DNA of 32,000 nucleotides from Caldivirga maquilingensis IC-167 (lineage in GTDB: Archaea; Thermoproteota; Thermoprotei; Thermoproteales; Thermocladiaceae). The DNA lies in assembly GCF_000018305.1 (NCBI RefSeq), contig NC_009954.1:330001-362000 (forward strand), in the 5' to 3' direction. Shown here in pieces: positions 1 to 32,000 of this stretch; position 1 is the stretch's first letter, and each line of letters opens with the position of its first letter. Position numbers and translations under genes: made by a program. Under the pieces are notes generated by a model, which saw nothing but the letters and a program-made list of their open reading frames with translations, was not told the origin of the DNA and searched no databases.

Positions 1-32
1 CTTTTAATGACCCTCATCCCTAGGTTACTTAA

Positions 33-398
33 CTATTGAGTCACTTGAGCAGGCTTCCCAGTTATCCCATACTTCTTAGCCCACTCCTCGAAAACCTTCT
101 GCTCCTCCGGCGTTAATTGCCTACTAAACCTGTACCAATTATCCTTAGGCCTAGCTGTCTCAGGGGATTCAGGTGTCTTCCAAATGCAGTTAACTGGACA
201 GACTGGGATGCAGGAGAAGTCGTCGATGCACCAATCCCAAATTAACCTAGCTTTCCCATTCTCATCAAGCTCCCATGCATTGGTTGGGCAGACACTAACA
301 CAGGCACCGCAGCCTATGCATATGTCCTGGTCATCAATAACCCTCATGTATTTCCTTAAACCCTCTGGGGTTGTGGGTATTTCACTACGCCTGGACAT
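33..398 (-). CDS. 4Fe-4S ferredoxin-type domain protein with atypical second cluster motif and a C-terminal extension
   Basis: Canonical CIGCGACVSVCP (CxxCxxCxxxCP) is followed by WCIDDFSCIPVCPVNC, giving 8 Cys in total. A Trp/Lys-rich tail of about 50 aa follows. Complete ORF with ATG start. Confidence 0.7.
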   Translation of the reverse strand: MSRRSEIPTTPEGLRKYMRVIDDQDICIGCGACVSVCPTNAWELDENGKARLIWDWCIDDFSCIPVCPVNCIWKTPESPETARPKDNWYRFSRQLTPEEQKVFEEWAKKYGITGKPAQVTQ

Positions 399-586
399 GA
401 AGCCTCACCAGTTGAGTTAACCCACTGTGGGATTATACATATTTCTATAGGTACTGTTCACGTTGATTCACCATTAAAGTCCACATGCACCCTAACTAAT
501 GATTAATGAAAGCACTCCATTAGGGGAAGTCATTAACTTAAGCATGGGTTAATGCTTTAAGGCAATTAGCCTCCCCCTTAACCCTA

Positions 587-1420
587 ATGCTAATAATTAA
601 TGCCGCCCCAGCATTATCAACAGCCTTCATTTGGGCGTGGGCATCAGTGACGTATAAGGATTTCATGAGTAGGTTAAACCCATTAACCGTTAACTTCCTT
701 AGGATGCTTTACACCACCATTGCCTTAGCTATTCCAGCGGCCTTAATTGGCTTTAACGCTGGGGCTATGTGGGGTTCATTAAGTGGTCTATTATCCTTAG
801 CCTTAGGTGACTCCATGTACTTAATGGCCATTAACTACACTGGAGTCTCAGTGGCTGCCCCAATATCATACTCCTACATACCCCTCTCAGTACTTATGGC
901 TACCCTACTGGGTGAACCATTAACAATACTTAAGGTTACCTCAGGATTACTGATAATGCTCGGTGTATACATGTTATCCAGGGAGAGGACTAAGGTAACG
1001 CTTAGGGGTGTGACCTTAGCCCTCGGTACCGCGGTTGCTTGGGCTCTTGGTCAAACCATGATAAAGGTGGCTGACGTTAATGGCTTAAACCCAGTATCCA
1101 TAGCCTTCATTAGGGTTGCCACTGCGGGATTAGTTCTACTGCTGGTTAACCACATGATGCATAATAATTTAGCCACCGCCATAAAGGCAACTATACGCAC
1201 CCGCCTACCCCTAGTGGCTGTACTGGACCTGGGTATTGGGGTTGCCTTATTCGCATACTCAGTTAACCTAATAGGACTTGGCTTAACAGTAATAGTAACG
1301 GGCTGCATGCCGTTGATAGCTCAGGTAATGGCTAAGTTCATGGTTGGGGAAAGAATAACCGTGACTAAGATCACTGGGGCAGTGGTAATAGTACTGGCAA
1401 TAACCACAGCCTTCCTATAG
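587..1420 (+). CDS. EamA/DMT-superfamily membrane transporter
   Basis: 277 aa and almost entirely hydrophobic, with about 9-10 predicted helices. It has a two-fold internal organisation typical of EamA duplications. The family call rests on overall pattern only. Confidence 0.65.
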   Translation: MLIINAAPALSTAFIWAWASVTYKDFMSRLNPLTVNFLRMLYTTIALAIPAALIGFNAGAMWGSLSGLLSLALGDSMYLMAINYTGVSVAAPISYSYIPLSVLMATLLGEPLTILKVTSGLLIMLGVYMLSRERTKVTLRGVTLALGTAVAWALGQTMIKVADVNGLNPVSIAFIRVATAGLVLLLVNHMMHNNLATAIKATIRTRLPLVAVLDLGIGVALFAYSVNLIGLGLTVIVTGCMPLIAQVMAKFMVGERITVTKITGAVVIVLAITTAFL

Positions 1421-1456
1421 GGCTTAAATTAAGTTAATTGCAGTATATTCAATGAT

Positions 1457-1813
1457 TCAAGCTAAGTTAATCACAATGGCTAGTATTATAGCGAATTCAA
1501 GGAGCTCATAGAAGCCGTAGTACATTAACACCTGCTTACTCGCATACCTACCCAAGTAGCCCTTAAAGTAGGCGAATACACCGATTAAGTGAATGATTAA
1601 CATCAGTACGATTAGCAGCATTAACCATGTTGGCAGCATACTTAACGCCAGTGAACTAACTAATACGTAGTATAGAACCTCAAAAACTGAAACATAAACA
1701 CCCACCCTCCTAGGTATGCTTAAGCCTCTAAATCCTAGGTATGAACCTGCAGCATGAATAAACAACATGACCACTGAACTAGGTAGTATTACTAGGGACG
1801 CGGGTACACTCAC
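1457..1813 (-). CDS. Hypothetical small integral membrane protein (about 4 helices)
   Basis: 118-aa ORF made of hydrophobic segments. No recognisable motif. Confidence 0.4.
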   Translation of the reverse strand: MSVPASLVILPSSVVMLFIHAAGSYLGFRGLSIPRRVGVYVSVFEVLYYVLVSSLALSMLPTWLMLLIVLMLIIHLIGVFAYFKGYLGRYASKQVLMYYGFYELLEFAIILAIVINLA

Positions 1814-1938
1814 TAGAAGGTAACTAACTAGGTTAAATTTACTTTACCCATGTTACCTGGAACCTTAACCTTAAGGGTAAGGTTACGTATCCTCTACCTC
1901 ATGAATAACTTTAATGCTTAAACGTGGTGGTGAAGCTA

Positions 1939-1957
1939 AGTTGATGGCTAATCAACT
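1939..1957. repeat. Inverted repeat AGTTGAT-N5-ATCAACT
   Basis: Read directly from the sequence: agttgat ggcta atcaact. An extra half-site, agttgat, is at 1992-1998. Confidence 0.6.
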
Positions 1958-2027
1958 AAGGGTCAGGATAAGGGTTTATGAACATGGGGTTAGTTGATAC
2001 ATAATGGAAAAACCATTACCCGCATAT

Positions 2028-2510
2028 TTAATTATGCGATTCCATAACGCCTACTATTCCCCTTAACCTATTCACTAGGTTAAGAACAGCCTCCCTATGC
2101 GCCTCAAACCCCTCCTTACTCATGAAGTTATGGTAAAAGTTTGCGTGTAGTCTTTCAGCCATACTGAAGTTCACTAAAATTGACTTATCATTAGTCTCCT
2201 TATATAATTCTTCAATAATAATATCATAATCCCTATGGCTATAATGCTCCCAGCTCCTTGACTCAGCTATAGCATTAAGCAAAGCAGTAACAGCACCCCA
2301 GTACTTTTCACCAGCCTGAGTCAAATCACCCTTGGCATATAGCTCCTCAGCTGATTTAAGGTAATCCTCATGTAGGCTCAGATAAAGCTTAACCCTATGA
2401 GGTGGATCAAGCCTCTCAGCAATTAAATCAATAATGAAGGCCTCAACATCCCTACCACCAGCTAACTCCCTTAATAAATTAACTAATTGAGGCGAGAGTA
2501 CTAATGACAT
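2028..2510 (-). CDS. PaREP1-family protein (HEPN-like helical domain) with an RHH-like N-terminal segment
   Basis: The core ...DPPHRVKLYLSLHEDYLKSAEELYAKGDLTQAGEKYWGAVTALLNAIAESRSWEHYSHRDY... matches the PaREP1 pattern I know from Pyrobaculum and relatives (E-x-Y/F-L-x-x-A-E-E-L-L-x-K-G-D-x-x-Q-A-x-E-K-x-W-G-A). Confidence 0.65.
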   Translation of the reverse strand: MSLVLSPQLVNLLRELAGGRDVEAFIIDLIAERLDPPHRVKLYLSLHEDYLKSAEELYAKGDLTQAGEKYWGAVTALLNAIAESRSWEHYSHRDYDIIIEELYKETNDKSILVNFSMAERLHANFYHNFMSKEGFEAHREAVLNLVNRLRGIVGVMESHN

Positions 2511-2790
2511 GCCTGGTAAATCACTGTGTACCTACTTAAAAACATTATTTAAATCAATTTAAGCAGACACTTCCTCCATCCCATAGAATTAGCCTAAGGA
2601 TAATTAATGCGCTTTACGTCTCCCCGAGGGTTTTAAGAACTAATGATTAATACTGGTGACTATGAGGTATGAAAATAAGGGATGAAGTAAACAACATTAA
2701 ACCAGGAATGCAGGATTACTTATTATTAAATTCCCTACTATCCTGCTGTAGGTAAATTTTACGCATTACTTGACGTGTATTTATGATGGT

Positions 2791-3870
2791 TTAAGGCTTC
2801 CTTGGCGCGGTAATTGGGTTAATGGTTACTTTAACTTTCTTATTATAGTTCATGGTTTCTATATTGGCATTTAGGAATAGTTTAACAATACTTATATTCG
2901 TTGATAGGTGTGATGTTAAGTTTACCACAGTGTACTCTGATCTGCCTTCAGCTAGGGCTAGGAATGGGATAAGCATATCACCCATGTGGTCATCGAAGGC
3001 CGCCCCCGCATTAATTACTGCCGCAAGGGCCTCTGCAGCCTCCCTACCAACATCCTCCGCTGGTTTACCGCGTTCACCCAGTGAGTCAGCTCCAATCCTC
3101 TGCCCATTAGTGGACTCAGCCCATAGTGTTATTCCTGAACCAGGCCCTAGGTGGGGATCCTTACCCTGCTCATAGTACTCGAGGCTAATGCTGGGTTTTA
3201 GGCCTAGTTTACTTAAATAATCCTCAGCGGCCTTAGCCTGCCTAACCGCTACATGGCTTGGTAACCTAACTGCATGTGATAACCCCCAGATCCCTTTTAA
3301 TTCACCAAGCTCAGTTATGTTGATTGGCTTAAGTCTACCAGCTGGCTTAACGGTAACCTTAACCTTACCGCCACCCCTTGGGTAATGACCCCTCCTAATT
3401 AATTCCACTTTAATCCCCACACCCATTAGGGATAGGTTGTGAGCCAGTACGAAGCGTACGTAATCTATGGGAGGGGCCTTAGGTACATCTGTACCACCGG
3501 TGATGTCAAGGGTGACTTCACCACAGTTCACTACGGCTAATACTGGTAGTAGGGTTTGGAGCACTAGGCTTATGCTCCCTGCAGTTCCAATATCAATACT
3601 GTAGTCACCGCATTTAACATCCCCTGGTTCGAAGGTTAGGCTTAAGGACCCCTTATATGCTCCATCAACCTTAGCGTTACTGATCCTTGCAGCAGCCATG
3701 ACACTGGCCAGGTGCTGGGGCTGCAACCCTGGATTACTTCTCCTAGCCCTAATGTTAATTATCCTGAAGGGTTTACCAGTGATTATGGATAGGGCTAAGG
3801 CAGTCCTCAGTATCTGTCCGCCTCCCTCACCCATTGAGCCGTCTATGGTTATCATGCCCATAATACCCAC
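2791..3870 (-). CDS. rtcA: RNA 3'-terminal phosphate cyclase
   Basis: The N-terminus MITIDGSMGEGGGQILRTALALSIITGKPFRIINIRARRSNPGLQPQHL is near-identical in pattern to E. coli RtcA (DGAQGEGGGQILRSALSLS...GL..QHL). A C-terminal DDHMGDMLIPF carries the catalytic-type His. The true start may be the third in-frame ATG at 3855. Confidence 0.9.
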   Translation of the reverse strand: MGIMGMITIDGSMGEGGGQILRTALALSIITGKPFRIINIRARRSNPGLQPQHLASVMAAARISNAKVDGAYKGSLSLTFEPGDVKCGDYSIDIGTAGSISLVLQTLLPVLAVVNCGEVTLDITGGTDVPKAPPIDYVRFVLAHNLSLMGVGIKVELIRRGHYPRGGGKVKVTVKPAGRLKPINITELGELKGIWGLSHAVRLPSHVAVRQAKAAEDYLSKLGLKPSISLEYYEQGKDPHLGPGSGITLWAESTNGQRIGADSLGERGKPAEDVGREAAEALAAVINAGAAFDDHMGDMLIPFLALAEGRSEYTVVNLTSHLSTNISIVKLFLNANIETMNYNKKVKVTINPITAPRKP

Positions 3871-3959
3871 TGGGCTTGGTTAATAAACCCTAAGTACTGA
3901 AGTGTTCATCACTTTAATTAAGCCTAAGTTTATTTAAGGGCACCCTAATATTGCTGTTA

Positions 3960-4009
3960 GTGATGAGAAGGTTTCCGGAATGAGGAGTGATTGGTTCACC
4001 CCTTACTGA
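3960..4009 (+). ncRNA. Candidate C/D-box sRNA (50 nt)
   Basis: GUGAUGA (3960-3966), 13 nt, AUGA (3980-3983), 3 nt, GUGAUUG (3987-3993), 12 nt, CUGA (4006-4009). A TATA-like gtttatttaagg at 3928-3939 is centred about 26 nt upstream of the C box. The D' and C' boxes are degenerate and there is no clear terminal stem. Confidence 0.35.
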
Positions 4010-5352
4010 CCCTGATTAATGCTGAATCTCCTGAATAGGCTTCCCAACCTGCGTTGACTCTTCTTAAGGCTACTCATCATTCTACTCATCTCATTATAGT
4101 ACCTCAGTAATTCCCTAACATCCCTCGGCGTCACCCCTGAGCCCTTGGCTATTCTCCTAATCCTTGATGCGTTTAATATATTTGGGTTAAGTAACTCCTC
4201 CTTAGTCATTGATCTCAATATTGATAACCACTTCCTCATCCTGTCCTGGGCGTTCATTAGTTGATCATCATTCAATTCCTTTAACTGAGGCATTAACCCC
4301 ATGGGGAGCATTTGAAGAATCCTACTTAATGGGCCGAGTTTACCCATGGCTTCAAGCTGCTTCATTAATGTTAATAAGGTGAACTTACCGGTTTCAATAT
4401 CCTCAAGAACCTCTTCCTCCTCCTCCATTGCCTTAACCTTATCCAGGAGTGACTCAACATCACCCATGCCCATTAACCTAGCCACAAACCTCCTTGGGTT
4501 AAAGACCTCAATATCCTCAATATCCTCACCATTACCAATGAACTTAATTCTAGCCCCAGTCTTAACCGCGGATACAAGGGCCCCACCCCCCTTAGCCGTA
4601 CTGTCGAGTTTAGTTATGAATATTGAGTTAACTGGAACATACTTACTGAAGGCCTCTGCCTGAGCCCCAACCTGCTTACCATTGGTTGCATCAACAACAA
4701 GCATTACTTCATTGGGCTTCACGGCCTCGTAAATCTCCTTAACCTCACTGAGGAGCTCCTCCTCATTCCTATGCCTACCAGCAGTATCTATTATTATTAA
4801 ATCAGCCTTACTGCTAATCATTCTACTTAAACCAGCCTTAGCTATGTTAACGGCGTTGCCTAGGCTTGGGTCACCGAAGAACATTGCCTTAACCCTCTCA
4901 GCTAATTGCCTCAACTGGTCAAAGGCCCCAGGCCTAATGGTGTCAGTCTCAATTAAACCAACCTTAAGCCCCCTCTTAATGTAGAAGTTAGCTAACTTAC
5001 CTGCCGTGGTTGTTTTACCACTACCCTCAGTACCCACCAGCATTAGTATGTAGGGCTTGGTCTTAACCTCAACGTCAGGCTCCTTATCACCACCAAGTAG
5101 GTCGGTGAGTTTCCTGTAAAGTAAGTAAACCAAATAGTCCTTAGCTGTTAAGCCTGGGGGGAGTTCCTTAGCCTCCTTAAACTCCTCCTCAATGCTCTTG
5201 GTTAATTCGTAAACCAGCTTAACGTCGACGTCAGCCCTTATTAATGCCCTCTGCAGATCCCTAAGTATGCTCCTTAGGGTTTCCTCATCAATTAAGGTTG
5301 AGCCCCTGATCCTACTTATTATGCTGCCTATGGCGTCCATTAAGTCTCTCAT
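4003..5352 (-). CDS. srp54: Signal recognition particle protein SRP54
   Basis: N domain, then a G domain with GTEGSGKTTTAGKLA (G1), DTAGRH (G3) and TKLD (G4). A Met-rich M domain follows (LQMLPMGLMPQ..., MSRMMSSL). Confidence 0.95.
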   Translation of the reverse strand: MRDLMDAIGSIISRIRGSTLIDEETLRSILRDLQRALIRADVDVKLVYELTKSIEEEFKEAKELPPGLTAKDYLVYLLYRKLTDLLGGDKEPDVEVKTKPYILMLVGTEGSGKTTTAGKLANFYIKRGLKVGLIETDTIRPGAFDQLRQLAERVKAMFFGDPSLGNAVNIAKAGLSRMISSKADLIIIDTAGRHRNEEELLSEVKEIYEAVKPNEVMLVVDATNGKQVGAQAEAFSKYVPVNSIFITKLDSTAKGGGALVSAVKTGARIKFIGNGEDIEDIEVFNPRRFVARLMGMGDVESLLDKVKAMEEEEEVLEDIETGKFTLLTLMKQLEAMGKLGPLSRILQMLPMGLMPQLKELNDDQLMNAQDRMRKWLSILRSMTKEELLNPNILNASRIRRIAKGSGVTPRDVRELLRYYNEMSRMMSSLKKSQRRLGSLFRRFSINQGQ

Positions 5353-5359
5353 TAATCAA

Positions 5360-6322
5360 TCACTGGGTTGTGTATGGGTAGTAACTGTACTGGTACATGC
5401 TTTGCTGAACGTACCTAAGCACATCAGTTAAAGTACCCCTTATGATTATTCCCTCACCCCTTTGAATCTCGTAAACAAGCTTCATTGGTGATATGGGCAT
5501 CCACCTCATCTTCCTAATGTACATTACCCTAAGTATCTGGTGGGTAATGGGTTCCTCGAATAATTGAAGAATAAGCACACCACCAGCCAGGTACTCCTCA
5601 ACACCAAACCTACTAACCTTAGTGGCCTCACCAGTGGGTATTTCCGATGTTAAAAGCGTGGTGGTGTCCTTATAGCGTTTAAGTTGAAACACCAATTCCC
5701 TTAAGTACTCCCTAACCCATAGGAGATCCTGGTGGCCTGTTATTATTAATGGCGCTATGGGATCAACCACAACCCTCTTAGCCTTATTCTTCTGAATAAC
5801 ATCAATAATCATCCTAGCCACATCCTTAGGGTCAAGTGAAAGAGTAGTGCCCTCCTTGGAGTATAGCTTGAAATGGGTCCTGAAGTCATATATTATTACC
5901 CTGTTCTGCTTCTCATAGGCGTCAAGATCCCAGCCCAAGGCCTCATAGGCACCCCTCTTAACATCCTCACTGGGTTCATCAACACTAATGTATATGCCTG
6001 ACTCACCAATATCGGCTCCAGTTTTAAGGAATTTAAGACTGAATATAGTCTTACCTAAACCCGCCTCACCGGCAACTAGGTAAACCTCACCCCTCTTAAG
6101 GCCACCGTAGAGTAAGGCATCCAAGTAAGCTATGCCCGTGGGGGCCTTATTAGCGTACATGCTGTACTGCATTTGCGCCGTGTAGTACTGGGTTATGTCG
6201 AATGGGTAAGTCTGGTTACTGTAATTGTTACCACTGTACGTGTTGTAGCCTCCATAGTCGTATGTATAGTATGCGTATTGCGATGAATCTGCAGCAGCAT
6301 CATTCTCCTTTCTTAAACCCAT
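5360..6322 (-). CDS. KaiC/RecA-superfamily ATPase with Tyr/Asn/Gln-rich low-complexity termini
   Basis: GIAYLDALLYGGLKRGEVYLVAGEAGLGKTIFSLKF (Walker A) and KRVVVDPI (Walker B-like) are typical of single-domain archaeal KaiC-like proteins. Residues 16-56 contain 13 Tyr. The C-terminus is QQSMYQYSYYPYTTQ. Confidence 0.75.
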   Translation of the reverse strand: MGLRKENDAAADSSQYAYYTYDYGGYNTYSGNNYSNQTYPFDITQYYTAQMQYSMYANKAPTGIAYLDALLYGGLKRGEVYLVAGEAGLGKTIFSLKFLKTGADIGESGIYISVDEPSEDVKRGAYEALGWDLDAYEKQNRVIIYDFRTHFKLYSKEGTTLSLDPKDVARMIIDVIQKNKAKRVVVDPIAPLIITGHQDLLWVREYLRELVFQLKRYKDTTTLLTSEIPTGEATKVSRFGVEEYLAGGVLILQLFEEPITHQILRVMYIRKMRWMPISPMKLVYEIQRGEGIIIRGTLTDVLRYVQQSMYQYSYYPYTTQ

Positions 6323-6415
6323 ATGCCCTAAACCCTAGGTGGATATTTATACTTTTACCTTGAATTCACCATTAGTTTAAGCAATTAAATGGCTTAATTA
6401 ATGAACACTAGTTAA

Positions 6416-7981
6416 TCACTGCCTAGGCTCAATCCTAACATCAACCCTAAACCTCCTCTTAATCCTACCAATCCTAGGCAGGCCCTTGGATAAAACTAAC
6501 CCATAGTACTCCTGAGGAACCTTGATAACTAGGACATCTTCCCTCGGCTCCACTATAACTTGATCAAGCGGCACATACTTACCAACCACCTTAAGTAACT
6601 GATTCATAGCCCTCTTATTAACCTCCACACTCCTCCTCTTCAAGGGAACTACGAAGGTTTCCTCACCAAAGACGTAGACCTCGTACTCAGGTTCCTCCGT
6701 TATGAAGTCCTTAACAACAACCACCGGTCTGGCTAAATCCTCCTCCTTTAAGCCAGCAGGTATCTTAACAGTCATCTCCAGTGAGTAAACCTTACTAACC
6801 AACCCCTTATCTATGAAGATTACAGTATCCACTATTGAGGGTAACATGCCTAATTCAACCCTACCTATGAATCTTTGAATTGAGTCTATGGGCGATGTCG
6901 CATGGATGACGCCAACCATGCCTATTCCAGCCAACCTAAGGTCAACGTAAAGTTGAATATCAGCGGTATCCCTCATTTCATCAAATATTGTGTAGTCCGG
7001 CCTCGATAATAGGAGGATGTCATGAAGCTCCTCCGGGGTGGCCAGGTTCTTGGAGAGTTGAGTAACCTGGTCAGGTAGAACCATATCCCTCGGTGACTCA
7101 ATGGTCTTAACCACCTTATTCTTGGATACGAAGAATTCAGCCAAGGCCTGAGCGAAGGTGGTTTTACCAGCGCCTGGGGCACCACCAATCAGTATACCCT
7201 CAGCCCTCTTCTCAAGCCTCTCAACAACCTTGGGATGGAGGTTATACTCCTCAACACGCTTCTTAACCAGTGGCCTAACAGCGGTTATCTCTATGCCGTC
7301 TGATACAGGTGGGAAAACAGCCACTATCCTAATATCCCTATACTGAACTATCAGTGAGTGGCTTCTCTTAACCTCAATAACCGCCCCATTACCACCACTG
7401 TAGGCTGTTGAGATAACTTCCCTAACCAGCCTCTCCAGGTACTCCTTGGAGAGGACCTTATTATCAAGGTAAACCAACTCCCAGTTACCTGGCGCACCCC
7501 TCTTAGCCATGGGTAGGGTGTTCTCCTTAAGGTGTATTGACATTGTGTCAGGGTATTTTTGGAACCACTTCTCAATCTCAAGGGCCCCAGTCCCCTTACC
7601 GATGTAAATGTACCTAATACCCATTGCCTCGCAAACCTTCTTAACCATAGCATCACTAGTTATTAAAACCGCCCCCAATTCCCTAGCAGTGTTTAAAACA
7701 AGGCTCTCAGGGTCCTTTAAGTCAGCTGACCTTGGTATAACGTCAACGTACTCCACAGTAATCCCCTCAATCTTAGAGGCCATGTCATGAATAGCAGCCA
7801 CCTCCTCAAGCCCAAGTATACCCAGTGAAGAACCAACCTTAGCGTCATCCTCAAAGTACTTAACGACACCAGTATGAATCAGTAACCTACCCTTAAGCCC
7901 ATTACTCTGCAGATACTCCTTCAGAGACCCATCTAGGAAGACTGACGTATCCGGAATATAGATTTCCCCAGCTGCAAGCAT
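6416..7981 (-). CDS. PIN-domain / PilT-type ATPase with C-terminal KH-like region (COG1855-type, PINA-like)
   Basis: An N-terminal PIN-like segment (IYIPDTSVFLDG..., ITSD), a central P-loop GGAPGAGKTTFAQALAEF with the downstream acidic motif IFDEMRD, and a basic C-terminal tail. The 521-aa size and domain order fit the archaeal PIN-ATPase-KH family. Confidence 0.8.
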   Translation of the reverse strand: MLAAGEIYIPDTSVFLDGSLKEYLQSNGLKGRLLIHTGVVKYFEDDAKVGSSLGILGLEEVAAIHDMASKIEGITVEYVDVIPRSADLKDPESLVLNTARELGAVLITSDAMVKKVCEAMGIRYIYIGKGTGALEIEKWFQKYPDTMSIHLKENTLPMAKRGAPGNWELVYLDNKVLSKEYLERLVREVISTAYSGGNGAVIEVKRSHSLIVQYRDIRIVAVFPPVSDGIEITAVRPLVKKRVEEYNLHPKVVERLEKRAEGILIGGAPGAGKTTFAQALAEFFVSKNKVVKTIESPRDMVLPDQVTQLSKNLATPEELHDILLLSRPDYTIFDEMRDTADIQLYVDLRLAGIGMVGVIHATSPIDSIQRFIGRVELGMLPSIVDTVIFIDKGLVSKVYSLEMTVKIPAGLKEEDLARPVVVVKDFITEEPEYEVYVFGEETFVVPLKRRSVEVNKRAMNQLLKVVGKYVPLDQVIVEPREDVLVIKVPQEYYGLVLSKGLPRIGRIKRRFRVDVRIEPRQ

Positions 7982-8012
7982 TAAGTACCAGTTAATGCGG
8001 ATACACTGAGGC

Positions 8013-8019
8013 TTAAAAA
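8013..8019 (-). promoter_or_regulatory. TATA-like box (TTTTTAA on minus strand) upstream of the PIN/ATPase gene
   Basis: The minus-strand sequence gtttttaagc is centred about 35 nt upstream of the ATG at 7981. Confidence 0.35.
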
Positions 8020-8079
8020 CTTATGAGCCTTAACTCACCTTCAATATTAGTTAAATAAGGTAATTAACCCTCATGGTAA

Positions 8080-8823
8080 TTAACGAGCCTTAACAATAAA
8101 GCTTACGTCACCCTCCATCCTCTCTGGACTTATCATCCCACACCCCTGACTGATCTTCTTCATGAATGAGTATGGGTTATTAACCCTTACACCAGCCAGT
8201 AAGTCGATTCCAAAGTCGAACATTAAGTCAAGCATCGGAGTGCTTGGGCCAAGTAGAATAACGTAGGCATTAGTCCTCTTAGCCAATTCCAGTAACCTAT
8301 CAATTGATTTATTGATTATTGTTGACGCCGTAATAACCACCACTTGACTATCCTCAATAACAGTCTCAGCTGCAGTGGAGGGTAGAATCCCATTAACTGG
8401 ATCTATTAGGAATGGGTTAAGCTCCAGGACAACTACCTCCCTTGCAACCTCCTTAAACCTTGTAAACCCAGGGAATCTACCAACCATAACAACCTTCTTA
8501 CCTTTACCATACTCTAAGGCTAGGTCTAATCCATTAACCTCAGCATCACCCTTAGGTTCAATAATCGAGTTCACTGCTGCTAACCCAACACTAGCCTCGA
8601 GGAGGTTCCATGACCTTAAGTACTCCGCTAATTCACCAACACTCATCTCCTCTAAGTGACCAAAACCCCTAACGCTAGCGTTACCGGTACGGTAGGTCAT
8701 TGAAACCCCGCAGTATCTTGAGTAGACACAGGTCCAGGAAACACCAATTACTGCGTTCTTAACCTCAGTATTATTCTCCTTAGCGTATGATATTAAGGCT
8801 TCAATAACCCTACTCTTAGGCAT
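8080..8823 (-). CDS. DUF4213/DUF364-type Rossmann-like protein (putative chelatase-like, function unknown)
   Basis: The pattern VIGVSWTCVYS..CGVSMTY ... LEASVGLAAVNS ... KKVVMVGRFPG ... VVVITASTIINKSIDRLLEL ... ILLGPSTP matches my recollection of the DUF4213+DUF364 architecture. Confidence 0.55.
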   Translation of the reverse strand: MPKSRVIEALISYAKENNTEVKNAVIGVSWTCVYSRYCGVSMTYRTGNASVRGFGHLEEMSVGELAEYLRSWNLLEASVGLAAVNSIIEPKGDAEVNGLDLALEYGKGKKVVMVGRFPGFTRFKEVAREVVVLELNPFLIDPVNGILPSTAAETVIEDSQVVVITASTIINKSIDRLLELAKRTNAYVILLGPSTPMLDLMFDFGIDLLAGVRVNNPYSFMKKISQGCGMISPERMEGDVSFIVKAR

Positions 8824-9001
8824 GGATTCAACTCAAGGCCCAGTGGTTTAATACTTTGCACAGATAAATCCCTATAATAAACTTAAGGGTAACTCATGAG
8901 CCCTAGTTCCTTAACACAATTCCCTAAATAAGCCTCCAGGAAATGCTACTCAATGGGATGCGGGGAAAACTATTAAGTATTATTCCGCATTACCCTGCCC
9001 A

Positions 9002-9053
9002 GTGATGTAACCACGCAGGCCCTTGAGTTAATGATGAGTGACCTAAAGACTGA
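9002..9053 (+). ncRNA. Candidate C/D-box sRNA (52 nt)
   Basis: GUGAUGU (9002-9008), 14 nt, UUGA (9023-9026), 4 nt, AUGAUGA (9031-9037), exactly 12 nt, CUGA (9050-9053). A 2-bp terminal pairing is possible (CA/UG). A TATA-like tattaagtattatt at 8971-8984 is centred about 25 nt upstream of the C box. It lies in a 336-nt divergent intergenic region. Confidence 0.45.
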
Positions 9054-9159
9054 TGCCGCCTCTCCTCATTAATATAGGGTTAAGAAATCACTCAACACCT
9101 TAAGACTAAGATTGGTTTTATTTAAAATCCAAGCCTCCCCTACCTTTAAGGAGCCGTAT

Positions 9160-9777
9160 ATGTGTATTTTCGTTGACGTTGAGGGTATTGATGGGGTTGG
9201 TAAATCCACTGTAATTAGGCTTACCGCTGATGAATTAAGGAGGAGGGGTTACTTGGTTTATACCACAAGTGAACCAAGTGACTCACCCATTGGCTTATTC
9301 ATAAGGAGGAGTATACTTGAAAGTAACCTTGAGGTGGAGCCAATGGCCTTAGCGCTCCTATTTGCCGCAGATAGGGTGATTCACTATAATAGGGTTATTA
9401 AACCTAAGGTTAAGGAGGGTTACATAGTGATCACTGAGAGGTATATTGAATCCTCCGTGGCGTATCAAGGTTCCCAAGGCGTACCCGTTGAGTGGATAAT
9501 TGAAGTTAACTCAATGGTGGCTGAACCAGACCTAGTTATAGTGCTTAATGCACCATTAAACACCGTGGCGAGTAGGTTAAGCAATAGGGGAATGCTTGAG
9601 TACTTTGAGAGGAATACTGACTTCCTTAGGAGCGTCCAGGAGGTTTACCTTAGGAGGGCTAGGGAGCGTAATTACCCTGTTATTGATGCGTCAAGGGTGA
9701 TTAATAATGTTGTTAATGACGTACTTACGCTTATTGAGGATAAGGCCAAGGGTAAGTGCAAGAACTATAATCAATAA
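9160..9777 (+). CDS. tmk: Thymidylate kinase (dTMP kinase)
   Basis: FVDVEGIDGVGKST P-loop, TSEPSDSPIG, ALLFAADR and a LID-like region. I place the start at ATG 9160. The track's TTG at 9112 adds 16 non-conserved residues. Confidence 0.85.
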   Translation: MCIFVDVEGIDGVGKSTVIRLTADELRRRGYLVYTTSEPSDSPIGLFIRRSILESNLEVEPMALALLFAADRVIHYNRVIKPKVKEGYIVITERYIESSVAYQGSQGVPVEWIIEVNSMVAEPDLVIVLNAPLNTVASRLSNRGMLEYFERNTDFLRSVQEVYLRRARERNYPVIDASRVINNVVNDVLTLIEDKAKGKCKNYNQ

Positions 9778-11883
9778 CCCGTAGGTACCCTTACTTATCC
9801 CCCTCATTGAACCACCCTTACCATTATCCGTATTAATAATAGTGATGTTGGATAACACTGAGGAAATATACCTCATGTTCAGTACTATGGGTAAATTCAC
9901 CTCACTAGTCTGCTCAACCACTATATCAACCACATACGGTGATGAAGAATTAATGATCAAGCTACTTAAGTATTGATCATAAGTACCCTTGGCAATACCA
10001 TAGTATGCTTCATAGGTGTTTAATTCATTAACCAGGTTAGCCCTCTGATACTCAATACTTTGATTAATGGCTAGGCTGAAGAGTAGGTATTGGCCCGTTA
10101 AGTTAAAGTACATGCTCATTAACCTAGCTGATGCATTCTGAAGCTGGGAACTAGTTTGAATTAGACCACTGGTAATGTTAGTTAAGTTACCGTACAGTGA
10201 TGTGGGTACCGCTAACGCTAAGTTAAGCCTACCTAACGTTACGTTAAGCGTACTCGTCGTTGAGTTAAGTGTATTACTCAGGTAATTGAGGGCTATGTAA
10301 AGTGAGTATACGCTTTGATTAGTCTTAACAAGTGTATTGCTTATGTTGGTTAAGGCAATTACTAATGCAGTACCCCTGGTGTTTAATTGATACGCTAACT
10401 CGCTTAATTGCCTACTAGCCGTTAAAACACCCATCTCGGCACCATTAACATAACCCTCAAGTCTAAGCACCGTAGCCCTCATCACCTCCACATCCTTAAT
10501 TAACCTACTTAATTCACCAAGTATACTGGATTTAACTCCACCATTAATGTTAAGTGAATTAACATCATTATACAGTTTAGTTAAATTATCTTGAACATAA
10601 CCCAAGTATTGGTAGTATTCGGCTAGCGTAGTGTTAGTAGCGTTTAATATTGGTATTATCTCCATTAACGTAACGTTGTACTGCTCAATCTCCCCATAAG
10701 CATACACCACATCTGAAATAACCTGGTATTGAAGATTAATTATCTCATTATTCAACTGCGTTAAATTACTCATTATTTGCTTAAGGGAGTAGGACACCAT
10801 TGGGATAGTGGAGTTAAGCTTACTTAAAACACCGTACTCAGCCCTCAGGGCGTAATCAACCTCATATACCTGAAGCAGTAGTAGACTCTCAATAACCCTG
10901 GTGGAATTCATGTAGTACGCTGACTGCCTATACAAGGCAGCTGTGGTGTTTAGTAAGTAAGATAACTGGTATAAGTCGTTTAAGAGTATCGTGGCGTTAC
11001 TGCTTATAGGCCTTACGTAGGGAATATTATTGAATTCCGTAAGCGTGTTGTTTAATTGACCTATGGTTAACTTAAGGTAATTCAAGTAGTAGTATAAGTC
11101 TATTGATGATGTGAATATTAATGAACCCAAGTCTATTGCACTCCAATTACCTGAATTAGCCACAATGAATGTTACGTTTAAGTCAACGGAACCATTATTA
11201 GGTAATTCACCGGACCAGTACATGTAATTCCCAGTACCAATACCAGCAACACCAGTGGGTGGCGTGGAGTAGTAGTAATTAATACCATTCTGAAGCGGTA
11301 TATATGCATTATAGGTTAGTGGTAGGCCTAGTGCATTTGATGCATTAACAAGCATTATTAATTTAACACCTGAACTACCGTTTATCACTTGACTGGGGGT
11401 TGTTGAGTCATTAATGAGGTACTTAAAGTTCATTATATAATTATTCACTAATGGGTTCTGGAACTCAACGTTAAGCGACATAGTCTCAAAGGAATTAATC
11501 GTAATGTTCCAGTAAATCTCATCACCCTTCAATACATATCCACTTGAGGCATATAGTATGGATGAGTAGGGTGGTAGTCTGAAACCCACGATAACGTTTA
11601 ATGCCGTTGAGTTTTCATTAATCAGGTTAACACCATAATTAATGTAGGATTTAACACCACTACTAGTGTAGTAGTTAATGTAATTAACAGTGTATGTTAC
11701 TGATAATGATGCATCGGCCTCAACAACATGGGTAACGTAAGGCAGCATGATTATTAATAAGGCGGCGATTAACCACGACTTCCCCCCAAGTAGGGGTAGG
11801 TTAATTAATAGGGAATTAATGCCTCTGATTCTCAATAACCTCCTCAAGTCGTGAAATCTCCTCCTCAATTCTACCAACATCAT
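9691..11883 (-). CDS. Large surface glycoprotein candidate: basic N-terminus plus hydrophobic signal/anchor, beta-rich head, long helical NxS/T-rich stalk, C-terminal TM helix
   Basis: The hydrophobic segment SWLIAALLIIMLPYVTHVVEA is followed by a Tyr/Asn/Ser/Val-rich region of about 230 aa. Next comes a Leu/Asn/Ser/Thr-rich region of about 400 aa with helical periodicity. The C-terminus is GTYGLLIIVLALTLGLILNKRK. My manual count gives about 29 N-x-S/T sequons. The start codon is uncertain (11883 or an internal TTG), because the 5' end overlaps the upstream ABC gene by up to 68 nt. Confidence 0.6.
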   Translation of the reverse strand: MMLVELRRRFHDLRRLLRIRGINSLLINLPLLGGKSWLIAALLIIMLPYVTHVVEADASLSVTYTVNYINYYTSSGVKSYINYGVNLINENSTALNVIVGFRLPPYSSILYASSGYVLKGDEIYWNITINSFETMSLNVEFQNPLVNNYIMNFKYLINDSTTPSQVINGSSGVKLIMLVNASNALGLPLTYNAYIPLQNGINYYYSTPPTGVAGIGTGNYMYWSGELPNNGSVDLNVTFIVANSGNWSAIDLGSLIFTSSIDLYYYLNYLKLTIGQLNNTLTEFNNIPYVRPISSNATILLNDLYQLSYLLNTTAALYRQSAYYMNSTRVIESLLLLQVYEVDYALRAEYGVLSKLNSTIPMVSYSLKQIMSNLTQLNNEIINLQYQVISDVVYAYGEIEQYNVTLMEIIPILNATNTTLAEYYQYLGYVQDNLTKLYNDVNSLNINGGVKSSILGELSRLIKDVEVMRATVLRLEGYVNGAEMGVLTASRQLSELAYQLNTRGTALVIALTNISNTLVKTNQSVYSLYIALNYLSNTLNSTTSTLNVTLGRLNLALAVPTSLYGNLTNITSGLIQTSSQLQNASARLMSMYFNLTGQYLLFSLAINQSIEYQRANLVNELNTYEAYYGIAKGTYDQYLSSLIINSSSPYVVDIVVEQTSEVNLPIVLNMRYISSVLSNITIINTDNGKGGSMRGISKGTYGLLIIVLALTLGLILNKRKYVINNIINHP

Positions 11884-12685
11884 CAGCTAATCTACTGCGT
11901 CTCCTGGCTAATAAATCTATTTTAAGCCCCTCAACGTAATTCCTAATCATATCCCTCACGTTAACACTACTTACGTTAATCCTCTCCACTACGCCAGTCT
12001 CATAGACTCTACCACCCCTAATGTTAATTATCCTACTGCCTATCTGAGCTACGTCAGGGTTATGGGTTGCAATAACCATGGTTACCCCAATAGTCTTATT
12101 CAAAACATTAATGAGCGCCAGTAACTTTGATGCACTAACTGGGTCAAGGGCACCAGTGGGTTCATCCATTATTATTAAACTTGGATTAAGGGCAAGCGCC
12201 CTAGCTAACGCAACCCTTTGCTGCTGACCACCTGATAATTGATTTGGGTAATGATTAACATATGGCGTTAACTCAACTAACTCAAGCAAATACCTAGCCT
12301 TAGCCTCAGCCATGGCTTCATCATACATGCCACTCATTAACATGGGCATCATGACGTTTTCAAGCGCCGTTAAGTTCTGAATAAGGTTATACTGCTGAAA
12401 CAGGAAACCAACCTTCAGTAGCCTTAATTTAGCCAACTCATTCTCACTCATATCAGTGACGTCAACATCATCCAAGTAAACCCTCCCACTGGTGGGTTTA
12501 TCAAGCATACCCATTATGTTGAGCAGCGTTGATTTACCTGAGCCACTAGGGCCCATTATAATGACAACCTCACCCCTATACACGTTTAAATTAACATTAA
12601 TTAATGCGTCAACATATATGGACTCAGATATGTAGTACCTCTTACTAACGTTAATCAACTTAACCACAGCGTTGCTATTACTCAT
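11816..12685 (-). CDS. ABC transporter ATP-binding protein, MacB/LolD-like, with a C-terminal extension of about 60 aa that looks coiled-coil
   Basis: GPSGSGKSTLLNIMGMLDKPTSG (Walker A), Q-loop FQQYNL, LSGGQQQRVALARAL (signature), IIMDEPTGALD (Walker B) and an H-loop ATH. The tail is ...DLLARRRSRLADDVGRIEEEISRLEEVIENQRH. Confidence 0.9.
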   Translation of the reverse strand: MSNSNAVVKLINVSKRYYISESIYVDALINVNLNVYRGEVVIIMGPSGSGKSTLLNIMGMLDKPTSGRVYLDDVDVTDMSENELAKLRLLKVGFLFQQYNLIQNLTALENVMMPMLMSGMYDEAMAEAKARYLLELVELTPYVNHYPNQLSGGQQQRVALARALALNPSLIIMDEPTGALDPVSASKLLALINVLNKTIGVTMVIATHNPDVAQIGSRIINIRGGRVYETGVVERINVSSVNVRDMIRNYVEGLKIDLLARRRSRLADDVGRIEEEISRLEEVIENQRH

Positions 12686-12773
12686 TATAATGCATCAACG
12701 TTACCGATATTATTAACCTTTTCGTCCCACTGAACAGCCTCATAGTTGTTTGCATTAAGTAAAGGGCTAATCC

Positions 12774-12782
12774 TTAAATATA
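12774..12782 (+). promoter_or_regulatory. TATA box (TTAAATATA) for the nuoH-nuoI-zinc-finger transcription unit
   Basis: Centred 26 nt upstream of the ATG at 12804. This is consistent with a leaderless or near-leaderless archaeal transcript. Confidence 0.45.
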
Positions 12783-12803
12783 GAAGAGGAAAAGACCTTA
12801 ACC

Positions 12804-13889
12804 ATGAGTTACCTAGAGCCCATGGTGCAGATACCGTTCCTGCAGCCGTTGATTAACTTCCTACTTAAGGTACCTGTGATTGGGCCAATAGTTAACTTCC
12901 TACTATGGACACCTATCTTCGCTGTTTGGTTCGTCCCTGGCCTCATTGGCTTATTCATACCGCTAATATTTGTCATATGGTGGGAGAGGAAGGCTGCAGC
13001 AAGGGTTCAATGGAGGTATGGGCCACTTGAAATATCCAGGAGGATTGGTGGTGTCATACAACCTATAAGTGACTTAATAAGATACACGCTTCAGGAAATT
13101 ATAATTCACCAGGAGGCTGATGAAGCCTACTTCCTACACATGCCTGTCTTCGGCTTCATATTTGCACTACTACCGGTCCTATTCCTACCCGCTGGGCCTC
13201 ACGTATATGCAATAAACACAGGCTACAACATACTGATTGCAGCAGTACTCATATCAATATTTAACATCGTCATAATAGTGAGTGGCTGGGCTTCAACGGA
13301 TAAGTGGGCCTACATAGGTACTGTAAGGGAGGCGTTCATGTACGCTGCCTATGAGGTACCATTCATGTTATCGGTAATAGCCATGATAATACTATTCGGT
13401 ACAGCTGACCCATTCGCAATGGTTAACGCCCAGGTAGCCCACTACATACCTGGAGCCATACTTAACCCGATAGCCTTCATTGTAGCCTTCATAACCACGG
13501 CAATGGCCTCATCAAGGTTTCCATTCACTATTGTTGAGAATGATACTGATCTTGTTGTTGGACCATTCACAGAGTACGGTGGCTTAATCTTCGGCTTAAC
13601 AATGACCATGAGTTACGAGAAAACCTACGTGATGACGCTGCTACTCTCAATACTCTTCCTAGGTGGCTGGAGCGGCCCATACATTGGGCCATTGGGTGAT
13701 TTATCCGCACCACTGTGGCTTGGTGTTAGGGTATTCCTAGTCATGATGTTCTTCTCATTCCTAAGGGCAGTTTACCCCAGTTACAGGCTTGACCAAGCCT
13801 TAAGAATAGGATGGCGTACACTACTTATTCTGTCAGTAGTAAGTGTTATATGGAGTATAGTTATTAGGCTAGTGTTCCCGGTGATTTAA
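12804..13889 (+). CDS. nuoH: NADH-quinone oxidoreductase subunit H (complex I membrane subunit NuoH/ND1 family)
   Basis: WERKAAARVQWRYGPLE...IQPISDLIRYTLQEIIIHQEADE matches the NuoH signature ERK..(R)Q.R.GP...LQP.AD..K...KE...P..AD. The protein is polytopic and 361 aa long. Confidence 0.85.
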   Translation: MSYLEPMVQIPFLQPLINFLLKVPVIGPIVNFLLWTPIFAVWFVPGLIGLFIPLIFVIWWERKAAARVQWRYGPLEISRRIGGVIQPISDLIRYTLQEIIIHQEADEAYFLHMPVFGFIFALLPVLFLPAGPHVYAINTGYNILIAAVLISIFNIVIIVSGWASTDKWAYIGTVREAFMYAAYEVPFMLSVIAMIILFGTADPFAMVNAQVAHYIPGAILNPIAFIVAFITTAMASSRFPFTIVENDTDLVVGPFTEYGGLIFGLTMTMSYEKTYVMTLLLSILFLGGWSGPYIGPLGDLSAPLWLGVRVFLVMMFFSFLRAVYPSYRLDQALRIGWRTLLILSVVSVIWSIVIRLVFPVI

Positions 13890-13890
13890 C

Positions 13891-14391
13891 ATGGCTAAGA
13901 AGGTGACGCAACCTAAGGTTAACCCAGTGGCTGGGCACTTAAATGCACTAGCGGTTGGGGTGAAGGAGTTCGTTAAACCCACCAGGTTCACTATACAGTA
14001 CCCCAGGGAGAGGAGGTGGGTTATTGATAGGTTCAGAGGCTTCATGATTAATGATGTTGAGAAGTGCATATCATGCTTCCAATGCGCGTGGGCATGCCCT
14101 GTTAACGCAATATTCATGTACAGGGCGCCTAACGGTAAATACTACCCTGGAATAAGGTATGAACAATGCATACTCTGCCACTTCTGCGTTGACGCTTGCC
14201 CGGTTGGTTCGCTACAAGGTACGACGATAAGTGATGGGGCGTTCCCAGACTTGGAGTCAACGGTCTTTAAGCCAGAGGATATGCATAATCTACCTCAGTG
14301 GGATGATGAAGCGGAGTATGTGGTTAAATACGACTTCGATGAGAACGGTAACCTTAAGATAATTAAAATGAGGAAGAGCGAGGTGAAGTAA
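13891..14391 (+). CDS. nuoI: NADH-quinone oxidoreductase subunit I (2x[4Fe-4S] NuoI family)
   Basis: TIQYPRERRWVIDRFRGFM is followed by CISCFQCAWACP and CILCHFCVDACP. The gene starts 1 nt after the nuoH stop. Confidence 0.85.
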   Translation: MAKKVTQPKVNPVAGHLNALAVGVKEFVKPTRFTIQYPRERRWVIDRFRGFMINDVEKCISCFQCAWACPVNAIFMYRAPNGKYYPGIRYEQCILCHFCVDACPVGSLQGTTISDGAFPDLESTVFKPEDMHNLPQWDDEAEYVVKYDFDENGNLKIIKMRKSEVK

Positions 14392-14394
14392 GTT

Positions 14395-14604
14395 ATGGTT
14401 AAATGCCCAGTTTGCGGGAGGGATTACCAGAATACCCTTTCACTGCTTAAGCACGTTAGGTTGAAGAGTAGGTATGATGAATCCCATAGGGTGCTTTGGT
14501 CAGAGTACGTTAAGTTTAAGAGCGTTAACGATGGGTATGAGGATATGTTCACTGAAACAGACATATTCAGGGAGTTCCTAAAGCAGAGAAAGGCCTCATT
14601 TTAA
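14395..14604 (+). CDS. Small C2H2-like zinc-finger protein (69 aa)
   Basis: CPVCGRDYQNTLSLLKH has C-x2-C-x12-H, with the next His 10 residues later. The ATG lies 3 nt after the nuoI stop, which suggests translational coupling. Confidence 0.5.
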   Translation: MVKCPVCGRDYQNTLSLLKHVRLKSRYDESHRVLWSEYVKFKSVNDGYEDMFTETDIFREFLKQRKASF

Positions 14605-14624
14605 TATTTCTAAATAATTACGGC

Positions 14625-15818
14625 TTACTTCCTTTGATCAATTGGAACGTATTGAACATCATGTGGCCCAATGTAGCATGCCCTTGGCCTAAATAACCTA
14701 TGTTCATTCAAGTACTCTATTGCGTGGGCTGACCAACCCACAACCCTGGACATGGCAAATATAGGAGTGTAGTACTCGTAGGGTATACCAAGCAGGTACA
14801 TTGCTATACCACTCCAGAAGTCAATATTGGGGTAAAGATTCTTTGGTGCAAGCTTCTCTAAAACAACCTTCTCAACCTCCTCGGCTATCTGGTAGTAAGT
14901 CATGTTACCCTTCTTCTCACTTAACTCCCTTACAAGATCCTTATAGATCCTGGCCCTTGGGTCATAGGTCTTGTAAACCCTATGACCAACACCCATTAAT
15001 CTCTTACCCTCAGCAAGAAGCTTCTCAACATAAGGTCTAGCGTTACTCGGGCTCCCAATCTCAAGGTACTGCTTCATTGCCGCCTCATTAGCACCACCGT
15101 GAAGAGGCCCCTTTAATGCCGCTATGCCAGCTACAATGGCTGAGTATAAGTCGGTCCAAGTGGATATGGCTACGTGTGTTGCGAATGTTGATGCAGGGAC
15201 TTCATGATCAATGTGAAGCACTAGGTATAGGTCTATTGCCCTAGTGGATACTTCATCAGGTGTTGAACCGAACATCATGTAGAGGAAGTTGGCAGCATGG
15301 CTGAGGTCCTTCTTAGGCTTAATAACCCCTAACCCTCTACTGAATCTATAGTGGGCGGCTATTATTGTTGGTAGCACTGCTGTTAATCTTATCGCCTGAT
15401 CGTAGAGGGCTTCCTTACTTAAATCCCCGGCCTTAGGGTCGAAGCCGGCTAAGGCTGATACAGCTGACTCTAGTACAAGCATTGGGTGAACCTTATTCTC
15501 AGCAAGAACCCTTATTATTGAGTAAATCTCCTCAGGTAAATCCCTATTAGAGGCAAGCTTCTCACTGAACTCCGAGAGCTCACTCCTAGTGGGTAACTTA
15601 CCGTAGAGCACCAGGTACGCTGTCTCCTCGAAGTTGGAGTACTTGGCTAGGTCATCAATCCTATACCCCCTATACCACAGTATTCCCTTCCTACCATCTA
15701 TATCGCTTATTGACGTTACCTTTATTAAAACATCCTCAAGACCATGTATTATTGGTCCACATGGGGACTCTATCACCTTTCCGCTTGTACTTATTTCAAC
15801 TTTCCTAACAGACTCCAT
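14625..15818 (-). CDS. gltA: Citrate synthase (or 2-methylcitrate synthase) family
   Basis: GPLHGGANE, MGVGHRVYKTYDPRA and NIDFWSG are the classic citrate synthase signatures. The 397-aa length fits the archaeal type. Confidence 0.92.
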   Translation of the reverse strand: MESVRKVEISTSGKVIESPCGPIIHGLEDVLIKVTSISDIDGRKGILWYRGYRIDDLAKYSNFEETAYLVLYGKLPTRSELSEFSEKLASNRDLPEEIYSIIRVLAENKVHPMLVLESAVSALAGFDPKAGDLSKEALYDQAIRLTAVLPTIIAAHYRFSRGLGVIKPKKDLSHAANFLYMMFGSTPDEVSTRAIDLYLVLHIDHEVPASTFATHVAISTWTDLYSAIVAGIAALKGPLHGGANEAAMKQYLEIGSPSNARPYVEKLLAEGKRLMGVGHRVYKTYDPRARIYKDLVRELSEKKGNMTYYQIAEEVEKVVLEKLAPKNLYPNIDFWSGIAMYLLGIPYEYYTPIFAMSRVVGWSAHAIEYLNEHRLFRPRACYIGPHDVQYVPIDQRK

Positions 15819-15858
15819 AGTTCACCTAGTTGAATTTATGCTTAAAAAGCTAATTTAC

Positions 15859-16410
15859 CTATAAATATAACACCTTAAGTGTAGAGAATTCGACAACCAC
15901 GTTACCCATGGCTTGTGAATTCAAAGCAGCAATAATAAGCCTACTTGTGGTTAAACCAGTGCTATTAATTAATGAGCACTCAGGAACTATTATTTTACCT
16001 TCATGAGCACTTACATATGCTTGAGTCGATTCGAATTCAACATTATTCAAGGGTATTGTTAAGCCAATGGGTACAGTTACGTTAACCCTAATGCACTTAA
16101 ACCTACCCCTACCGCCAATGTAGGTTCCGTATATGAAGCCATTAGAGGCTAGGAAACCGGCAATAGCCCTAGCCTGCTTACTTAAAACCCTGAAGCTAAC
16201 ACCCTCCACGCTTAACCTCCCTTCATTTGATTCAAGGCTGTATTGGTAACCTAGGTCGATTGAAATGATCCAGGGTGCCTTAAGGAGAGGTATGATGTAC
16301 GTATTATCCTTCTTCCTCGCCTTAAATAACTTAATTAAGTCACTTGGATTTGAGTTAATTAACTTCCTCAGTTGCTCAAAATCACCTAGGGTAATGGTTT
16401 CAACGCCCAC
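15859..16410 (-). CDS. Hypothetical protein (183 aa), no recognisable family
   Basis: The ORF fills the gap between the citrate synthase and SIS genes on the same strand. An AT-rich TATA-like sequence lies about 25 nt upstream. I recognise no motif. Confidence 0.45.
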   Translation of the reverse strand: MGVETITLGDFEQLRKLINSNPSDLIKLFKARKKDNTYIIPLLKAPWIISIDLGYQYSLESNEGRLSVEGVSFRVLSKQARAIAGFLASNGFIYGTYIGGRGRFKCIRVNVTVPIGLTIPLNNVEFESTQAYVSAHEGKIIVPECSLINSTGLTTSRLIIAALNSQAMGNVVVEFSTLKVLYL

Positions 16411-16443
16411 GTGACTTTAGATATTTTAAATTTATTAGTATTA

Positions 16444-17064
16444 CTATGGAACCTCTATGTTAGCGTGCATGTTTCTTAAATCCTCCTCAGTCTTATTCAA
16501 CCTATGCATTAACTCCGCTATTACAGCGTCAAGGAAGACGATGGTGGTATCCTCAAATAACGTACCCAAGGGGGCTAGCGGCTCATGAAGACCAAGTATT
16601 TGCCTGGCGAAGTAATCATCAATCCTAGAAACCTTAGTCCTACCCGGTATGACAAGAACCATGTCAGCTATCTTAGCCAGTGGTGAATCCGGGTAACTGG
16701 TTATTGCAACAACCTTAGCCATCATGCGTTTAGCCGCATCAGCTGCAGCAACAACAATACTTGTTGTTCCACTTCCACTTATCGCAACAACCAAGTCCCC
16801 TGAACCAACACTTGGGGTTATTGTTTCACCCAATACGTATGACTTATACCCAAGGTGCATTAACCTCATGGCGAACCCCCTAGCAACTAAACCTGATCTA
16901 CCAGCCCCAACAACCAGCACCTTATTACCCCTGTGGTAGAGCTTCTCAAGCTCATCGATAAACTCGTTGACTTGATCCGGGCGTATAACCTTAATCGCCT
17001 CCTCTATAAACCTACTTACCTCATTATACGCCATCATGAAGTATGGGGGGAAATCTAGATTCAT
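16444..17064 (-). CDS. SIS-domain sugar-phosphate isomerase, 6-phospho-3-hexuloisomerase-like
   Basis: [57 protein letters not shown]...[19 protein letters not shown] closely follows the PHI consensus as I remember it (GAGRSG...FAMRLMHLG...V.GET.TP....GDL......SGSG.T). Confidence 0.72.
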
Positions 17065-17077
17065 TACTTAAGGGTTC

Positions 17078-17094
17078 TTTTTAAAAAATTTAAA
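17078..17094 (-). promoter_or_regulatory. AT-rich TATA-like element and T-tract between the decarboxylase and SIS genes
   Basis: The minus strand reads ...cccttgtttaaaaaggg (5-bp hairpin), then tttaaattttttaaaaag. This sits 21-26 nt upstream of the ATG at 17064 and just downstream of the stop at 17136. It could serve as a terminator T-tract and as a promoter. Confidence 0.35.
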
Positions 17095-17135
17095 CATTTA
17101 CCCTTTTTAAACAAGGGGGTGGGGCGTCCTTAAAA

Positions 17136-17582
17136 TCACTTTAAATCGTCACCAGGCTCCTCGCCGTCGTAAAGCGACCTATCACTTATGTTAACGCTAT
17201 ACTTCTTAGCCTCAAGCTTTTGCGCAATGTACTCAAAGGCCACCATGGGGTCTGTATGGGGTCCACAGGTGTAAACATCAACAGTCGCATACTTATGCTC
17301 AGGCCAAGTGTGAACTGATATGTGGGATTCAGCCACAATAGCCACCACTGATAATCCACCACTTGGCGTGAACTTGTAGTAGAATAATGAGACCACTGTG
17401 GCGTTAGCCTTCTCAGCAGCTTCCTTAACTATATTCGTTAACTTCACTTCATCTCGAAGCACCTCCTCATTGCAGTCATATAAATTACCGTACACATGAG
17501 TACCATATACAACTGCCCCAATCCCCCTCACGTGTTTGGGAACTTCTTCTCCCAATGTGAGGGGATTGGTTTGGGTCTTCAT
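17136..17582 (-). CDS. speH: Pyruvoyl-dependent S-adenosylmethionine decarboxylase proenzyme family (SpeH-type; could alternatively be the crenarchaeal arginine decarboxylase paralogue)
   Basis: VAIVAESHISVHTWPEHKYATVDVYTCG contains the E-S self-cleavage site and the HTWPE motif of class 1 AdoMetDC. Confidence 0.85.
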   Translation of the reverse strand: MKTQTNPLTLGEEVPKHVRGIGAVVYGTHVYGNLYDCNEEVLRDEVKLTNIVKEAAEKANATVVSLFYYKFTPSGGLSVVAIVAESHISVHTWPEHKYATVDVYTCGPHTDPMVAFEYIAQKLEAKKYSVNISDRSLYDGEEPGDDLK

Positions 17583-17702
17583 TGCTTCATTTTTTAGTGG
17601 GTTTTTAAAACCATAATATTTCCTTGCTTAAAAACTTTACCCCCCGTTTAAACCCATATCCCCTATATTACGGCCACGTAGCTAACAATAGTTTACTATG
17701 AC

Positions 17703-19514
17703 TTAATCACCAACAGTTATTACGAAATCCCCATTATCATTATTCTTCCCACCGCTAACCAGCTTCGCTAATAATGCGGCAATGATTATGATTACGATTA
17801 TAAGTAGTATTGCGGCTAAGTAACTCCAGTTAATGTAATATAGTACGTTAACTGACGCAGAATTACCCACTATTGGCACTGTATAGGAGCCAATTGCCGC
17901 GTGTACTGTAACGTAGTTGACGCCAATTGGGACGCATATGGTGGCTGAGCCATTAATATTGAAGCTTAAACCACCTGCATCAACAACAGCACTTATTGGT
18001 GAGCCTAAGAGCCCAGTCACCTTAACATTAATCACCCTCACCGGTATGCTCACGTTTATTTCACTTGAATTAACCTTAATCATTGATGAACCTACTATAG
18101 AACCATTAATCACTGCGTTAATGAGTATACTGGACCCATATTTAACGTTACTTAAGGTAAACTTAAACACATTATCATTACTACTGATTAAATGCGCGGA
18201 TGAATTCATAGTAAGCATTACATTGCTGCATGAGGGGGGTAATTGAGTTAAAGTAGTGCTTAAGTTAACTACGTGAAATAACGGAACCTTGACTATGGTT
18301 GATGATTGGTTTATATTAACCACAAGCCTATAATAACCTGAATCACTCATGATAACCATGGAATAGAGACCTGGGACTAGGCAGGTATTGTTTCTTAAAA
18401 CACTGTATGCTCCATGGCCTAGGAGTAGTATTGTTGCGTTTAAAGGATATCCATCAAGTGTCTCAACACTAATTGAACTCCCAGTTATAATATTGTTTAA
18501 GGTAACTGTAGCCTTATTGTTGGCTAACCCAAGCACAATAAGGTTAACCACGGGTTCATTACCTACATAAAGCGTTTCATTGGATGGAACCGTTACTATT
18601 ACGTTACCTCCACTGACCTGGGTTGGTATTAGGAGGTTACTGCACCATGGGTTCAAGGACACTGAGGCCGTGGATTCAATCCAATTAACTGATCCACTTA
18701 ACTTAACTAATTCCTGCCCAGGAATGAATATGGGTATGGTTGCGTTTAGCCTCATTAAGGATCCAGTCAAGCTAACGGTGTAGTAGGCTGTGTCATTGCT
18801 TAATAGGGCTAAGCCACTCCAGGGAATGCTTGAAGTAGCTGGTATTGAGTATGTTGTGTTAACTGAGTAGTATACTGTGGCGTTATTAACCCTGAAGGTT
18901 GGGTTAAGGGTGTAAGATATGTAAACGTACTTATTCATCACTATGGGTATACCATTAGTATTAATAGTGTAGGTGCTTTTATTAACCAGGAACGTGAATG
19001 GTGAAGCCGGCTTCACTGATCCCCCAATGACCACTAACCCAATAATAGTATATAGGGGGGTTAACCCAAGGCTAACAGTATTATTAATCGTAAGGACACC
19101 GGATCCACTATAGCTACCGGTGATCACTGGACCATTGTAGAGGTAAAGCACTGGGGGTATTTTCATGTAACTGGAGACAAACACTATTACCCCGTATGTG
19201 CTCCTGCAGTTAACCCAAGTACTCATGTACTTAGGGGTGTTTAAACCAGTTACTGGGGTTATTGATCCATTGCTCAGAACCAGTGATGCTGAGGCTAAGC
19301 CTAACTGAGACCTTGGGTCTATTACAAGGGTTAAATTAACTAAGCCATTGCAATTCAACGGTATTATTGATGAACCATTAATAGGCAGCATCACTGGTAT
19401 TGAGGAACCATTAATGTAGATTAAACCATAATTAACAATGTAGTTAGGTACGGCTGCCAACACAGGCATCATGGCTATGAATGCCGTTAAGAATGCGATA
19501 AGCCTCCTCATCAC
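17703..19514 (-). CDS. Large secreted, C-terminally membrane-anchored glycoprotein candidate (603 aa)
   Basis: Signal peptide MMRRLIAFLTAFIAMMPVLAAV. The body is beta-rich with Val/Ser/Asn/Thr/Ile composition and about 21 N-x-S/T sequons by manual count. The C-terminal TM segment is LAAILLIIVIIIIAALLAKLV, followed by a short tail. Confidence 0.6.
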   Translation of the reverse strand: MMRRLIAFLTAFIAMMPVLAAVPNYIVNYGLIYINGSSIPVMLPINGSSIIPLNCNGLVNLTLVIDPRSQLGLASASLVLSNGSITPVTGLNTPKYMSTWVNCRSTYGVIVFVSSYMKIPPVLYLYNGPVITGSYSGSGVLTINNTVSLGLTPLYTIIGLVVIGGSVKPASPFTFLVNKSTYTINTNGIPIVMNKYVYISYTLNPTFRVNNATVYYSVNTTYSIPATSSIPWSGLALLSNDTAYYTVSLTGSLMRLNATIPIFIPGQELVKLSGSVNWIESTASVSLNPWCSNLLIPTQVSGGNVIVTVPSNETLYVGNEPVVNLIVLGLANNKATVTLNNIITGSSISVETLDGYPLNATILLLGHGAYSVLRNNTCLVPGLYSMVIMSDSGYYRLVVNINQSSTIVKVPLFHVVNLSTTLTQLPPSCSNVMLTMNSSAHLISSNDNVFKFTLSNVKYGSSILINAVINGSIVGSSMIKVNSSEINVSIPVRVINVKVTGLLGSPISAVVDAGGLSFNINGSATICVPIGVNYVTVHAAIGSYTVPIVGNSASVNVLYYINWSYLAAILLIIVIIIIAALLAKLVSGGKNNDNGDFVITVGD

Positions 19515-19559
19515 AAGGACGCCTTTTCATCCTGAAGCTATTTAACCTATTGTTTACTA

Positions 19560-19585
19560 AAGCATTAATACCAAGCATTAATGCC
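19560..19585. repeat. Tandem 13-nt repeat (aagcattaatacc / aagcattaatgcc) containing the 10-bp palindrome gcattaatgc
   Basis: Read directly from the sequence. It lies just upstream (minus-strand sense) of a TATA-like ttaaatag element at about 19538-19546, which precedes the 603-aa gene start at 19514. Confidence 0.6.
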
Positions 19586-19648
19586 TCATTACAGGTTAAA
19601 ATGAGTTAATGGATCCATGGGTTGGTTAATAATACTAATTACCTTACC

Positions 19649-19861
19649 TTACTTGCTTGAGGATTTTGACTGAGCCGCGGATTTAGCACGCCTTATTTTC
19701 CTAACCCAGGCCTGCTTCTGCGGGTTCTTACCCATTTTAACCATGCTTACGAAACACCTCCTACTGCAGAACCGTAGGACAACCCCATCAACCCTAACGT
19801 ACATTATCCCATAGCCAGGCGGTATTGGTCTCCCGCAGTATGAGCAATTGTAAATCCTCAC
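19649..19861 (-). CDS. rpl24e: Ribosomal protein eL24 (L24e)
   Basis: [39 protein letters not shown] is the zinc-ribbon eL24 signature (C.FCG..I.PG.G...V..DG....FCS.KC). Confidence 0.9.
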
Positions 19862-20027
19862 AATCCCCCTTAATTCCCTATTCTTTTAAATTTGACGCAT
19901 TGATTATGTAATTACTGGCATTAACGTGAATAAGTATCATGCAGTGATGCTGATTAAGGCCCATAACATTAATTAGGAGTCGGGTTACGGTAAGTTTAAC
20001 TTAAAAGCTTCCAGGCGTATCTAAGTA

Positions 20028-20549
20028 GTGGTGCAGGGTGTCTTCGTAACAGGACCACCTGGGGTTGGTAAAACTACCCTTATTGTTAAGGTGACCAGTA
20101 GACTTAAGGAGAGGGGTATTAGGATTGTGGGCTTCTATACAGTGGAGGAGAGGGAGGGGGGTGTTAGGGTTGGTTTTAGGCTGGTTAATGTTAGTAATGG
20201 TGAATGGAGGTGGCTGGCTCATGTTAATAAGGTGCAGGGACCAATGGTGGGTAAGTACCATGTTGATGTTAATTCAATTGAATGGGGCTTAACACTACTT
20301 AACCAGGAGGGTGACCTATACGTTATTGATGAGGTTGGTCCAATGGAGATGAAGCATCCCTCATTCCTAAGGAGAGTGGAGGACGTGGTTAACTCCAGGC
20401 GCTTTCTCATAACCATTCACGTTAAGATGAGTAACTGGGTTAATTCACACTTAAACCTAGGTAGCTTAATTAGGTTAAGCTACGTTAATAGGGATGCTGC
20501 GGTTGATGAGGTGCTTAACTACCTGAGGACTATACTTAATATGGCTTAA
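20028..20549 (+). CDS. Nucleoside-triphosphatase, THEP1/COG1618 family
   Basis: VFVTGPPGVGKTTLIVKV P-loop, GFYTVEEREGGVRVGF and VIDEVGPMEM (Walker B). Size is about 170 aa. GTG start. Confidence 0.8.
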   Translation: MVQGVFVTGPPGVGKTTLIVKVTSRLKERGIRIVGFYTVEEREGGVRVGFRLVNVSNGEWRWLAHVNKVQGPMVGKYHVDVNSIEWGLTLLNQEGDLYVIDEVGPMEMKHPSFLRRVEDVVNSRRFLITIHVKMSNWVNSHLNLGSLIRLSYVNRDAAVDEVLNYLRTILNMA

Positions 20550-21715
20550 TTAGTCCTAGCGGAGACCGTTAAAGTACCCCTACTGGCTGGCTTAAACTCA
20601 GGTAGCTTCAAGTAAGCCACAGCGGCTCCAGCCCTAGCGGCTGCATCAATCAACAGGAGGTACTTCACAGCCTCCTTAACCCCAACCATTAATTCAACTG
20701 CTGATAATGATGCACTACCTATGAGTGAACCAACCAGTGTCCCAGTACCGTAGACTGCATTATATATAGTTATTGCGCTTTTCTTATCCCTTGAATTATC
20801 GAAGAGGTAAGCCATGTAGGCTGTGTTTGATACTGAGTTAGTGAACCCAGACACCACGTTTATTATGAATAATTGATAGACACTGGTGCTGAACACGTAC
20901 ATTAATGGGAACGTTATAAGGAGGAATCTACCTAGGAACATCATTATCCTCCTATGCTTATCCACAAGTGAACCCACAGGCCTCTGTAGTATTAACGTTG
21001 ATGCGCCACCCACTATGCTTAGTATGGCGACTTGCTCAGTAGTCATACTGAATACGTAGTATTGAGCCACTGGGAATATTGGCCATGCGAAGGACCAGAC
21101 AACAGCGAATATGAATGTTGCACCCAGGAAATTCTCAATACCCTTAATGCTCTGCCTAAGGTTACTTGAATTCACTCCATCATACTTAACGTTATCCAGC
21201 CTCATCACCACAGTGAAGTTACTGGCAATGAGTAATGCAGCTGTTATGAAAACATACTTAGCTAAGGCGTAATTACCCCTAACCACTAGTCCAGCGGTTA
21301 ACGTAGCCAGTAAACCACCTATTGACCCAAAGAAGCCGTATTCAGCAAGAACCCTACCCCTAGAGCCTCTGCTTGCCCTCTCTAGTAATAATGCCCATGC
21401 GTATGAGGAAACACCACCAGTGGCGGCAATGGATAGGTAAGTAACCACGTAGAGTATGGGATTAGTGTATGAGATGAACGCCATTAATAACCATAGGATG
21501 ATTAATGATGCAGTTGATAGCTTAAGTAGCTTAACAGGTTCACTGAGTTTCCTTAATGGTAGCTGAGTCACCCCTGCGAAGAAGCCGTTGGCTGATGAAA
21601 TTAAGCCTAAGCCAATATTAGGTACCCCGCTGGCAACCGCCAGAAAGCTCATGAATGGTTGCGTTAAACCATTAGCCAGGTTCTGAATTAGTACGTATAA
21701 TCTCAGTTTATCCAC
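20546..21715 (-). CDS. MFS-type transporter
   Basis: 389 aa with about 11-12 hydrophobic helices and a central loop. The general MFS pattern is present but I cannot assign a specific substrate motif. Confidence 0.65.
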   Translation of the reverse strand: MDKLRLYVLIQNLANGLTQPFMSFLAVASGVPNIGLGLISSANGFFAGVTQLPLRKLSEPVKLLKLSTASLIILWLLMAFISYTNPILYVVTYLSIAATGGVSSYAWALLLERASRGSRGRVLAEYGFFGSIGGLLATLTAGLVVRGNYALAKYVFITAALLIASNFTVVMRLDNVKYDGVNSSNLRQSIKGIENFLGATFIFAVVWSFAWPIFPVAQYYVFSMTTEQVAILSIVGGASTLILQRPVGSLVDKHRRIMMFLGRFLLITFPLMYVFSTSVYQLFIINVVSGFTNSVSNTAYMAYLFDNSRDKKSAITIYNAVYGTGTLVGSLIGSASLSAVELMVGVKEAVKYLLLIDAAARAGAAVAYLKLPEFKPASRGTLTVSARTN

Positions 21716-21887
21716 GGTTAAACCGTATTAACCATTGAATATTTAAACCTATCTATACATTAAATTAAAGAATGATACTAGCATTCACGGTATTTACGCA
21801 CATATTTCACACCTTTAATCATACACCTATGCTTCACCACGTATTCATGGCTTACATGAAGAATAATTAAGTTATCCTGGTTAATGC

Positions 21888-21896
21888 TTTAAAAAG
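21888..21896 (+). promoter_or_regulatory. TATA-like box (TTTAAAAAG) plus downstream GGTGA Shine-Dalgarno-like repeats for the ROK gene
   Basis: The TATA-like element is 34-42 nt upstream of the ATG at 21930. ggtgaaggtga at 21915-21925 is complementary to the archaeal 16S 3' end. Confidence 0.35.
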
Positions 21897-21929
21897 TCCC
21901 ACTCATTAACTAACGGTGAAGGTGAAATA

Positions 21930-22928
21930 ATGACTCAGTATTACTTAGGTGTGGATGTGGGTGCAAGCTTCATTAGGATAGGGGTGGTTAACGTAAATGG
22001 TGAAATTATTGATAAGGTTAAGGTCCCCATGCCCCAGGAGGGTGATGAGGATACTGTGGCTAATATTATAATTAAGGGGGCTAGGGAGAATTTAGGCAAA
22101 TACCTGCCCTCTATTTCAGCGGTGGGTATAGGTTCAATAGGTCCCCTTGACTTGAAGACTGGTAATGTTCTAATAGCCCCTAATTTAAGGTGGAGGGTTA
22201 AGCGGTTTAGGCTATATGCCCCATTAAGGAGGGGGCTTGGTTTACCCATAGTAATAGGTAATGATGCCATGGCGTCTGTTTGGGGTGAATACTTGTTTGG
22301 TCAAGGTGCTGGGAGGAATAACGTAGTCTACGTAACCTTATCCACAGGCATAGGCATGGGTGTTGTGGTTGATGGACACCTCCTAGTGGGTAAGGATGGT
22401 AATGCCCATGAAATGGGGCACGCTGTCGTTGATATTGAATCCGACTTACAATGCGGATGCGGTGGCTATGGGCACCTGGAGGCTATTGCAGGTGGTGGTA
22501 ATATCCCTAAGAGTGCGCGGTGGTATCTTGAGAAGAGGTATAGGGGGCAGATGAGTGAATTAGCGTTAATGGTTAAGGAGGGTAAAGCCACTACGCCTGA
22601 TTTATTTAATGGATTCAAGAGGGGGGACCCCTTTGCAGTGGAGTTCATTGATTATGTTCTTAAGGCAATCGCAGCTGGGGTGGCTAATGTCATAAATGCC
22701 TATGACCCTGAAGTAGTCATACTGGGTGGCAGCATCTTCCTTAATAACGTTGACGTAATAATGAATGGGTTAAACAAGTACGTTAAGAGGTATGTGGCTA
22801 ATAGGATGCCTGAAATAACGGGAACACGCTTTGGGGATGATATTGGTATAATTGGTGCCGCTGCATTAGCCCTAAGGGTGCCTGAATCACTTAAACCATT
22901 CATTGAGTCACAGGAAAAATCACAGTAA
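21930..22928 (+). CDS. ROK-family sugar kinase (glucokinase/hexokinase type)
   Basis: LGVDVGASFIRIGVVNVNGEI (phosphate-1), GNDAMASVWGE, and GHAVVD-x6-CGCGGYGHLEAIAGG (ROK zinc motif). A His stands where many ROK kinases have the third Cys. Confidence 0.85.
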   Translation: MTQYYLGVDVGASFIRIGVVNVNGEIIDKVKVPMPQEGDEDTVANIIIKGARENLGKYLPSISAVGIGSIGPLDLKTGNVLIAPNLRWRVKRFRLYAPLRRGLGLPIVIGNDAMASVWGEYLFGQGAGRNNVVYVTLSTGIGMGVVVDGHLLVGKDGNAHEMGHAVVDIESDLQCGCGGYGHLEAIAGGGNIPKSARWYLEKRYRGQMSELALMVKEGKATTPDLFNGFKRGDPFAVEFIDYVLKAIAAGVANVINAYDPEVVILGGSIFLNNVDVIMNGLNKYVKRYVANRMPEITGTRFGDDIGIIGAAALALRVPESLKPFIESQEKSQ

Positions 22929-23186
22929 TCCTAAATTAGTTAGTAATTCAATGGCATTATTCTCGCTTGATAACCTTACGTAAGCCTTCTTCTCCCCCTC
23001 CATTGTTATTAATGTCCTCACATCAATGACCTTAACCTTATAGGCCTTCTCCACGTAATCCTTAATCACCTTCTTATTAACACTCCTAGGCACCACTATG
23101 GTTAATGTATTCTCCTTCTCAGCTAGCCTAATGGCCTTTTCAGTTAAAACAAACCTAGTTATAATTGGTTGAGTAGACATGCTCAC
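22920..23186 (-). CDS. rpl23: Ribosomal protein uL23
   Basis: LTEKAIRLAEKENTLTIVVPRSVNKKVIKDYVEKAYKVKVIDVRTL... is a typical uL23 pattern. The gene follows uL4 with a 4-nt overlap. Confidence 0.9.
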   Translation of the reverse strand: MSMSTQPIITRFVLTEKAIRLAEKENTLTIVVPRSVNKKVIKDYVEKAYKVKVIDVRTLITMEGEKKAYVRLSSENNAIELLTNLGLL

Positions 23187-24019
23187 TCACCCACTGTGAA
23201 GAGCTTTTCATTACTTAATCTTTCAATAGCCCCCTGGGTCCATAATGTTAACCTACCTGGCACACCCCCTGGCGCTAAGTGTAGTATGCTTAGGTTATCA
23301 ACGTAGACGACGTCGACTCCAGCCATGTTCCTAACAGCCCTAATTACTGGTGCATCCTTCCTTGAAACAACCACAAGAATGCTCTTAGGCTCCTTATACC
23401 TCCTACCCCTCATCTTACCCCTCCCAGCCCTAATCCTTACATTACCCTGGGCCTTAACTACATCACTCCATACTCCAAGGGCCTTAAACACATTCTTAAC
23501 GTCAGCAGCCTTACTGATTCCCTCAAATTCATTAACCACTACGAGCGGTATTGCCTTAACATCCCCCACCAAGTGTCCTCTCGCCATTATAAGCTCCCTA
23601 ACCGCGGTGGCCGCTATGGCTGACCTAATTGCCAGAAGCCTCTCCTTCCTATTAATCCTCTCCCACAGCCTCTTCTCAACTTTAGGTGGGTGAGCCCTCC
23701 TTCCCTTAACCACATTTGGCGCAATCCTAGCCCTCGGCCACATGTTACCCTTAATCCTAGGAACCCTGGCTATACCTAAGCCAGTACCGAAGCTTACCGC
23801 AGACGTCCTTAACCCAGCCTCCTTATCAGTACCCTTTGGTTGAAGCCTAGCAGTTAATGCACTTAAGACAGCCCTCCTAATTAAGTCCAGTCTTATCGGT
23901 GTCTTGAAATGCTCAGGTAAGTCAACCTCACCAACCGCCTCACCGTTAAGGTTCAGTAACTTAGCCTTAGCTGGAACCTCATACTTATTCTTAAGTAATG
24001 GAGATAAGTCAATACTCAC
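23183..24019 (-). CDS. rpl4: Ribosomal protein uL4
   Basis: It occupies the conserved position between uL3 and uL23. RAGRGKMRGRRYK and GGVPGRLTLWT are motifs typical of archaeal L4. Confidence 0.9.
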   Translation of the reverse strand: MSIDLSPLLKNKYEVPAKAKLLNLNGEAVGEVDLPEHFKTPIRLDLIRRAVLSALTARLQPKGTDKEAGLRTSAVSFGTGLGIARVPRIKGNMWPRARIAPNVVKGRRAHPPKVEKRLWERINRKERLLAIRSAIAATAVRELIMARGHLVGDVKAIPLVVVNEFEGISKAADVKNVFKALGVWSDVVKAQGNVRIRAGRGKMRGRRYKEPKSILVVVSRKDAPVIRAVRNMAGVDVVYVDNLSILHLAPGGVPGRLTLWTQGAIERLSNEKLFTVGE

Positions 24020-24020
24020 T

Positions 24021-25064
24021 TCAACTCACCCCACTAACACCCATTACGCTTACCCAAGTCACGCTTGGTGCCTGAACCTGCTTAAGATCATAGTTAAACG
24101 GCGGCCTAATGGGGTACCTGAAGGCTATAAGCCTCTTAACCACACCTGGTGTTGAACCTTCAATAAGCATGTAACCACTCCTTACTATGCCGTAGTGCTT
24201 AAACCCACCCTTAGGTGTTATTTCAGAACCATTATCACTTATTTTAAGTATCCTCTTATTATACTCAGTGCGCCTATGGAACCCCATCTGCCCCATCCTT
24301 GGTTGAGTATACATTACAGCGGGCTTAGGTCCAACGGTCCCAGTCCTCCTAGAACCCTTCCTATGCTTATGCCACCTAGGCAACTCCTTAACACCAAACC
24401 TCTTAATCACGCCCTGAGTCCCCTTACCCTTAGTGACCCCGATAACATCCACCAGTTGACCGGGTTTGAAGACGTCAGTGGGCTTAACCTCCTTACCCAA
24501 TAAACCTGAGGCATACTTAAACTGCTCATCAATAGTTGGTACACCACCCACTGGTATTTCAAGAACCTCAGGGGTCTTCTTACCCACACCAGCCTTGTAG
24601 GGCTGGGTCATTGCAATAACCTTAATGTAACTCACTGAGTCGAGTAAACCCTGTAGGTCTGCAAGAGCCTTATCAGTATCAAACTTCTCAGGTAGTGTAG
24701 GTATCCTCCTCGCAATATACTTCCTCACCTCATTGGGGATGTTAACCCAAGCCTCACCAACACTTACTAATTCAGCCTTAAGGGGATTAATTGCGTAAGC
24801 CCTTAAACCAACCACGTAAAGTGGTGGAGTCTCCACCACTGTAACGGCCTTAACGAGTTCCTTACCGAAGAATGGACTCGTCTTCCTATCATCCACCACG
24901 GTAACGTGAACCATGCCTGCCTTATATCCTACGAATCCAAGGAGCGTTGGTTTACCTAAGTCAATTACAGGCCAATTACGTATTCTAGGCACTATGTCAC
25001 TGGCCCTCTTCCTAGGGTAGTAGGCCATGGATCCTCTCCTAGGCCTATGAATCTTCAACCCCAC
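24021..25064 (-). CDS. rpl3: Ribosomal protein uL3
   Basis: HRPRRGSMAYYPRKRA..., GYKAGMVHV, VIGVTKGKGTQGVIKRFGVK and GQMGFHRRTEYNKRI are uL3 signatures. GTG start with AAGGTG 7 nt upstream. Confidence 0.93.
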   Translation of the reverse strand: MGLKIHRPRRGSMAYYPRKRASDIVPRIRNWPVIDLGKPTLLGFVGYKAGMVHVTVVDDRKTSPFFGKELVKAVTVVETPPLYVVGLRAYAINPLKAELVSVGEAWVNIPNEVRKYIARRIPTLPEKFDTDKALADLQGLLDSVSYIKVIAMTQPYKAGVGKKTPEVLEIPVGGVPTIDEQFKYASGLLGKEVKPTDVFKPGQLVDVIGVTKGKGTQGVIKRFGVKELPRWHKHRKGSRRTGTVGPKPAVMYTQPRMGQMGFHRRTEYNKRILKISDNGSEITPKGGFKHYGIVRSGYMLIEGSTPGVVKRLIAFRYPIRPPFNYDLKQVQAPSVTWVSVMGVSGVS

Positions 25065-25100
25065 TATAAGACACCTTAGCAGTGGGTTAATGAATGAGGC

Positions 25101-25117
25101 CTTTTTAAGCTTTATAG
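25101..25117 (-). promoter_or_regulatory. TATA-like elements (ctataaagcttaaaaag on minus strand) upstream of the uL3-uL4-uL23 operon
   Basis: Located 40-50 nt upstream of the GTG at 25064. A Shine-Dalgarno-like AAGGTG lies in between, at 25072-25077 on the plus strand. Confidence 0.35.
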
Positions 25118-25221
25118 ATGATGACCAGTGTAAGTTAAGTTCCCCTCCTAAGGCTCAGGGTTTAAACTTTAAGTCACCTATAATGATAAGAAATATTAAG
25201 CAATAGGACACAGCCCCCTTA

Positions 25222-27492
25222 GTGAATATTGAGGAGCTACCGCTACCAAGCTTGCTTAGGGATTTTCTAATAAGTAAGAGGGGCATTAGGACACTGTACC
25301 CGCCCCAGGAGGAGGCTATTAGGGCTGGTTTACTGAATGGTGAAAACATACTCATGGTTTCAGCCACAGCCTCAGGTAAGACGCTTCTAGCTGAAGTAGC
25401 TGCTGTAAATAATGTACTGGTTAATGATAAGAAGTCACTGGTGGCTGTTCCCCTGAAGGCATTAGCCTTCGAGAAGCTTAATGACTTCAACACGTACAGT
25501 GAATTAGGCATTAGGGTGGCTGCCTCAACAGGTGACTATAATAGTGAGGATAAGTGGTTAGGCTCTTATGATGTAATAATAACTACGTACGAGAAGCTTG
25601 ATAGCCTACTCAGGCTTAAACCGAGTTGGATATGGAATGTTGGGCAATTAATAATTGATGAAATACACTTCATTAATGATGATGAAAGGGGACCAATAAT
25701 AGAATCCATTGTGGCTAAGTTAAGGATGCTTAACCTTAACCCGCAGATCATTGGATTAAGCGCAACAATAGGCAACCCGGAGGAGTTGGCTAATTGGCTT
25801 AACGCTAAGCTGGTTAAATCAGATTGGAGACCAGTTAGCCTAAGGGAGGGGGTTTACCATAAGGGTGTAGTAACGTACGTTAATGACGGTGAAAAGAGGA
25901 TCAGCGGGCAGGGTGATTCACTAATCAACCTAACAGTGGACACGTTGAATGATGGTGGGCAGGTACTGGTGTTCTCATCATCAAGACAAGGCGCAGTGAG
26001 GATTGCTAGGAAACTGGCTGAGTATATATGTTCATCCCCAGTCAGGTACATTGATCCTGGTGAGGCAGGTAAATTAGCTGAGGAGGTTAGGGAGACTTCA
26101 TCATCAAGGATACTGGCTGAGGAATTAACAGGCTTAATAAAATGCGGCGTATCCTTCCACCACGCGGGCCTTGAGTTAGAGGTTAGGAGGGTTATTGAGG
26201 AGGGGTTTAGGAGGGGTGTATTAAGGGTATTAGCCTCCACAACGACCCTAGCGGCTGGGGTTAATTTACCTGCACGTAGGGTTATTGTGAATGAGTATAG
26301 GCGTTATGAACCAGGCTACGGCTTCATTGAAATACCTGTAATGGAGTATAAGCAGATGGCTGGTAGGGCAGGTAGACCAGGCCTTGACCCCTATGGTGAA
26401 GCAATAATAATTGTTTCCAGTAAGGATGAGGTGGATTACGTCATTGATAAGTACATTAAGTCCCCGCCGGAGTACGTTAAGTCAAACTTCATGAACCCTA
26501 CATCACTTAAATTCCACACACTATCAGCGGTGGCAAGCCAGTACGCTGAAACCATTGATGAATTAGTTAAATTCACTTCAAACACCTTCGCTGGGTTTCA
26601 GGGTAAATTATCAGCAATGATTCAAGCTAATTCAGTGAGGAGGATGATCAGTAGGATCATTGATGAACTGGTTGATTACGGCTTCATAATAAGGAATGGG
26701 GATAAACTAGAGGCCACTGAGGTTGGTGCAGTTGTTAACAGGATGTACCTTGACCCAGATACTGCACACGTATTCATAATGGGTTTGAGAAACCTCAACA
26801 GTGACGCTGACTTAAACGCCTACTCACTGATGCTTGTGGTTAAGTCACCTAAGATACCTAAGGTTAAGGTGAGGAGGAATGAGCTTGATGAATTAGCTCA
26901 ACAAGCAGCCTCAATGTGGTCCTCAATACCCCTTAAACCCAGTGATGTGGATGAGTTAGTTAATTACCCTGAGGATTACGAGGACTTCCTATCAGAGTTT
27001 AAAACAGCCATGGCGCTCCTTGAGTGGATTAATGAGAGTAATGAGGATCAAATTATGAAGACTTACGACGTCCAACCTGGGGATTTAAGGGTGCTTTCAG
27101 ACCAAGCCGAGTGGTTAATAGGTGCACTTCAGGAATTAGCCAGGACACTGGGGTTAAGTGGGAATGTTGTGAATGGGTTGAGGGCGCTTAGGTATAGGGT
27201 GAAGTACGGTGTTAATGATGAACTCCTGGAACTGGTCGTTAACCTTGAGGGAGTGGGTAGGGTTAGGGCAAGGGCCCTCTATGCCGCAGGCTATAGGTCA
27301 ATTGAGGACTTAGCTAAGGCAAATGTAAGTGACTTAACCAGGATACGTGGAATAGGGGATAAGATTGCTGGTTCAATAATTGAACAGGCTCATCAATTAG
27401 TTAAGGATGGCAGGGTAATTAAGTTTAATGAATCCACGGTTAAGGGAAAGACTAGGCGTGGTGGAGGTGGCTTACTTGACCACATGTATTGA
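25222..27492 (+). CDS. hel308: Ski2-like DNA helicase Hel308/Hjm
   Basis: YPPQEEAI (Q motif), SATASGKT (motif I), DEIH (motif II), SAT (III), and HHAGL...VLASTTTLAAGVNLPARRVI...QMAGRAGRPG (V/VI). The C-terminal helix-hairpin-helix domain reads LEGVGRVRARALYAAGY...IRGIGDKIA. GTG start. Confidence 0.9.
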   Translation: MNIEELPLPSLLRDFLISKRGIRTLYPPQEEAIRAGLLNGENILMVSATASGKTLLAEVAAVNNVLVNDKKSLVAVPLKALAFEKLNDFNTYSELGIRVAASTGDYNSEDKWLGSYDVIITTYEKLDSLLRLKPSWIWNVGQLIIDEIHFINDDERGPIIESIVAKLRMLNLNPQIIGLSATIGNPEELANWLNAKLVKSDWRPVSLREGVYHKGVVTYVNDGEKRISGQGDSLINLTVDTLNDGGQVLVFSSSRQGAVRIARKLAEYICSSPVRYIDPGEAGKLAEEVRETSSSRILAEELTGLIKCGVSFHHAGLELEVRRVIEEGFRRGVLRVLASTTTLAAGVNLPARRVIVNEYRRYEPGYGFIEIPVMEYKQMAGRAGRPGLDPYGEAIIIVSSKDEVDYVIDKYIKSPPEYVKSNFMNPTSLKFHTLSAVASQYAETIDELVKFTSNTFAGFQGKLSAMIQANSVRRMISRIIDELVDYGFIIRNGDKLEATEVGAVVNRMYLDPDTAHVFIMGLRNLNSDADLNAYSLMLVVKSPKIPKVKVRRNELDELAQQAASMWSSIPLKPSDVDELVNYPEDYEDFLSEFKTAMALLEWINESNEDQIMKTYDVQPGDLRVLSDQAEWLIGALQELARTLGLSGNVVNGLRALRYRVKYGVNDELLELVVNLEGVGRVRARALYAAGYRSIEDLAKANVSDLTRIRGIGDKIAGSIIEQAHQLVKDGRVIKFNESTVKGKTRRGGGGLLDHMY

Positions 27493-27621
27493 AGCCATGC
27501 CTTGAATACTTAATCCCATTAAGCCTTAACCTTACTTATCCTTGATATGGTTGATAATACAATTATATTACTGGTTAATCATTGGATTACACTTTAAACC
27601 CGGGGATACGTAGTAGCCTTG

Positions 27622-28296
27622 ATGGATTTATTCAAGCCATTAACATTAACTGACGGTGCATTACTGGTTAAGCTAGCCAGATATGCGATAGAGAGTAGGT
27701 TAAGGAATATTGAGAAGATTCCCATTACTGCCGATCACCTTAAGTCAATGAGCCTAGGCGTATGGGTGTCTGTGGAGAAGATTAAGGTGAGTAATGGATT
27801 CAGGTACAGGGAGCTTAGGGGTGATGTTGGTTCACCATACCCCATTAGGAACCTTTACGATGATGTCATAATGATAGCCAGGTATGCAGCCTTCAATTCA
27901 CCTAAATATAGTCCATTATCTTTAAGTGAGGTTAAGAGAATAGTCATTGAGGTTATTGTTAATAATCAACCCAGGCAAGTGAGCATGGATAATTTAGCTA
28001 AGGTATTCATACCAGGTTACCATGGCTTACTAGTTAAAAGACCTGACGGTAGTATTGAGGCTTACTTGGCGCATAAGATTATTGAAGCCGCGGCTAAGTT
28101 CCATGAGGAGAAGGGTAAACCCCCATCAATGGATGAATTAATTTCACTAATATGCAGTAAGGGGTGTAGTGAAGTCAGGATCTTTGAGACGCAGATATTC
28201 TATGAACTTGAACCTGAGGGGGAGGTTATAGAGAGGTTACTCTACATGAATAAGTACCTTAGGGAAATTAACGCCGCCTCCCCCTTAGAGGGTTAA
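27622..28296 (+). CDS. Divergent AMMECR1-like protein
   Basis: It is collinear with the AMMECR1 pattern, but the hallmark motifs are altered. GVWVSV stands for GAFVTL, LRGDVG for LRGCIG, AAFNSPKYSPLSLSEV for AA..DPRFPPL...EL, PGYHGLLV for G.HG..., and IFETQIFYE for F.aE.F.E. I place the start at ATG 27622, one codon after the TTG in the track. Confidence 0.55.
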   Translation: MDLFKPLTLTDGALLVKLARYAIESRLRNIEKIPITADHLKSMSLGVWVSVEKIKVSNGFRYRELRGDVGSPYPIRNLYDDVIMIARYAAFNSPKYSPLSLSEVKRIVIEVIVNNQPRQVSMDNLAKVFIPGYHGLLVKRPDGSIEAYLAHKIIEAAAKFHEEKGKPPSMDELISLICSKGCSEVRIFETQIFYELEPEGEVIERLLYMNKYLREINAASPLEG

Positions 28297-28394
28297 TTCA
28301 ACGCTTCACTACTTATGAAGAAGGCTTATTAAGGGTTTAGTGGACTCTACATGCTTAAACGTGTTGACGTAAGGTTAAACCCCTTGGCGAAAGA

Positions 28395-28404
28395 TTTATA
28401 AAAG
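28395..28404 (+). promoter_or_regulatory. TATA box (TTTATAAAAG) for the eL30-NusA-uS12 operon
   Basis: Centred about 27 nt upstream of the ATG at 28426. Confidence 0.45.
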
Positions 28405-28425
28405 ACTAAGGGATGATGGAGGTAG

Positions 28426-28737
28426 ATGATAGATATATCAAGGGAACTGCAAGTTGTAGCTAATACAGGTAGGTTGACGATGGGTGTTAGGCAATCAATA
28501 AAGGCTATACTTAATGGTGACGCTAAGTTAGTTATAATGGCCGCTAACGTACCGCCAAGCATCAGGCAGGATGTTGAAAGATACGCTAAGTTATCTCAAG
28601 TACCAGTATTCACCTACGCTGGGACAAGCTGGGAACTGGGAGGCGCATTAAGGAGGAGTCATAAAATAGCAGTTGTGGCTATTATTGATCCAGGTGAGAG
28701 TAGTATAATGTCCCTTGCCGGTGGTGCCAATGTCTAA
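28426..28737 (+). CDS. rpl30e: Ribosomal protein eL30 (L30e)
   Basis: [30 protein letters not shown]...[34 protein letters not shown] is an L7Ae/L30e-fold pattern. The position upstream of NusA-S12 is the conserved archaeal arrangement. Confidence 0.88.
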
Positions 28738-29176
28738 GAGTAGGGGTCGAATCATACTAACTGATGATGAGTTAAGGTACGCGGCGCTCTTCGAAAGCGT
28801 CACTGGGATAACGCCTAGGGATGCAATATATGATCCTGAATTCAATAGGATAATATTCATTGTTGATAAGAATTTCGCACCATTAGCCGTTGGTAAGGGA
28901 GGTATAAATGTTAAGAAGCTTAAGAATCTACTCGGTAAGGATGTTGAAATAGTTGAGTACGGTGATGACCCCGAGGAATTACTAAGGAATGCACTCTACC
29001 CAGCTAAGGTGGTGAACATAACCATTAATAAGCTTCCCAATAATGGTAAAGTAGCCATAATTAGAGTTGAGGAGGGGGAGAAGGGTATAGCATTAGGTAA
29101 GTACCATAGGAACCTTAAAAGAGCAGCCCTACTGGCTAAGAGATACTTCGACATTGATAACGTTAAGATACCATAA
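28715..29176 (+). CDS. nusA: Archaeal NusA-like transcription termination/antitermination factor (two KH domains)
   Basis: [21 protein letters not shown]...[25 protein letters not shown]...[22 protein letters not shown] contains two GxxG KH motifs. It overlaps the eL30 3' end. The start may instead be the ATG at 28730. Confidence 0.85.
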
Positions 29177-29207
29177 CGCTTATTAAGGCTAACCCAGGGG
29201 GCACATT

Positions 29208-31193
29208 GTGAGTGGTAAAAAGAGCCCATTAGGACTATATGCCGCTAGGAAGCTTAGAAGAAAGAGACAGAAATTCAGGTGGAGTGATATTCAGTATAAG
29301 AAGAGAGCGTTAGGCTTTATTAAGAAGTATGACCCACTGGAAGGAGCCCCAATGGCAAGAGGAATAGTACTGGAGAAGGTAGGCGTAGAGGCAAGAAAAC
29401 CCAACGCAGCAGTGAGGAAGTGCGTAACCCCAGATACATTAATTAATTTAACACCCAGGGTAGCAACTAGGATAATTAACCTCGCGGGTAATTGGCATGA
29501 AGTTTCAATAATCCACTTCAATAAGGGTTCTAAGGTAATTGAACCAACTAGGCTCATTGACTTCTTCCACATAGAGCCCGAGGAGTTTAGAGAGGATGGT
29601 GTGTATGAGTTGAGGACACTCTACGGTAGGAGAATAATAGCGAGTGGTGATCACCCAATATACACTGGGAGAGGCATATTACCCCTTAAGGAGGTTAAGC
29701 CAGGTGATTACGTAGCCGTATACCCAAGGGAGCCCATTGAGGCTTACACGCTTAATGATGATAGAGTAATACTAACTGAGGATGACATAAGAAGGGAGGC
29801 TCCACCAAACGCCAAGGTTGATCAAATTATTAATAGGCTTAAGGAGTTAGGACTGATACCACTTAAGTATAGTAATAGTAATATTTATAGGATTGCACGA
29901 TTAGTCGGCCATCTATTTGGGGATGGGTCACTAAGCTACGTTAAGAGTGGCAATGGTTATGAGGGTAAAGTGGCATTCAGTGGAAATCCCAGTGACCTTG
30001 AGGACATTATAAATGATTTAATTGAATTAGGATTTAAACCATCAAAGATTAGGGAGTACCACGGCGAAAGCATTGTTACCTGGAGTAATGGATTAATGAA
30101 TGTAATTAGCGGTAAGTCAAATGTTGCCTTCGTCACCTCAATAACGTTATTCACGCTACTTAAGGCATTGGGGATTCCCGTTGGTGATAAGGCACTGCAG
30201 GCATATAGAGTGCCTGAGTGGGTAATGGAGGCTCCATTGGACGTTAAGGCGGAGTTTTTAGCCGCGTACTTCGGTAGTGAGTTAGAGAGACCGCGGGTTG
30301 AGAATAACGGTAGAACATTCCAACCACCAACACTGGTAATACACAAGGCTGAGAACCTGGCTGGGAATGGTATTGAATTCCTAAACGATATTAGGAAACT
30401 ACTTAGTGAATTCGGTATAGAGACAACACCCGTGAGCGTTAGCAGTGGCGTCATTAGGAAGAATGGCATTAGGACCGTTAGGTTGAGGTTTTCAATAATT
30501 AGTAACACTAATAACTTACTAAGGTTCTTTGGAAGGATAGGCTATGCGTACAATAAGGAACATGACTCACTGGCGGTATTAGCGTATGAGTATCTACGTA
30601 GAAAGGTTTTGCTTTGGCAGCATTACGCTGATGCTTATGAATTAACGAGGAAATTAATGAGCGAAGGCTACGACGGACCCAGTATAGTTAAGGCCCTTAG
30701 GAGCGCCGGGTATAGGGTTAGTAGGGCCACGGTGTATAAGTGGTTAAAGGGTGTTAAGAATACTAAGTACATAGGTAGAACAGCCAGAATACCATCATTC
30801 AGTGATTGGATTATTAAGGCCACACTAGGGCTGGGGAACTCGGGGCTGGTTTGGGATGTGGTCACTGAAGTTAAGCCCATTGAGTGGAATGATAGGCTTT
30901 GGGATGTGACCACTGAAAGCTCATACCATAACTTCATTGCAAACGGCCTGGTAACCGGCAACTGTGTCAGGGTCCAGCTTACGAAGAATGGGAAGGTGGT
31001 TACGGCATTCGTGCCGTGGGATGGTGGTTTAAACCTCATTAATGAGCATGATGAGGTGATCATAGAGAGGATCGGTGGCCCAGAGGGTAGGGCTTACGGT
31101 GACCTACCTGGCGTGAGGTTTAAGGTAACTAAAGTTAATGGAGTCAGTCTTAAAGCCATACTACTGGGTAAGAAACAGAAACCAGTTAGATAA
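29208..31193 (+). CDS. rps12: Ribosomal protein uS12 precursor containing a 514-aa intein (exteins of 71 aa and 76 aa give a 147-aa S12)
   Basis: The N-extein ends ...[17 protein letters not shown]. The C-extein is [63 protein letters not shown].... Joined, they give the canonical archaeal S12 sequence. GTG start. Confidence 0.9.
29421..30962 (+). mobile_element. Intein with LAGLIDADG homing-endonuclease domain inserted in uS12
   Basis: Starts with CVTPDTLI (block A) and has SGDHPIY (block B, nt 29643-29663). The two LAGLIDADG motifs are [11 protein letters not shown] (29901-29933) and [11 protein letters not shown] (30255-30287). An HTH-like [11 protein letters not shown] is present. The intein ends [22 protein letters not shown] (blocks F/G), followed by Cys+1 at 30963. 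Confidence 0.87.
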
Positions 31194-31809
31194 TTAGCCA
31201 TTAACTTAAGTTACATTATTAATTCACTTAATTTAATAATAATAAGTATAAATGCGGTTTGCAAATGCCTAATTTCCCAGCAGTTAATGGTAGTATCACC
31301 TACCCTACTAGTCATTCGTGATCCTATGTTGAACACTATGTATGAATCCTATGAATTGATGGATAACAAATTCATGAAACCCAATGATAACTTCGTTCAT
31401 GTGCCACAACAAACTCCTAGGATCAATGCAAGGATTAGGCGATCGTTGAGCGGGAACTACGTGGGTTTAGAAGAGGTAGCTTGATCCGCCTAGTTACTCC
31501 ATGGATAAGTTATTCATGGATTACTTGGCCGGCGCATCATAAGCCTCTACACTATTGCCGTTAAAGGTGAGGTGCCACAACATAAGGGCACTGTATGAGC
31601 CAGGGATAAAGAGTATGATCAGCCTCAACATTAGGAGGTAGATTTAAGAAAAATAGGTAAATTACGCCTTAACTTACCCTAGCACACTTAACCTAATATT
31701 ACCCAACGTAAAAATTCAACCTCACTGATACAGTACCATAAAGCCTAGCGAATCCAGTGGGTAAGATGTATGGTAGGAGATTAAGTGAGTTAATAAGGCT
31801 CAGAGTACT

Positions 31810-31829
31810 AGTTGATTAATAAATCAACT
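31810..31829. repeat. Inverted repeat AGTTGAT-N6-ATCAACT (perfect 8+4+8 palindrome agttgatt aata aatcaact)
   Basis: Read directly from the sequence. The arms are the same as in the repeat at 1939-1957. Confidence 0.6.
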
Positions 31830-31915
31830 CAGTAAAAGGCTAGGTGGTGTAAAGGTTTCCGGAATAATTATCTAGCAAATAATTATAAATGAGTGCAATA
31901 TGTGTATCTAGGGTT

Positions 31916-32000
31916 ATGAATCCAATAGATGATTATATAAAGAACGAGGTCAAGGAGTTAATGGGGGAATCCGCATTCACATACCTGGCTAAGGCACGTG
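31916..32000 (+). CDS. 5' end of an unidentified protein-coding gene, truncated by the window edge
   Basis: The frame is open to the window end (MNPIDDYIKNEVKELMGESAFTYLAKAR...). An in-frame upstream ATG is at 31889. A TATA-like aaataattataaa is centred about 30 nt upstream of 31916. Confidence 0.3.
   Translation, partial: MNPIDDYIKNEVKELMGESAFTYLAKAR

Follow-up and report, generated by a model that had tools for sequence, protein, structure and literature searches.

An ABC ATPase gene of Caldivirga maquilingensis IC-167 and the overlapping gene for a 730-aa envelope glycoprotein probably belong to a three-gene type VII (MacB/LolCDE/FtsEX-like) ABC system whose remaining gene, encoding an FtsX-type permease, has moved elsewhere in the genome. 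The 730-aa protein would then be a new, lineage-specific accessory protein of a MacB-like system. This reading draws directly on gene content, orthology, co-occurrence, linkage in relatives, and the domain layout of a structural model. A preliminary description of the window (the whole 32,000-nucleotide stretch analyzed, NC_009954.1:330001-362000) had proposed a mechanotransmission-type system acting on the cell envelope, which remains the best general frame. It had also proposed that the ATPase has no permease; this part fails, since an orthologous FtsX gene lies unlinked in the same genome and co-occurs with the ATPase gene across 62 genomes. No description of this three-gene module was found in the searchable literature.

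Both previously described ORFs were found, that of the ATPase at 11816-12685 and that of the glycoprotein at 9691-11883, each on the minus strand. The 289-aa ATPase matched ABC_tran in Pfam (E = 1.2e-33), and its best NCBIfam matches were LolD (6e-64) and MacB (1e-60), followed by DevA and FtsE. All of these NCBIfam scores are under the equivalog cut-offs (215 vs. 308 bits for LolD), indicating that the ATPase is a member of the subfamily rather than an ortholog of a named system. The nearest solved relatives are MJ0796 (4e-67) and the Spr0694 ATPase of PDB 5XU1 (5XU1_A, E = 1e-56), then MacB and LolD. The NCBIfam and PDB matches thus bear out the earlier assignment to the MacB/LolD/FtsE group. 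The nucleotide-binding domain (NBD) covers residues ~8-230 and is followed by a C-terminal tail of ~55 aa in which charged heptads are abundant.

The gene neighborhood is also as previously described. A NuoH-type gene (PF00146, E = 2e-79) is the divergent upstream neighbor of the ATPase gene, and a thymidylate kinase gene (PF02223, E = 5e-45) is the convergent downstream neighbor of the glycoprotein gene, which its 3' end overlaps by 87 nt. The reported 68-nt overlap between the ATPase and glycoprotein genes holds if the first ATG is used. The database version of the glycoprotein starts at codon 17 (TTG) and has 714 aa. Because there is no in-frame ATG, GTG, or TTG between codons 17 and 46, the two genes overlap by at least 20 nt with any of the possible starts. 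A TATA-like box, TTAATAAT, is located at 12709-12716 on the minus strand, 24-31 nt 5' of the ATPase ATG, with AAAAGG before it, and a AAGGTTAATAA / AAGGTTTTTATT block is kept at equal distance in six Caldivirga and three Thermocladium loci. Judged from its sequence and position, the box is a candidate promoter for a leaderless ATPase-glycoprotein transcript. No FtsX-type gene was found within 6 kb at the Caldivirga, Thermocladium, or Vulcanisaeta loci, so that the statement that no permease gene is adjacent is literally true.

A genome search recovered a co-varying, unlinked FtsX-like gene at 1,459,284-1,460,426 (minus strand), 1.12 Mb from the window, which is the very finding that the preliminary description had named as evidence against a system without a permease. 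The gene stands alone and encodes an FtsX-domain protein of 381 aa that has four TM segments and, between TM1 and TM2, a ~210-aa extracytoplasmic domain similar to that of MacB (PF02687, E = 2e-22; PF12704, E = 2e-10). Its closest solved relative is the permease of an S. pneumoniae MacAB-like pump (5XU1_M, E = 5e-12), with MacB and LolCDE next. The genome contains exactly two FtsX (PF02687)/MacB_PCD (PF12704) permeases and two MacB-type ATPases. One permease/ATPase pair is clustered at 802-807 kb, leaving the window ATPase and the permease at 1.459 Mb. In the FtsX tree, unlinked and operonic permeases form one clade (support 97/97) that excludes both the other FtsX of this genome and other archaeal FtsX proteins.

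The paralogous cluster comprises an ATPase (806,466-807,182), an 875-aa CARDB/Ig-repeat protein (803,751-806,378), and an FtsX permease (802,496-803,773). Like the window system, it combines a MacB-type ATPase and an FtsX permease with a large protein that has a signal peptide and a C-terminal anchor; however, the cluster is intact whereas the window system is split. In addition, the two partner proteins are unrelated (hhalign probability 0.6%): the 875-aa protein consists of Ig/CARDB repeats, and the 730-aa protein has a beta base plus a predicted helical hairpin. The two permeases are only distantly related (27% identity, E = 6e-13).

We analyzed the distribution of the system in 62 Thermoproteales genomes. 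Orthologs of the ATPase were detected in 50 of them (48-97% identity). Permease and ATPase orthologs are jointly present or jointly absent in 61 of the 62 genomes. The number of independent events behind this relationship is small (two or three clades without the genes and one incomplete genome), and related genomes do not count as independent samples. Both occur in six genera (g1, g4, g5, g7, g8, and g9) and are missing from g2, g3, g6, and the genome G053. Homologs of the 730-aa protein follow the same pattern wherever they are detectable, and the three-part module (ATPase, unlinked permease, and 730-aa glycoprotein) is confined to Thermoproteales.

In 26 of the 28 Thermoproteaceae genomes that have the system, the ATPase ortholog adjoins the FtsX ortholog or overlaps with it, the order being FtsX, ATPase, and a 600-620 aa (~610-aa) homolog of the 730-aa protein. 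ATPase and permease are unlinked in every Caldivirga, Thermocladium, and Vulcanisaeta genome surveyed. A gene for an MMPL (RND-superfamily) transporter has the same distribution as the module and is its divergent neighbor in Thermoproteaceae and Vulcanisaeta. In G050, a genome of the Pyrobaculum group, the MMPL gene is followed by a divergent FtsX gene overlapping the accessory gene, and the ATPase gene is on another contig; this is an independent rearrangement, in which the ATPase gene is the one that moved. The ancestral layout was probably a single overlapping operon, FtsX-ATPase-accessory, usually facing the divergent MMPL gene and kept in Pyrobaculum and Thermoproteus. The FtsX gene appears to have left this operon once, in the family of Caldivirga, Thermocladium, and Vulcanisaeta. 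Within Caldivirga, dN/dS values are 0.03-0.14 across all three genes (0.03-0.09 for the ATPase and 0.11-0.14 for the glycoprotein), and all genes have been retained under purifying selection.

The 730-aa protein matched no family in Pfam or NCBIfam, and only 12 members of its own family were found among 1.84 billion proteins. As previously described, its N-terminus is rich in Arg, and hydrophobic segments lie near both ends, a short stretch at residues ~37-48 and a C-terminal helix at ~699-716. It contains 29 N-x-S/T sequons, into which the invariant Asn 158, 312, and 326 fall. The N-terminal region (residues 1-56, 11716-11883 on the minus strand) overlaps the 3' end of the ATPase gene and is modeled with pLDDT < 50; it consists of an Arg-rich n-region, a ~12-residue hydrophobic core (WLIAALLIIMLP), and a VEA/D cleavage-type motif. 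Such features point to a probable Sec signal peptide, which would be cleaved. The long Arg-rich extension is specific to Caldivirga among the orthologs compared, and 13 of 18 orthologs begin with an n-region of 2-5 residues followed by a short hydrophobic stretch. In Thermoproteaceae this stretch has ~12-14 residues and nearly abuts the first beta strand, suggesting that the signal peptide is cleavable there. The C-terminal transmembrane anchor, predicted by hydrophobicity and by the model, covers residues ~699-717 (9733-9789, minus strand) and is followed by a short basic tail of ~13 residues (KRKYVINNIINHP), which is predicted to be cytoplasmic. The C-terminal hydrophobic segment was scored in 14 of 17 full-length homologs and fell below the threshold in L088, L089 (genus g9), and L099.

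These features bear on the proposal that the 730-aa protein is the direct partner of the ATPase and that the hydrophobic segments at its two ends would replace the permease in a minimal two-gene mechanotransmission system. The overlap of the Caldivirga genes, the lack of an adjacent permease gene, and the Arg-rich, possibly helical N-terminal extension, which would be cytoplasmic if uncleaved, are in its favor. However, a co-varying orthologous FtsX exists, and Thermocladium and Vulcanisaeta, in which the genes are equally unlinked, have ordinary short signal peptides. The abutting of hydrophobic stretch and beta strand in Thermoproteaceae also speaks against an N-terminal anchor, the ~13-residue cytoplasmic C-tail makes a coupling helix impossible, and in G050 the accessory gene is linked with FtsX instead of the ATPase gene. 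A two-gene system is therefore scarcely credible, and the earlier suggestion of an uncleaved N-terminal anchor mimicking half of FtsX does not survive the comparison with the short Sec signal peptides of the orthologs.

The AF2 model of the 730-aa protein, as a monomer, is of medium quality (mean pLDDT 70.5, pTM 0.46, 15 sequences). From N- to C-terminus, it shows a beta part (60-262), helices (263-641), a second beta part (642-668), and the anchor. The beta-sandwich base (residues 60-262, 11098-11706 on the minus strand, pLDDT ~72-93) contains the invariant residues P105, N158, P209, W223, G245, and D262, and its best PDB fold matches are mu-homology-type sandwiches, which are generic (target-normalized TM 0.4-0.47). 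The long helical region (residues 263-641, 9961-11097 on the minus strand) is modeled as helices 263-285, 295-324, 329-442, 448-561, and 567-641, and gave only coiled-coil-type matches in the PDB. Judged from helix lengths and indel patterns, it probably forms an antiparallel hairpin in which the up-arm comprises residues ~263-445 and the down-arm ~446-641, with the tip near 443-447. Its length would be ~27 nm at 1.5 A per residue (20-28 nm). The lengths of the two arms co-vary over four lineages (183/196, 187/200, 137/138, and 173/184), which together with the AF2 model supports the base-plus-hairpin shape. The C-terminal strands and short helix (residues 642-681, 9841-9960 on the minus strand; pLDDT 85-92 for 620-670) return to the base and contain the invariant P665.

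The preliminary description had also considered an orphan ATPase without a membrane partner, merely sharing an operon with an S-layer or stalk protein. The 730-aa protein does resemble SlaB of Sulfolobales in the order of its parts, in which a signal peptide is followed by beta-sandwich domains, a long coiled coil, and a C-terminal anchor (10.64898/2026.08.21.746120). However, SlaB was absent from the top fold matches of the 730-aa protein and gave no sequence match, and it is not known to be encoded with an ABC system. Furthermore, the S-layer protein of Thermoproteales is a single colossal Ig-domain protein with its own pillar; in Pyrobaculum, one 292-kDa Ig-domain protein makes up the S-layer, pillar and anchor included, and homologs have been reported in Caldivirga (bioRxiv 10.64898/2026.08.21.746120). 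The S-layer candidate of the genome is a separate 2,941-aa ORF at 3-8828, homologs of which are also found in g2 and g3, both lacking the ABC module. The 730-aa protein was thus rejected as the S-layer protein in favor of this other, more widely distributed ORF. The ATPase subfamily, moreover, couples to FtsX permeases, and the ATPase is operonic with one in relatives. An orphan ATPase is very improbable, and its coupling to an S-layer-type protein fails; the idea that the partner is a secreted, C-terminally anchored envelope protein is supported.

The three-gene system was further compared with known type VII systems. Spr0693-0694-0695 of S. pneumoniae (PDB 5XU1) provides the best solved match of the permease and the second-best match of the ATPase. 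This monoderm system is reportedly encoded by three genes: the NBD is a polypeptide of its own, the permease is of the 4-TM FtsX type, and the accessory protein is anchored in the membrane and contains a helical hairpin. In contrast, the accessory protein described here lacks HlyD/MFP domains, has a beta part of a different fold and a helical region several times longer, and is anchored C-terminally and not N-terminally as adaptors are; the permease gene of Caldivirga is also unlinked. E. coli MacAB-TolC similarly has a MacB-type NBD, an FtsX-fold permease with a large extracytoplasmic domain, and, in concept, mechanotransmission toward an accessory protein with a hairpin extending to the next layer of the envelope. 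On the other hand, NBD and permease are separate polypeptides in our system, the cells have neither an outer membrane nor TolC, MacA and the accessory protein are not homologous, and an MMPL/RND transporter co-occurs, whose link to the adaptor is putative. No Pfam or NCBIfam match of the 730-aa protein to any MFP family was observed, no MFP fold was among the 50 fold matches listed, and no sequence or fold relation to MacA/HlyD adaptors, EnvC, or SlaB was detected by profiles or in the fold matches listed. Thus, an adaptor role of this protein can be proposed by analogy only.

Within the same three-gene system, the 730-aa protein might instead be a client that the FtsX-ATPase motor extracts, releases, folds, or positions, much as lipoproteins are extracted by LolCDE, or one that is conformationally switched to activate an envelope activity, as FtsEX does with EnvC, PcsB, and CwlO. 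Its gene is coupled to FtsX or the ATPase in every lineage. LolD is the top NCBIfam match of the ATPase, and the permease aligns to LolC/E over its full length; both scores are far under the equivalog cut-offs, however (76 vs. 362 bits for the permease), and there is a single permease gene here and not a heterodimer. To our knowledge, Thermoproteales lack LolA/B and an outer membrane. A dedicated one-to-one client would also be unusual for a Lol-type extractor. The predicted long antiparallel coiled coil resembles those that dominate the extracytoplasmic proteins with which FtsEX cooperates in genetic and functional terms (EnvC, PcsB, CwlO, and RipC). However, no LytM, CHAP, NlpC/P60, or other catalytic or effector domain was detected in the 730-aa protein (Pfam, NCBIfam, and fold matches), the host has no peptidoglycan, the partner is membrane-anchored, and the ~210-aa permease domain is of MacB/LolC size, larger than the small one of FtsX. 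Moreover, the hairpin tip would point away from the anchor and would be badly placed for an EnvC-like insertion into the FtsX domain. Considering both sides, we regard a client role as fairly unlikely.

A reasonable hypothesis for the 730-aa protein as an accessory component is that it is secreted by the Sec pathway, N-glycosylated, and held in the membrane by its single C-terminal helix, with the beta-sandwich base near the membrane and the 20-28 nm antiparallel hairpin projecting into the space under the S-layer. The ATPase dimer would power a dimer of the unlinked FtsX, on whose extracytoplasmic domain the accessory base may dock, as MacA does on MacB. ATP-driven motion of the FtsX domain might then pass to the accessory protein, and the substrate would be expelled or moved from the pseudo-periplasm or the outer face of the membrane, without passing through the bilayer. 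The MMPL transporter, which is distributed in the same way, may supply this route or use it jointly. By extension, the accessory protein could oligomerize into a 20-28 nm strut or tube on the FtsX-ATPase motor, and possibly also on the MMPL/RND transporter, reaching the underside of the S-layer canopy ~30-37 nm away. This is distinctly improbable in our view; if true, the assembly would represent the first archaeal equivalent of the tripartite envelope-spanning pumps of bacteria (MacAB/AcrAB type), with a non-homologous adaptor and the S-layer in place of an outer-membrane channel.

With regard to annotation, the ATPase and FtsX genes, 1.1 Mb apart, each look like orphans and are best interpreted together, as a single system that has been split; such cases are resolved by gene linkage in sister lineages. 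What is known of MacB-type ABC systems comes almost entirely from bacteria, in which they move substrates or force into the periplasm, outer membrane, or cell wall. In Thermoproteales, a MacB-type motor is retained together with a lineage-specific glycoprotein that has one of the longest predicted helical hairpins beside a transporter, in cells whose pseudo-periplasm of ~37 nm lies beneath a colossal S-layer. The module, whose three genes still form one operon in Pyrobaculum, is a concrete candidate for the passage of material or mechanical signals across the archaeal pseudo-periplasm.

The window (positions 330,001-362,000 on a single contig of 2,077,567 bp) contains both genes of the pair: a 289-aa ATPase ORF (window positions 11816-12685, minus strand) and a 730-aa ORF for an accessory protein (9691-11883, minus strand). 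The best family matches of the ATPase were LolD, MacB, DevA, and FtsE, every one of them under the equivalog cut-off, which agrees with its preliminary description as a MacB/LolD-type ABC protein. Its nearest solved structures were MJ0796, the ATPase of the Streptococcus pneumoniae MacAB-like pump (5XU1), MacB, and LolD. The 730-aa protein matched no Pfam or NCBIfam family; a DUF11 match (E 0.1) was weak and without support. The 68-nt overlap of the two genes was reproduced when counted from the first ATG, and since the 730-aa frame has no start codon between codons 17 and 46, the genes must overlap by 20 nt or more. The pair is flanked, as described before, by the divergent NuoH gene and the convergent thymidylate kinase gene. 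The 3' end of the latter (9112-9777, plus strand) runs 87 nt into that of the 730-aa gene, whose stop is at 9691 (window 9691-9777); convergent overlaps of this kind were also observed in Thermocladium (32 nt, L022) and at further Caldivirga loci (about 78-87 nt).

The ATPase had been described as lacking a permease. A search of the genome for an unlinked FtsX-like gene found a matching permease of 381 amino acids at own-genome positions 1,459,284-1,460,426 (minus strand), located between DNA methyltransferase-like and short-chain dehydrogenase-like genes. When the FtsX and MacB_PCD profiles were run against the whole genome, two real permeases were found. The second is a paralogous FtsX (own genome 802,496-803,773), whose cluster also contains an 875-aa CARDB/Ig-repeat protein and, in divergent orientation, a MacB-type ATPase. 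Of the remaining strong ATPase matches, those inspected are parts of Dpp/Opp-type and sulfonate-type importers; MacB-type ATPases and FtsX permeases thus number two each in the genome, with one of each kind unpaired. A third FtsX candidate at own-genome position 1,523,448 was discarded as spurious, since this weak PF02687 match lies on the opposite strand of a glycosyltransferase gene and is interrupted by a stop. Homology between the 730-aa and 875-aa partner proteins was also rejected (hhalign probability 0.6%).

To place these genes in context, we used the close relatives in a named collection (Caldivirga, Thermocladium, and Vulcanisaeta, which form family f1) and the family of Pyrobaculum- and Thermoproteus-like genera (f3). 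In f3, FtsX (about 380 aa) comes first, followed by the ATPase (254 aa) and then by a homolog of the 730-aa protein with 600-620 amino acids; neighboring genes overlap, or lie apart, by a few nucleotides. Among the 28 f3 genomes having both FtsX and the ATPase, the coordinates of the two genes adjoin in 26, and one more case is split by contig ends. No FtsX was found in the 6-kb flanks of any f1 ATPase-accessory pair; the f1 ortholog is located on a separate contig or, in the four complete genomes, 1.06-1.34 Mb away. In a maximum-likelihood tree of FtsX, the unlinked f1 and operonic f3 permeases form one clade (support 97/97), outside of which fall the other FtsX of C. maquilingensis and permeases of other archaea. 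As judged from these sequences, the relatives show that the window ATPase and the lone FtsX, each seemingly an orphan, belong together, and relocation of the permease gene accounts for what appeared to be an ABC ATPase without a permease.

A second, independent rearrangement is found in the Pyrobaculum group, where in one genome (G050, genus g7, 96% complete) the ATPase, not FtsX, left the operon. Here the gene for an MMPL-family transporter is followed by a divergent FtsX gene that overlaps the accessory gene (L177:2031-7578), and the ATPase ortholog, 64% identical to that of P. arsenaticum, lies on a different contig (L178:5146-5907) among unrelated genes. This layout indicates that the accessory gene can remain coupled to either partner, with all three genes kept. 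Within Caldivirga, dN/dS values of 0.03-0.14 for all three genes point to purifying selection.

Several further features were observed at these loci. Past its nucleotide-binding domain, the ATPase has a tail of ~55 amino acids (residues about 235-289, window 11816-11980) in which charged heptads are abundant. Orthologs have 281-295 amino acids in Caldivirga, Thermocladium, and Vulcanisaeta, 280 in genus g9, and 254 in Pyrobaculum and Thermoproteus; tail length shows no simple correspondence with the unlinking of FtsX. In three Vulcanisaeta genomes, an ORF of 649-660 amino acids lies ~1.4 kb from the lone FtsX (L091:8737-10686, L093:8482-10464, and L095:2788-4737). It has terminal hydrophobic segments, both ends not being scored in all three, and a Big_3_5 Ig-like domain in the one ORF tested; no BLAST relationship to the 730-aa family was detected. 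ORFs with an N-terminal hydrophobic segment were also located near MacB-type ATPase/FtsX pairs in Thorarchaeota (L119:2509-4149, with a C-terminal hydrophobic segment too) and Thermoplasmatota (L135:2421-3680).

Co-regulation of the window ATPase and the lone FtsX through a shared upstream motif was considered and rejected. A similarity of 21-30 nt (TAAGSATTAGCCC..TTYACT..ATGC) was observed between the nuoH/ATPase intergenic region (12752-12780) and the sequence preceding the lone FtsX gene (own genome 1,460,448-1,460,477). Its TATA-like part lies ~25 nt from the nuoH start, which places the motif on the promoter side of nuoH. The left half (13 nt) looks generic, since about 15 sites match it with no more than one mismatch, several times the number roughly expected by chance, and the right half shows little conservation across Caldivirga species. 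The similarity was judged to be for the most part a generic promoter consensus of the nuoH side, not a shared operator.

We then analyzed the distribution of the genes in 62 Thermoproteales genomes (genera g1-g9), using strong matches (E <=1e-48) for FtsX and at least 48% identity for ATPase orthologs. Both genes were present in g1 (6/6), g4 (4/4), g5 (13/13 and 12/13), g7 (18/18), g8 (8/9), and g9 (2/2), and both were absent from g2, g3, g6, and genome G053. The sole mismatch is a 54%-complete assembly (G028). As few independent events are involved, this co-occurrence is taken as supportive rather than as statistical proof.

An MMPL-family protein of 860-940 amino acids is the divergent neighbor of both the f3 operon and the Vulcanisaeta ATPase-accessory pair. 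The same single-copy gene was found in relatives (L076:7195-9843 and L090:2313-5141), and the C. maquilingensis ortholog, a member of the RND superfamily, is located at own-genome positions 187,830-190,634 (minus strand) behind a small putative regulator. The protein preceding the Caldivirga MMPL gene has 194 amino acids and is without a homolog in the other loci. Across the 62 genomes the distribution of MMPL is that of FtsX and the ATPase, being absent from g2, g3, g6, G053, and G028, and the accessory gene fits this pattern where it was detected.

Orthologs of the accessory protein can be aligned over their full length across the order. Most begin with a classic signal peptide, with an n-region of 2-5 residues in 13 of 18 and a small-x-small motif directly after the hydrophobic stretch, which in Thermoproteaceae has about 12-14 residues and adjoins the first beta strand. 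The long Arg-rich N-terminal extension is confined to Caldivirga and is located in the stretch overlapping the ATPase gene. Based on these ortholog N-termini, the 730-aa protein is probably a type I membrane protein whose signal peptide is cleaved, and the uncleaved N-terminal anchor proposed earlier, which would have mimicked half of an FtsX, appears not to apply. A Tat signal is unlikely, as RRRF lies ~25 residues ahead of the hydrophobic core and is missing in other genera. The protein has 29 N-glycosylation sequons, and three invariant Asn residues lie within sequons.

An AlphaFold2 model of the 730-aa protein (15 sequences, mean pLDDT 70.5) contains a confident beta-sandwich region (residues 60-262), helices (263-285, 295-324, 329-442, 448-561, and 567-641), and confident strands (642-668) followed by the C-terminal membrane helix. 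The two helical halves covary in length in four lineages (183/196, 187/200, 137/138, and 173/184 residues). Because the chain returns to beta structure and both halves change length together, we read the modeled helices as one long hairpin, which would span 20-28 nm at 1.5 Å per residue. Among the matches listed in a fold search, the base resembled generic mu-homology-type sandwiches and the rest chemoreceptor-like helical bundles. A 4,208-aa protein of the representative library (P0022) matches residues 81-160 in 10 separate stretches (E 1e-11), so part of the base is also present in a giant protein, where it forms a repeat unit. A profile search of PDB sequences yielded nothing beyond coiled-coil noise, word-indexed searches found no homologs beyond 14 close relatives, and HMMER, run exhaustively against 1.84 billion representatives, matched 12 proteins. 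On the evidence of these searches, the accessory family is limited to Thermoproteales.

The 730-aa protein had alternatively been viewed as a surface-layer-type protein. According to a 2026 preprint (10.64898/2026.08.21.746120), the Pyrobaculum S-layer is formed by a single 292-kDa Ig-domain protein that serves as lattice, pillar, and anchor and rises 37 nm above the membrane; Caldivirga is among the genera with homologs. The largest ORF of C. maquilingensis (2,941 aa, minus strand, own genome 3-8828) has a signal peptide and an anchor at the C-terminus and is likely a homolog of this colossal protein. The 730-aa protein is therefore not the S-layer protein. Homologs of this ORF reach g2 and g3, both of which lack FtsX, the ATPase, the accessory protein, and MMPL; the distribution of the ABC module is therefore not simply that of the S-layer.

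With the gene set, orthology, linkage in relatives, co-distribution, purifying selection, and domain layout of the model established, a mechanotransmission scheme may be proposed. The ATPase dimer would power the dimer of the unlinked FtsX, the accessory protein would touch the extracytoplasmic domain of FtsX with its base, and ATP-dependent movements would be relayed outward, where they might either expel a substrate along or through a hairpin oligomer or alter the state of the accessory protein. For both motor subunits the closest solved system is the monoderm MacAB-like pump (5XU1). The S. pneumoniae pump reportedly uses a membrane-anchored hairpin protein as well. The accessory protein shows no detectable homology to the adaptors of MacAB-like pumps, so the likeness is one of analogy, not membership. 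No description of the system was found in the literature searched. What is left is a known kind of machine in a lineage-specific form, which has a new accessory protein and is accompanied by an MMPL transporter of the same distribution.

Follow-up and report, generated by a model that had tools for sequence, protein, structure and literature searches.

The rps12 gene of the archaeon Caldivirga maquilingensis raises the question of how ribosomal protein uS12 can be made from a reading frame of 661 codons, and what kind of element interrupts it. The gene occupies positions 29208–31193 on the forward strand of the window (the whole 32,000-nucleotide stretch of DNA that was analysed); in the list of open reading frames it has a GTG start and a stop codon at 31191–31193. 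The encoded 661-residue precursor is 100% identical to the NCBI entry "intein-containing 30S ribosomal protein S12" of C. maquilingensis, in which the S12 intein is already labelled. The insert is very probably a true intein of class 1 that contains a LAGLIDADG homing endonuclease, and it lies in the sole detectable rps12 of C. maquilingensis. Judged from its sequence, the intein is probably splicing-competent, and it is probably still mobile. The predicted masses are 74 kDa for the precursor, 57.9 kDa for the intein, and 16.4 kDa for the spliced uS12.

The uS12 sequence is divided into an N-extein (positions 29208–29420, forward strand, uS12 residues 1–71) and a C-extein (positions 30963–31190, forward strand, residues 72–147 of the mature protein), which begins with Cys+1. 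The Pfam family Ribosom_S12_S23 matches the precursor in two stretches (E 5.5e-36), the first of which, also recognized by NCBIfam, covers the N-extein, and the second residues 585–660. The precursor scores 231 bits, in two stretches, against the archaeal uS12 equivalog model, whereas the product spliced in silico, 147 residues long, is matched in one stretch from position 2 to 146 of 146. The scores of the product against the models TIGR00982 and NF003254 are 250.2 bits (cut-off 196) and 235.8 bits (cut-off 140.2), and the precursor also exceeds the cut-offs, in two stretches. Residues 1–147 of the spliced product could be aligned with uS12 of Pyrobaculum calidifontis (PDB: 9e71_BN, E 3.8e-77), residues 1–71 of which correspond to the N-extein. 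Residues G59 to L77, which span the junction AAVRK-CVRVQL (the hyphen marks the insertion point here and below), are the same in the two proteins. The alignment to an intein-free uS12, proposed in the first-pass annotation, thus bears out its reading of a uS12 split by 514 residues that rejoins seamlessly.

In mature uS12, the intein interrupts the chain between Lys71 and Cys72. The insertion point lies three residues past the PNSA-type decoding loop, which has the sequence PNAA in the N-extein. The equivalent point in Escherichia coli uS12 lies between K51 and V52 (Met1 numbering), and the PNSA motif spans residues 45–48, which agrees with the earlier placement of the insertion beside this loop. 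Cys+1 is a native residue of uS12, present in all 120 of the closest intein-free homologues. At the level of sequence, the reading frame, the intein boundaries, and the junction matches are far beyond chance. Upstream, in the same cluster and on the same strand (positions 28426–29176), are rpl30e (28426–28737; NCBIfam L30e, 114 bits) and archaeal nusA (28715–29176; nusA_arch, 142 bits). The order L30e-NusA-S12 also occurs in Vulcanisaeta souniana, which carries the intein, and in the Logan contig L081, which does not. Rfam and tRNA scans of the window gave no matches.

The intein extends over residues 72–585 of the reading frame, and its boundaries are exactly those first annotated: residue 72 begins at nucleotide 29421 and residue 585 ends at nucleotide 30962 of the forward strand. 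The same boundaries are found in 86 homologues. The Pfam family Intein_splicing matches with 42–43 bits (42.3 bits against a cut-off of 35.8), and the model RtcB_rel_intein with 304 bits over residues 72–588. The N-terminal lobe of the Hint domain (residues 72–175, positions 29421–29732, forward strand) is matched by intein_Nterm (TIGR01445) over residues 72–153 and is formed by beta-strands predicted with a pLDDT of about 90. It contains Cys72 of block A, the nucleophile at intein position 1 (Cys1), which all 86 homologues covering the position share. Block B has the sequence Ser146-Gly-Asp-His149 (nucleotides 29634–29663), and corresponds to the motif defined as Thr(B:7)-x-x-His(B:10) (PMC4031507). 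His149 is retained in 88/88 homologues, and position 146 is occupied by serine (81) or threonine (7). The C-terminal lobe (residues 546–585, positions 30843–30962, forward strand; intein_Cterm TIGR01443, 19.1 bits against a cut-off of 15.6) contains block F, with Asp566 and His574-Asn-Phe, and block G, which ends in LVTGN585. Asp566 (F:4), His574 (F:13, in HNF), and Asn585 are each conserved in 86/86 sequences, as is the junction pair Asn585-Cys586. Residues C1, H149, D566, H574, N585, and C+1 are invariant in all 86–88 homologues, down to approximately 38% identity. Cys1, block B, and the terminal motif followed by Cys+1, all claimed previously, are thus present in the translation. Together with block F, the Hint fold, and a host sequence that becomes contiguous upon removal of the insert, they identify a class-1 intein.

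The penultimate histidine (G:6), which is an assisting residue in most inteins (PMC4031507), is absent. The C. maquilingensis intein has glycine at this position, and the S12 alleles have G, S, K, L, or R, but never H. Splicing without the penultimate histidine has been documented for some inteins (refs 74 and 87 cited in PMC4031507). The cyclization of the asparagine could be slowed by the absence of this residue.

The Hint domain is split by a nested endonuclease, the core of which was delineated from residue conservation, the AlphaFold model, and Foldseek comparisons (residues 226–448, positions 29883–30551, forward strand). The two LAGLIDADG motifs recognized in the first-pass annotation are located at residues 233–242 (LVGHLFGD239G, nucleotides 29895–29936) and 350–360 (FLAAYFGSE358L, nucleotides 30249–30293), and provide the catalytic residues Asp239 and Glu358. 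The aspartate is present in 82/88 homologues and replaced by glutamate in two more, so that 84/88 are acidic at this position; Glu358 is conserved in 85/88 and Lys328 in 87/88. Both catalytic acids are retained in 83 of the 88 sequences and lost in five. In the Pfam check proposed for the insert, Intein_splicing scores above its cut-off, whereas LAGLIDADG_3, at 18–19 bits (18.3–19.1), stays just under the cut-off of 22.5. LAGLIDADG_3 is matched with E ≤ 1e-5 in 11 of 49 relatives of the family.

Two further segments flank the core. The linker from the N-terminal Hint lobe (residues 176–225, positions 29733–29882, forward strand) contains the near-invariant residues L211, L216, P218, and L219. 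A weak match to the winged helix-turn-helix of TrmB (E 0.064) covers intein residues 129–159, and the linker may be a small DNA-recognition element. The helical insert that follows the core (residues 449–545, positions 30552–30842, forward strand) is modeled as a long helix of residues 450–485 and shorter helices of residues 490–499 and 506–513, with I493, L497, G501, and W512 nearly invariant. This insert probably extends the DNA-binding surface of the endonuclease. The helical module expected from the first reading of the sequence is thus seen in the model, but its matches to HTH_Tnp_IS630 (E 0.014) and HTH_23 (E 0.062) are weak and below the Pfam threshold; we therefore dropped a firm helix-turn-helix assignment and call the module HTH-like. 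It is deleted in two homologues, P0007 and P0081, which still contain the splicing motifs. In P0007, the catalytic aspartate is additionally replaced by serine and the glutamate by alanine, and the endonuclease of this relative has thus decayed while the splicing motifs stayed intact.

The AlphaFold2 model has a mean pLDDT of 86, and most of the intein is predicted with values above 90. Each LAGLIDADG motif forms a helix followed by a beta-sheet (helix 226–237 with its strands and helix 344–358 with its strands), and both the model and Foldseek indicate the double alpha-beta-beta-alpha-beta-beta-alpha fold of LAGLIDADG enzymes. The most similar structures in the PDB are endonuclease-bearing inteins, led by TliVMA (PDB: 7qss, E 5.5e-17) and followed by PI-PfuI (PDB: 1dq3), PI-TkoII (PDB: 2cw7), PhoVMA (PDB: 7qst), and PI-SceI (PDB: 1lws), with E-values from 5.5e-17 to 3.6e-08. 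The free LAGLIDADG enzymes I-SceI, I-AniI, I-DmoI, and I-WcaI rank after these inteins, and DnaB mini-inteins match the Hint part with rmsd values of 2.1–2.5 Å over approximately 105–110 columns. The structurally characterized inteins are organized in the same way, with a double-motif LAGLIDADG enzyme interrupting the Hint domain and extra DNA-binding parts. However, they are only 10–17% identical to the S12 intein in sequence, their hosts are V-ATPase, ribonucleotide reductase, and DNA polymerase, and the helical HTH-like insert of residues 449–545 has no demonstrated counterpart among them. A sequence search of the PDB returned no chain at the default E-value of 0.001, and the sole match below 0.01 was TliVMA (7qsu_A, E 0.0014).

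The closest relatives of the S12 intein in sequence reside in other hosts. The best-scoring curated model is that of the Pyrococcus-type RtcB inteins (NCBIfam NF038162), and RtcB is the commonest host among the sampled relatives (26/49); further hosts are RNA polymerase, Pus10, and eRF1. The RtcB inteins share with the S12 intein the Cys1 ... HNF-AN-G ... N-C termini and the order of domains, and are 29–37% identical to it. They differ in host and insertion site, which is GYDIN-CGVRLL in RtcB. Some of them, such as P0091, which ends in VVHN-C, have the penultimate histidine, unlike the S12 intein. The intein of RNA polymerase subunit A' (for example P0222) is inserted immediately ahead of the NADFDGD active-site loop and shares 39% identity with the S12 intein along its full length. 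It has the same LAGLIDADG motifs, and also ends in GN-C without a penultimate histidine. Its position is likewise next to the catalytic centre of an essential machine for information processing, but its host is not the ribosome. The RpolA' intein of Methanocaldococcus jannaschii is reportedly one of those studied for splicing without the penultimate histidine (Chen, Benner and Perler 2000).

The search for rps12 alleles suggested in the first-pass annotation identified the same intein allele in approximately 86 protein clusters from Thermoproteota, Nitrososphaeria, and DPANN archaea. Among the close relatives of C. maquilingensis, it is present in V. souniana, Vulcanisaeta sp. JCM 16161, and a metagenome-assembled genome of Caldivirga. 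Empty sites occur in Vulcanisaeta sp. JCM 16159 (L046), V. distributa (P0192), Thermocladium (P0097), and in L081, a Logan allele that is 93% identical and lies in the same gene order. The absence of the intein is precise and in frame, and both states are found within Vulcanisaeta and around Caldivirga. No endonuclease-less mini-intein form of the S12 site was found among the matches; shorter entries that we considered as mini-inteins proved to be either truncated calls of the gene or alleles with the HTH module deleted. The left half of the predicted homing site (positions 29406–29420, forward strand) would join positions 30963–30977 in an intein-less allele to give the sequence GCAGCAGTGAGGAAG TGTGTCAGGGTCCAG, with the insertion point between its two halves and the extent of the site being an estimate. 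The empty-site alleles L046, L081, and L001–L006 run through this point without a break or a shift in register. The site K-CVRVQ is common to archaeal uS12, and it also occurs in eukaryotic uS12.

From the conserved residues and the standard chemistry of inteins, we infer the following splicing steps. The precursor would be translated first, and Cys1 (Cys72) would attack the carbonyl of Lys71 with the assistance of Ser146 and His149 of block B. Trans-thioesterification would pass the N-extein to Cys+1 (Cys586), after which Asn585 would cyclize, assisted by Asp566 and His574 of block F without a penultimate histidine. An S-to-N shift would then yield uS12 with the junction AAVRK-CVRVQL and the free intein. 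Assembly of the 30S subunit is difficult to picture with an additional 58 kDa on the interface side of uS12, so the intein is most likely spliced out constitutively and efficiently before assembly takes place. For homing, either the free intein or the precursor may act as a monomeric double-motif LAGLIDADG enzyme, with Asp239 and Glu358 as the catalytic residues, together with Lys328 and, as an accessory, the HTH-like module. This enzyme would cut rps12 alleles that lack the intein at the AAG-TGT junction, and repair from an intein-bearing copy would spread the element.

The main alternative concerns the last of these steps: the intein may splice while its endonuclease is inactive, as a fixed, vertically inherited passenger, the fold of which is kept because damage to it would impair the splicing of an essential protein. 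We consider this possible but rather unlikely. The intein is under purifying selection, with dN/dS relative to V. souniana of 0.08 over its full length and 0.10 in the endonuclease core, values that are rough as dS is near saturation; the low value of the core could reflect selection for a splicing-permissive fold rather than for nuclease activity. The divergence of the intein is correlated with that of the exteins (Spearman 0.78), as a passenger would predict. The extein DNA of the intein-bearing Caldivirga and V. souniana genes is no closer near the junction than that of intein-free alleles, so the exteins carry no signal of co-conversion, their grouping follows the host genus rather than the presence of the intein, and their comparison gave no trace of recent cross-genus homing. 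Because of the missing co-conversion tract and the correlated divergence, recent horizontal homing is not demonstrated. The GC content of the intein (0.435) equals that of the window (0.432), and the element is therefore a long-term resident, with a fully ameliorated base composition. A search of viral contigs for relatives of the intein found none and lends no support to a viral vector. The sub-threshold score of LAGLIDADG_3, and the tolerated loss of the catalytic acids and HTH module in some alleles, also agree with an inactive enzyme. However, both acids and the active-site lysine persist in approximately 94% of the sequences, from lineages only about 40% identical, which maintenance of the fold alone does not predict. 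The loss of the acids in P0007 coincides with a deletion, as expected if selection normally keeps the activity, and alleles of a single genus, 88% identical in extein nucleotide sequence, differ in whether they carry the intein. These observations speak against the passenger reading.

Splicing could in principle also be conditional and act as a post-translational switch on 30S production, responding to temperature, redox state (for example, through a Cys1-Cys+1 disulfide), or an assembly partner, but this is improbable. Both cysteines are present, the last step may be rate-limiting or context-dependent in the absence of the penultimate histidine, the allele has persisted for a long time in three archaeal superphyla, and there are published precedents in other archaeal inteins, such as that of RadA. 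Against this, no sequence feature is specific to regulation, close relatives thrive without the intein, and selfish persistence alone accounts for the pattern of residue conservation. The related proposal, that the rate of splicing, set in part by the absent histidine, is a checkpoint gating mature uS12 for the 30S subunit, is equally doubtful; if true, such a checkpoint would explain why the allele, with its endonuclease intact, has persisted in Thermoproteota, Nitrososphaeria, and DPANN archaea. The first-pass annotation had named an intact second rps12 as an observation that would speak against its reading. Neither the 120 nearest S12 proteins nor the 80 top-ranked genomic loci listed include another S12 from Caldivirga. 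That the listing ends at 80 loci is the one point in favour of the idea that the insertion has turned this gene into a dead or dispensable copy and that the ribosome is served from another locus. The 661 uninterrupted codons, the strongly constrained exteins (dN/dS of 0.025 and 91% identity for the C-extein relative to V. souniana, with dS near saturation), the conserved L30e-NusA-S12 context, and the intact splicing residues make this idea extremely unlikely, and we rejected it on the basis of the constrained exteins and the lack of another S12 among the listed matches.

Inteins are concentrated in proteins of replication, repair, and nucleotide metabolism. The main survey (Novikova et al. 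2016, PMC4760082) notes that inteins are few in the core components of translation, and those of COG category J are a minority, although aIF2 and RtcB are among the 15 most frequent archaeal hosts. The hosts aIF2/eIF5B, RtcB, Pus10, and eRF1 are enzymes or factors, whereas uS12 is a structural core protein present stoichiometrically in each 30S subunit. We searched the literature for inteins in combination with S12, ribosomal proteins, Caldivirga, archaeal groups, and metagenomes. None of the papers searched describes an S12 intein or any other ribosomal-protein intein, and in the promising papers, inteins appeared in the reference lists or in other hosts. The earlier remark that no characterized intein in a core ribosomal protein came to notice therefore stands for the papers searched, but not for database annotation, in which the NCBI already names one. 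What is new is the occurrence of the allele in approximately 86 clusters, the precise empty sites, the invariant splicing residues, the loss of the endonuclease acids in five of 88 sequences, and the relatives in RtcB, RNA polymerase, Pus10, and eRF1.

The gene rps12 is a standard phylogenetic marker, and "S12" entries of 650 residues are sometimes misnamed as RtcB or hypothetical protein. Several S12-intein proteins are mislabelled as RtcB by the JGI. The finding extends an intein family with mostly RNA- and translation-related hosts to uS12, and provides a clean case of a homing endonuclease aimed at a coding sequence that is among the most conserved known. It also offers a natural system for studying the demands on splicing speed and fidelity in a very highly expressed protein. 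As uS12 is needed for every 30S subunit and is interrupted by the intein, the supply of ribosomes, and thus every 30S subunit in these archaea, presumably relies on protein splicing.

The rps12 precursor is encoded by an open reading frame of 661 codons with a GTG start (29208..31193, + strand). In the translation, Cys72 starts at nucleotide 29421 and Asn585 ends at nucleotide 30962; therefore, the coordinates proposed in the first-pass annotation, according to which uS12 is split at 29421-30962, delimit an insert of exactly 514 residues and agree with the reading frame to the base. The Pfam scan identified Ribosom_S12_S23 in two separate stretches of the precursor (E 5.5e-36) and Intein_splicing above the gathering score. 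Similarly, the archaeal uS12 equivalog models of NCBIfam match the precursor in two stretches, and both the N- and C-terminal intein splicing regions are matched. Additionally, residues 72-588 form a strong partial match (304 bits) to the intein part of the NCBIfam "intein-containing RtcB family protein". The precursor is 100% identical to the NCBI entry [quoted passage not shown].

The removal of residues 72-585 in silico yields a 147-residue protein. The uS12 equivalog model matches this protein without a break over model positions 2-146 of 146, with a score of 250 bits versus 231 bits for the precursor. The spliced product aligns over residues 1-147 with uS12 from the solved ribosome of Pyrobaculum calidifontis (9e71_BN, E 3.8e-77), and the two proteins are identical across the junction, through [19 protein letters not shown]. 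The exteins thus join seamlessly into an archaeal S12, as had been proposed. The cysteine at position +1 is present in 120 of the 120 closest intein-free uS12 proteins and is a residue of the host uS12, not one carried by the intein. The junction corresponds to the position between K51 and V52 (Met1 numbering) of Escherichia coli S12, three residues past the PNSA loop formed by residues 45-48. The PNSA loop and the adjacent lysines (streptomycin-resistance positions K42/K43) face the decoding centre. The insertion point, which is located at the interface side of uS12, adjoins this loop, and its earlier description as lying beside the decoding loop is fair.

The structure of the precursor, predicted by AlphaFold2 from 74 aligned homologues, has a mean pLDDT of 86, with most of the intein above 90 and low values only at the extein residues adjoining the junction. 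The intein can be divided into a Hint N-lobe (residues 72-175), a linker (176-225), two LAGLIDADG helix-plus-sheet units (226-448), a long helix (450-485), a helix-turn-helix-like pair (490-513, ...[12 protein letters not shown]...), and a Hint C-lobe (546-585). The helix-turn-helix-like segment suspected from the sequence is present in the model, and its Pfam support is sub-threshold only. The Foldseek search of the PDB returned endonuclease-bearing inteins as the top matches (TliVMA 7qss, E 5.5e-17; PI-PfuI; PI-TkoII; PhoVMA; and PI-SceI), followed by free LAGLIDADG enzymes and DnaB mini-inteins, and archaeal and eukaryotic uS12 for the exteins. In the sequence search of the PDB, nothing closer was found than a very weak match to chain 7qsu_A of the TliVMA intein (E 0.0014).

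The splicing motifs attributed to the insert are borne out by 86-88 homologues, with identities down to about 38%, in which Cys1, His149, Asp566, His574-Asn-Phe, Asn585, and Cys+1 never vary. Position 146 of block B is Ser or Thr next to the fixed His149, whereas Asp566 and His574-Asn-Phe belong to block F. The invariant residues correspond to those to which the review by Mills, Johnson and Perler (PMC4031507) assigns nucleophilic or assisting roles. The one departure from the standard splicing set is the penultimate residue, which is Gly in C. maquilingensis and G, S, K, L, or R, never His, in the S12-intein family. Splicing without the penultimate His has been documented for other inteins (references within PMC4031507).

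Splicing would follow the class-1 route, starting with an N-S acyl shift at Lys71-Cys72 and trans-thioesterification onto Cys586. Asn585 would then cyclise unaided by a penultimate His, and an S-N shift would release uS12 and the intein, with computed sizes of 16.4 and 57.9 kDa, respectively. A 58-kDa insert beside the decoding loop is unlikely to be compatible with 30S assembly, and splicing presumably occurs first. In homing, intein-less alleles would be cut around AAG/TGT, and the intein would spread via repair.

The LAGLIDADG endonuclease claimed for the insert is supported by the two units of the model and by the conservation of three residues: the two catalytic acids, Asp239 and Glu358, and Lys328 of the active site are each kept in 82-87 of 88 sequences. 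Relative to Vulcanisaeta souniana (81% amino-acid identity), the dN/dS ratio is 0.08 over the full length of the intein and 0.10 within its LAGLIDADG core; both values are only rough because dS is near saturation. One or both catalytic acids have been lost in five of the 88 sequences. The clearest decay is that of a 596-residue protein from a Caldivirga sp. MAG (P0007), in which Asp239 is replaced by Ser and Glu358 by Ala, and the helix-turn-helix-like module aligned to residues 465-529 is deleted, whereas every splicing residue is intact. Another homologue, P0081, has a comparable deletion (470-503). Fixed splicing residues together with an endonuclease that is mostly kept but sporadically decays are expected under the homing-cycle model when an intein occupies an essential gene. 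This contrast suggests that the C. maquilingensis endonuclease, which has both acids, is probably still active.

The rps12 gene is preceded by rpl30e (L30e, 28426-28737) and archaeal nusA (28715-29176), and Hel308 and an AMMECR1-like gene are located upstream of the cluster. The nusA frame, listed with a TTG start, shares its first 23 nucleotides (28715-28737) with the end of rpl30e; its true start may be further downstream, since the NCBIfam match begins only at residue 12. The L30e-NusA-S12 order also occurs in V. souniana, with the intein, and in one Logan contig, without it. The approximately 800 bp downstream of rps12 (31194-32000) contain no reading frame of at least 120 residues, no Rfam match, and no tRNA, and rps7, a common follower of rps12, is missing from this segment. 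In the intein-free Logan allele L081, the gene downstream of rps12 is L13e on the opposite strand. Elsewhere in the window, two large reading frames (9691-11883, - strand, 729 residues; 17703-19514, - strand, 602 residues) match no Pfam family at E <= 1e-5. A second Caldivirga S12 is absent from the best 120 S12 proteins of a 5.8-billion-protein collection and from the best 80 genomic loci, which is strong but not absolute evidence for a single copy.

The intein occurs at exactly the same uS12 site in about 86 protein clusters (90% identity), compared with more than 4,000 intein-free S12 clusters at E <= 1e-40. According to source names, the carriers are Caldivirga, Vulcanisaeta, Nitrososphaeria/Thaumarchaeota, and DPANN (Diapherotrites, Woesearchaeota, and Aenigmarchaeota). 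The intein is present in C. maquilingensis, a Caldivirga MAG, V. souniana, and Vulcanisaeta sp. JCM 16161, and absent from V. distributa, Vulcanisaeta sp. JCM 16159, Thermocladium, and the 93%-identical Logan allele. In the DNA of close relatives with empty sites, exactly the intein is missing and the reading frame is kept. Extein DNA clusters by genus whatever the intein state, and no recent cross-genus transfer is visible. The divergence of inteins and exteins is correlated (Spearman 0.78), the GC and GC3 of the intein match those of the host, and no copy was found in viral contigs. The picture is one of long residence and repeated loss, possibly with re-invasion of the site within lineages.

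The S12 element is a canonical intein with an endonuclease, and what is unusual is its host. According to the main survey (Novikova et al. 2016, PMC4760082), inteins are few in core translation components, and S12 is not listed there among the top hosts. NCBI and JGI annotations already label the S12 intein, so its bare existence is not new; we found no paper describing it in a search that covered 7.7 million PMC papers and bioRxiv. The new findings are the wide occurrence of the allele, the existence of empty sites and of decayed variants, the absence of the penultimate His throughout the family, and the host spectrum of the intein family. Some S12-intein proteins bear erroneous database names (e.g. 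P0022, P0041, P0061, P0072, and P0006): JGI calls several of them "tRNA-splicing ligase RtcB" because of the intein similarity, and the copy of Vulcanisaeta sp. JCM 16161, truncated at the N-terminus, is entered as a "hypothetical protein". Such annotation errors could have consequences where rps12 serves as a marker gene.

When 1.84 billion representatives were searched exhaustively with HMMER, 1,017 relatives of the intein reached E <= 1e-3, and 147 reached E <= 1e-30. The hosts of 49 top hits that do not look like S12 include RtcB (26, e.g. P0089-P0093), RNA polymerase subunit A/Rpb1 (6), Pus10 (4, e.g. P0225), and eRF1 (2), followed by RNA polymerase B, HerA, MCM, RFC, and others. The window also encodes the RNA 3'-terminal phosphate cyclase RtcA (2791-3870, - strand), the usual functional partner of RtcB, which is the main host of the family, with no evident link to the S12 intein; a PaREP1-family gene is located at 2028-2510 (- strand). 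The closest non-S12 copy resides in a radical-SAM protein (P0087, 41% identity). Inteins are also found in RNA polymerase A' (P0222 and P0226); that of P0222 lies immediately in front of the NADFDGD catalytic loop, is 39% identical to the S12 intein, and has the same ...GN/C ending without the penultimate His. The host spectrum of RtcB, RNA polymerase, Pus10, and eRF1 indicates that the S12 intein belongs, as one branch, to a large family of archaeal LAGLIDADG inteins, which favours the RNA and translation machinery.
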